A stretch of DNA of 63,355 nt, counting the filler, from Rhabdomonas costata (taxonomy: Eukaryota), in assembly GCA_019059605.1 (NCBI GenBank). It is 24 parts of 24 records of this genome, joined end to end, with 100 filler letters (N's around TTAATTAATTAA, not from the genome) between each part and the next. Parts side by side here need not be neighbours in the genome. Positions count along the whole stretch, not along the records: positions 60,816 to 63,355 come from JAHMHO010002948.1; 23 more parts are not named here. One strand, written 5' to 3'. The translations under genes and the position numbers were made by a program. Position 1 is the first letter of the stretch. The number at the start of each line of letters is the position of its first letter. Positions 1-63,355 of the stretch are shown here, piece by piece. The notes below the pieces were generated by a model. It made no database searches. It saw only the letters and a program-made list of their open reading frames with translations, and was not told the origin of the DNA.

Positions 1-853
1 TTCGACCGCCTCACTCAACCCCCTCCCATTCCCACCGTCTTGGTCCATTTTGCTTGCCTTGTTTGTCGAAAATTCGCCCTTTTTCAGGATCCCGATCTCT
101 TTCCCTTTTTTCCTTTCCCCCCCGTTTGTCAGCTGAACGAACATTTTGGACCTTGTTGAAGTTCCACATCAAAAAAGTGTCCACCTCAAGAAAACTCCAC
201 TTAACTCCAAATAACAGTCGCTCGGTCCAATTTCAACAGAATACCAAAAGGAGACGTTGGTTAGGAACTGCTGCACCACCGTTACGGAACCTCGCAAACC
301 TGGCAACCGACTTGAACTCCGAAGTTCACTTCTTATGCTTGCCAAGACCCCTAACTTTGCTCGTTTCAACAGCATTATGTTTTTGTCCTTGCCTCTGCTT
401 TTGTTAGTTAAAAGCCAGCCCAAGGACCTGCCACGCTGCGTTTCGGAAGGCCGGCTGGGTTCACAAAGGACCGTGGGCCTGCTTCGGCTTAGCCGTCTAG
501 AAGCCCATTTACATTGAAAACCGCATTTGCTCATTACGCACTCAGATAACAAACAATGTGAAATCAAACTCCGGCACTTAAAATGAGTTTATTTTGCTTC
601 TGAAGAAGTTTTGAAGAATCATCCTTTTTTGTGTGCAGCATTTTTGTTTTGCTGGGAAGACAGATCCTGAACCGAAATTAATGAATGCAATTTTGAAATT
701 GGAAACGACGATTATCGCAAAGGCACGCCCTCAAAAACGGGGCACCTATTCTACGTTCTACGTTCGCTGTAGACAACGTGCGAAACGAACAAAAAAACTG
801 AATCCCCATGCGTTTTCGTCTGTAAAGTTCTTCTTTTGAACTGCATTTTTCAG

Positions 854-2149
854 ACAAGGGACACGTTCGAGGTGGCATCGTCCACACCGTGGCGATGCAT
901 ACTCGAGGCAATTTTCCTGCCATCTTCGGACTTGTCTTTGGAACTTCAACGTTCCTCCTCTACAAGTACCGCTACGAGGTCAACAGGTTCCTGTACAACG
1001 ATATGGTGCGTGGTGTCGTTTTCCCGGGTGTTCTTCAGTTCTTTTGCTTGGTTTTCTTGGGTGTTTTTCTTGTCTCTTGGGATCGCCGAAAGATAGGGGA
1101 TGATAAATACTTTTTTGACATGTGGTACCTCTCCCGACTTCCAACGTTTCCAGTGATGTAGGACAGGTCCTCTGATAAAGGAAGATTTTTCTGTATAAAA
1201 AATAAAGCTTCCTACCTACCCCTTCCTACCCCCCCCCCAAAAAAAAAACGTTTCAGAACTTTTCGCGTTCTTAAACGACCTTTTTACCCATCGGAGGAAG
1301 AGCACATGGTATCGAAAATTTTTGTTTCTTCTCACTGATTAATTGTTCAACGAAGCGAACCCACAGTCGAACCCAGAGTGCTTTTTCGCTGCCAATAGGT
1401 TTTCTAAATAAATACCCCATAGAATGCGTGGTCATTGAGTTGGCGTTCGCAAATGACGTCCTTCGAGAAAATGGCCATGGGCTTTCCTGCGTAGGTGGGG
1501 CAGCGAATATACAGTTGGTGGGTCTACCGGATGTTAGATGCCGGTTTATAGTATGACATGGGGAGGGAGATCTGAGAGGCGAAGTCTTAGCTGGTGTGCA
1601 TGTCGAGCGTTTGACTTGGACTTTGTGCACCGTTTTTTTTTGTGCTGCTTCTGTTGGGTATCGCTTCTTATTCATACAGATCAAGCTGGCTCACCCGGCT
1701 CAGCCCACAGATCTCGACGGACCCCAGGACCTGACAGATGAACCCTACCTACGGAAATTGCGTATGTTACAAGCCCGGTTTGCCGCTTGACATCCCTTCT
1801 TTAAAAACCAGAGTTAAAAGCCTTTGTTTGTCTGGTTAAGATTGGGTGTGGTGGTGTTCTGTGCTTTGTGTTATTACGCTGCATGCTCTTCAAAATGGAA
1901 ACAGGGCGGAGTGTGTTCTCCATTGCTGGCAGAGGGGCAAAGCTCACGAAGAGAAAGCCGGAGAGCTTTTGCATATTCAAAAAAGATGGGATTGCGGTTG
2001 CAAAAGGGCTGTTCTGTCGGTCAGAGGTCCCCCCCCCCGAGGACCTGCGAGATGAACTGCAGCAAGTACTACCCGTGCAGTTCCACCGCGCCCCACAGCG
2101 CAAGCACAGGAAGTGTTGCAGCCAACGCAACCACCGCAATAGAAAGTAG
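854..2149 (+). CDS. Hypothetical small protein with one hydrophobic segment (partial, multi-exon)
   Basis: Phase-compatible GT-AG exons 854-1005 (KGHVRGG...FPAIFGLVFGTSTFLLYKYRYEVNRFLYNDM), 1680-1761 (IKLAHPAQPTDLDGPQDLTDEPYLRKL) and possibly 2025-2149. No family recognised. Confidence 0.4.
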
Positions 2150-2548
2150 TTGCAACAAACGCAGAGAGACAGAGAGCAGACGGGAAAGGGGCAAGGTTCC
2201 ATTTCCGGAACTGTAACGGTGCTTGAGTATATGGTTTGTTTGAACTGCTTTTTTGTTCATACTACTATGATCGGTCGGATCTAACGATGAAATGCCTGCA
2301 ACAGAGGTTTGAGTGGGGCTCGCCGCAGTTCGGACTCAACAGCATGAATTGAGAATGTCTTACCACGAGCATGAAACGCGTTGAAGCCGTGCCGAGTTGT
2401 GGCCAGTCTGACCGATAACTCCAACCTCCCCAGAACTGAATGAAATTTTCGATGAGCTGCGTTTATCGGGTTTGGATGCCGTCGTACGCGCTGTTGGTGC
2501 AGTTCCGGCTGCAAGTGTGCAAGCGCGTACGACGGCATCCAAAACCAC

Positions 2549-2648
2549 NNNNNNNNNNNNNNNNNNNNNNNNNNNNNNNNNNNNNNNNNNNNTTAATTAA
2601 TTAANNNNNNNNNNNNNNNNNNNNNNNNNNNNNNNNNNNNNNNNNNNN
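2549..2648. other. Artificial 100-nt contig linker (N44 + TTAATTAATTAA + N44), first of 23
   Basis: Identical linkers start at 2549, 5196, 7843, 10489, 13134, 15779, 18425, 21070, 23714, 26359, 29003, 31647, 34289, 36933, 39577, 42219, 44863, 47506, 50148, 52790, 55432, 58074 and 60716. The core has stops in all six frames. Contigs are all about 2540-2548 nt in roughly decreasing length. Confidence 0.99.
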
Positions 2649-2998
2649 TGTCCCTCAAAAACACACAATAGTTCGTGGAGAGTATGATCTTTGGGAGTTT
2701 TGTTGTGGGTTTGGAGGGCAGTATTCACCCTCGGACCCTCCGGTTCCCGTTGACCAGGGATGAATTCGAGCTGCCAGAGTTGTGATTAAACTTCTTCTGG
2801 CTGTCCATCCTCAGAGTCAGTTCAGCGAAATATCCTTGTGCACTCACACCCACAAATCACCGGCAATGACCCCTGTGATTCCTCTTTTCGCCTCTCGAGC
2901 ACGTCCAGAAAGACCTCAAAAAAAAAAGAGCCCGCTGAAGACCCAACGCATGAGCCCACCTTTGCGCTGACACGCTCTCTGTTTGCACTTGCACTCAG

Positions 2999-4740
2999 TG
3001 GGCAGGGCGCCTCATTCCCGTGGGGAAGACATCGCCCTGCCCGCGTTGCCCGCGCTGCCGGGCTCCCGGCAAGGCGTGGAGGCCCACCCCGAGGGCAGCC
3101 CCTTGCAGGACTCTGCGGGGTCGCTTTCCCACAGCAGGCATGCTTCCAGCGCGGCCCTCCGTGTGGCTGAACGCTTCCAAACAAAGACTACCCCCAGCTA
3201 AGCGTTTCGGATGAATGAAGCGTGTGCCTGTCGGTTGCCTTGTATGCCATGTTCGCATTCATCTGACTGAAGTATTTCCGGAATATTCATTGCAAAGTCA
3301 GTGTGGCATGCACAGGTGCTTCCATACAGAGGGGTGAGAGCAAGGCCTCCCCACTCCATCAGTGGAGGGCTCACACAACGACGAAGAATGGGAATATTTC
3401 TTTAATTTTTCATGCAAATGCGGTTAATATATTGTCAGGGAGGATGCCGAAGGAGACCTTTCCGGGGCGGAGGGTAGCAGCCCTTCCCTGAAGAGCGCCC
3501 GGGGGCGAGCACGCAGCCCAGGTCTTTGTAGCCTCCCACTGCCGCTCCGGCCTTTTCTCTTGTATTGTTGTGTATGGACAGCGGACACCGCCCTTGTTTT
3601 GTTATCTCAGTTACTTCAGTTCCTTTCTGTATGGCGGTTGCCTCGGTTGGTGAGGTGCGGAAATGTGCGCTTTGTGTATTTGATTTTGCCGTGGTGGGCA
3701 GGCGTTCAGGTCAATGGGACCTTTTCGAGGAGCCAATCTTTACAGGGCTTTTTTTTTGCATCTACTCGTTGGAAGGGGGCCTTTCTGCATATCCTCCTTC
3801 CCCCTCTTGTCACCTCCGCTCCCGATCCAGTCGACCTAGTACCTGTGCCGGCGCGCACTGTGACCTTCGAGGGTCAGCCCGAGGACCCTGCGGCGGAGCC
3901 TCAGCAGCGCGCCATCACGCCGGCGCCGGAGCTGCAGGCCTTGTCTCAGCTGGGCCGACGGATGTCTTGGAGGCCCATGGACCCCTACCAGGCACCCTTC
4001 CTCCCATCCGTGGGAAGCCTCAAGGTTCACCGCCCCCCCCCCCTTGCCATTTCACCCTTACATGCTACACATTTGCCCTCGATACGGTATATACCCCACC
4101 GATTTCTGCCCTTGACATGATAACTGACGTTTTCAGCATCCTCAGAGTGGTTGGGCGCGCACAGAGGCCTCTCCGTTTTTTTTTGTGTGTCTGGTTTGCG
4201 TTGGGTGCATAGATTACAGTCTGCGAACCCTGAAAATCGGTCGAGATTTAAACATTTGCTTTTTTGTGATGTCAATTGTTGCATAGATTTCGTTACACTT
4301 TTAGTCTTTTAGATAGTTTTCGTTACGCTTTTGGTCTTGCCTTTTATTTTCTTCCAGGAGTCTGAGAAATTAGAAATGAAGCAAGAACCACAGCTAGCGA
4401 AGCCCAACTCCCTGCGACCCCCGTACACCTTAAAGTCTACTCGAGTGTCTCCCATATTGCGTATAAATTTCTATCCGGACTAGGGAATCTTCACCACACC
4501 CTGCATCATGGGACCGTGAGCTTTCAGTGAAGCGGTCAGCGTTTTTGTGAGCCTCTGCCTCTGTCCTGTGTGCCCATCTTTTGGCTGGATTGCGGGTGCA
4601 GGGCTTGCCCGTGGTCGGGGGGAGCAGCCCCACGAGGGGTGGGGGCTCCCCCACGGCGGGCAAGCGGGCCTCCAGCACAGGGTTGCTGCTCTCCACCATG
4701 CCCATGCGCTTGAACAACACCATTCAGGTCGGGGGAACAG
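2999..4740 (+). CDS. Hypothetical low-complexity/disordered protein (internal exons)
   Basis: Exons 2999-3119, 3439-3521, 3831-3991 (or 4024) and 4602-4740 join in phase with GC-rich codons and a Pro/Ser/Gly-rich product. Confidence 0.55.
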
Positions 4741-5303
4741 GTGGGACTCCCTGACTCCCCCCACCCTCTCCTCCTTCCATACTGATCTGATTGATGGGCG
4801 ACACCTTAATGTGAGACTCAGTCTTGGTTGCTACTTTGGTTTACTACCCATCATCGCTTGGCGCTTCGCTCTCCATCCTGTTGCCTGCCCGTGTCTGCAT
4901 TGTTTCTGTACTTCCCGCAGCCGTCATTCTCTCTGTGATCCTTCCTTGTTCCCGTGATTTTGTAGTCCACGTGTGTGTGGGGGTTGTCCTCCTGTGGCGT
5001 TTGTTTCAGTTCCGGCGGACACCAGCTTTCAAGGCACATAAGGTGGTTTCCGAGGTGGTTTGAGTTGCCCTTGTCTTCACCCTCGACATGATTGTGCTCT
5101 TTTCCTGGTTCCTTCGGATGAATCCAAGGTTCGAGCCGAAGTCCGAGTGATGATAGGATTTTCGCGTCTGGCCCAAAACACCCACCCCCCCACCCNNNNN
5201 NNNNNNNNNNNNNNNNNNNNNNNNNNNNNNNNNNNNNNNTTAATTAATTAANNNNNNNNNNNNNNNNNNNNNNNNNNNNNNNNNNNNNNNNNNNNTTTTG
5301 TAG

Positions 5304-5876
5304 GTGCAAGACTGTGGAGGGCCGCATTTACCGCCCAGAGCGGTACGATCACGCCACGCACCTGCAGGCCGACGAGCACATCTTTGAGATTCTGGCAAAG
5401 CGAACGTATCCCTCCTTCGCTGCCATGCTGACCTCGGAAGGTGCCCTTTTTGGAGCAATGCCTTTCGTTTAAGCATGCCCTTTGGAGAAGGGAGCTGCGT
5501 CTCAGATGGACGCATTTGGATGGGTCGGAGGGCTTATCGGTGGCCAACTCAGTGCTGTGCAGACCCCAGCGCTTTGAGCAGCATCAGCAAGGCCCGCACT
5601 TGCTGCAAATTGTTTTGCGACTAGGACTATACACCCTCTAACTAGCAAAGGCTCACCAGGTCCGTTTCTCTCCATGGGCAACCGTGAAGCGTTTCCAAAA
5701 TACTCCACCAGCAATGACGCCCTGCACTTTTGGGGGCCCGCGTAGGGCTGGACAAGGTCATGCCCGGAACCGCCACTGTGGAGGCGGGTGTGGCCGTGTA
5801 CCACTCGTTTCCTGGGTACAAGGAGCAGGAGCTGACCCATGGCGTGATTGCCCTGCGCCTGCGTCGCTGCGTCTGA
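5304..5876 (+). CDS. ASCH domain protein (PUA-like RNA-binding fold), 5'-partial
   Basis: Exons 5304-5440 and 5746-5876 splice GT-AG in phase: KTVEGR...YPSFAAMLTSE/GLDKVMPGTATVEAGVAVYHSFPGYKEQELTHGVIALRL*. This matches the ASCH GxKxxEGR...YxSF...E..GVxA pattern. Confidence 0.85.
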
Positions 5877-7143
5877 CGACGTCGCTTGGACACTGGTGAG
5901 GCTGCAATGCCTGGCTCTCTGCTGCATTCATGGCATGAACCCTTCCAAGAACTCAGTTGTTCTTTTCTTACCTCGCTGATGTTTCTTTTTTATTCACTTT
6001 TTATTGACGCTTTTTTCACTTTCTTGTTCCTTGTTGTCTTTTCCGAATTGTTCGGTCCGTTTTCCTCACAGAAAGACCGGGCTCTCTGGGCAGAACAATG
6101 TCTCGTGCCCGTTTGCTGAATACGAATCTCTTCCATCCACGCCGCCTCAAGGAGCGTGGAAAACCGAACCATTGCGCACGAAATGGGATCGACTAGTTTT
6201 GGATGCCGTGCGTGGGCTGTTTGGTGGAGCATTGCCATGGCATTAAGACAATCCCGTGGGAGTCCACTAGCGTCTGCTCTTTTGCCCATTTCAGCAGACA
6301 GCGTTGCTTTGTAGCATGCTGCGAAGTGTCGAGTTCTCGCTGAGACTTGGGCTCACAGTTTGCACATTTTCACTCCCATGTGCTGCCTTTCTGCGGTTGT
6401 ATTTTTCTCGTCTGAGCCTGAAAGATTAGTTTTGTTTCTGCTCTTTCTTTGAGCCAGCTTCAGCTTCCTCGATTTTGTAAAGGAAAGGTTTTCATCACAC
6501 GGTTCGGGGTACGACAAGGAATACTGAAGATGCATAAGATTCATTACAGCCTCTTCTAGGCCCTCGGCATGGTGTATTCCTGAAAGTACCCTGTTCGCTA
6601 CGCAGGAATACTGCTCTTTCTTTCCTTTCGTCTTGCTTAAGTGCGCACGCGAGTCCAAAGAACCTAAGGGGGCGCCATCAACGGAATAAAATTTGCACCG
6701 AACAGCGCTGGTACAAATGTGTGGCCACCTTTTGACCCGGTCCACACAAAAAACTGTACAAATATTCACGTCCTACGCTCCTGCAGCAGACGGCCACAGA
6801 CATTTCAGTGATGCGTCCTATGACAAAACACATACAAGAGAGACACCCGGGAAATTGGGAGGCTGGCAGTCTTAGAAAACGTTTTTGCGTCGTGTGGCGG
6901 AATTCTGCGTTTAAAGGCGTTGAACGTTTACGGTATCGCGCCCCTGGTCTCAGAAATATATTCATTCATTCTTTTTTGCGTGTATTCGTTCTGTTTTGAT
7001 TCCCAGCTGCAGCTGTTGCTGTTGTGTGCTTGTGTCAAGGTGGCTTGCATGCCTCAAGCACCTTCTCCGGCGTTGTCCTTTGACGGGAAGGCCCCAACAC
7101 CCTTCGGGCTTCGAGCTTGAGAGAGTGCGTTCGTGTGACCGCC

Positions 7144-7401
7144 ATGGAGGACGAGTTTGCCGCGCTGCCTCTCCCGCCCCCGGCCCTCTCCGCGGAACTG
7201 GAGAGCCCCAGCAGCTGCCCACGGCCTTCTCCTCTCTTTGGAGTTACGGACTGCCTGCAGGTGGCGCTATGGGAGCTTCCGGAGTTCCTGAGAGATGTCC
7301 GCACGCCCGTGGAGCGGGAGGCGAGGCAGCGGATGCAGCGGCCTGCGCCCGAAGAGAAGCCTCGAGACTCTGGGGAGAAGCGCAAGGTGGCTGCCCCCAC
7401 G
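7144..7401 (+). CDS. Hypothetical protein, first exon
   Basis: GCCATGG start context, GC3-rich codons (MEDEFAALPLPPPALSAELE...KVAAPT) and a GT donor at 7402. Confidence 0.5.
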
Positions 7402-8024
7402 GTGACTCTCGCTTTCACCCCAACTCTTCAAGGGATACATAGGTGGGGTGAAGCTGGATGTGGCTTGTGGGAGTGTAAACATACAGTAGGCTTCACCGTA
7501 AACTGAGACTTTTTGTCTCCTGGGCGGAACTCAAGGTCTCTGTGGAAACCTTGCGTCTGTACCCCGCCCATTAAGACACTGGATTGGAAAAAAAATGCGC
7601 ACCTTAGGCGTATTTGCAACATATCTTTGCGCGGCAAGCGACACTGGCAACTGGGGGGTTATGCACCTCTACTCAGAGACACCCATCCGATACTGGCAAC
7701 AGAAATATAGGGCAAAAAGACTTCAGATCGGAATGTCGCAGAGTAATCTCTCAGGTTCCGAGTGGAGTTAACCTGAGTGAACCAGATCCTTGCCTTTTCC
7801 AATGTAATCCTGCCGAATGCGGACCTCTGAACAACCAAACCCNNNNNNNNNNNNNNNNNNNNNNNNNNNNNNNNNNNNNNNNNNNNTTAATTAATTAANN
7901 NNNNNNNNNNNNNNNNNNNNNNNNNNNNNNNNNNNNNNNNNNGGTGTTGGTGATTCGCTGTCTCTGGGCTCGCTTGGGTGGAGGCCAGTGGCGGAGGTGC
8001 CTAAGGCGAACCAAAGCAGCGCAT

Positions 8025-9760
8025 ATGCCTGTGGCTGCGGTGATTTTTGACTTCGACGGGGTGATCGCGGACAGCGAGCCCTTGCACTGCACGGCAATCC
8101 AGAAGCTGGCGGAGCGCCATTTGGGGACCTCGTTTGACACGGCGTTCTACCACGAGACGCTGATCTCGCTTGACGACCGGGACTGCGTGCGGGTGCTGTG
8201 GGAGAGGGCCGGGCGGACGACGGGCGCCGAGGTGGTGCGCGAGCTCTGTGCAGAGAAGCAGGAGATCTTTGAGGGCCTCCTCCACTCGGGGTGTTCTGCT
8301 CCCCACTGCATCGCACGATAGTTGATGGTTAGCCAAATTGGTAAATGTTATGAGTGGGCAGATGCGTTCCATCAGCGATTGTTTAAGCGGAAACACCTAG
8401 CCACACATACACACTTACACCCAGTTTACTGCACCGAAAGCCGAAAAATTGCAGATTGTCGAAAAGGACGCGAATGGAAGTCAACACCCTTATACCATAT
8501 CGACGTCAGTCATGGAGCGATGCACTCAATACTCAACATCGGCTGTTGCCAAGCTTTGCCGCTACGGCTCCAGTCAAACTTGCGATGTCGACCTTGGCTG
8601 AACGCTGCATGGACTAAAAACTTCGGGCAGGGTTCCGTCGTTGCCCGGTGCCCTGGAGCTGATCCGCTCCCTCACCGCGGCGCGGGTCCCGCTGGCGATT
8701 GGGAGTGGGGCAACGTCCCGTGACCTGGAGCTGATGCTCGGCGGGCTGGGAGTGCGCGAGAGCTTCTCTGTGGTGGTCTCCGCCGATCATGTCGAGAGGT
8801 CCAAGCCCCACCCCGAGACCTACGAGCTGGCCCTGAAACAGCTCGCTCAGAAGGTCAGAAGGCAGCACCCAGTGATTCACAGACACTTTCACACCGAACT
8901 ACACCTCACACAAAAGTGCGTACCAGGTGGCACAGGTGGCACCTGCATGTCCACGTGTACCCACAGGTTATAAATATTCTGAGTTCGAAACAGTGCACGA
9001 TTCTGAGTCATGGTAGGCTGTTGCGTTTTGAGACGTGGACGTAATTTGAGAGGAAGAAATATCACTCCCTCATTCTGTGGAAGCAAGATTTCTTATCATC
9101 TGCGATGTGAAACGTAGCGGGGAGTGTGGGCTATGTGTCCCTCTCACTCGTGCCTTTCGTTTTCGTCCCCCCCCCCCCTTCTGTTTTCTAGTTTCCTGGA
9201 GTCAGCTCCGATAACACCGTCGTGATTGAGGATTCTCCAGGCATTGTTGCTTTTCTTTTGTGGGGTCGGGGTCCTGGTTTCCTCTCACTGCAGTGGTCCA
9301 CGTCCCCCTGCCCCCTACTCCACTTGGTATGCTCGTTCTGCCGCGCACATGCTCCTCTTTCGCCAATATTTTCTAGAGCTTCACGCATTAAATGTGCTAC
9401 TTGTTTGTGTTCTGCGACCCTGGGATAGCATCCTTAATGACCACAATGTGCTTCGCCAGTACGTCGCTACATATACCCTCAATGAAGGCTTTCCCAGACA
9501 GGACACCCCAATAGTGAGGTGCGAGTTTCGATGTGCGTCCGCATTTCGCCGTGTTCGTTAGATGAGGGTTTGGGTGGTCTCTATCTGTTTCCCACTGCCT
9601 TTTTCTCTGCGCAGGTGGGGTCACCGCTGCGTTGGAGGCGGGGCTGAGGGTGCTGGGTGTGGCCACCACAGGGCCGATCCAGAAGCTCACCCAGGCCACT
9701 CAGACCCGCCCGGACCTCACCGGGCTGGACTGGGCTGGCCTGCAGGCCCTCTTCAAGTGA
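8025..9760 (+). CDS. HAD-superfamily IA hydrolase (beta-phosphoglucomutase-like phosphatase)
   Basis: Exons 8025-8290, 8631-8853, 9192-9240 and 9615-9760 (TGA). Motif I is FDFDGVIADSE, motif II IGSG, motif III SKPHPETY, motif IV VIEDSPGGVTAALEAG. The frame is open upstream to the contig edge. The third intron is GC-AG. Confidence 0.93.
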
Positions 9761-11154
9761 GCGAGCGAGAGAGAAAGAGAGAGTGAGAACCTAGCACCCT
9801 CTGCGGGGCACCTCTACATGTTGGTGACATTGCTGACTACTGTGGCATTGACTGGCTTCTGGACTCAGTTGGTTTGACACTGCTGGGAAGGCGCGGGTAC
9901 TGCGCCTCTATCCATAGAAGTGCGTCGGCTGCTGTGACAAGGCTTCTCTTCACCTGTCCGGCGTATAGGGAAAAATTCAACTGACTCTCAGAGCCGCGGA
10001 GCTACAGAATTGGTCGAGTGTTCCCTTGAAATGAATTTCGTTTACTGGCATTCGTCAAAATAACAAATTACATTTGGGATCCAATGGAACCTACGACACC
10101 CAGGGGTTTGCACAGTCCCTTTGGGCGGACGGCATTTGGTGTTTTGTGTGTGACTGTGGTAGCCCACAGCTCGGCTTTTTTAGGGTCGAGCCATTGCACC
10201 CTGTTCCCAACCTGTGGTTCTGCTTGAATATTTGTTTTGGCTTTCATTTTTCACTCTTCCTAATGTAGCCTGCCTTTGTTAGTGTTTTGTCTGTATCTGC
10301 CGTTCGGGGGGTTGTGTTGCGTGTCTCTCAGCGTGTGTGTTTGTGTTTCGTTGTATCGAGGTCACTCTTGCCCCTGCCCTTTGCTGAGCGCACAAAGAAA
10401 TACTTCCTACCTCTCTCACACATGTGATGTTGCCCAGCCGCCCGGCCTGCCCCTACGCTGGTGGTGGTGCGGTGGTCTGCCCCCAGCCNNNNNNNNNNNN
10501 NNNNNNNNNNNNNNNNNNNNNNNNNNNNNNNNTTAATTAATTAANNNNNNNNNNNNNNNNNNNNNNNNNNNNNNNNNNNNNNNNNNNNGGGTTGGGGTGC
10601 CTAACATCAATTAGGGTGCATTCAGGACGAGGAAGGACGCAAAAGGAAAACGTCCCATCGGTTGTTGACTTCCTACCCCGCACCCCACGGCATCCATTTT
10701 TTCATTGGAGTTCGTCCAATGAAAAAAGACCGATGTCAAACGAAGGACGGAAGTCCTCAGTCATGTACTCCCCCAGCTGGAATGTGTTTAACAGTGGTCC
10801 TGCTTCCATGCTGCTTTCACTGCTTCAACCAGCTGGCTTCTCCGAGTCCGAGCCTCTATATAGAGTGGTCTCTCATGTGCAATATTTAGCCTCACTAGCC
10901 TCACACCTGCACAATTGTACAACCCGTCCCTGCTAGTGTGGGGGCCCTCCCCATAGCTGGCTCACAGGGCCTTGCGGGGTTCTCGGTGTTGGAGTACACT
11001 GGTATACTGTGGACCAGCCACCTATAGGCCTGGCCTACACCACCCACATGTGTAAGTGGGGGTCCCCCACAACCCCGGACCCTGGAATCAAGCCGATTTC
11101 TGGAAACCTGTGCTTGCGTGCTTCACACGAGAATCTCTCGAAAAGGGGGCGCAC

Positions 11155-12599
11155 CTCCACAGAGGACATTGCTACGTCCTGCACCTCGTCGACAGCGATC
11201 TGTCCCGAGGGCCACGATACCATCCACACCGCCACCGTGGGCACCACCGCAAACAGCGCCAGGACCACCACAAAAACCGCCCGCAGAGGAAGGCTCCCTA
11301 AATCGCGCCGTTCCGTTTTTCTTTCCATTCATGAAAGTGAGGTGACGAAAAACATAGGGACGCTATCTCGACCGTACGATTCTGTTCGGTTACTTTTCTA
11401 TTTGCTTTCCTTCATGCAAGGCTTAGGCTGCATTCACCCTCCATTGAAGTTTGGGTCCATTTATTCATGAATTGATATCAATGTTACTGTCGTTCCGTTT
11501 TTCGGTGGTTCGCAAAATTTGCAGGAAGGAGGATGTGAAGACCCGGAGATAGCAAGAAATACGTTCATTCGCATGGCACTTTTTTTTAAGCCCAAAGACA
11601 ATTTCCGTGAGAAGAAAAAAAGAAAAACCCGAAACGATTGGTTCTGCCCACCTCCTCCAGGAACAACCAGCTGAGTTTTGCCCGGGAGAAATTAACTAAA
11701 TCGATCACAATTAACAGTGGAGGGAAAAAGCAGCAAAAGAAGGGAACCTGTTTTCGAATTTCGGAATGACTGCTTCCTCATCCCACGCGGGCAGCTGGGT
11801 TCTGCTAAAAACTGCTAAAACTATCCGTCTACACGTCATGAAAAGAACGGAGAATGAGTGGGTCTGTGATGGCACTGAGTGGCCATAGTTCACAGTTTCC
11901 CGGCCAGTCGTGGGGACATTTTAGGGAGTCCCACTGCCAGCACTTGGCCGATGAACCCTCTTCTTCCATACTTCCAGAGGGTTTTCCAAGCGCGCATAGC
12001 TCAGGAAGCCGAAAAGCCATAGCGAGAATCAATATCACGGGAGAAGAGCCCGATGCCTTGAGGCGTGAACAACCCTGTTCCCTTCCCTTTGTTCTTTTAG
12101 TCACATCAGCTGAGGTATGGCGGTGAAGTGCAGCGAAAGCTAACGAACATGTCATTTAGATGCTTTGCTTCCCGACCAACAGCAATGGGTAATCCTGCGC
12201 AGGTTCTTTGGCTCGTCATTCGGCTATTTCAGGCATCCGAAAAAGGACGTTGACTTGCTTACCCACCAACCATCATCTGCAATTGGCTTCGAGTACCAAT
12301 CCGAGTGAGCTTAGTCCCGCTACAGCCCAGAAAGCAGATGGCTTTTTTTGAGCAGAAAAGCAACGCGTACGGAAAGGAGTGTGCTCGACGAAGCCTTGGG
12401 GGTTTGGGCAGCTCCCTGCGAAGGAGACCGCTTCCTCCTGGACATCGCTGTGGGCTGAGGCCGTGGGCACACAGCTGCGGTGAGAGAACCCGCCGTCCGC
12501 CGGGGCGACCTTCGGGGAGGACGCGGACAGGGTTACAGAGGCACAGGCCCATGCTTGGGAACCGGTGCGGGTGAAGGTAATCTCAGGAGTCGGCTGCAT
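11155..12599 (-). CDS. Membrane protein N-terminus, possibly a euglenid-type receptor nucleotide cyclase
   Basis: Clear AG/GT-bounded exon 11155-11297 (SLPLRAVFVVVLALFAVVPTVAVWMVSWPSGQIAVDEVQDVAMSSVE, one TM helix). The putative start exon MQPTPE... at 12599 is less certain. The family call is recalled similarity only; no cyclase domain is present in the contig. Confidence 0.4.
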
Positions 12600-14160
12600 T
12601 CTCCCGGAGGTGAAAATGAAAAAAAAACGTAAGAAAAAAACGAGAAAGAAAAAAAGAAAAATGAGGACGCGACCACTCCAGAGAAAAAGACGAGCGACCG
12701 AAAGAAAATGGGGTGATCCTTGCGCCACACGCAAAAGTGAAGGGAGGGTGGAAACCTGGAAATGCAAATGGGAGTGAACGGGATACACTCTGGAAATTCC
12801 CCATCACAGCAAATCCGTGTAACCCACCCATGAAATCCCTGCCAGAGTGATAAAGGATGAGGCAAGTCTGTGGTTCCACAGACAACCGAAGAACACACTG
12901 CAAGCTGTGCAGTAAACTGGGACGTTTTGTAACCTGGGCAGATCTCAGGGTTCCTTATCTCTCTACCGTGTTCCCAACAGGATGTGAGATTGGGCAAATG
13001 GCAGCTTCAGTCCCGAAAAAATCAGCGTGCCCACCCTAATTATTATGGCACATCCTTGTGTCACGCTGCAAAAAAAATGCTCAATGAAACCCATCCGAGA
13101 CCAGCGGCAAAAAGATTCCGATAGGAGAGACAANNNNNNNNNNNNNNNNNNNNNNNNNNNNNNNNNNNNNNNNNNNNTTAATTAATTAANNNNNNNNNNN
13201 NNNNNNNNNNNNNNNNNNNNNNNNNNNNNNNNNGTGTTGGGGGTTTGGGAGTGATGTCTCTGTATACTTTACAGCAATGGACGCTGATCCGTTCATTTCG
13301 TTGCTAATCTCCATCCGAGACGGTCACCTCTTGTGATGATTGGTGTGTACCTGCTGTTCCTTTTTGGGCCCGTTAAGTGAACCTATGCCTAATACTTATC
13401 ATAGGTAAAAACAAAACGATCCGCAACAGAGAAAAACGTGCAGGGCAAACTCATCCCACCCCGGCGCCTTTTCATTTTCGATATAATGCGAGGATGCTTG
13501 GAAAGCACGATGCTGGAAATTTGGGCAATTTACACCGCAGCAGGCAGCAGGCTTTTTGGAGTGTCCCACGGCGGGTCCTACCACACAGAAAACAATGAAC
13601 TCAGTGCCACATATCCTGCGTCCGATTAATTTCGGTCAAGCAGCCCCCACCACCTCTCACCGTCAAAGGAAAATGGGCAATACGCTGCACAATCCAAACA
13701 CATATTGTATACGGACAAGTTTTTGGTGGGAAGGGTAGTGCGTGTAGGTGTGTGAGTGTGCATGTTCTGCGTGAGAGTAGTGTAATGCGACGACGGCGGG
13801 AGGGGGGGGGGGGTGAATCTAAAACACACAAGAAAAATAGAAAACCAACGCAAAGCAGAGCAAAGAAAACCAACCCCGAAGCACAAACGTAAAACCAGAA
13901 AGAAAGCACGGCGGGGTGAAGAACTTTTCCGGACACTAAAAGCCCAACCCAGCCGGAAGGCATTGAGGGAAGCCGAAACATTGTGCAACCAGCAACGCAA
14001 ACGCAATACAACAGCGCTTGCTGTTGCGCTTCCATCCAACCCGCCAAAAGCAAGACAGGGGCCACAGCGAACAATGTGCAAGTATACCGCGGAGCGGCCA
14101 AAATCGGAAACAGAGCTCACGCAACAACCCGCACGGCATTCCCGCTGCCGGACATACTTA

Positions 14161-14787
14161 CTATGAGATAGGCGTCTTCGGTGAAGCCCAGCGGCAGTCC
14201 CCCGCCCACTCAACCACTCGCACGGCGTTACCGGCTTCCGTCATCGTTACCACGACGTAGGCGTCCTCGGTGAAGCCCAGCGGCAGTGGGGTGGGCGGGT
14301 CTCCTCCACCCACCACAGCAGTGCCGTTGACGGCGATCACGACGGTGCCGCCCGTGGGGTCCTCGAAGGCGCCGCGGTCCACCCGAAGCTCCACGCGGTC
14401 CCCGGCCTTCAGGTCGATCCCACGGAATCGCTGCATCTCGACGCCATTGTGAACCGACTGGCCGTTGCTGGCAAGGCACAGCCCTGGGGCCCATCTTCCG
14501 CTTCCGGGAGCGAGAGAAGGTGGATGTTGGAGATCGTCGCACGAGCCCACTGGAGATACTCCAAAGATGACGAACCCCCCTGACTTGGCTGTCACCTCGA
14601 AGCCCACAGTGGTCGGGCCGGGCTGCCCCACGCACAGCAGAGCATCAAGGCGAGCGCTGTGGAAGCCACTGCTGCCTGTGTGGCGGAGCTCCCGGCGGGC
14701 GGTGTCAGCGGGGACCTCAAACCACTGCGGGGGGCACGCCGTGGGGCCCTCCGCAAAGGCCGAGAACTGTGCCCACAGCCGCGGAAC
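14161..14787 (-). CDS. Terminal exon encoding a SPRY/B30.2-like beta-sandwich domain
   Basis: AG acceptor at 14788-14789, 208 codons, then TAG. Motifs GFEVTAKSGGFVIFGV, LKAGDRVELRVD and VVIAVNG resemble SPRY strands. Confidence 0.6.
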   Translation of the reverse strand, partial: VPRLWAQFSAFAEGPTACPPQWFEVPADTARRELRHTGSSGFHSARLDALLCVGQPGPTTVGFEVTAKSGGFVIFGVSPVGSCDDLQHPPSLAPGSGRWAPGLCLASNGQSVHNGVEMQRFRGIDLKAGDRVELRVDRGAFEDPTGGTVVIAVNGTAVVGGGDPPTPLPLGFTEDAYVVVTMTEAGNAVRVVEWAGDCRWASPKTPIS

Positions 14788-16118
14788 CTATTTCGGCAAA
14801 AGAAAAATCAGAGAGGTGAACGAAGCAAAACTGCATAGCACCTCCAAAGAGCGTCACGTCAACAGGCAACCAAAATGGGCGGCACACAGTGTCTTGAGAG
14901 GTTCTAGGTTCAGTGCAAAAGAGAAGTATTAAGTGAACCGACTCCTTCGGTTGCGAAAAGATGTGCGTGGAATATGGGGTGACAGAGGCCAGAGGGATAG
15001 GTTCCGACAGTCCTGAGCCGTGATGACGGAAAGAGAGGCACAGAGAAACCCAAGGGGGTAAAAGCCGAGAGAGAAAGTTGATATCAGATCTTGATTTGAA
15101 GCAGCAAGATCAGCAAGGGGGAAAAAGCAGTCTAGCGAAAGTCAGTATATCGGACGTGCATCGGGCGTTTCGGTATTGGCGAATGCAGGGGAGAAAATAT
15201 ATTTTTGCTGGTGAGCAAGGAAACAGTGGAACTTTAATCATCCTCACTAAACCCGCTGCTCACGAAATAGGAAAAAGTTGACATTGTTCGTTCGAGACAA
15301 AACGCTAATGCTGGAGACAACACGGAAAGACCCTCGTTGGAGCGCATCCAGTTGCTGTAATTGCTAAAAAGTTGGCAGCATTTGACTATCTCATTTAGAT
15401 GGAGGCAAACCGCAGGGAAGGAAAACCTGGGGCTTATGGGGAAGACCATGCGCTGGAGGTCCTGAGAGCAAACCTTTTGGTACACATCTTTTCACTGCTG
15501 ACTGCAAGACTGCATGGAATGCAGGGCCGCAAAAGAGGAGCATCAAATGTGTGCACATTGCAAAAGACTTGGCACGGGTTATGTTGCATATTGTTGTGGC
15601 AGGAAGGGGACGGATTTCTGCTCAATCGCCGGACAAGCATACAATTTCAAATGTGGAAATGGGCGCTTGGTTCATGTTGGCTGACTGTGAGGGGGCTGCG
15701 GTTTTGGTATGTGGTGCAAATCTTAAGAGGAATTGCTACGCTTGCGCAGCAATTCCTCTTAAGATTTGCACCACACACNNNNNNNNNNNNNNNNNNNNNN
15801 NNNNNNNNNNNNNNNNNNNNNNTTAATTAATTAANNNNNNNNNNNNNNNNNNNNNNNNNNNNNNNNNNNNNNNNNNNNGTGTGGGTGTGTTTGGTGTTTG
15901 TTGACACGTGTCACAGACCTCTATGTGCCTTTGTTGTTTGTCACTCATGCTTTTGGACCCGCGCAGAACTCTCTTTTGCTTCTGTGACGTGATTTCGTGT
16001 GTGTGTGTGTGGGGGGGGAACAGCAGGTTTACTCGCAATATTCGCGCTAACCTGCTCCTTTCTGTTATACCCTTATTGTTTGAGCTGCTTCGGTTTGCTC
16101 CTTGGTTCCTGCGCTCAG

Positions 16119-18260
16119 CTTTCTGGGGGAGCTTCTGCAGAAGGCTGGGTGCGAGGCCCCGCCCGAGCAACAGGCCCCCTCGCAGGACACCCCCGCCCGA
16201 GACGTTGGTGTACCTTCCCCGCGGGCAACCGCCGCTCAGTGGCTGACTGCTACTCCGGTGTGATTTGACCGCCTGACAATTGTAGTGGGATTGAACGTTG
16301 TTAATGATTCAATTAATGTAAAAAAAAATAGTTACAAAACGCAACAACTACATCCCCCTTCCTGGTCTTTTCTTCGCTGCTTCTGCCTCACGGTTTCTTT
16401 TCCGCCGCGTAGTGATCACAGCACACGAACAATTGTTTACATACTTTTGTGTGCTGCTTTGACTGCTTTGTTGTATTTCTTCACCCCCCCCCCCCAATAA
16501 CGTGACGTTTTCTCACGGTATGGTTGATGTGTTTCCAGCACGTACGTTAATGAATTTTTCACAAACGCCTTTGACACCACCCCAAACAGCTTCGTAAGGG
16601 TATCGTTGGATTTTGTTGCGCTTCTTTTCCGGATGTTCAGAAGTTATTTGCATATGTTCAGAAAATATATGATGTGCTCTTTTTCTGCAGGGCACGCCCG
16701 CACCTCAGAGGGAAGTAACTCTGCAGGACTTGCTGCAAGCAGATCTGGTGCGGGTCTCCAAGGGGCTGACACCCAAAGATACCCTTGAGGGGCTTATCCG
16801 TCTGAGCAAGTAACTGCATGCGCGCCAAGTGGTCGCACGCACACCCAGAGTTCACATGGCAATGAGGTCTTTTCTGAATGCAGCGGGCTATCTAATTTTC
16901 TCTCGCTGTCTGGGCCGCTCTCGGGGGTGCAGATCAGGCTCTTGGTACTTTCAGTGGGTTGGAGGTGTTCTTCTTTGCTTAGGGACACTTGCGTTTGTGT
17001 TTTGCTCATGTATGTTTGCGCGACCAAAAGACGGAAAAATTTTTCCAGAGGGGGTTTTTAAGCTCGCTTGGTTCATCGCACCCCCGGCCCATTAACAATT
17101 CGAGTCTGGATAAACCCGTCCGAGGCGGTCTCTATATCCCTTGCCAAAGCTGCAAGAATGCAGGGAACTCCGGAACGCGAATAGGTAGAGAGCAACCCGC
17201 CCAAGGCGGTCGCTTTCTCCTCTTGCTCGACTCCACTGGCCCCCGGCAAGAAAGGAGGGAGACAGAAAAAAATGAGAAAAGACGGAAAGGAATCACAGAC
17301 ACACACACCGCGCGCACACTCATATGAAGCAGAGCGGTAATTAAAAGAAAAGCTGCCCCTAACTTAACACGAGCGCAGCCTGTGGGTACTCGCACGTGGA
17401 CGTGAGAGAACCCTCCTCCCACGTGTCACAGGCTTGTGTTCTGAAAATGTGCGAAAGAAGCTGTGTAGCTGGATGTATGTGCGGTGTTGCAGGACCAAGG
17501 CAGGAGTTCCGCAGCAAGCGCGCCACGGCTGCCTTGGTATAGATTTTTGTTGCAAAATAAACAAAAAGGAACACACTCACTCACTCTGGTTCCTCCAAAA
17601 TTGTGGTTGCCTTTATTCTCATTCTGCTCTTGAATTGCAGGCACCTGAGGGATCTGGACTATCGTCTATGGCTGGGCATGGGAGTGCTGCTGACGGACCA
17701 CTATGCCGTGGGGGAGCTTCCCGGGTTCGTGTCCTTGCCTTGGGGATTCGAGGTGGAGGAGTGCCGGCAGTTCATTCACTCCAATTTGGACCGCATGGCT
17801 GAGGCTCGGGCTCAGGTTTGCCCGTACGAGTTGAGCGATGGGTTGATGTGGATTCGGACAATCGCTTTGTGTTATGTGTGAACAGTCACATCCCGCCGAT
17901 AGCGTCAGAAATAAGCACTGTGCGTTGTATTATTTTGTTGTGGTTCACTGGGCAACTGTTTCTGGAAGTCAATTCGAATCAAGAATGACTCAAGCAAACT
18001 ATCCGAGCACATCCAATGGGTTTGTTCTGAACATTTCTCCTTTTGGGCTCGCATCATTCATAGACGGTGTCTTCCTGAAAATGGGAATAATAATAGGGCC
18101 TCGGGTGCCTTTTATTTGCCACAGATTCTGGAGCAAGCCGTGGCTATTGAGGATTTGTCCTGGGAGCTCTCCAAGAGCCTTGGGCTGGCCTCTGTAGTTC
18201 TTCCGGACGCTTCGCCCAACCCTCCTAGGGTTGACGCTCGGGCGCAGCGGCAGCGGCAAG
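16119..18260 (+). CDS. Multi-exon protein, possibly TCAIM/DUF4461-like
   Basis: In-phase exons 16119-16257, 16691-16809, 17641-17815 and 18125-~18260. LLTDHYAVGELPGFVSLPWGF resembles the DUF4461 GxxxIPW motif. The gene is well supported; the product is tentative. Confidence 0.5.
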
Positions 18261-19597
18261 GCACCACGGAACCTGCCGTTCAAAATGAGCACTTGTCCCC
18301 AACTGACTCCAACTCCCGGAATGTTACCACTGTCTGCCCTTTCCATTCCACGTCGACTCTCCAATTCCAAGATGGATGGTCTCCTTCTTTTGGAATTCGC
18401 CCAGCAGTCAGGACAACAACAAAANNNNNNNNNNNNNNNNNNNNNNNNNNNNNNNNNNNNNNNNNNNNTTAATTAATTAANNNNNNNNNNNNNNNNNNNN
18501 NNNNNNNNNNNNNNNNNNNNNNNNGTTTTTGTGCCCTTCCGTTTGTTTTATCTGCTTTTGCGCACGCGTTTTGGACTGATCGAACGTTTGTCTTCTGCCC
18601 CTGTTTGTGGGCTCACCCCATGCCTTCTGGGTCGTGTTGTCTTGTTCGCAGTTTTGCGGGCCCGTGCCTGGGCCCGTGCTTCTGCCTCCGTTGTTTGTTT
18701 CCTTTCTAGAGCTTTTCTGGACATTCTGACGGTTTTTTGTTTTTGTCCTTCTTCTGCCGGTGCTGCTTCTCTTGTTTTGTTGTTCCAAGCCCATTTTTTA
18801 GTCCTTTGCGAAGAAAATGTGGTGCGTCCTTTTCGCAATTCTGAACGTTGCTTTCCGTCATTGTTGTTTCGGTCCTAAAGGGCGCTCTGATGAACAAGCG
18901 TTCCTGGGGACCCGCTTTTAATGTTCGAAACGCGAAAGCCGTCCAAGTCCACTTCCTTGTTGCGGCAAAAATGGCGGAGTCGGGTGACCGCCCCTCGGCG
19001 CGGCCACTTGAAAAAGGAAAGGGGAGGCGGCAAAACGGAATGCTAGCACAAAAAGCGCTCGACTTACAGGGGCGCATTGCGGGGGGAAGTCCGGCAAACG
19101 AAAATCCCGCGAGCATTGACGGCATTAGCGTCGCCGGGCAGCGGCAGATGAACAACAACAGCGCGACAGCAGCGGGGGGGCACACAGAAACCGGAAAGAC
19201 GATGCACCGACCGAAGAAGACCGGGAGCAATAGTAGGGTCAGAAAAAAACACAAAATAACAAGCTGAATGTGTGGGCGCCGCGACGTAGAACCGAAGGAG
19301 CGGTTGAAAGAAAAACAAATAAGCCCGCATTCCACATCATGGCGCTGCAGAAGACGCGAACTGGCGAAAGCGCGCAGCGCTACATGACCCGGTCCATGGC
19401 GTAGCGAGGCTGTGCCATCGCTTCTGGGAAGCCCGTTCCACTTATCTTCATCTCGCAGCTACCAACATGTAATCCGTTCGCGCAGGCGGCTGTGTCATCT
19501 CCGTCGTCCGCCCCTGTACCCCCATCGTCACGGTCCCTCAGGCGACCCGCAGTTTCAGAAGCTCTGGGACGCAGGCCGGTGATTCCATGCCATCCAC

Positions 19598-21069
19598 TTG
19601 AACTGCGTGGGTTCCTTCATGCACTTTGCCTCATCCTCCGCTCCGCATGAGGACGTGAAAGCTGCCGATGCCGCCACATTTGCCGCGCTGGTCGAAATGG
19701 ACGTCTTTGGTGAGGTGACCATCCTGCTCACGGGTTATTTTAACATGGAGGCCCACATGTCACCAGCGCTTGCTGTTTCTTGCACTAACGGTGGCTGGCA
19801 CGACATCTCCGACATCTACGCCAAGCGGGGCAAGGACCCAGAGGCGCCTACATGCACGGCGCTGCCTGGATTACAGCCGCGGCGCATCGACTTCAAACAT
19901 TATTGTCATCTATGCAAAATATTTTCCTTCCTAGACGACACATTGCTGCCAACACACAAGCCGCTGAACGTGCTCCTCTCGATGCAGGCCTTCGCCAGCA
20001 GTTGGCATTCCACATTGCAAACGCAGCCTCCACATCCGACCAGGTGAACGCCTGGGCCCCTCTTTCCCAAGCCTGGGAGGCCTCCCTAGCTCTCCACGGG
20101 ATCCAGGACATCGACGCCGTGTGGGTTGCATTTTGTACCGCTGTACCGCGGAGGAAAACTACTTCCTGGCGCAGCAGGCCTACAACCTGGACCGCCAGCC
20201 CAAACGATACCGCGTCCGGGCCTCCTGCGACGCACCACGGATGTCCACAGTCGTTCATCCGCAAGAGCGCTGTGACATGTGCGGGGCCCTCACTCACCTG
20301 CTTTTTAGACTTCTCAAGATGGTCAGACGCCTGGAGGATCAACAAAAGATCAGCCTATCATGGAAGCTCTGTCCGGGACCACTTCCCTCATCTGGATGTT
20401 CGCAGATGGCGCCTCATCCGCGCGTCCTCCGTGGCCCTGCTGACACCCTAGCTGAGCTTGGCACTCTGTGACCAGGACCCCCAACCACTGGGCGACCTAC
20501 ACCACATTCTCGACCGGCTACGGGCTCTGATTACATCCAATTACGACCGCCTACGCCGTGCGCAAATCGAGGTCTGGACCTCCTGTGTGCACTCCACGTG
20601 TAACTCCTGCAGCCAGTGTCGCCTGTACTCCCACACCAGAGGTTAAACATCCACCGGGGCGACGATGCTGCAGCTCCATGACGGATCACTAACGGCTGAT
20701 CATTCTGAGATGGACACACTTCTGTCTCCTTTATGGGGCCGTCTTCCGGATGTACGCCACCTCCACAGAGCCACAATGGACCCCATTTGAGGCCCGCTTC
20801 GGTACATATATCACCTCCCATCCCCTGGCATCCCCCGCCATTACCGCTGCCGAGCTGCGCAAGACCCTTCAGAGCAAGTCCCCCCACACGGACTGTGGCC
20901 CCTACGGCTGGCGTGTGGCGGAACTCCGGGCCCTCCCTGACCTCCTCCTGGAGCACTTGGCCACCATCCTGCACCTGATCGAGACTCAAGGTCACTGGAA
21001 CCCAGCGTCGCGGCAGGCCTGTATCACGCTGATACACAAGGGCAGTCAAATACACATGGACAACAACAA
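19598..21069 (+). mobile_element. Degenerate non-LTR retrotransposon (APE endonuclease + start of reverse transcriptase)
   Basis: Intronless, frameshifted pieces: ILLTGYFN (GDFN-like), PTC...RRIDF and LPTHKPL of an APE domain, then ITAAELRKTL...CGPYGWRVAELRALP...GHW...CITLIHKG typical of RT subdomains 0-1. Truncated by the contig end. Confidence 0.8.
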
Positions 21070-21285
21070 NNNNNNNNNNNNNNNNNNNNNNNNNNNNNNN
21101 NNNNNNNNNNNNNTTAATTAATTAANNNNNNNNNNNNNNNNNNNNNNNNNNNNNNNNNNNNNNNNNNNNGTTTGTGTGTAAAGGGCGGAGGGGTGTGGGT
21201 GCGATAAATTAGCAGGCTTGCTTTTCTTTTCTATCACTTCTTTCACCTTCCAGACCTGTTGACCCGCCCTGCCCCCTCCGCGCAG

Positions 21286-23493
21286 GTGTTCGCGTATCTC
21301 CCGGTGAAGGAGTACGGGCTGAAGTTCTTGCTGAACGGGGACTTCTGCCTGGCGTCCTCCCGCGAGTTCATCACGGAGGACCACGAGTGGAACTTCTTCC
21401 TGCGCTCTCACCTCGCACCCGCGTTCACAAGTGTGCTTTCCGATTTTACGTTTGTATGCCTGCAGCAACTTGCATTCACATTGGGCACGGTATAAACATT
21501 TTCAGTAGACAATGGATTTGCAACATCTGATCAACATTGCTATTCATGAAGGGTAGTTCACAGAATGTCACTACATCAACTTCAAAGCGAGCTTCTTTAA
21601 ATTTGGGACTTGTTTTTATCAAACTAATTAGCTTTTCTTGCTCCCTCCCTCAGATGCTTTCCTGACTTACCTGAAGCACTCCGCCAACAGCGAGTCGTAC
21701 CCCTACCGCCACTGGGAGTTTGTCCCGCTGGCCGGGGAGGTTGACGGGTTCTTCTCGCAGGCGGTGCAGCAGATCTGGAATGTGCACGTTGTACCCACTT
21801 CCTATTAACTATGCTGTTATTGTTGTTAACAAAGAACGTTTCCCCCTGGAAGAGCCGAGCATTTCCGAGCATTTCACGTCGTCTCAAAACATGATCATAA
21901 GTTTTTTATTGTTGTCCATTGTCACTCTTTCTTCTCTGTCTCATGCAGGACCACACTGCAAAGCAGCCCTGCGCTTCCCTCGCCCAGTGGAGGGCCCATG
22001 GTGGCTCCCTGTGACATGCTCTTCCCGCCCGACGAGGACTTGGCCGCCTTGGTCACCAATGAAGGTTCTCGCCCCTACCCTGTCCTCGTTTTCGTTCCCA
22101 GCCCAACCGGGTTTGGAACGGGATCGGTTGGGATCGGGAATTAGGTATTACATTATCTTTTCTGTCGGCAAGGTTCTTCTAAAATGGTGGCCTTCACACT
22201 TCTTTTTTCATGCAGAGCTCCAGAAGGCTACTGGGAAACAGTTCCTCGCCGCGCACTCCATCTCTGACCGCCTGAAGCGAGTGTACACGCAGCTGGGCGT
22301 CCGTGAGTTCGCCGTGACTGACCTGTACGAAGTGCTCAAGATGGATGGGTTTGTGCTTTGTAGAAGTTCCCTCCCCCAGCCTTCCTGTGGACCCTTCCGA
22401 CCCTGTGGATCCTCTCATTCCTGAAGCTTTCCCCTCTTTTCTCCCATAACCTTTCCCTTCCCGCTACTCCTCATTCCAGATCCCTGGCGTACCCATCTGC
22501 TTCCCTTCGTGCCAACGTCTGCTGCCACAATCGTGCAAAAAATAGTGGAACCTTTTCGTATCGTGGGATCATGTTCCATTGGTTTAGATGGGTTTGTCTG
22601 CCGTAGCCCATGCCAACCGGTTCTGCTGTTGTTCCAGGTTCTCGTATTCCTTGCTCTATGGTTTCGACGGCACTATCACACACAGCCTCACACACCGGAC
22701 TCTCTTGGGGGTGCCGCTGGCCCGGGAACTGCTGTCATGCGGGGTCATTGCATCGGAACCCCCACCCCCGGAAAAGTTAGTGTGCCAGTGCAGAACCAAT
22801 GGATGATCCATAGTGTGTTAGCACCCTCAAACCTTGGGATCTGTCTTTACTGTCCAAGTCTGTCGGTTTTGCGTGCTAAGCGCACGCGTACGTCTGTTTC
22901 TTTTATCGCAGCTTGTTGCTCGTGGTATATTTTTCAAGGGTGTTGTTGATGCATCATTCTCGCGGGTGGGTGCGAGTTGCCCCTTCCCACTTAGGTATCT
23001 CGCGACGAAGGCCCAAGACACGAAGTGGTTCATGCGGCTGTACAAGTTCCTGGCGCACTACCTGCGCAGCTCACAAGACCGCGCCCAGATGGCGGAGCTG
23101 ATCAAGCTCCCCGTGGTGCTGCTGCACTCTGGAAAGGTGTGTGTTTCTACTCGCGGAGGGCGTTAACCTAAGTTTACCGAGGAGGGAGTTTACCGAGGTT
23201 TCGGTAAGCTCCCCTCCTCTCCGCACTTACAACTTCGTTGTGCACTGCACCGTATCTCCGACGGACTCGCTTAAGCTCGCTCTAATGTCGCGCTGTCAAT
23301 GTCCCGCCTCACAGGCACATTTGCTTGTGCTCTTTTCGCAGGTCATTTCCGCCGCCTCGGCGCCAGTGTACTTCTTCCCTCACTCCCAAAGCTACGGCTT
23401 TGAGCAGGAGCTGGTCCTCGTTCATCGCGAGCTGGGTGAGGACAGCACCTGCGTGGATGTTCTGGAGAACCTTGGCGTGCAGTACACCGATCG
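21286..23493 (+). CDS. NO VEIN/sacsin-like (HSP90-like ATPase repeat) protein, internal exons
   Basis: Exons 21286-21430, 21654-21777, 21949-22064, 22216-22348, 22995-23136 and 23342-23493. VFAYLPVKEYGLKFLLNGDFCLASSREFITEDHEWN matches the NOV/sacsin FAFLP...F.lqgDF.L.SSRE...WN motif. Confidence 0.85.
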
Positions 23494-23859
23494 GTGTGTC
23501 CCGCGAAAAAGAAGAAACTCCAGCCCTCTTGTTTAAACGGAAAATAATTTCAACTGGAAGAAATCAGTAGATGCATGGTGGCGAGCTGTGCTTCACCCCT
23601 GGCTTGGGACCTTCGGTAGAGCAGCGGAATATGCTGTTGTAAACCCTTTGCTTAAAAGTATCTGACTATGCAACTGGTATGTCGATTTCGCTCACATCGG
23701 CATTTTTGGTCGTNNNNNNNNNNNNNNNNNNNNNNNNNNNNNNNNNNNNNNNNNNNNTTAATTAATTAANNNNNNNNNNNNNNNNNNNNNNNNNNNNNNN
23801 NNNNNNNNNNNNNGTGGTGGGTGTGTTTGGTTTTGTGTGTCTGCCCTGGCGCCGTGCAG

Positions 23860-24900
23860 GACCCCCGACAGGGAGGGGAAGCTTGCCATGTCATTGCAGA
23901 TCGACCCCCGGGGACGGGGGATTCCCACTGATTACATGGGCAACGCCGCCTGCACCATTTATCTTCGAATTTCAAGCGAGGTCCGTGTCTACACTGTTTG
24001 GAGCTTACATGTCTTTCAGCTTTTTGTGAAGTGTAATATAAATAATCCTCCCTCTCCTGCCCAGCAATGGTTTTTCAGTACTCCTGTATTGAACTGGAAG
24101 AGAAGGTCGTAGGTGGTGGTTGTATTTGTAGCAAAACGTTGCCTGCTTGTAATAATCAGAGGTGTCAGATGATCTTGATGTCCAACCTCGGCTCAGATTT
24201 TGTTAATCTGGTTCAACTTTTTAACGTTCTTTTTTATTGCAACTGTCTTCCTGTCTTGTTTTCAAGCACCCCGCCTCCGGAAGGCGCTGTGTGGCGGGGC
24301 AGATTGGGAATGCTGCCTTGATGCGTTTTTGCCTTTCAGTCCTTGTGCGACGAGGCGAGAAGCAAAGAAGCAGGAGACACAGGTGCTAGTTGCTTGCACA
24401 TTTTGGATGATGCAATGTCGTCTGTTAGGTGGCACTGCATGGAGACATCCTGACAATTGCGACCCACCTGAAGTCCTCGCTTGCTGAGCAGGTCGCGAAG
24501 CTCAGTCAAGACCCGTGGATGCAGCAGCCCATCGGCTGGGGAAACCCAACAACTTCCCCAGAGCTGTTTCACTGGTGCGTTTCAGTATTATGCTGCGCGT
24601 CTCCTTTAGCTGTGTAGCTTCGGGTTGGACATCCGTCTGCATGTATTCTTTTTGTGGGTGGGGTTCAGGAACTCTTGGGTGCGATCCAGTCTTCAGTCCG
24701 TTTTTGACCCCGTGACCACGGTGCTGGACTTCAGCTGGCTGAACCTACTGCAGTGCGGAATGGCGGGGGTGATCGTGGCCGTTCCCGTGCGGGAGCCCTC
24801 TGGTGCCGTGGGCCTTGCGGTGTCCCTAGCAGAGATGGAGATGCAGGCGTTGCACAATCTTTTGGCGGAGTTTGAGCGACCACTAGAGGGGCAGTTGTAG
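23860..24900 (+). CDS. BAHD/Transferase-like CoA-dependent acyltransferase, C-terminal part
   Basis: Exons 23860-23980, 24429-24574 and 24669-24900 (TAG) are in phase. IDPRGRGIPTDYMGNA fits the D.R.R..P..YFGNA motif, followed by WNSW and the terminal GAVGLAVSLAEMEMQAL pattern. DFGWG is degenerate. Confidence 0.6.
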
Positions 24901-25444
24901 ACCGCTTCCCCTTATCCTGTCCGAAAACTTTTGTTTTTTCAATGCTTGATAAACGTCTGCCTGTTTTCCTTACTTCACTGGGTGGGCTGACCCAGGTTTT
25001 GACTTTTTGAACGCTTTGCTCGGGGGAGAGGTTCCACACCAATGCCTGCCCAAACGTAATTCTCACGCCTAATTGAGAAGTTTCACGTACTTTCCTATCT
25101 ACTTTTGGAACTAGTATGATTCACGGTGATTTTCTAGTTCTGACCGACATGAATTCATCGAGTGCAGACTTATTTCTCAGCAAAACAGCCCAGACACTGG
25201 GACTACCTGCAGAAAGCGAAAGCGCCCTGTCTTCGGCCAGCCTCATGGGCTTACGCGACCCACAATTGCGCAGACTTAAATCCGGGACATTGGACGTGTG
25301 ACACATTTTAATCCGGAACAGCATGCGGAACAGCATGTTAAGATACGTTTAATTGCACATGGGGTGCCGGACAGCCTCCTCCCTCTTCTCCTGTTTTTCC
25401 CAGTCTTTCTTCAGTAACCACTCAGTTACTGTCTCCTCGAAACC

Positions 25445-26358
25445 ATGATGACACCTCAGCGCGTACTCGTCTTTGGCGACAGCCTCGCCGTGGGCTTCAC
25501 CGACGGAGGGCGGGCCCTGTTTCCCTACAGCACTCAGCTGCAGGCCGTTTTGAACGTCCCCGTGGAGGCCACGGGCTGCTCTGGCTGGCGCACCGACGAG
25601 CTCCGGGCGCAGATGCGCAACCACGCCTGCAGAGATCTCACGGGCAGGGTCAGCCCCGGACTCATCGCCAAGCTCCAGAGCCGAGAAGACTACACCCTAT
25701 GCATCCTGCAAGCTGGCTCGAATGACTTGCTTCTAGAGGCGCTGGGGAAACCCCCGCGAGCCCTGGAAGATATTCTTGACGACTTAAAAGCCCTTCACCT
25801 CGCCTGTCACGCCCGTGGAATAAGGACCATGGCCATCGGTGTCATGGGTTGTAAGTGGATCTCTCCGGCAAAGCTGCAGTTGTTCAACGGGATGTTGGCT
25901 GCGTGGGCCGCGTCGGCTTCAGACTGGACAACCTACGCGGACATGCCACAGCTCCTTCCCTACAGTGAAAGCGGGATCAGGGTGGACTGGGAGCCTGATG
26001 CCCTCCACCTGACCCCAGCAGGGTATTCCAAATTTGGGTATATTCTGGCTCCCTACGTCCGGCGCTGCTTGGAGACCAAGCGCGCGGCGATGGCGTCGTC
26101 CATGGTCTTTTCAATGCCCTGCCGGGGATTGCCGCCGGTCATCCAATCGCTGAAGAAGCGCGACCTCTTCTTCACTTCTCATTACGTCACAATTCGGGTG
26201 GCGTGGCGCTTCAAAACCGTACTGTGCCCACTTCGACTGTGCCGGGCCCTCAACCGAGCGTTCATAACCTATCCAAGCTTCTCTGGCTACCTCGTGATGG
26301 GCGGTGGAGAGGGTTCCGGAGAGGAGCCCTATATTGCCGGCGGGCAAGCCAACCAACC
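25445..26358 (+). CDS. SGNH/GDSL hydrolase, intronless, 3'-partial
   Basis: Block I VFGDSLAVG, block II GCSG, block III QAGSND, block V DALHLTPAGY. The frame stays open about 95 aa past the domain to the contig end. Confidence 0.92.
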
Positions 26359-26458
26359 NNNNNNNNNNNNNNNNNNNNNNNNNNNNNNNNNNNNNNNNNN
26401 NNTTAATTAATTAANNNNNNNNNNNNNNNNNNNNNNNNNNNNNNNNNNNNNNNNNNNN

Positions 26459-28824
26459 GTGGTGTGGGTTGTATCTTGGGGTGGGGTCTGCCCACAGCGA
26501 GTCCCACGTCGCCTGCAGTCCTGCGGGAGTAATGCGAGACCAGTTCGACACGCTCACCATAGGAAGTCCACCAAAGGCCTCCAATGAGTACAATGCCGCG
26601 GGCAGCATAGGGACCCGGCGCATGTACAGGGCCTCCCATGCCTTGAAGCTCTCCACGCCCCAGCCGGGAGGAGAGATGATGAACTTCGTCGTGGCCATCT
26701 CCATGTAGTAGCTGCGTTTTTGTGAGTGTTTGCGTTTAGGGGGGGGGATACCCACCCGGCAACTGACAAATCCGGAAGACAATGGACGCAACATATGCGA
26801 TGAAGACATGCTTTTTTCGGCAACACCAACAGACAATAAAATTAGTTGGCCACGTAATTGCGTAAACAGTCACACAAGCTGGACATGGAGACGATGACAC
26901 ACAAAGCGAGGGATGACAAAAAAACAAATGAGAACATTCATGCGTAGCCTGGGCACGAGCCGTCCACAGAGGCTACACTCAAAGATGCCACACGTGACAG
27001 AGCAGGGCAGAGGGCAAAGCCTAAAGCAAGCCCAAAGCAACGCACCGCTCTTTGGGGATCTTTCTACTGGAGAGGTTGAAGTCCCGCCGCAGAGCCTTCA
27101 CAATAAGTGCACGTTGTGAGCCCAAGCTTACCCGAAACCGGGCCATCAGAAGCTCTCGGGGCGGCTCCCAGAGAACACCCTGAAGAGGCCGGAGCTTGCT
27201 GCGACTGTGGTGGAGCAGCTGGGGGCGCTTTGTCGGGTGCAACCCCAGGGGAACTGCAACCAGCTTGGGGTGCTGCACCACCCCACACGCCACGGAGTGC
27301 CCAAACACTCGAAGCACAAGCGGGTGGTCCAGCAGCCACGACGGGTAGACAGGGCGGTCGTGATTGTGGTCCACCACAAAGAAGTGGGCCCGCACGGCGC
27401 CCGAGAGGAGAGCAGAGCGGAAGGAGGTGCTGTCACCATTGCGGAACTCGTTGAGGTTGATGAATACTAAGGAGCGGTTGGTGATTGTTGTGAAGTTGAA
27501 GGAGCGAGAACGAGTACGGCCCTGCCAGACGTAGTTAGAGGTGGTGTCCTGCACCTGTCCGCACCCCGCACCCTTAACCTGGAAATTCCGTGGGCCGTCA
27601 TCCTGTTTTCCCTTCTGTTCACTTCGAACATGAAATCACACACGTCAGCAAACTGTGAGTCTGCGATCACATTCAAACCACAACCATTTAAGGACTTGGC
27701 GTGTGTATTTGAAGAAGAAAAAATAGCCGGGAAACGTGAATTAGGCATCATCGAAAGTCAGGGGCACATCATTGAAAGTCAGGGGCAATTCGTGGGTTGG
27801 AACCATGATAAGAACCGTCTTCTAACCAAAAGGAGGGACAAAAGGGTTGCACATCAACCAGCCAGTGAGTTTTTATTTCACTGTTCAGTGTCATGAAAAA
27901 CCGATCAATGGAACACAAAGTTAACAACCCAGGCCGACACTTTAACATGGAAACATCAGAAAAGACCCCAATTCTCCTTTTCCCCCAACCCCAGAAACAT
28001 TATTATCATCCACACCTGATCAGCAATATAGCGGAACAGCGCTCCGGACAGGAAGGGGAACGGCATCCCGAAGGCGTTGCGATCCTTCTCACTACCCAGC
28101 GCGGGGTTGACTTCCCGCAGCCCTCGAACAAACTCTTGGAAGGTGACCGCTGTGGAAGCTGGTGTCAGCAGAGCTTCCGTGACACAGTACGGCAGAGATT
28201 CAGATGAATGCGTGGATGTGGAACTGAGGATTGAATGACGGGGTGGGGGATTGAAATAAAATAAGCTGGACGGCTATTACTAATGTTGAAATTTCCACCC
28301 AGAAGCTCAAATGAAAGCAAGCGAAAATCCCACTTTGACGTTCGCGGATACAGGCGTGGTCAACGCGGCTATCCTCCTCGCAGGGAAATAGGGGCGCGAC
28401 GAAACCCATAAGAAATCCTAATATCATTTCACCACAAACGACAGCCAGTTTCTCCTGATCGACGATCCACGAACTCATAAAAAATTCCCCGGAAAATACC
28501 TGAATTTCCCCACCACACCCGTATGATTGAGTCGACACACCCAATGGAAAAAATGGCTTTGGGTGTTTACCCAGCGGATGCATTAGAAGTCACCTCAGCG
28601 GTGCTCATGGCGCATGGGCGGCGGAACCACCTGGAATTCAAGCGCAGAAACTTTCGAATCAGCGTCCGCAGTCCTGTCTCGCGAATAAAAAGCGGTAATA
28701 GGGAGCCTGCCTTTGGTTCCCTTAGAGGCGACGGGGAGCAGCACAACGCATCAGTAGCAAAGAAGGTGAGCCAGAGGTCCAACCACGCCCACCACACCAC
28801 AACCCATACAGCACCAAAACCCAT
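26459..28824 (-). CDS. Exostosin-like (GT47-related) glycosyltransferase with N-terminal signal/anchor, 3'-partial
   Basis: Exons 28824-28594, 27554-27046 and 26711-edge are in phase. Motifs HPKLVAVPLGL and YYMEMATTKFIISPPGWGVESFKAWEALYMRRVP...LPMVSVSNWSRITP. Confidence 0.75.
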
Positions 28825-29748
28825 GGCAGCAACGAGGTCTGCTGACGGAAAAATGAGCAGGATTCATACAAAACCATGTCCAGACTATGTCCGAATTGCT
28901 TCACAAGCGACGAGCTCTCCGTGAGAGAAATTCGCGAATTCCAGGGAAATTTTCCGCGAAATTCGGCGTACAACCACACCACCAAGAATACGACCCCCCA
29001 CANNNNNNNNNNNNNNNNNNNNNNNNNNNNNNNNNNNNNNNNNNNNTTAATTAATTAANNNNNNNNNNNNNNNNNNNNNNNNNNNNNNNNNNNNNNNNNN
29101 NNGTGGGGTTGGTAGAGAGACTGACATGAGACTTTGAAGACCCATTTCAAAGTTGGTTTTCATTTCGTTTACGCCACCGGGCCTTCGTGGCATTTTATAA
29201 TGCACCATTATCGATAACTTTCTGTCACCAGGACAATTTGATGAACAAAACAACTGATGCACTGAACAGTTCGACAACTGATGAAGATGAGCGAGAGCTG
29301 AACGTGAAGCCGTGGTTTTGCCTGAATGAAAAAAGTGTTTACAGGGTGTTTCTTTCTCTCCTGGTACATGTATTTAGAAACCAGGAAAAAGGATTTCTGC
29401 GCGATTATGCTTCAGGGCTGTCGCTGTTCTGGCGGGAAACTATCCCTTTTTTCAGAGAAACTGCATCATCCACCCATTCAAGTCACACGAATAACACACA
29501 GTCAGGGAAAGTCTGCAGACATGTTAATCGGGAACCACTCTCTACCTTCCATGCCTGCACCACTAATAATGTGATACAGGTTGATACGATAATTGAGCAG
29601 TGTGGTAGTAAGGAAACTGAAAAACTTAGACAATGCACGTACTTGCATTTTTAGTACTTCTGTGAGCGACGCCTTTCAATGTTGCAATGTTTTTCTGACA
29701 ACTGACGGTCTGTATATCATCCGTAAAAAAAATAGAAACTGTGGTTAC

Positions 29749-30487
29749 GCATGCGACGAGTGAGCGCATATATGACTTGCCACTGAAATTCTTCAAGCAA
29801 CTTAACAAAGACAGTCACCTCCTCTGGAAGTTCAAAAGTCAAGAGAAGGAAGAAGAAATCGAGAGCTAGAGTGCGTAGTGGGCCTCGGTAAGCGAATCGA
29901 CGCTGGGGGTACTGTGAGGGCTGGACCGCAGTATTTATCATCAGGAACGGTAACTATACAACTATTTGTGTGGGAGATTCCATAGAAACCCTCGTGTCAG
30001 CAGCTCACGGGATTTCGCTGACCTCTCCCGGTCTTTGACTCTATCACTACACTGCGTCATTTAAAAGCACACAACACCCCTCAATCACTGTGAACGGTAG
30101 TCCCGCACGTACTAACAACGATCGCCCCCTCGAGAGCACCCCACGAGCGCCGAGGTAAGCTGGATATGGCGTCACACTCTCTGCTATGGCGGGACAACAG
30201 GTAACCGGCTCACGCCCTATTTAGCCTGAACTCTGCATGCCTCCTTCCAGCCTCACGCACGAAATCGGTAACCACGCGCTGCCGACTGCTTGCTGCCGTT
30301 GCACTTCGTTGCGTCTCGCTCGTCTTGTCACTTCTCGCAGTGGGTGCGAATTTTCGGTGTGGATGAGCTTCATAGCTAATGCAGCAAAAGAGCTTTGACA
30401 GCAACGCAAAATAGCATGGGTGAATATACCGGCGACAGGGTTCAGCAGGACCGCCAAAAGAACCACAGCCACAAGCAGCGTCCTCAT
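29749..30487 (-). CDS. Possible secreted protein, first exons
   Basis: Signal-peptide-like exon 30487-30430 (MRTLLVAVVLLAVLLNPVA, then a GT donor) is phase-compatible with exon 29823-29749. No downstream exons were resolved. Confidence 0.3.
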
Positions 30488-30891
30488 GCCATTTAGTGGG
30501 GGTACCTTTTGCTTTGTAGTCCCTCTTGCTGTCGTGGGGAAAGATGTTTTCTGTGGAGCTGTCCCGCCGAGGGAAATGACCAGCTGCAAAAAAAAATGGG
30601 GGAAAATCAGGAATATAAAAAGGGACGGTATCTCTCTTTCTTTAACAACCTGCCCGAGAGCATAAGCTCCGGGTATTTCAGGCCGTCTTAGCTTTCGGCC
30701 AGTCTCTGCCATTGGTGGAACAAATTAGTGGAATGAGGTGACTACCTAACACACTGCCAAACAGGTCAGTTACACTGAGGACGCTTTAATTGGAAAGGAG
30801 AAGGCAGGGATTCATAAATACACCAGACCTCATCTATTTTGTTTTTCAGAGCAAACGTTCCCGCGGCAAAATGCACAAATGGACTTTTCTA

Positions 30892-31310
30892 TAGGACGCC
30901 ATTTAAGGGGTCCCACCCATCCTTTCGGAGGGGGGAGGGGAGGGGTTAACGCTTTTACAGGTTTAATGAGGTTGAACGGTGAGATTCGAGAGTAAGTTGG
31001 TTATTTGCTGCGAAAATGAATATAAAAACTACCCCACTCTCCCCAGACAACGTCCCCTCCTCAGCCGCTGGCTTCGTCCGCGAAGCGGTGCTGGCCTTCG
31101 CCACTGAATACCTAAACGCTGTCCTATGAATATGCAGTCTCCTGGGAACAGTCCTTCCGTGGCAAAGTAACCAAAGGCCACCATCTAACACACCCATAAT
31201 CCCGAGGAAAGGTACAAAACAAACTATTCCAAGTCTCGTAACTCACCGTTTAACCACGTTAAACCGTGCAACCATTCACCCCCCCCCCTCCACTCCAAAA
31301 AGGCGTCCTA
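30892..31310. mobile_element. Possible MITE
   Basis: Imperfect terminal inverted repeat TAGGACGCCATTT (30892) / AAAAGGCGTCCTA (ends 31310), 12/13 match, with mirrored G-run/C-run inside and no ORF. Confidence 0.3.
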
Positions 31311-31746
31311 CCATAATGTGAGTAAGATCATTGAGGTTTCCTGATCCATCCTAGCTTGTGTTGGTCCAAAGAACTTTCCGCGAATAACGGTTACCCGCCG
31401 TTGCGAAAAATTCACAAAATTATGGCACTAGCTTAGATAAGCCACTGCCACTATATCTTCCAGGCATAGGATATGACGAATCAAACACAGACATGACCAA
31501 ACGACACGGTGTGGCATCCGATGTTACCAAACGGCATATGCAATGAGAAACACTATCTATTTTCGACAGCCCTGCCCCTCCCCTGCTGTAACCCGCCAAA
31601 GGCTGAGCCGCGATACAAACAACCACACCCAACACACCAACCAACCNNNNNNNNNNNNNNNNNNNNNNNNNNNNNNNNNNNNNNNNNNNNTTAATTAATT
31701 AANNNNNNNNNNNNNNNNNNNNNNNNNNNNNNNNNNNNNNNNNNNN

Positions 31747-32416
31747 CAGAAGGGCCGACGCAACCCTTGCGTGTGCTCTTCAGTTTCTGGTGAGATTCAC
31801 TGCTCCTCTTCTCTCTCTCTCTCGTTCCACTCCAGGCTGCGGAGGGTCCTGCGGGACTTGCACCTCAGGGACCTGCAACACCGCCACCGGACAGTGCGTC
31901 TGCGCTCCCTCGTGCACCGGAAAGCAGTGCGGCAATGACGGTGTGGCGTGCCCCCATGCTTCCCTGCTTGCACCACACCGCTGAGTGAAGCTGTGGGGTG
32001 CCCGGAGGGGGGGGGCGAACACGCCGCAGACAGACCTTCGATAAGCGTGCGTGTCCGTGATATTGCCTGTCGTCCTGGATTCTGGCTCTGGATGGTATTG
32101 TCTTCCGACTGACCCTTCATCAATTCACGGACCTCTTGAAGATGCAGTGGCGTGTTTAAGTGTCTCCGAAAACAAGAATCCCACTGGGCTTCGAAGGTGT
32201 ATGGGGGCCAGAAGGGCCGACGCAACCCTTGCGTGTGCTCTTCAGTTTCTGGTGAGATTCACTGCTCCTCTTCTCTCTCTCTCTCTCTCTCTCGTTCCAC
32301 TCCAGGCTGCGGAGGCTCCTGCGGGACTTGCACCTCAGGGACCTGCAACACCGCCACCGGACAGTGCGCCTGCGTTCCCTCCTGCACCGGAAAGCAGTGC
32401 GGCAATGATGGTGTGG
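31747..32416 (+). repeat. Tandem duplication of an intron-end + exon unit
   Basis: 31747-31946 is nearly identical to 32209-32416, including the intronic (CT)n tract, which differs in length. Confidence 0.95.
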
Positions 32417-34288
32417 TGCTTTATGTTCTTCTTCCCACCTCTTTATCACCTCACTTTTCTGCATTCGGGTGGGATTCCAAAATGGTTCTGGCGGATGGAG
32501 GCATCATGCTTGAGCCGGAATCTGTTCATGGGGTGTGCCGTATTTGTATGCCTGTTAATTGTATGCCTTGGAATGTTTTGGTGTGAAGGGAGGTTTCAAT
32601 GCCACCACTCTGCATCTCTTTTTCCCCAAGGCTGCGGAGGCTCCTGCGGGACGTGCACCTCGGGGACCTGCGACACCGCGACCGGGCAGTGCGTGGCCAC
32701 CTGCGTTCCCTCGTGCAGCGGAAAGAAATGTGGGCCTGACGGTACGATCCGTCCTTCCCTTGCGGTTAAACCGCTTCCTGGTAAACCTGAAGAGTCCACC
32801 AAAGCCCCAAATGAAAATAAAAAGCGTTCTCGTTCTTTTTTTGTTGGTTTGCCCCAGATTGGGCTGTGTAAATTCAGGTCAGGGTAGTGATTGCTGGCCA
32901 CCCTCTCTCGAATACCCGCTACTCCCACCCCCGATTCCCTCAGGGTGTAACGGAATCTGTGGGAGCTGCCTGTCCAACCAGACGTGCTCCTCAGGGCAGT
33001 GCGTCGCGACGTGCACGCCAGCGTGCTCCGGTTCCTGTGGATCTGACGGCTGTGGAGGTGTGCATTCTCAGGGCATTCCGGAGTTCTCGTCTTCTGAAGC
33101 TCGCATTCAAAGGAAGGGGAGACCGGCCGAAAATTGGCCAATTCCTCAACCCCGCGGAATTCGAGGCTAAAAAAATACGACCCACTGAGAAGTCTAAAAC
33201 TGGCCCAAGTCCTTGCAATGTGGCACAGTTGATATTCGCGAAGACGTCAGCTACAAACTTGTTCCCTTGAGATTGTCCTTCAGCTTCAGATGTGCTTGTT
33301 ATTCAGAGAGAGAGAGAGTGTGTGTGTGTGTGCCTTCGTCACACCCAAGTCAGTCAGTGTGTAAAACGATCGATTGTAACGCTTCGCTGAGCTTCAGCAG
33401 CGTTGTCTTGTCTGGAGATGCTTCACGATCCTTTTCCCCAACCTGTATTTCTGCGTTCACCTTTTTGGGACGGGCGGGAGTTCAAGGTCATCAGGATAAC
33501 TGCTGGCTCATCTTGGTGCTGCCGTCGGGAGATTGGTCCCCCTTGGGTGCAGTACTCTTCCCGTGAGTCAGTCAACAAATGAACGGATCACCGGACCATA
33601 CTGTCCGGAACATGCGAAGTCGGCTGGAAAAAATACCGCTTAATTTCGGTGCAGAGGAAGCTGAGATGTTGGGATCTGAATTGTGCGGAGTTGCACATAC
33701 CCACACGTCAGCCGCCTCAGGTGCTTCGTTTGATTCCAGTCATGACCGGCCGTCCTCGTGCGGAATTGCAGCTGGGAGGGTGGTGAACTGCACTCGTGGC
33801 AACGCCGGGTGCCCTTTGATAGTGATCTTGCTATTGAAAAGGAAGGGCGAAGGCAGATCATGTCGAAGGCCCTTGGAAACCTCTCTCTCTCTCTCGTTCT
33901 CTTGGCTCTCAACCGTACGCTTTTCGCACTCGCAGGCTCCTGTGGGAGCTGCTCGGCCGGCTCCAGCTGTGTGAGCGGGCAGTGCGTGGCGAACCCATTC
34001 CCGTTCAAGTCCGACTGCCCCTCGTGGACGAAGTACGGTCCTGCACCCCCGACCACCTGCAGGTGTGGCTTGCCTTTCATTTCATGGCAGCAAGCATGCC
34101 CCTCACCCCAGAAACCTGTCGTAGAGTAGAGGGATTAATCCACCATTTACCTATCCCCCAGTTCAGACCTTCTGTTGCTTCTGACAATCTGTTATTTCTC
34201 AGCCTTCCCACAGACCCGCAGAACCGCCCGCCCAGTGCGGTGGAGGCGTGGTTCACGGAGGCCGTCTACAACGACCTCTTCCCGAAGT
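31836..34288 (+). CDS. GH19 chitinase-like protein with N-terminal Cys/Gly-rich repeats (partial at both ends)
   Basis: Exons 31836-31940, 32306-32410, 32631-32741, 32944-33057, 33936-34062 and 34203-edge. Repeats read GCGGSCGTC...C.PSCTGKQCGND, followed by CPSWTKYGPAPPTTCSLPTDPQNRPPSAVEAWFTEAVYNDLFPK, which resembles the N-terminus of nematode-type GH19 chitinases. Catalytic residues lie beyond the contig. Confidence 0.7.
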
Positions 34289-34818
34289 NNNNNNNNNNNN
34301 NNNNNNNNNNNNNNNNNNNNNNNNNNNNNNNNTTAATTAATTAANNNNNNNNNNNNNNNNNNNNNNNNNNNNNNNNNNNNNNNNNNNNTTTTGTGCTGAA
34401 AAAACGCAGTTTTTGTATAGGTGACTCTCTTTTCTCTGATCCCGCTTACTTACCTATACAAAAACTGCGTTTTTTCAGCACAAAATACAGAATGAACAAC
34501 TGCAAGCTTTCTTATTTCAATCTCAATTCTTTCTCTTTTCAATATCAATTTTTTCAACGAGCAGACAAGCCAATCCATCCCTCTGGTCGATGCATCCAGA
34601 AACAGGAGGGTCCCGCTGAAAACTGACAAGGTTGCCCTTAAATCGATACTGCTAAGCCTGTTAAGAATCGCAAACCACGACGTCACGGTGGCTGAACAGG
34701 ACTGCGTCTGCAGCTCGTCAGCTGTTGGGGGCATTAGGGTCTCTTTTGCTCCCGAGCCACGTTGCCTCCACAGCTGACCGACGAAATACGCACGCTGCGG
34801 TGGAGGGCTGCCGACCAA

Positions 34819-36795
34819 TCAGCGGGAAAGCTCCAGCTCCAATGCATACCACTGCTCCTAAAAGAAGGGGGGGGACACATTATCGTTTCCTTATCACACC
34901 CACCGCGAGGCCACGCCATGCAACCCCAGGCCACTGCCACCAGCCCCACCCATACACGGGGAAGACGGTGCAAGCAAACCCAAAGCTCCAAGGCACGGAT
35001 AACGACTCCTTGGGCAAATTCACGCTGGGCCACGTCCAGTGCATCCTCTTTGGATTCTTAAATGAGAAAACTAGGCCCACGGCTGCACTGAGCGCTTAAC
35101 AAAGACTTACTCTGGACATGTTGGGAGGAGATAGTGAGAGACAACGCCTACAGGGAGAGAGAGCAGAACGCAGGAAAACATGCACCTCGCCGTGGACAAC
35201 ATCTGATACACCTGAAGAAATCCACAAAAAAGTCGATGAAACAGCCCGCGCAACACTCGTGTACCGAAGTACAAGTATCGCGGCGGTATGATGAGATACG
35301 GTTGGTTGTTGGTTTCCAACATTTCGGTGTCCCACTCTGCTTTTCACCGAAAAGGAGGGTCATCAGTTTCACGGCTTTCTCAGAGAATCAGAGCCACAGA
35401 ATAGCTGATTTAAACCGGATAGGAAAAACACACCTGCGACCCTTGTTTTTGCGCGTGGGAGGCCTGCCTTCCTACCCAACCCTCCCTAACCCTGCCTATG
35501 TGGAACATTCGTGTGCTGGGTGAGTGACCCTCCCTCCTCCACACGCAAGACATACCGTTTCATTCAATCGATACTAATGCTTTCTTTCCACTGGCCTGAC
35601 TTTTCAAGTGAACATTCTTTGGTACTTTTTCATATGCACGACGTGAAGCGCACCCCGGCTCAATGGGGCCTTCCTTTGGCTGTGCTCGTAATGGAATCGG
35701 TCAGCAAACCCCCCAGAACAAACAGGAAAGCGGGTACGAAGAGAAAAAACACTGGTAGACAAGAACTCAATGCAACATACCAGGTCACAAAATGTGACTA
35801 ATGTCACAAAGTGCAGCTAACAGAGACCGGGCGAAGCAAGCGCCACCTACCCAATAGAGTGAACCCTTGTCCCTGATAAAATGGAATCAGCAGGGGCTTA
35901 CTGAGGAGGCTGATCTTGCGAATGAACGGGTTGGTCAAAATACGAATCCGCCGCAGATACTCCTTCACCATCACAGTGGCGAGCCCCTGCAGCGCAACAG
36001 CACTATTTCCAAAAATTCGACCAACAATATCAAAATGACGCACAGAGATCAAGGGCTTGAGATGCCCTTTTGGGGGCCTTTACAGGCCTGCATACTGAGC
36101 CTGAGCTTTCGGCCGGGCAATTCAGCAATTCGGAAATTCATTCTGAACTATTCATCAAGAGTTGTTGTATGCCAGGGACTTATGGAGGAGGGAGGGACAA
36201 AGTCCTACAAGACATCCTGGCAGCCTTCAACCCAAACGACACACGTTACCTACCCGGATCCCGCTTTCATTATGTTCCTGTGTTCTCCCCTTTGTGCCAC
36301 CCACGAAGTAAAACGACTCAAACCCAACGCAAAAAACCCCACCACCTGTCGCCTATGCTGCGGGTCGACGACCACAGAGTGGATGCAGAGATTATCTGCG
36401 ATGACAGAGCACAGACAGCCTCTAAAGAAAGACAAGGTGGACCGCCTGTCGCCTAGTTTGCTGTAGTGCCGTGCAGAACAATTGCTTGTGCACCCCCTTA
36501 CGCCCAACAGTGGCTGTAACGTTTGCGAGGAATTGCAACCGAACTGTACAATCACCGCATACACAACTGCCTCGAACATGGGGGTAATGATAGGCGATAT
36601 ACGCAATGCATCCCACAACTGAAGTGACGTTAAGGCACGTTAAGGCAAAACAATCCCGCTCCCTCGCCTCCCACTTAAACCGCCGTTGGGATCGTGAACG
36701 CTCATAGTCTCGTAGGTCAAGGTCTTGGAAGAGGTCACTGTGCCGTTAACGAAGCCCACCAGGCCAAAACCGTCCTTCTCCATTACCAGGAACAA
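34819..36795 (-). CDS. GNAT N-acetyltransferase, Paa1/arylalkylamine (AANAT)-like, 5'-partial
   Basis: Exons 36795-36681, 36395-36346, 35986-35851, 35211-35186 and 34857-34819 are all GT-AG in phase: LVGFVNGT...LTYETMSVHDPNGDNLCIHSVVVDPQHRRQGLA...LLSKPLLIPFYQGQGF...GVSDVVHGEEQWYALEL*. Confidence 0.9.
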
Positions 36796-37064
36796 CTGCG
36801 CGACAGAGTATACACCATTGTCACGATAAAGGCACCAGCCAACGCCAACTCGTCTTGCCGTCACAACCAGTACATATATCAGAGCAACTTCAGCCTTTCA
36901 TTCTGCATAATATGGAAATTCCTTAAATCAATNNNNNNNNNNNNNNNNNNNNNNNNNNNNNNNNNNNNNNNNNNNNTTAATTAATTAANNNNNNNNNNNN
37001 NNNNNNNNNNNNNNNNNNNNNNNNNNNNNNNNGTGGTGGTTTTTCTGATTTGTTCTGTACTCAG

Positions 37065-37321
37065 AGACTCTGCTGCTGGGCCGGGTTCCCGTCACTGGGG
37101 TAGGGCTGGCCCCGGCCGACCACGGCGCCGGCCTCTCCCCGGCATTGTTCCATCGCCTCCCCGTGGTATACATCAATGACTGGCCCAGGCTTACCCCGCA
37201 GGCGCTACAGCAGCACTGGGAGGCACTGGTTCAGGACAGCTCCCCCAGCCTGGAGCTGGGACGACTGGGGTTGCCGTGGTGGGCCGCTCACATCCTTCGG
37301 CTCTGCCTGGACGTGCCATAA
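37065..37321 (+). CDS. Terminal exon of a second exostosin-like glycosyltransferase paralog
   Basis: Not in the ORF track. ETLLLGRVPV...LFHRLPVVYINDWPRLTPQALQQHW...RLGLPWWAAHI* aligns with EALYMRRVP...LPMVSVSNWSRITPAGLQATW of the 26459-28824 gene. Confidence 0.75.
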
Positions 37322-38186
37322 CAGAGGGAGGAAGCCAGGCGCTCACTAAAAACTGGGGTGGAGGAGGCGACCCTGCCCACCGCACGATGGTGCCGGGGCT
37401 GCCGTGCTCCCCTTCCAGCGGATTCGGCTTTGATGAGCCATTCCTTCCTGCGCTTGGGGATGTTTGCTTGGAGGGCACCGATGAAAGCGAGACGGAAACA
37501 CTGGAACAGGTGAAGTGGTGTGTCCACTATTTCCTGTCTACCACAAAGCTGCCCGCTCCCCGCGCATTGAATTGAGAAGAGCTGTGCGTATCTCAAGCGG
37601 TGAGCGTTGGGGTTGCTGTTGGGGTTGTTGAGGAATGGCTGGCTGTCGCTCTGGAGCCCTTCAAGGCTTCGCAGAAAAGTGAGTACGAAAGCACCCCCCC
37701 TCCCCAACTCCCCCTGAGAGAGAACGAGAGACCAGAAATGAGAAGAGGTGAAGTTTTGCGCGATGCTATTTGCTTGCCTTCCGAGTGTTTCCCGGTTTGT
37801 ATACGGAATTTCGATGTCTCTTTGTGAAGAAGATGAATTTTGCTGGATCACTCTGAAGGGATATGCCATTTTTTACTTGCGTCCTTGTGTCTTTTTCGGA
37901 GGGGGCTGAGGGCCGTATTAAGCTGGCCAACCAAGAGTCCTGTTAGGCTTCATCAAGCCAATGATCTCGGATGGTGAAGAACTGCCAGACGGCCAAGCAT
38001 AGCCTAGATGTTTCGATCATCTTTTTCGACCTTCTTCGAGTTGCTACATTATCACCGTCCTCCATCAATTGTACGGCACCCTCGCCTCGCCGAGCGTTTC
38101 TCTCGACTCTGTTTTCTCCTGGAGCGTTTCCCATTGTATTTCTGTTGTGAGATATCTCTCGTTTTGTGGCCTCTTTCTCCGGACAT

Positions 38187-39156
38187 ATGTCTCTGGGCTG
38201 GCGTGCCTTTCTTCTGCTGGGCCTCGCCAGCTGCTTTCTGTTATGCTGGGTGGACCATGCTGCAGACCTCGCATCCTCGGGGGATGCCCTCCACCCCCCA
38301 GAGGATGATGACACGACGCCCTTGAGTCCTGCAAGGACCGCGGGAGAAGGGGTGGGGGTCTCTGCGAGGGAAGCTGAGGATGGCGGTGGCCCAGAGGTAG
38401 GAAGCTGTGATTTAGGGTCCGAGGAGTGCGAGGGGTCTGAGGGGGAGGTTGAACTCGAAAGCGGAGTGTTTGGTGTCCCCTGGGCTGACGGAGAGGAGCA
38501 GCAGCAGCAGGAGGTTCCTGGCGGCGAGGTGGGGGCGGAGGGTGCCTCCCCAGAGGAGGGGCAGGGCTCCGTGCGAACCCCCTTCCGGGTGTTCGTGCAC
38601 TTTTTAGGTGCCCTGTTTCCCTTGCGCGCGCACACCGTCATTCTCTTTTACCGGGTTTATTTCACAGGGCCAGGGAGAAGTGGGAGGAGCTAGGGTTCAC
38701 GCCTGCACCTCCCGTGTTCTGCATCAGTACAGTCATCATGGGTCTGCAATGGCCATATCGTGGTCATTGTCCGCCAACCACAGGCTATGCCTATTTAGAT
38801 TCTTGAGGGTTATTGAGCTTAGGCTATTGAAGGAGTCTGGTACTGCAATTCCCTGGGTGGGCTCAGCTGAGAAGGAAGGAAGGAGGAGGAGGCAGCACAA
38901 AAAACAAAGCCAAAACTCCGATTCCCTGGGTGGCCGACGCGACTGCGCTGACTGCTGAACAGCATTGCCCCTCTATTGAAATTCAGTCACGGAGAGAACG
39001 TGTTATTTTGTGCACCTCCATCGCATGCACTTTATCCGTGTTTCTTTGCCAGCAACGGGTGCGGGGGGGCTCCCTCCGCAAAGCGACGCCGATGCGACGC
39101 GCCCGCGTAACCCCATCGAGCAAGGCACCGCATCGGGGCTTCCCTCCGAGCTTAAG
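38187..39156 (+). CDS. Signal-peptide/anchor protein with acidic disordered stem, first exon(s)
   Basis: MSLGWRAFLLLGLASCFLLCWV followed by a Glu/Gly-rich tract to ~38570. A probable later exon lies at 39051-39156, junction unresolved. Confidence 0.5.
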
Positions 39157-39676
39157 GTATTGCTCCAACAGTGGGCGTGGCCGGACAAATGTGAAAGGGA
39201 ATTGCTGGAACCCTGAGCGCAAAAGTAGTGTTGGGCTATATGGTAACGCCTACCAAGCGTCCAGCAGTGGACCGCATATGAAGTGCGGATTACCCAGATA
39301 CTTCAGGATTTGCAGTTGTTTTGGTCACGGGTACGTGGTCCACAAGAGTGCCTCCGAAAAGTATTCCTGCCACACATCTCGCTCAAATTAAGAACCATAA
39401 AAGTCTTACAAGAGTTACACACGCCTTTTGGTGTCATGTGAATCACTTTGGACTTGGACTCCGCATTACCACATCGTAGCTAGGTGTGTCTCACTTCCCT
39501 TCAACGGACATGCCAATCACCTCTAGCGGAGAGGTCAAGCCATTGGCCCACTCCAACACATTGCGCACACCAACAANNNNNNNNNNNNNNNNNNNNNNNN
39601 NNNNNNNNNNNNNNNNNNNNTTAATTAATTAANNNNNNNNNNNNNNNNNNNNNNNNNNNNNNNNNNNNNNNNNNNN

Positions 39677-40150
39677 GGGTTTTGGGTGGACTTCGGCGTG
39701 ATCCTCAGATGCTGCTTTCCATACGTTGTCTCTTTTCCTCCTCGAGAGGTGTGAAACCGCTGGACGCCTCTCTATTACCATCCGTCCGTTGAAGCCGTTG
39801 AGAGCTGTGTTGAGCAGTGGTCCGAACGAGCTATTTCAGGTACGCCTGGCAACATACGGATGAGGCCGCTGGAAACAGTCAAGGCAAGGTCGTGTAGGAA
39901 CGGTACAGGTTACTCAACTACACACAGTACGCTGAAGCTGAGTGACAGAGGGTGAGCCATTGACGTAAACCACAGGTTGGCACACGTCACATGGCCCTCT
40001 GTAACACTCGACACTACACCATCATGGTTGTAGGCTAAGGACCAACATAGGGGCATGGTTACCCTATTAGTAGTTCTTCGCGTACCCTAGACGTAGTCGT
40101 AGTGGTGAGCTGATGGGTAGTGACAGTGCTACGCTGATCCCTACACTTGA
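39677..40150 (+). rRNA. Putative highly reduced SSU rRNA-like sequence (probably mitochondrial; NUMT or chimera), 5'-truncated
   Basis: Collinear degenerate SSU landmarks: CGCCTGG (39843), TACGG (39855), GAAACAGTCAAGG (39872), GGTGAGCCATTGACGT (39951), ACGTCACATGGCCC (39984) and AGTCGTA (40095). A nested helix spans 39940-40009, and long-range pairing 39891-39901 with 40073-40082 sits where h28 is expected. Judged by eye only. Confidence 0.45.
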
Positions 40151-40369
40151 TGCCTTACCCTACTGCTACAGTGGAACGTCATTGCTGAGGGACAACCTGG
40201 TAGTGGTGATATCAACCGGTGGAAGCCCTCAGGGTAGCAACATCCGAAGTGGAGGGCGCCGAGCCCGACATGCAAGATGAACCCAACCCTGTGATGCAAC
40301 CACTCACCATCAACTCACTGCTACGGTATACCCTTCATCATGATGGGTGTCAGAGGCTCCCAGGGTGTA

Positions 40370-40470
40370 AGGTGATGCCGAAAACCCACCCTGATGCATG
40401 AACCCACCGAGGAGGGAAGATGCAGTGAAGATGTGACGCCTCGAATGCAATGGGCATCATACGCCTTCAT
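40370..40470 (+). rRNA. Putative LSU rRNA 5'-domain-like fragment
   Basis: TGAACCCACCGAGGAGGGAAGATG (40399-40422) resembles the conserved LSU motif TGAACCAGTACCGTGAGGGAAAG, followed by GCAATGGG. It is on the same strand as, and downstream of, the SSU-like block. Confidence 0.35.
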
Positions 40471-41090
40471 CTTCCACTCCTACCTGCGGTGCCAGATGCA
40501 TTCACTAATCCTACTCATGCCTTCGCTCTATGCTGATGTTAGCGTGAAGGCCCCGCAGGGACAGTGGCCGATTCAGTCGCTAGGTGTAAGAGTGAACACA
40601 AACAGGAGGCATCACGTGAGTGAGGCCGAGTGTGAATGTGAACCTACTCCGCTGCTCGGTACCTCGCATCGTACGTTCCTTTTTCTTTGTCGGGATGTCC
40701 TTCGCTACCCTACGGCCATCCCTCCAACTCATGACTGTCGGTCGCTGCGCTCCCTCCACCTCCTTTCTTTACGTCCTCACTCGCTGCGCTCGTTCGCCCT
40801 TCTATCCCCACTCACAAACACTGCGTTCGCTACAGGGTTGTTTTGTAAGCAGTTAATTTGCGTTTTTTTTTCGCTCGTGTGTGTGTTGTAATCTACAACG
40901 TGGTCACCTAACCTCAGAGCAACTGCATTTCCTTTGCGCAGATTAATGCAAATATACTAAAAGAAGCTGTTGTGATGCAAGGGAGTCGTGCGCATCTTTT
41001 GAATGGAGGAAACTGGGATTGTAACCCCACAGGGCACACGGGACCGGCTCAAAAAATCATGTCATCCTGGTGGTCTGCAGGGTCACAGAC

Positions 41091-42170
<1,080 letters not shown>

Positions 42171-43182
42171 CTGTGGTGGAAAACGGGCGGCCAATGAAGA
42201 AAATGCGAAAAACAAAGANNNNNNNNNNNNNNNNNNNNNNNNNNNNNNNNNNNNNNNNNNNNTTAATTAATTAANNNNNNNNNNNNNNNNNNNNNNNNNN
42301 NNNNNNNNNNNNNNNNNNTGTTGTTGGGGTCCATGGGTGGTTCTGAGTCGGGGTTAGGAGTCAGCGTTGGGATAGGAACTATGGGAGGTGTTGCAATTCT
42401 AGCGTTTATCTTCGGGCCTTCAGTTGTGGTGGGGTTCCTCGGTGTCCATGGCCTTCATGATGTATTCGGGTTCGCGTAGCTGTCTCTGGATCTTGGTGTC
42501 GTTACTTTCGAAGTCCGCATTCTTGGGTTTGCATTCGTGGTTGTTGGATGCTATGGAAGGGCCAACACCGGTATTCGCATTCTGGGTTGAGGGGTGGTGG
42601 TGGGTGGGTGTCAGGAGTCGCGTCTTTGCCTGTGGTGCGTGGTTTCTTCGGCGTAGCTTGCTCTTACCCATTGCTCTTATCCATTGGTTGCTGTCTTCGT
42701 GTCAAGTGCTTGGTGAGTGGTGTGCGTGTTCCCGAGTCGAGGATGTGGTGAGTCGGCATTTCGTGTGAGGGTGAGGGTGCTTGCGTAGGGACTGTGGTGT
42801 GGTGTGCTTCTGTAGTGCTTCTGTTGGGTGGTGTTGGTTGTTGGGTTTCGGAGTTGGGTGGTGGAATTCGGTGCGTGGTGAGTGCATGGGTCCTGTGCTT
42901 GTGTAGTGCTTCTGTGGTGGTGCTTGCGTGGGTCAGGATGGGTTCCGGTGTCGGGGTTGGGTGCGTGTCAGGTTTCGGTCCTTCTGCTTAGGTGGTGTCG
43001 GCCTTCTCTGTTTGCGGTGTGGGTATGTTGCGTGGTAATTCCGGTGCTGTAGGGGTTTGGCGTGGGTGAGGGTGCGTTGGTTGCGTTGGGTGGGGCCATA
43101 TCGCCTTTCTATCCATTGTCTTCCTCTCATATACTCAACTCATCCTGGGGTTGTACTGGAGGCATGGGTGTGGGGGTCGCAG

Positions 43183-44862
43183 GAGGCTGCAGAGCCGGCT
43201 GCGGGACATGCGCCGTCAGCTCAACGACGTGCAAGTGGCGGTGGAGCTCTCGGATGCCATTGCGACATTTGACCTGCAGAAGATGGCCTTCCTGGAGGAG
43301 CTCCCGGTGCGACCATCGTCCTTGTCCGCTTGCTGGCTCGCCCCCTCTCTCGCCGTGTGCTTTATTGTCGACTGCAGGTGAAGGTCCAAATTATCGGAAC
43401 CCATGAGCTGTTCTCCGTTCAGGCGCTATCTCTAACCTCTGCTGCTTCAGTTGCTCTTCTTGTGTTGGCAGACCTTTTTTTAGATCATCAATAAGGGCCA
43501 ATGTTTTAGCTGAGCCCACCATGTTGCAAAAGGCCCACGCTGTTCGTCGAGATTCGGGGTTGCTTAGGATTAGCGCACCGGTTGACACTAAAGCGGAAGC
43601 GACATCAGTTAAATCGCATCGCCCCACTTACCGGGAGCACACGTGATCGATGACCTCCGTCCATTCATGCACACCTTCACCCTCCGCTCGTTACCTCCTC
43701 CCCTCTCGCCCTCACTTGCAGAACCCCACACCGACCCAGCTGTCCTGCCTGAGGATCCTGCACAGCCTTACCCAGGTCAAGAAGTACATTCCGCAGGCCG
43801 TACTGCAGCAGCTCAGCCATGAAGACAGCGGAGAGGAGGAGGGTGAGGGCTCCGAGGAGATCTCGCTGGAAGCCATTCAGTCTTTCCGCAAGGCCCCCGT
43901 GATCGAGGTGGAGGGCTCTGTGGCCTCGGTGTGCAAGCAGCCCACGCTTTCGGGGCACAGGCTAATGGATGGTCACGGCCATCCTGCTGACAGATGAACG
44001 ATGTATTCACTGTAATTCACTGGCGACGGTTAGTTGGGGGTGGATACAACCTTTACCGGTATTTCACAATTGCTCCAGCACTGAAGACTATGATCCTCTC
44101 ATTCGGCATATGCATGTTGATAACTGCGTTAGAATGGGAAATGATGATTCCAGATGCGCAAATGCGTGCCAGGGAGTCTGGAATATTAACGTGTGAGGGC
44201 TGAACGGAACGCAAAAGCAACACTTCTCCGAGTGCGCAAGAGGCATTCCGCTGATCCTGAGATGTATACATGTATGTGCAGAGCGGTCAAAGCGATAGCA
44301 GCAAGGTGACCGTAGTGCGTTCCGCATACAGGAGTCTCGTTCGCCAACTGAAGCGGCGCAAGACTGAACGCGTGCGAGGACCCGAACTCAGGGTGTGAGG
44401 ATGTAAGAAATAAGTGGTTCCGGTTCACTGGGGGGGGTCACAGCCCCCCCCTCCTCCGTACCCAGTTGACTCAGAATGAACATTGTTCGGTTACCAAACG
44501 AGAAATGCTGCGCGATTCAACAGCAATAGGAAGTGAGGTGGGCTCGAAGTTCACCACCACTTGGTTGCCACTGGTGGTAGCCATCGTCACGATGCTCACC
44601 AGGTGCCTTCTGAGTCCAGCTAAGTATTAACTCAAGCCTCCATATCCTTCCGTGTGTGTGGGTGTCCACCTTAGCCTTCACCCAAGCCTTCACTTCCTTC
44701 TGTGTGTGTCTCCAGGTTAGTGTTCACCCAAAAAAGCCTTAGTAGCGATCTGTGTGTGTGTGTGTGTGTGTTCATTTTCCATGCCAGGATGGTCGCCAGA
44801 CCTCCACAGAATGCGCGCAGAACTCCGCCCGCCACTCCCGCGAGCCCGGCTCCTCCCGCAAA
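43183..44862 (+). CDS. Probable receptor-type adenylate/guanylate cyclase, juxtamembrane region
   Basis: Exons 43183-43306, 43722-43928 and 44788-edge are in phase. VAVELSDAIATFDL...ILHSLTQVKKYIPQAVL followed by an acidic/Ser linker is the arrangement recalled just before the catalytic domain in euglenozoan class III cyclases. Confidence 0.55.
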
Positions 44863-46725
44863 NNNNNNNNNNNNNNNNNNNNNNNNNNNNNNNNNNNNNN
44901 NNNNNNTTAATTAATTAANNNNNNNNNNNNNNNNNNNNNNNNNNNNNNNNNNNNNNNNNNNNGGGGGTGGTGTAGTCACAGGCCCGGCAGCGAGAAGCTC
45001 TGGCGCGGGCCCCGGAGGAGGGCTCTCCGCCCGTTTGTAGGCCTCCTCCTCGGTTCGACTGGTTGGGGGGTATTCAATGTCCGCGGTCACACCATGGCAC
45101 ACATCATGGCAAGTTCATTGTTTCGTAATTACGCTCTATTTTGCAAATCAGGTGGCGCAGAAACCGGAGATACTTTCCCTTGCAGGATGTTGGAATGCGC
45201 CAGATGACTCTCCTTTGCCAAATATACCACGTCTTGATTCTGGATGTGCGTCGGGAAGGAGGTTTCTGGATCCAAAGTTCTCAGCCCTGCCCCCTTCCCG
45301 ACCTTTGGTGGGGGTAGGGCCGTCTCAAAAGAACAAGTGGTGGGAATGGGGCAACTTTAACCCTTTTCACTGAAGTGATCTCGTGAAAGGGAGGAACTGA
45401 CATCGCTATCTTAATTTGAGGTTGGCCTCTTCGAACCGATGTCCGATGAAATGGTGGCCTACCCCGAAATGGCCTACCCCTACACTTCGGGATTCGCAGC
45501 CTCAGGCGTATCCGCAAAAGTTTCCACGTTTTTTCACTTCAGCCACATTGTCAATCATCCTTAGCGCTCGGTGCAGTCTCTTTTGTTAATGCCCGCGTGT
45601 TCCTTCACTTGCTGAACCGCAGGCTGCGCAAAGATAATCAATTCACATCTATTTTCAGCTGTGGTGGCCCGTATTTCAGTCAACTCTTTTTTTTGGGAGG
45701 GGGACATCAGAGTAGCGCAGTTAAAACCCAGAAAGTAACGCGAACACAGAAACACTGGAAAAAATCCTGCTCACCCCAAAAATAGCGTCGATTGGAGCAG
45801 AATGAGTTAACGTGCGGGGTGCGAGAGCAGGTGCAGGGATAGAGCACGGGCACAGGCATACGGCTTGAGCCAGTCATAAAAGTTTTGCAGCTTTCTTCGC
45901 GGGGGAGGGTCCCGGGGAACCCCAAAACTTTTGGTGGAGCTCGGGGTCGGCGCGGTCACCTGCCAGAGTGTATACAAACACATGAAAGCAAGAATTCGAG
46001 CGAGGTATTCCTCCGGGTGGTTTGCAATAAATACGTCTGGTCAAGCTTTTGGGTTATGTGCACGCAAACGCTTCCTAACGACACAGTTTGCTCGGTGTTC
46101 TCCTTTCACACTTCCTTTGTATACATTATTATCATCACTCGTCACAGTTGTGGAAGAGACGGGGAAGTCCAGACCGGAATGGAAACAGCAAGGGTAGGAA
46201 AAGCGTGGAAAATGGACCGCACAAAATTCCAACAGCGTCAAAACCAATACATATGAAGGAAAAATGAACGCACGATTCCCTTACGGTGGTTCAGAATGTC
46301 AGTGGATGCAAAGTAACGACATACCTTTCTCCGTGTGGTGGGACCCGTGAGCCGATGGGCGCGATCTGCGCAGAAAAGGAAACCCATCACACAACCGCCA
46401 GGTGAATCAATCCTTTTCATTTGCATAAGGCTATTTGGCCGCGGAGAGGTTCAAAAGCCGCACGTCGAGAATGAAGAAAAAAGAAATCAAAACGAGGTGC
46501 ACAACAGGGCACCGGGGCAAGGTGGCAAGGAGGGGACCTGGAGTTATGTCCGGGTGGGCAGGACCCCCTGCGGGGGTGGCAGTAACGGGGTTCCAGCTGT
46601 TCATGCACAGCGCGTTTGGAGGGAACTCGGTAAAATCACTGACAGGCGCACCGCCGCGAAGATTGACATGATCTGCGAGAAATAAAATTTCGACCAGGAG
46701 AAAACACACGAGAGAAAAAAATTAC

Positions 46726-47131
46726 CGGCCAGCTTTTGTGCCAGTTCCTGCAGCTCGATCCGGTCGGCCTTACTCTTGTCCAGCCGGTGGAGCTCGTTCG
46801 TGATACTGACACCAGATACCATAAAAAAGGATGCTGAGCATATAAAAGCATCTCGACACAACGGTGGACACGCCATTTACCCCGAATTTGACATCTATAC
46901 AACCCAAATCATGCAATACTTCACAGAGTCTGTGTGGGATAGGAAACAGCAACGGAGCAAGACAACATGTCATCGCGGAGGAAAGCAAACGCGCGCATAC
47001 GTTGCGAAGCGAGTGTGCAGGGCCTCGGACAGGACTTTCCCCCCGCTGGTCACTGCCAGCACCTCACGCATCGCGTTCACCTTGTCCTGCGCCGAGTCCA
47101 TCTGCTCCCTTAGTTGCAGAATCATCGTCCC
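46726..47131 (-). CDS. Coiled-coil protein, internal exons
   Basis: Exons 47131-47001 and 46805-46726 are in phase (LQLREQMDSAQDKVNAMRE...ITNELHRLDKSKADRIELQELAQKLA). A further exon probably lies near 44963-45085. Confidence 0.6.
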
Positions 47132-48658
47132 CTGCAAAGGCAAGATTGCATGCGCGGAGCTACATTCTCCCTCTCTCTGAAGTGAATTGCACAAGTCGTA
47201 AGAGCACGGTCTCCAAGGAAAAACAGGTGAACTCCACTCAATTCAATGTTGGGGAAGCCACTGCTTCCCTTAAAATTGCAACTTCAGCACATGGACTTTC
47301 TCTCTTGGCGATACATATCGGTTTCTATTCGTTCCAACAGTATAATGATACTCATTTTAGCTACGGAGGGCGCCACACTTGCTTTGCATACCGTCCTCCC
47401 CACCGCAACATCTTCACAAACAAAAAAGAACAAAAGGCACAACCACAACCGACGCCCCAATAGCAAGAGTCACCTCACCTTTTGATCGAAGTCTCACACC
47501 CACACNNNNNNNNNNNNNNNNNNNNNNNNNNNNNNNNNNNNNNNNNNNNTTAATTAATTAANNNNNNNNNNNNNNNNNNNNNNNNNNNNNNNNNNNNNNN
47601 NNNNNTGTTTTGGGTGCCGTCTGCGTTTAATTGCTGCATGCGGGTGTTTCGAGTGGCTTGTTGATGACAAGCTTTGTTTTGGCCCATATGGCGGTGCGAG
47701 GGGGGGGGATGGGTAACAATAACCGGTTGACAGAAAACTGGAATTTTTGTTGTTTAAGAAGTCAGGCTAAATGTGCCAATGGATGGGTGTGAGTGGAAGA
47801 AAGAATGAGTTAAATGACGTTTCTTCTGTATTGAAGGGTTTGTCTTGGGTGAGGCCAGCACTCCACAATTACTGCTAGTTGGGCCCGTGCTTGCCCGTTG
47901 CTGGGCATGAAAGTCGAGTGGGACAGCGTTAGCCAGCAGGAGTTAGTTAACAGGGGCGGAGGCCAGCCTGCGGACGGTTTGGTGGAAGATGGCCTGGGAA
48001 GGTCTTTGATGGCGTATTGTTATCATATGATATATGATGTTTTCTTTCCTGCGTGCTTGCCTCCTCAGTGGAACAAATCCCTGGACATTGTCGCTGTCAG
48101 TGTTTTTGCCCATTTATCATATTATCCATCTGTGATGGTTGTGATCACTGGTGACCGTGACCGTTATCCTTCCTTCCCTTCCTATTCTTTTCTTTTCTTT
48201 TCTTTCCTACGCCACCTTTAACCAGTGGGGCTGTGCAGGGCGAGGGCGGGGCTTCGCCCCAAAGCGATTTTATGGAATACACCGTTCTACCACGTTAACT
48301 GGTGGGTGCTGGGAGCTTTCGTAAACTTTCGGTTTCCTGCCTCTTTTTTCAATTCAATTGATTTTCTGAGCTAACGGTATTTGGGCACCAGGACCCCGCA
48401 GGAAAAAAATGGCAGCATGTGTATGAGGCACCTACACTATAACCTGGACCCGAGTGCCAACAGTGAAGAATTTATTCAAAAAGTATATTTATCATTTTAA
48501 ATGGGACACCCTGTGTATCCGATTTTTTTAAAATGAAAGCTTTCCATTTTTTCCGAGAAAGATTTTACCGCACCTCAATGAATGCAATTTGTGCATGCGG
48601 AGGTATGTCTGTGGGTCTCGCTTGCTCTCGCTCTCGGTGTTTGTGGTGCTGTCCCAAG

Positions 48659-50116
48659 GAGTACCTCGCCCGTGTCCGAGCAGAGGCCCGCCGGTGTCCA
48701 CAGACCCTTAGCGCCGCCCACATTGACCCGAAGAAGGACTACCACAAGAGGTTTTGCCTGTTTAACATGCTTATGTGCAGGGGATCCTGGATGGGAAACG
48801 GAATGCTGTGTGATCATTGGTCGCCATGGTCACCGTTTATCGGTTAAGAAGGAAGGCCTGGTGCGCCCTCCGGCGCTTTGCAACGGGGTCACATGTCACA
48901 TTTCCCATAATTGCGCGCTATATGGACAGCAGTTAGAAAAGGTTATATAACGTTTATATAGTAGTCAGAAACTTGAAGCAACCCCCCCCCCCAATCGGAT
49001 TTCGACGAGACCATGCGGATGACGTGGGAGGGTTACAATTGAGTCATAGAAGTAGGAAGTTCACCCAAGTAAGTTGGAGTGTGCGTCTCAGCCAGTCGAT
49101 GGTTTCGATGTCGAGGCCAGCTCTCACATGGGGCAAAAAAAGCCGAAACTGCAGTGTGTCCCCTGGGGGATCCCTGCAGGACTCTGGGGATCCCCAAGAT
49201 CATCCTGACCCCTCTGCTGCCTGCCAGTCTGGTCCCAGAGCCCACGTGGCGGCGGCAGCTTCTCGCGGGGTTTGCGCGGTTCCGTACCCGCTTGGACTCT
49301 CTGCACCAGCTTCAGGTGGTGTATAGTGGAAGTTGCGCACGCAACTTAAGGTGGCTGCTTCGGAAGGTGGTGGTGGTCCGCCACCTCCTGCCAAAGAGGC
49401 AAGGTCGGCGCAGGAGGCGTTTCATCCTGTAGTGGAATCTTTTACATCCCTTTCGTTTTCCTTTTTGGATGCAGGCGTGCGTATGTTATTTCTGTATATG
49501 AGGTCGACCCTTCCTCCGCTAAAGGTCATCAATCTGTCATCAGTCTGTTTTTCCTCTGTTCGGTGTCTTGCTCTGCAAGGGCAGGCTGTCAGGGCCCTGC
49601 CGTGCGGTACCATTGTCTGCAGTTCCGGGAAAGGTAATGATGGTTTGGGAAGTTTCAGCTGGCTTTTAGCTTGACTGTTGTTGAGGTCTCTGGTATTGGG
49701 TGTGGAAGGGGAGGGGTGGGGGCCTCAGGTTCCTTCTGGGGAGTGGTTTCCCGGGGTGCACCAGTTGGCGGAATGGAAGGAGTATTGCTTTCCTCCCAAG
49801 GGGAAGAAGGTTTGCCCCCCGACTGTGGTCTGTGGACCCTTCACCCCCGCTGTTGTACTGATCGGCTCCTACGGCTGTTTTAATTCCTCTTTAACTCCTC
49901 TTTATTTTGCGTGGAACATAAAGAAGGTCGTTTGGCTGCGCGTTTGTCTTTCCTCCGCACACGAGTGGAAGAGTGTGTTGTGGGATGGGTGGGGGCATCC
50001 ACTAGGGTCCTCGCCCACGGCCGCCGAGCACTGGGGTGGTTCTTCGGATGGACCATGTGCTGGTGACATGGCTGCTGGCTCGGCACATTGCGTGGGCCCG
50101 GGGCGACGACCACAGC
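48659..50116 (+). CDS. GEMIN2: Gemin2 (SMN-interacting protein 1), partial
   Basis: Exons 48659-48750, 49180-49315, 49729-49809 and 50006-~50116: EYLARVRAEARRCP, PEPTWRRQLLAGFARFR, EWKEYCF and PPSTGVVLRMDHVLVTWLLARHIAW, in Gemin2 motif order. Confidence 0.85.
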
Positions 50117-50247
50117 GTGCCCCTGGGGCCGCCCTATCACAACCACCNNNNNNNNNNNNNNNNNNNNNNNNNNNNNNNNNNNNNNNNNNNNTTAATTAAT
50201 TAANNNNNNNNNNNNNNNNNNNNNNNNNNNNNNNNNNNNNNNNNNNN

Positions 50248-52037
50248 AAGACACACATGGTGCCCTGGGCGCTCCACGTCAGACAGGGGTACGCCCCTTG
50301 GCGCAGAGAGAGCGAAGGAACAACCTGCAACTTTGGGAAAGCAAGCAATCGTGCAGGAAGCTGGGCCGTGTCGAGAGGAAGGAGGTCCGTAGAGATTGCC
50401 GGGTTCGGAACGCTTCCGCACCAGATGTACATCGGCTGGAATGGGCCGAGAGGGAAGCACAGGCACCGCGCCTCAAGTTGGGCATCGGCCTCAAGCATCG
50501 TGAGCTCAACGTCGAAGTCAAGCCCTGGCACCCTACCTCCGCGCTGGATCACCGCCTCAATGTACCATCGAGAGTACGGCCCACACATCGTTTGACTCGA
50601 GTCAGGCTGCCTCACCCATACTGGATGGAGCCTCGAGAAAACCTGGCTTTCGATTCCCTCAGGAACCGCTGCTCCTGTATTGCGAAGAAGAATGGTTTTC
50701 CCACTGAACTCCTCATCCAAAGTTGAGCCCTCTTCTAAGGATCCACCATCCCAAACCAGTGACTGCGATTCCTTATTCACACCGGTGAGCCAACTCAGCT
50801 TGTGCTTAAGCTCCGCAACAGAAGCCCCTGGGCGGAGGTTCACAGGGAATGTTTTGACTGGCGTGCTGTCAAGTTTCGCGGTCACGGTCATGGTCCCGGC
50901 CTTAAGCTCCTCGTTGACCGCGTCTAGAAGGTTATGGTACGCCACCTCCTCAAAGACCTCCGTGGCCGCATCTTTGGCCTTCCAATCTGCAAGCAAAAAA
51001 GCCCAAACCTGGCGGCTGTGCAAGAAAAGGTCGTTGTTAGCACCCGAACGGTCGGTCGTCGGGACAAGCCGCTTCGTTAGAAACAGGAAGCCCTCGGCCA
51101 GAGCAGCCCTCAAATGAACCCCAATGGGATTTCTTTGGATCAGGTAGTACAGCGCCAACGATGGCGCCCCAAAACCATCGCAAAGCCGCCGCAGATGTCC
51201 AAGCGTCTTCTTCGCCAGTTCCTCGTCCTCAGCCAGAAAACCCACAACAACGTACAACGAGCACAAGAACATGGCTAGGGAGGCGTCAGATTGCAGCACC
51301 GTGGGCTGCCATGAAGGGTGGTTGTAGAATTGATCACTCCACGACGATCCCAGCGGCGAGGAGTCAGGCAATGGAGCGCGGGGTATCATCCAAAGCATAC
51401 CGTCCATTCGGATGCCCAGCTGTTCCAGGGTGACAGAGGACTGTGCAGGGACGACCATGGATTGGGTCCCAAACCATACAGTGCTAATCGGGGCAGGCAT
51501 ATCGAGAACCCTTCGTGCAGCCGAAACTGCGGCGGCCTCAAAAGCATCAAAGGGCGCATCAGCCGTGGTCTCAACAGAAATCTCCGCCATGAGACCGCGG
51601 CACACAACAAAACACTTCATCGCATCTTTTGGATTGCTGGTGTTGGGAATGGATGCCGAAGTGACAGGCTCATCGGGGATTGACGTAGGAGGGGCAGCAA
51701 CCCCTGCGGTCTCTGCTGATGGTTCACAGGAGCTTGCAGCAGTTGCCTCGGCTTCCTCGGGGAGAGCGCTGGAATTCAATGGGTTTTCCAGTTGCACCAC
51801 CACAGTCTCCTTGTGCTCAAGCACCTCGGACACTAGGTCATCATCGCAAAGCACGCAGCCTTTCTCGTCCTGAAGGCGGCTGACAACAACAGAGCATTGG
51901 AGCTGGGCCCCAAGGCGCTGCTGAATCGACTGTTTGAGGTCCGCAATGCGCTGATCTGCAGCCACGGGGATTCTCAGTGCAACGGGCGAAGTTGAAGAAG
52001 AAGCTGGATCAGAGGGAACAATGGCCGCAACCCACAT
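50248..52037 (-). CDS. Large intronless protein with multiple ubiquitin-like (beta-grasp) domains, 3'-partial
   Basis: About 596 open codons from ATG at 52037. N-terminal Ubl/PB1-like (RIADLKQSIQQRL...LCDDDLVSEVL) and internal ubiquitin-like (SVAELKHKLSWLTGVNKESQSLVWDGGSLEEGSTL) segments. Confidence 0.8.
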
Positions 52038-53544
52038 TTTTAATGGAGGCGAAAGCAAAGCTGGCCTGAGAAGGGAAGAAAGGGAAGGAGTTGGTGCAGT
52101 CTCAAGAATGGTGAAGCAAAGCAAAAGCTTTTCTCTCGTACTCAGTCTTTAATGAGGATCGCATTATATTCTATCCTTTGGAAAGACGGAAAGCACTCGA
52201 GTGTCATGGAAAAGGCGTTCACCCTCGCCAAAAGTCACTGTTGCTTCCTGTGTGCTCAATGCCCCATTGGGGATTTCCGCGTTTGAGACAAAGGGCTTGG
52301 TGCAACCACGTAATCTCCGACTCAACTCCAGTGAACTTGAACACCTTCTTAGTACTGTACTTGAACGAGACACCACTAACACGAATTCGATACTAACCAG
52401 ATACCGGATGAGTCGCGGAATTACACAGGAACGTCATGGATCACGACGTCAGCTCCCTGTCCAACTGGCGGACGGAATGTGCGGCAAGGCACCATGCAAC
52501 ACAAGCCATATGGCACAGCCGCGCATACAAGACCTTACAGACATACAGAAACACACAAAGAAGCAATGTTGCGAACATGCAAATGGAATCCCAGCAATAC
52601 AACAGCAACGACAGCAGGCCTCAAAATGGAACGGGCTTCACATTGCGTGGTCGTGAACCCTGCGACAATTTCAAGAAGGGCTTGCAACGAACAACAAACA
52701 GGAAACGTAACCAACGACCAACTGAATCTGCTCAGTGCATTTAAATACTAAACAGAATGCGCACACGGCCAACCGTTCAACAAAACACANNNNNNNNNNN
52801 NNNNNNNNNNNNNNNNNNNNNNNNNNNNNNNNNTTAATTAATTAANNNNNNNNNNNNNNNNNNNNNNNNNNNNNNNNNNNNNNNNNNNNGTGTTGGGTGT
52901 GGTTGGTTGGGGTGGTCTCATGGCAGGGGTTGAATGGATGGCTTTAGACGACTAAAGTTTGACATCTAACCACCCACCCTGCCTGTGTTCTGCACAAAAA
53001 CGCCAACCCCCATCACAATTCACGCAAACCTAAATTGTTCAAATGATCATCAAAAAGATGATATATAAGCCTCAATTAAAGAATATCATTCGCGGGCATG
53101 CAGAAAGATCTCGTCTTCGACCCGGACTTCGGGCGGGCTTTGAAACAGAATGGTGACTGCTCAGCGGTGTTGACCCACCCAAGTCTGCAATAAAGTGCCC
53201 CTTTCGTGCCTTCACACAGAAAGAACGCTTCCAAATGTTAGCATAGACATTTGTGCAAGACGTTCGGGAGGGAAACAAAGTCCTTTGGGGGGTCTGCCGA
53301 ACATGGAATCCCACCCCCACGAAAAACATAAGCAAGGCCGGAGTATCAAATTGGATATAAAATGCTAGAGCTCTACCACGAAACAAAAAAGCCAAATCCA
53401 ACATACGAGTCTCTGATTTACTTGGAAGGTTTGCGAGACAGTATAGAAGTGCACCGCGAGGGCAATTGAAAAAAGAGGTTGCAGGAATGGAGATGGAGGG
53501 GGGAGGAAGTGCGGGAGAAGGCAACAATGCGGCATAGCACCCAC

Positions 53545-53893
53545 CTGTCTGCCCACCAATCAAAAGCGCCATTCCGCAGCACCCCACAAAGAAGTACTTC
53601 ACAGCCTCCTGAAGGGTCAGCCCACCCTCCAGTACAAGATAGTCGAACCCCATCACCACCGCGACCCACACCACAAAGCCTCCCACGGAAAGCCCGAAAA
53701 TCGGCCATGTGCTGGACAGTACACTCCCGCTGTGGAAGATCAGGCTGAGACACACACTGCCGCCCAGCAGCCAGCACACCACCATCACCCCCCAGCCGGC
53801 CGTCGCGGCAAAACCCCTCAGCCGTTGAAGGGGTGTGGGGCCCTCGGGCCGAGGCACTATGTCCAGCAAGGTGACCACCCGGAGATCGTCCCC
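53545..53893 (-). CDS. Multi-pass membrane protein exon
   Basis: AG/GT-bounded 349-nt exon with about three hydrophobic helices (GWGVMVVCWLLGG..., FGLSVGGFVVWVAVVMG, YFFVGCCGMALLIG). Family not assigned. Confidence 0.55.
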
Positions 53894-56047
53894 CTGCGGG
53901 GTCATTGCAGGCGAAGGCACTGTTGGATGGAGAACAGGAGGGGATACGACTTCGTTGAAAGCATTTCTTCGTGGCATGTTGCATCGGTTGCTTCTACTGC
54001 CTTCAAGCGTCAGATCGAGCTCACCAAAGTTCTAGGTTTGCTCTACTGACGAAGGACGATGTGCTGAAGAAGCACCACGAGCTGCTCGCTGCGTGCGCAG
54101 TCAAAGTTCCAAAGTTCAGGGATGGCAGTCTCAGTGAGCTGAGGGGGGCGGGACCCCTGTGCCCGCACAAAGCCAAAACGTTCTTCCACGGCCGAAGGCA
54201 CAGCAAAGAAGGGGGGAGGGAACCCCGACACCCTGGTGTGCGAAAGTTTCTGTTTTTGCCTTTCCTTTCAACTGCACAAAAGTTCCCGTTTGTCTGTCCG
54301 CTCTTCCCATGCAGTGCGTTGGCCTGGAGGCAGCACAGCCCAGTGCTGGAAACGTTTGGCACCCCGCTGTGTGTCCTCGTGGTCCTTGTCCCTTGCATCC
54401 CCCTCCCTACCCTGGCTTCGCCACGCCGAACGCTCTGATCGACGCAGCTTGCGGCTGACCCCCGGCACTCCTCCCTTTCTCACCATCCTCGCCGCTCTTC
54501 TCCTCTGGGCGGTCGATGAGCACTACCTTCCCGTCATCTATTCTTTTACGAAAATGAAATTAAATTTTGTGCCTTACCTTCCGTTGCCTTTTCCTGGTCG
54601 CCGGGAAACGAAAGTTTCCGAAAAGGAAACCTGATATTATCTCGAAAAAGCATCTTCACTCGGCATAAATCGGAGGAAATAGTAATCAAAAAGGAAAACT
54701 TCGAAATACCTGGTCCATCCAGTGAACGCCGCGGGACAGCAGTCATCGTCCCAACTCACCCCGGCTGCTCAAAACTAGACTTGTGGTCCACAAAAACAGC
54801 TGCCCAACAGAGCTCTGGGGTGGGCAAAGCTTGGGTAAAGAGTGGAATGAGGAACTTTTTCTTGAGGAACTCCGCGCTTTCAAGTAAAGCAGTGTATTTT
54901 CCAGAGACCGTTGGCAAAACGGCTGGAAGCATTGGGCAACCTTTCAGAAATGGGATTTGTTTGATTTCAAAAACACAGGACCCCCACACACACAGAAACA
55001 TGCGGGGTCTGGTTTTGAATGAGATGCATACCATCTTTTCCACGAGTTCACCAAATCCGTACAACGTGACACAGAGGGAGCCAAAAAGATCCTGCAGAAA
55101 AGTAGACAAAAGGAAATCTAAGCACACGAAATGGAACTAGAAGAGCACTAGCTGCAGCTGGCTGGTGATTTCCTCACCCTGCACTTCAGTGCGCATCGAA
55201 GCGGCTACCGCAACGCGCCGCCCATGAATGCCAGGAAAGTGTCATCTGCGGCAGACCCTAAAAATTGTATTTCAATGTAACCAAGGAAGTGCAATTTATC
55301 TGGCATTTGAACAACGGCAGAATTCAAAAGCAAAGACTGGCTCTCCTAACGGGTTAATTCAGTATTAGACATCGTCCAAAGGCAAAGTGGAAACACGAGA
55401 GTAACCACCAGTCGTAAGGAAATAGCGGTCGNNNNNNNNNNNNNNNNNNNNNNNNNNNNNNNNNNNNNNNNNNNNTTAATTAATTAANNNNNNNNNNNNN
55501 NNNNNNNNNNNNNNNNNNNNNNNNNNNNNNNTTGTGGTTTTATTCATCATCATCAGCCCCACTCTTTGCACCCGTCGAAGGCCTTTTCAACGGGTTTCGT
55601 TCACATGCAAATCCGCCAGGACAATAAACAGAAAATGCATTGATGAGCGAAAAATGATAATACTGATGATGATGAATAAAACCACGAGGAACGAAGATGC
55701 TACAAAAAGCTCATGGGAACCGCAATGAGAAGTAGCTTTGCTGCAATGTTGTCATGCGCAGGTCTGTTTCTACTGAAGACGTCCCCTTTTGCATTTTGTT
55801 TCGGGTGAGACGAAAGAGCAACCACTGTAGAATAGGATGGAGTGAGAGAGGGGGAACGGGGACGGTGCGGTTGTGTTGGAACGTGATAGGATGCAGCAAC
55901 CGCGCATGAGTAGAGCTCTCACGGACACAATCTATGCACTGACAGGGCTCGGGAAAAAGACGCAAGAGCACCGACAGAGAGCAAAGCTTCGGAGGAGGTA
56001 ACCGGGACCGGGACGTGGGGGTGGGGTCAGCGGGTTGGCAGGCGCAC

Positions 56048-57962
56048 CCGATCACCACGGCGCCTGTGCGGCTAACACCGGCCAGGCAGTGCACCATGAC
56101 CGTGCCCTGGGCGGCCAGGGCCTGGTCCAGGAACCAGAAGATCACCGGGAACTGCGACACGATGCCGTGCTTCTCGGAGTCCTCGACGTCCATGTACATC
56201 ACCTTCAGCCCAGGGATGTCGTCCAGCCTCTCGCCCAGGCTGCGAACCCGCGCACACATATAGTACAGTTGGCCCATAGAATCATTTACTTGGGGGTTTT
56301 CCTCGGGCGGCCTTTCGCTCGGCGTCTCGCCCACTAGGACGTATTGTGGACGTCCGAGACGCAGAACACCGATCGGACAAGTCAATGCCACGAATGCGAT
56401 GAACGGAGAAAAAAATCAAAGGCCAGAAAAACGCCAGCAGGGTTTTTGGGAGGTGCGAATCGTTCCCTTCGCCCAACCTGGACATGGCCGCATACACCGC
56501 CGCCAGGTGTGCGTACTTCATACCTCGCTGAAACAAACATCACAAAGGACACCCTCCATCATCAAAACATTCAGCACACAAGCACACAGGTCATTCACCT
56601 CAGGACGTGAGTGATGCCGTGCTTCTTGAGGAGCTCGACGTCCACCTTGTTCTCGCACTTGTGGGCACCGGACAGGCTTTTCAGGCTGTAGCACCGCAAG
56701 AAGTTTGGAGAACGCGACTTTTGACGCAAAGGATTCCGTGCTCACTCCAGGGTCTAAAGTTGGCTAAGATATGCGCAAACCCTTCAATCTGGCAAATGCA
56801 TCACGAGGGGAGAGTTCACAGATAAATGTGGAGTGCATCTCGATCTACAGGGAACGCGATAATCGGCAACGGTGCGGCGTACGGAGGACTAGGTAGGAAA
56901 AAAACCAAGCTTCGCCTGGAATTGATTAGAGTGGTGCGGTTTTCGTCAATATGACGGACCTCGCAAGAGAATAAGAACCTAATGAATCGCGGACAAAGCA
57001 TCAATGAAAGCCAAAGGGCTTGCATTCACTTCACGGGAAGCGCCTGACAAGACAATAAATATCCTGTATATGTCGAAAATTGCGGGTGGCATGAGGACAA
57101 AAGCTTTCCGCTGGGTGCACTTACCCAAGCCCTAGCGTAAGAGCCCCATCGTTCTTCATCGGGGAGCCTACACCTAAGCCAGCCTGAGATTAGAGCACAG
57201 GAGAACTTCATTGAAGTCCTCAGGCGGAATGCCCCCCCCCCAGCTCCGCAAGCCAGGGGGGCTGCGTGGGTGTGTTGGGTGCAAAGCGCATTGGCGGTTG
57301 CCTAATTGACTTGTGGTGACCACTGTGGAATGGCGAGCGCACGCGGGCTGTTGGCACAGGGGTTGTTCGCGAGAGCTAACATTGGAGCGACGCGGTTGGG
57401 AACCGGATCCCCGCCAAACGTTCCACGCGCGGTAACCTGAATTCTGCCCCACGGGTCTCGGGCCTTTGTCAAAATGATGTTTCGCCAATTTTGGTTTAGT
57501 CGCACAAAACATGCGCGATTTATCGCGCTTATTCTCACAATGATAAAAAATCAATCATATTGATCAACAGTACAAAGTGGTTATAGTAGTTTGTAAATCT
57601 GTTTGGTTAGCATGCATGCAAAAAGAAGTTTCCGAAAGGTAACCGCTCCTTTTTCCAATGGATTCCCGCGCTGCTCGTGTGTCTGAGGCTCCAAGTCTGC
57701 GCGGGTGTGTTCGCTCGCGAAACCTGCCGCAGTACAGGTGCGGCAGGATCTTGCTGAAGACCATGTCCTTGTACGGCGTGGAGAAGCTGTTGCGGCTGGT
57801 GAAGCCCGAAACTCGCGACAGCAGCTCCGTGGGGTGGAAGCACTGCACCAGCTCGCTGACCTCGATCAGCGCCTCCGGTGGGCTGACCCCCCGCACCTGA
57901 TGCAGGTACAGCGCCGCCACAGCGGGGGCTCGGGCGATGCACAGCTCGCACAGCACGGCGAC
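56048..57962 (-). CDS. Dual-specificity protein phosphatase with tandem DSP domains, partial
   Basis: Exons 57962-57724, 56685-56599 and 56239-56048 are in phase: ILPHLYCGS, LKKHGITHVLS, VMVHCLAGVSRTGAVVIG. These are preceded by a divergent DSP-like end (VLCELCIARAPAVAALYL). Confidence 0.92.
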
Positions 57963-58173
57963 CTGTGCGTGCGGGCGCCATTGGTGGGATGGTGGCCGGT
58001 GGTCGTTGTTTTTCTTGGCCAGGGAGGGGAGACATGCAGACCTCGAAAAATTCTGCGCGTCTACCCAACCCCCNNNNNNNNNNNNNNNNNNNNNNNNNNN
58101 NNNNNNNNNNNNNNNNNTTAATTAATTAANNNNNNNNNNNNNNNNNNNNNNNNNNNNNNNNNNNNNNNNNNNN

Positions 58174-58299
58174 ACTGTACTGTACTGTACTGTACTGTAC
58201 TGTACTGTACTGTACTGTACTGTACTGTACTGTACTGTACTGTACTGTACTGTACTGTACTGTACTGTACTGTACTGTACTGTACTGTACTGTACTGTA
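58174..58299 (+). repeat. (ACTGT)n pentanucleotide microsatellite
   Basis: About 25 perfect units, truncated at the contig start. Confidence 0.98.
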
Positions 58300-58790
58300 T
58301 CTGACCACTGCATTCACATTAATTTTCAGCGACCCTTCCACTTTTTCCACTGTATAAAATTTCATTTTCTTAACTTCTTATGGAATAAAAATTCACAAAC
58401 GAACAAAATGCCATCAGCACGAAAATCGTACTTATGCACAGCAATCATATATATGCGGGATTCCGCAGCAGACCAAGGTGAAAGGTTTTTGTGTGCTCTG
58501 GCTTGAATTCCAGATACGCGGACATTCCGAAATTAATTTTCCGCCAATACCCAAAAGCGACGGACAGTTCAATTAAAAGCCAAAACCAATTTGGTCGAAC
58601 ATTCGAATACTGAAATTATGATATGTTGCGTGGCATTTACAATAGTACTGATCGAAATTAATGCGATGCAGCATGGCAAGAAGCACAAAAATGTCGTTCT
58701 CGGAAGCTGGCAAAAGAAGAGACTTTAGAAATGCCCCTCTTCAGAAGCTGTTTTTGCTTGCTTGTGACCTGCACTTGCTTGTGCACTCAG

Positions 58791-60072
58791 GTTCTGGAAA
58801 GATGGCACTTTGACATCCAGTCCACAGGCGCTGGCTTTGGAGATGGGCATGTTTGAATTTTGAAACCTTTGTTTTCTTTTCAGTGCAGTTCGGAGAATTT
58901 GAGTTTACACTGCCTTTAACATTGGACTTCGTGTGGTGGATTTCCGAGCGACCTTCCGTCTCAGAGCACACAAATTTCGTTTCTTTTCGGTAGGCCTGCT
59001 GCACATACAAGTCCACATGACTAAGTCCTCAGGACCAACAAACATACTGATGGGGAAAAGGTGGGGAATACAAGTGGGGAAAAGGTGTCCCCACTTGACT
59101 TCTCCCTTGTTTCGCAACTGCGCCGTATGAAGACCTGCAAAGATCGACGAGGGGGACAATTTCATTTTTCTAATAAGGGAACCTGGGACATGCGAACACT
59201 ATTCCGCGGTCAACTATACAAGCTAGCTCAATAAAAAGATTCCGTGCTGAGTATTTTTAAAAAGAGGATTCAGTGTTTCTGTGTCACTTTCGCACCAATT
59301 TGTTGCGCATTTCTTTGCGTAATTTTGGTTGCTTGCCTTTGTGCAGTGAGAAAGATGTTCCAGAAGTCCAAAGGGAGATCAAAGCCATCTTGGAGCAGAT
59401 TACAGCTTCTGCTTCACGTCTACCAGTGCTACAGGAGCACTGTATGCCATGCTAGTGGCTTTGTCTTGCGGGAGCCCCATATTTTTTCAACTCAAAATGT
59501 CACACACGGGTCACACAAGTGGCTGACTGACTGACAAGCACCATATACAGTCCACTTAAAAAATCCTCGGAAAACGACCAGAACAGTGAGCGTAACATTA
59601 GCATGGTCCCCGGAGTCAGAGGCAGCATCAGCAGTTTTTTTTGTGCCGTTTTCACAGGTACCTTTGAGTTGCTAGTTCACGCCACAAAGGACTGCCCTGT
59701 TCCTGATTCATGGGAGGAGTCTGTTTCACGATCCGTTGCTAATCCTTCCGACATCAGTTTGAATTCCTTCACAACAAAGGTTCGCCCGTTTTATCACTCT
59801 GTCCGATGTCCACCGACATTGTTGTCTATGTGCAAGTTGGTTCTGTACTCCTGATTTGTTTTTACTTTTTCATTGCGTTGACCGAGTTGTTGAGGCACTG
59901 CGTGAATAGCCCCGCTGCGCAAAAGGGAACAACGGGGGGGGCCCAACACTTCTCTTCCCACCCATTCAAAATGACCGGTTCGGAATCTGCCCAGGTGTTT
60001 TTTTTTGCCGTGGATTTATCGCAGATTCACAGAGTTGGAGCGGCTGTCACGTACCGTTCAGGGAAAGCCTAA
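58791..60072 (+). CDS. MAD2: Mad2-like HORMA-domain protein, 5'-partial
   Basis: Exons 58791-~58846 (VLERWHFDI), 59347-59441, 59658-59779 and 60025-60072 (TAA): VQREIKAILEQITASASRLPVLQEHCTFELLVHATKDCPVPDSWEES...LNSFTTKIHRVGAAVTYR. This is collinear with the Mad2 C-terminal half. Confidence 0.92.
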
Positions 60073-60588
60073 GTCTGCTTTCGCTGGCCCCTGCTGTACA
60101 GACGTGATGTGATGATGCAATGTGGTTCTGTCCTGGTGCGACTGGAGTGACGCTATCCTGACATAAGCTTGTACCATAGTGTGTGTGTGCTTTTGAAGTG
60201 GTTTAAAGCAGAAAAACACGCCTCCTTGGTCGAGGTCCTCTCGTCCCATCTCGAGAAATCTTCAGGCACTGTGTAAAATTGTTGACTCCGTGTGTACGAA
60301 TCAACCCTGGTGCTGCCATAAGATGGGTGAACCAGAGGAGAAGCTCGGTAGCAAATGCTACCGACCCAAAGTCCGGACGGTAGCATTTGCTATCGGCAGG
60401 CCGACATCAACCGAGCGCTGAGGTCCACCAGTCAGGGTTTGATAGCATCGACACCATTTGCCGGTACTTTTGCTCAGAACTCCTTTTCATCGCCTTCCTA
60501 ACCCCCTGCAAAGCTTCTGTTGGAATCCCAAGGGACATGTGTGTCGCCTTCCATTGTTGTTGTTGTTGCATTCCTGGTCTGTGTAGTC

Positions 60589-60715
60589 CTGTACTGTACT
60601 GTACTGTACTGTACTGTACTGTACTGTACTGTACTGTACTGTACTGTACTGTACTGTACTGTACTGTACTGTACTGTACTGTACTGTACTGTACTGTACT
60701 GTACTGTACTGTACT
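60589..60715 (+). repeat. (CTGTA)n pentanucleotide microsatellite
   Basis: About 25 perfect units, in the same orientation as the array at 58174, truncated at the contig end. Confidence 0.98.
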
Positions 60716-60815
60716 NNNNNNNNNNNNNNNNNNNNNNNNNNNNNNNNNNNNNNNNNNNNTTAATTAATTAANNNNNNNNNNNNNNNNNNNNNNNNNNNNN
60801 NNNNNNNNNNNNNNN

Positions 60816-63355
60816 GTGGGGGTGGGGAGGGTGGATGACTTGTTTCAGCTTCTCTCTGAAGAGAGTGTGAGACAGCCAAGCCAGCCAGGGGTCCCCGCTG
60901 GCAGCGAGGGCAGGCAGTCTCCCCTTCACTACGCTGCATATCGCGGGCAGACGGAATGTGTAGAAGCCATTGTGAAGTTTTATTCTTCTCGCTTCCAAAA
61001 CTTCACGACGTATCTTGAAGCTGGCGATGAGAACGGGCTGACACCACTGCAGCTCGCTGTGCTTGCCCGCCAGGACTCTACCGCGGCTGCTCTTGTGCGT
61101 CTTGGCGCCAACCCCCGCGCCACCGCGCCACCGAAAGGTCGCAACGTGCTCTTTCTGGCGTGTTTGTATGGAATGTGTGAGACTGTGCGGGCACTGCCGG
61201 CGTCAGAGCTCGCAGAGCTTGCGCGCACTACGGATACGTCGGGCTACACTGCTCTGCATGCATGCTGCCTAGCAGAAAACGTGCTTTTGGCTGAGCTGCT
61301 GCTGGAAAGGGCTGCAGTTGAAGTTGGTGCCGTGGCTCGTGACGGCTCCACGCCTCTGCACACGGCCGCACGGAAGGGTAACGGGACACTGATTCGAGTG
61401 CTGCTGAGCAACGGGGCACAACTGACACGGTGTCGGTTTGGCTGCTCTCCCTTGCATGTGGCCTGTATCCATGCCGGGCCTGCCGCAGTAGCAGAGCTGG
61501 TGCGGGTGTTCCCCATCGCCGAGTTGGTTGCCCAGGACCACGATGGGACTCACCCTACCCATGCGGTCGCATCGGCCTTGGCTGTGTATTATGACCGCGA
61601 AAAGAGCAGAAATGCTACAAACGACGAAAAGCTCGGTGACGAGAAAACTGCTGAAAACTTGCTTCGATGCCTGCAGTTGTTAGTCGAAGCAGGGTATTGT
61701 GCTTTTTTTGTGAGTACTGAACAGTGTTTCACACAGGCTCTAGGCGCGCAATGCATTCTGGATCGACTTCCCTTACGTGTTGATCCGAAGTAACCGCATA
61801 ACAGCGATGCGAATTTGCAATGGTAAACACCTGCGGCGTTTTCTGTGTGGTTCTTTTGCTCCATCATTTGCACATTCGGCACCCGCAGGTATCCCTTGGA
61901 TTCCACCGACTACAGTGACTCCACGGTGCTATATGTTTTGTGTTGGCGACCGCACGAGCACCAGCGCCGCGCCATTGCCTTCATTTTGGATTATCTCATT
62001 GATCACCAGCAGTTTGCCGACCTGGCCCGCTTACTGCGCCTTCGGGCAGAGTGTGTTCTGTTTAAATCTGATTTTGTGGCAACTGCTAATGCTCGCTCAT
62101 TCTCAATTATGAAGTGCGCCAGCCCTTGTGCGTAGTTTCTTTTTGCTTTATATCACCTGTTGGCACACGGGGAGCCCTGCCAGGGTTGAGGACCAGCAAG
62201 ATTCACATCACCTGCGAAAGCTGCAAACCAAAGCTTTATGTCAGACTCACGTTTGGACTTTCACACTTTTTGCATTTAACCCTTCTGTGAGAGAAGGATT
62301 AGGTTCTAGCTGATTTGATCCAGCGTTTTTAACAGGCCTTTCTGGCTTCTGTTGCTCAGCAGCGGCTGGACGTGCCTGCATGCAGCCAAGCAGATGCTCG
62401 GGCCAGCGAGCGACGCCGTGTTAAGCACGCTGATGCAAGTCGCTTCCCATTACGCCCCAGACCTGTGCACTTTGGATCTTTGTGTGCCTCGGGATATCTC
62501 GAACAAGGTGTATCTTGCACGACGGGGTGCCCATAACTGCGTTCCTGAGCTGGACCGCCGGGAGGTTCTTCAGGGTATCCATGACCTCGCTGGAGTGGCG
62601 GCAAAACTGCATAAGGTTGCTTCAGGCGGTCGCAGTCCTCGGATTGTGGCACTGTGCGGGGCTGGGATGTCAACCAGTGCGGGAATCCGAGACTTCCGCA
62701 GTACCACTGGGCTGTATTCGGATACCAGCCTTCGCCAAGTGTTCAATGTGGACGCTCTTCAGGACCACCCAGAATTGTTCTACAAGGCCCTGTTGCAAGA
62801 GTTCAAGCCCACTCTCACTCGGCGCCCTCGGCCCACTCTTGCGCATGCGCTGCTACGGGTGCTTCAGGACCGCGGTTGGCTCGCTCGGGTGTACACACAA
62901 AATGTTGATGGCCTGGAACGGGCTGCGGGCATATTGGGGGATCGCATCGTCGAGTGCCATGGCAGCCTTTTTCGCCTAGCCTGCGTGAGCTGTCACTCCC
63001 GCGTGGACAGCGTGGCTGCCGTATCCGCATTTTGGACCGCGGTTAGAGACGATCCTGGGCATCCTCCTGTATGCCCCTCCTGTGGAAAAGGCGCGCTACG
63101 CACTGACATCGTATTGTTTGGGGAGCCTCTCCCTGCTCGATTCCATGAGCTCTCACACAGGGACGTGGCGGACTGCGACCTTTTGCTAGTGCTGGGGACA
63201 ACTCTTGTTGTGTACCCGGTTGCCTCACTGCCCTCGTACGTGTCTCCAACTGCTGTCCGCTTGTTGATCAACCGCCAACCTACTGGGTGCTTCCAAGGTC
63301 TCCCCCCATGCAATTTCACTGTGGGACCTCACCTGATTAGGACTTCCCACCCAAC
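60816..63355 (+). CDS. Ankyrin-repeat / class I sirtuin (Sir2 NAD+-dependent deacylase) fusion protein, partial
   Basis: Exons 60816-61693, 61889-62050 and 62360-63355 are in phase. Ankyrin motifs: SPLHYAA, TPLQLAV, TALHACC, TPLHTAA, SPLHVAC, GWTCLHAA. Sirtuin motifs from 62643: GAGMSTSAGIRDFRS, YTQNVDGLE, ECHGS, CVSC/CPSC, DIVLFGE, GTTLVVYPVA, LINR. Confidence 0.92.

Follow-up and report, generated by a model that had tools for sequence, protein, structure and literature searches.

An ankyrin-repeat/class I sirtuin fusion gene fragment in the Rhabdomonas costata assembly is a member of a large protist family

In most descriptions, a sirtuin consists of a bare catalytic core and finds its substrates via separate partners. 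Human SIRT2 and SIRT3 (6l65, 4y6q and 3glr), the solved enzymes to which the locus reported here can be compared, share with it the Rossmann fold and zinc-ribbon core as well as the GAGxS, QNxD, catalytic His, CxxC...CxxC and FGE motifs, but differ in lacking an ankyrin array and a linker of the RRGxHNRIP type and in retaining the proline of GIPDFR; neither has a membrane anchor. An N-terminal ankyrin module on a protein deacetylase, as in the present gene, is found in class II HDA-type lysine deacetylases of algae and heterokonts, in which it has been proposed to serve as an interaction platform, but the catalytic domain of these enzymes is a zinc-dependent HDAC unrelated to the NAD+-dependent sirtuin considered here (PMC5499015). 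The same article presents the SRT (sirtuin) deacetylases of photosynthetic eukaryotes as bare catalytic subunits, a statement that the ankyrin-SIR2 (Ank-SIR2) family described below contradicts for other protists. The NLR-like eukaryotic SIR2 immune proteins of the SIRim-NACHT-repeat type also combine a SIR2-superfamily domain with ankyrin repeats in one polypeptide; however, the SIRim domain is N-terminal, the NTPase central and the repeats C-terminal, and the SIR2 domain represents a different branch (bioRxiv 10.1101/2024.09.18.613514). SIR8 sirtuins of early-branching animals likewise carry a lineage-specific accessory domain upstream of a standard sirtuin core, but this domain is CAP-C and both the sirtuin class and the taxa are different (PMC9486876); a literature search did not find the word ankyrin in that article. 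No description of a protein joining N-terminal ankyrin repeats to a class I sirtuin was found in the literature searched, and the Ank-SIR2 family is apparently undescribed.

The window, that is, the whole stretch of 63,355 nucleotides analysed, consists of 24 unrelated contigs sorted by falling length (2548 to 2540 bp) and separated by 23 identical joiners. The Ank-SIR2 gene occupies the whole of the last contig, the end of which coincides with that of the window or lies no more than approximately 2 bases from it. The gene is truncated at both its 5′ and 3′ ends and, filling the contig in this way, has no real neighbours. Two frames are open on the plus strand, at 60768–61793 (real sequence from 60816, after the run of N) and at 62319–63353 (open at the window end), and the spliced model derived for 60816–63355 joins three collinear exons into 678 codons with 0 stops (Table 1). 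This region is an internal 678-codon fragment of one gene in which ankyrin repeats are fused to a class I sirtuin. The original prediction had called the sirtuin apparently intact; the catalytic motifs are indeed in place, but the description holds for the 678 visible codons only. Approximately 60 N-terminal and 80 C-terminal residues lie off the contig, and with the latter the strand and helix that complete the Rossmann fold (YRDV..GxCD in homologues; residues 777–808 of homologue P0003), and no missing terminus was detected elsewhere when six full-length homologues were compared with the whole window by tblastn, all matches falling within 60882–63335. The exons had also been regarded as atypical for their surroundings, a claim that fails because the rest of the window, being composed of unrelated contigs, offers no valid comparison.

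Table 1 Features of the gene-bearing contig and of the encoded Ank-SIR2 protein (positions along the window)
Feature	Position	Strand	Evidence and remarks
Artificial joiner N44-TTAATTAATTAA-N44	60716..60815	.	5′ limit of the gene-bearing 2540-bp contig
Exon A, 5′ open, ankyrin repeats 1–7	60816..61693	+	Pfam Ank_2, tblastn, ORF
Intron 1, 195 nt, GT..AG	61694..61888	+	Donor agg/GTATTGTG, acceptor ..CCGCAG/g; codon split after base 2
Exon B, 54 codons, ankyrin-like repeat 8 (DYSDSTVLYVLCW...)	61889..62050	+	tblastn
Intron 2, 309 nt, GT..AG	62051..62359	+	Donor aga/GTGTGTTC, acceptor ..TTGCTCAG/c; codon split after base 2
Exon C, 3′ open: last ankyrin repeat, conserved linker and SIR2 domain	62360..63355	+	ORF, tblastn
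Last ankyrin motif SGWTCLHAA	62361..62387	+	Family consensus here GWTxLHxA
Family-specific linker motif RRGAHNCVP	62520..62546	+	Family consensus RxGxHNRIP
SIR2 domain, PF02146	62658..63218	+	Pfam 152.7 bits (cut-off 24), E 1.3e-44, profile positions 1–180 of 180
NAD-binding motif GAGMSTSAGIRDFRS	62658..62702	+	GIRDFR in place of GIPDFR (Arg for the usual Pro)
Catalytic TQNVD	62895..62909	+	Motif scan
ECHG with catalytic His	62952..62963	+	Motif scan
Zinc-ribbon Cys pairs CVSC and CPSC	62982..62993 and 63072..63083	+	Aligned with the SIRT2 zinc module

The exon–intron structure is anchored by homology. All six full-length homologues match the last contig alone and in collinear order; for P0003, tblastn aligns residues 87–355 to 60906–61697 (45% identity, E 1.65e-59), 355–408 to 61890–62051 and 409–729 to 62361–63326 (57.6% identity, E 3.8e-108). 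The short exon B is matched by four of the six, at 61890–62051 or 61890–61997, collinearly with the flanking matches. Across the first intron the homologues read continuously as EAG-YP(V/L)D, and alternative donors at 61710 (GTGAGT) and 61790 (GTAACC) were dropped on account of this continuity over 61693/61889; removal of the second intron restores A-D-S-G-W-T-C, a motif common to the window and P0003. An AG at 60828–60829 is a possible acceptor, and the first 4–5 codons of exon A may thus be intronic. In the spliced model, the GC content is 0.59 for exons, 0.46 for introns and 0.61 for third codon positions. Identity to the model is 49.4% over 676 columns for P0003, 45.1% for P0004 and 37.6% for P0005, the homologue alignments spanning 661–763 columns at 34–49% identity. 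The prediction that the last ankyrin motif and the sirtuin share one exon holds, exon C being open without interruption to the window end, and the array and the sirtuin are parts of one gene, with homologues collinear over both junctions and the linker; in particular, 62400–62640, where a chimeric join had been considered, is traversed collinearly by all six full-length homologues.

At least six ankyrin motifs had been noted ahead of the sirtuin, and we count approximately nine, of which seven are encoded by exon A (six fit a simple pattern and the seventh was called by eye) and one each by exons B and C; they precede a SIR2 domain that covers the full profile. In the first open frame, Pfam recovers Ank_2 with an E value of 3.1e-28 (98.6 bits; cut-off 27.3) and Ank with 1.6e-23. 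Between the array and the catalytic core lies a linker for which the pattern [RK]xGx[HQWY][NHQ]x[IVL][PA], sought upstream of the SIR2 core, is present in 42 of the 78 Ank-SIR2 rows and in none of the 100 sirtuins outside the clade. In P0003 as modelled by AlphaFold2 (809 residues, pLDDT 89.7, pTM 0.85), the linker is ordered; the pTM speaks to the docking of the domains, and the ankyrin–linker–SIR2 architecture is predicted by this model to be rigid.

The NAD-binding motif, ECHG and the four zinc cysteines named in the original prediction were each located in the window. An alignment of 54 sequences (A2) has G114, A115, G116, S118, R127, Q194, N195 and H214 invariant, together with the zinc ligands C222 and C252, while C225 and C255 are conserved in at least 90%; the window sequence has GAGxS, the cofactor-loop F and R, QN(V)D, the catalytic His, all four zinc Cys, FGE and the Asn of LIN. 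Sequence matches in the PDB are, in order, SIRT2 (E 1.7e-40), Leishmania Sir2rp1, SIRT3, yeast Sir2, SIRT1, Thermotoga Sir2 and Hst2. The AlphaFold2 model of exon C (pLDDT 90.9) has as its best Foldseek matches SIRT3 (3glr) and SIRT2 (4y6q), with target-normalised TM-scores (TMt) of 0.70 and 0.72, respectively; overall, comparison of the model with SIRT3 and SIRT2 yields TMt values of 0.67–0.72, rmsd of 2.1–3.5 Å and 36–39% identity. The earlier assignment to class I is supported by these closest solved relatives, in sequence as in predicted fold.

The original prediction implied that the Ank-SIR2 architecture is rare. This was not supported: ankyrin repeats accompany SIR2 in 59 of the 150 nearest representatives of 50%-identity clusters (45/80 and 14/70) and in 28 of 35 longer homologues. 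The architecture is thus common, as the prediction had allowed in naming what would count against its novelty, but a paper characterising it, the other half of that proviso, was not found in the literature searched. In a midpoint-rooted FastTree phylogeny of 201 SIR2 domains, all 79 rows with ankyrin repeats, the window included, fall into one clade of 101 rows (support 98), the 22 remaining members of which have no ankyrin repeats and are, every one, no longer than 521 aa. A quick IQ-TREE analysis of 86 rows separates the 40 outside rows from all others by a branch with SH-aLRT of 98 and places the window inside a 17-row clade with support of 100; it should be noted that these outside rows were picked from the FastTree phylogeny, which makes the second tree partly dependent on the first. 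Judged from these trees, the window gene is one member of a large protist Ank-SIR2 family that forms a single clade. Members named to taxon come from a dinoflagellate (Alexandrium monilatum, P0025) and a cryptophyte (Rhodomonas, P0021), and single-ORF members derived from transcripts comprise the MMETSP Rhodomonas P0021, Alexandrium P0025 and two EukProt transcripts. P0003, P0004, P0005, P0025 and P0021 share with the window the order of nine ankyrin repeats, linker and SIR2, the linker motif and the clade; the window differs from its nearest Ank-SIR2 relatives in having R rather than K in the cofactor loop and in missing both termini because the contig ends.

The substitution of GIRDFR for GIPDFR had been noted correctly but is not singular to the window. 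At this site, the 101 rows of the Ank clade have P in 73, K in 19, A in 4, Q in 3 and R in 2, compared with P in 93 and R in 2 of the 100 rows outside the clade (5 unmatched). Within the 31-row subclade that contains the window, the counts are K 19, P 8, Q 3 and R 1, the last being the window itself. As far as the aligned sequences indicate, loss of the cofactor-loop proline is a trait of the subclade and not a private lesion of the window copy. NAD+ handling could differ, because an otherwise near-universal proline is replaced by arginine in the window.

Some members of the family carry additional N-terminal elements. Of the 64 full-length-like members, 15 have a hydrophobic stretch of 19 residues within the first 100 (mean Kyte-Doolittle score of at least 1.8), as does 1 of the 94 outside sirtuins; a looser threshold of 1.6 raises the former count to 27/64. 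Scores of 2.43, 2.17 and 1.71 were obtained for the three closest full-length relatives, and the subset of 15 includes the closest relatives P0003 and P0005, the N-terminus of the window protein being beyond the contig. Because a clear segment is confined to 15 of 64 members, membrane tethering would not be a family-wide trait. Three homologues, P0016, P0018 and P0024, have an ADP_ribosyl_GH domain ahead of Ank-SIR2 (E 1.4e-46 to 2.8e-48). The nearest PDB entries to that of P0024 are 6dre (1e-29), 2cwc (4.7e-23) and 2woe (1.5e-16), deposited as ADP-ribosyl-(dinitrogen reductase) hydrolases or ADP-ribosylglycohydrolases, whereas ARH3 is more distant (approximately 1e-10 to 1e-11).

No protein near-identical to the window gene was found in the "near" search (best 58% identical), and among metagenome contigs queried with exon C, 33 loci were recovered (best segment 52% identical), with no near-identical contig that would extend the gene. 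Alignment A1 retrieved 23 loci from viral contigs, mostly genome bins of giant viruses. At the 12 of these loci examined, no ankyrin array was found upstream, 11 being stand-alone ORFs of 249–384 aa and one a 52-aa fragment, and a viral source of Ank-SIR2 is therefore unsupported. A profile search with A1 returned 96 matches with E values of 1e-30 or lower; since the search words were drawn from the first 500 residues, nearly all were generic ankyrin proteins (TRPN channels, ankyrins), and for that reason the search is uninformative on the range of the family. The ESM Atlas queried with P0003 was equally uninformative, giving generic ankyrin clusters only (score 0.85).

The explanation that we favour, and consider likely, is that the locus is a fragment of an Ank-SIR2 family gene for an active NAD+-dependent deacylase, the partners or substrates of which are selected by its ankyrin repeats. 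The C-terminal domain would act as a protein-lysine deacylase of the SIRT2/SIRT3 type, coupled by a structured, family-specific linker (RRGxHNRIP-type) to a nine-repeat ankyrin solenoid that may serve as a built-in selector of partners and substrates; that the array is a targeting module, as originally proposed, can reasonably be inferred. In the closest full-length relatives, the hydrophobic segment near the N-terminus would hold the enzyme at a membrane and, the N-terminus being off the contig, tethering of the window's own protein is predicted by extension from them. Taken alone, the window provides a single truncated member on an unplaced contig, without usable genomic context. The group to which it belongs is of broader interest: a large, apparently undescribed set of class I sirtuins in one clade, with their own nine-repeat ankyrin module, a conserved linker motif, membrane-anchor-like segments in part of the membership, an ADP-ribosylhydrolase in a few members and, in the window's subclade, a changed cofactor loop. 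Study of such a family could reveal by what means a sirtuin becomes permanently linked to one target or cell compartment, and could tie sirtuin chemistry to ADP-ribose removal in abundant marine protists.

It is also conceivable, if doubtful, that the sirtuin operates mainly in an ADP-ribosylation cycle, as a protein ADP-ribosyltransferase or a source of O-acyl-ADP-ribose signals and not as a plain deacetylase, with the ankyrin repeats selecting the target. The hydrolase domains of P0016, P0018 and P0024, the nearest matches of which (for P0024) are DraG-like entries rather than ARH3, would suit such a cycle no less than they would plain deacetylation, and the presence of K, Q or R instead of the cofactor-loop proline within the window's subclade points in the same direction. 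However, the hydrolase is limited to 3 of the 35 longer homologues and is absent from the window's contig, the core is canonical for class I in its zinc ribbon, FGE substrate strand and catalytic His, and class I sirtuins are primarily deacylases. A role as an NAD+-depleting effector in immunity or conflict, akin to prokaryotic SIR2 defence systems or SIRim-NLR proteins and with the ankyrin repeats as sensor, is most improbable. Fusions of SIR2 to repeat sensors are known and the family has expanded and diverged among protists, but here the domains stand in reverse order (Ank N-terminal, SIR2 C-terminal) and the NTPase domain is absent, neither NACHT nor NB-ARC being detected in any of the 150 nearest representatives scanned. 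Moreover, the 60 PDB matches listed are all bona fide sirtuins headed by SIRT2 and SIRT3, with no SIRim, ThsA or DSR-type protein among them; both the zinc ribbon and the FGE strand, which binds peptide, are retained, and the window groups with SIRT2/3-like sequences in trees on which the ankyrin-bearing rows form one clade.

Two further alternatives concern the contig itself. An assembly chimera or dead gene copy, in which case the fusion would not be a working gene in the organism, might be suspected from an unplaced 2.54-kb contig among the leftovers, a gene cut at both ends and best matches of only 58% (protein) and 52% (metagenome segment) identity; it is nonetheless very unlikely, given the collinearity of six out of six homologues through 62400–62640, including the linker motif, the 678 stop-free codons, GT-AG introns at the phases predicted by homology, the difference in GC between exons and introns and the confidently modelled exon C. 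Derivation of the contig from a contaminant, prey or symbiont, unlike most of the assembly, is a question independent of function and, although unlikely, carries some weight. The contig is one of the unplaced short contigs and one of two pieces with a recognisable protein domain (among ORFs of at least 200 aa in the other pieces, 1 of 18 has a Pfam match), and its GC content of 0.562 is among the higher values of the 24 pieces, close to the maximum. That value nevertheless lies inside their range (0.457–0.570), as does the CpG observed/expected ratio of 0.81 (0.68–0.93), and no positive sign of foreign origin was found.

Beyond the deacylase that we favour, a more ambitious reading of the family as a whole can be formulated, to which we attach little weight. 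Ank-SIR2 proteins would be protist-wide and often membrane-tethered enzymes in which the rigidly docked solenoid and the RRGxHNRIP-type linker gate access of substrates to the catalytic cleft or present them to it, and would take part in a reversible cycle of ADP-ribosylation and deacylation at membranes, an idea prompted by the DraG-like ADP-ribosylhydrolases fused in some lineages and by the loss of the cofactor-loop proline in the window's subclade. A cycle of this kind stands in contrast to ordinary deacetylation of histones or tubulin.

The gene at 60816-63355 (plus strand) is a real and correctly read ankyrin-sirtuin fusion. The forward strand has a first open frame that extends from 60816, where real sequence begins past the N run, to 61793, and a second from 62319 past the end of the window. 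When six full-length homologues were compared by tblastn with the whole window, they matched its last piece only and in collinear order, which fixes the exon/intron model: residues 87-355, 355-408 and 409-729 of P0003, the best-matching homologue, align with 60906-61697, 61890-62051 and 62361-63326, respectively, and the short middle exon is matched by four of the six. Both introns interrupt a codon past its second base. The spliced frame comprises 678 codons with zero stops, and its product is 49.4% identical to P0003 over 676 columns, 45.1% to P0004 and 37.6% to P0005, two further full-length homologues. GC content is 0.59 in the exons (0.61 at third codon positions) versus 0.46 in the introns. 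The original prediction had allowed for a chimeric join within 62400-62640; this is not borne out, since the P0003 alignment passes without a break through that interval as well as across both splice junctions. The first few codons are uncertain, as the AG at 60828-60829 could serve as one more acceptor.

Coordinates of the features of the ankyrin-sirtuin gene
Feature	Position	Strand	Remark
Exon A	60816-61693	+	5' end open
Intron 1	61694-61888	+	195 nt, GT..AG
Exon B	61889-62050	+	54 codons
Intron 2	62051-62359	+	309 nt, GT..AG
Exon C	62360-63355	+	3' end open
NAD-binding motif GAGMSTSAGIRDFRS	62658-62702	+	motif search
TQNVD	62895-62909	+	motif search
ECHG	62952-62963	+	motif search
Cysteine pair CVSC	62982-62993	+	motif search
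Cysteine pair CPSC	63072-63083	+	motif search

The joining of ankyrin repeats to a sirtuin, as originally proposed, is far beyond chance: Pfam detects Ank_2 (E = 3.1e-28) and Ank (E = 1.6e-23) in the first open frame, and SIR2 in the second (E = 1.3e-44; 152.7 bits, cut-off 24) over profile positions 1-180 of 180. By our own reading, exon A encodes seven ankyrin-type units, exon B an eighth and the first part of exon C a ninth, in agreement with the nine helix pairs at residues 89-439 of the AlphaFold2 model of P0003 (809 residues, pLDDT 89.7, pTM 0.85, alignment of 51 sequences). All of the sirtuin motifs listed in the prediction were recovered. The closest solved proteins by sequence are human SIRT2 (E = 1.7e-40), Leishmania Sir2rp1, SIRT3, yeast Sir2, SIRT1 and Hst2, and the predicted structure of the exon C product (pLDDT 90.9, pTM 0.83) superimposes on solved SIRT3 and SIRT2 with TMt of 0.67-0.72, rmsd of 2.1-3.5 A and 36-39% identity. 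Judged by its sequence, the domain is a class I sirtuin with the predicted catalytic apparatus in place over the visible part. The sirtuin core is separated from the last ankyrin repeat by a linker with the motif RRGAHNCVP (62520-62546; family consensus RxGxHNRIP), in a region that is ordered in the P0003 model. The ankyrin solenoid, the structured linker and the class I sirtuin core, intact as far as it is visible, are encoded by a single gene.

The gene fills the entire last piece (2540 bp), and the contig ends therefore cut it on both sides. Relative to P0003 it is short of about 60 N-terminal and about 80 C-terminal residues; the final strand and helix of the Rossmann fold (YRDV..GxCD) are among the latter. 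The unplaced 2.5-kb contig carries a truncated member of a widespread and uncharacterised protist family. Ankyrin repeats and SIR2 co-occur in 28 of 35 longer homologues. When 1.84 billion cluster representatives were searched exhaustively with HMMER, 13,177 matched at E <=0.001 and 634 at <=1e-30; both domains were detected by Pfam in 59 of the 150 best representatives (45 of the first 80 and 14 of the next 70). Among the named or transcript-derived members are those of the dinoflagellate Alexandrium monilatum and a cryptophyte Rhodomonas (MMETSP) and two EukProt transcripts, so that in relatives the fusion is expressed as one ORF. The protein collection contained no near-identical protein (best 58% identical), and the metagenome collection no near-identical contig among 33 loci (best segment 52% identical).

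In a FastTree phylogeny of 201 SIR2 domains, all 79 ankyrin-bearing rows, the window gene included, fall into one clade of 101 rows (support 98), with named stand-alone SIRT2- and SIRT3-type sequences outside it. The 22 clade rows devoid of ankyrin repeats are all <=521 aa, mostly begin at or near the SIR2 domain and are fragment-like. A quick IQ-TREE analysis of 86 rows, a check rather than an independent test as its outside rows were picked from the FastTree result, placed the 40 outside rows on one side of a branch (SH-aLRT 98) and the window gene within a 17-row clade at 100. The simplest reading is a single origin of the fusion. Two JGI proteins, the SIR2-only P0177 (59% identical to the window gene) and the ankyrin-only P0323 (56% to P0003), are both recorded for a contig of 11008 bp, which suggests one fusion gene divided by the gene caller; this case fits the view that the SIR2-only clade rows are fragments.

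Further traits recur within the family. The linker pattern is matched by 42 of 78 ankyrin-bearing rows and 5 of 22 short in-clade rows, versus none of 100 outside. The proline position of GIPDFR is occupied inside the clade (n = 101) by P in 73 rows, K in 19, A in 4, Q in 3 and R in 2, and outside it (n = 100) by P in 93 and R in 2, with 5 unmatched; in the 31-row subclade of the window gene the count is K 19, Q 3, R 1 (the window gene itself) and P 8. On this comparison of sequences, GIRDFR reads as a retained lineage trait rather than a private defect. A hydrophobic segment near the N-terminus, defined as 19 residues of mean Kyte-Doolittle value >=1.8 within the first 100, is present in 15 of 64 full-length-like members versus 1 of 94 outside sirtuins, the three nearest full-length relatives of the window gene scoring 2.43, 2.17 and 1.71. 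Membrane anchoring in this subclade is plausible.

Most likely, the sirtuin domain would act as an NAD+-dependent protein-lysine deacylase, with its own ankyrin array binding a partner or substrate or keeping the enzyme in place. For P0003, the high pTM of the model over its full length suggests a docked arrangement of the two parts, not a loose tether. A role in an ADP-ribosylation cycle draws on the altered cofactor loop and on three relatives (P0016, P0018 and P0024) in which Pfam finds an ADP_ribosyl_GH domain followed by ankyrin repeats and SIR2; we consider it rather improbable. The P0024 hydrolase is closest to 6dre (1e-29), 2cwc and 2woe, deposited as ADP-ribosyl-(dinitrogen reductase) hydrolase or ADP-ribosylglycohydrolase, with ARH3 more distant; by eye, two hydrophobic stretches separate this hydrolase from the ankyrin array. 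An immune role as an NADase is unlikely, given that the domain order is opposite to that described for SIRim-NACHT-repeat proteins (bioRxiv 10.1101/2024.09.18.613514), that no NTPase domain was found among the 150 scanned proteins and that all solved relatives among the matches listed are true sirtuins.

We found no paper on a protein combining N-terminal ankyrin repeats with a class I sirtuin, and supplementary tables may still list this architecture. In one survey, ankyrin domains are reported on algal and heterokont class II HDA deacetylases, and SRT deacetylases are described as bare catalytic subunits (PMC5499015). Another gives CAP-C, DUF592 and a few single-sequence fusions as sirtuin add-ons and does not contain the word "ankyrin", which its supplement might (PMC9486876). 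Database labels on members read "sirtuin 2" or "Deacetylase sirtuin-type domain-containing protein". As far as we found, the architecture is visible in databases, yet apparently neither described nor tested.

The window is not a chromosome stretch: its 24 pieces are sorted by falling length (2548 down to 2540 bp) and separated by 23 identical joiners (N44-TTAATTAATTAA-N44). No other part of it is a true neighbour of the ankyrin-sirtuin gene, and findings on gene order or neighbourhood within 1-63355 are unsafe. The remark that the exons are atypical of their surroundings loses its meaning, since the rest of the window consists of other short contigs; GC content (0.562) and CpG observed/expected (0.81) of the last piece are within the range of the others. 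Of 18 ORFs of at least 200 aa from the other pieces, a single one, at 55714-56415 (minus strand), gave a Pfam match, to a fragment of a dual-specificity phosphatase catalytic domain (DSPc, E = 1.3e-9). Piece 23 ends, right before the joiner, in a (TGTAC)n pentanucleotide microsatellite (about 60590-60715) that probably explains the break of this contig.

Other sirtuin architectures were also met. Giant-virus genome bins contain SIRT2-like sirtuins (26-38% identity). Of 23 loci, 12 were examined (L034-L045, IMG/VR): 11 encode a sirtuin of 249-384 aa that stands alone and carries a standard G(I/F)PDFR motif, the twelfth shows a 52-aa fragment, and none has an ankyrin array. In five of the 150 nearest representatives (P0105, P0108, P0131, P0132 and P0139), SIR2 follows a zf-UBP zinc finger, another accessory-domain architecture, which falls outside the ankyrin clade. 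Tandem SIR2 domains, with two Pfam-matched stretches each, occur in P0084, P0086, P0093 and P0130, and a "SIRT3" of Symbiodinium sp. KB8 (P0031, 1123 aa) combines SIR2 with an upstream NIT (nitrate/nitrite sensing) domain.
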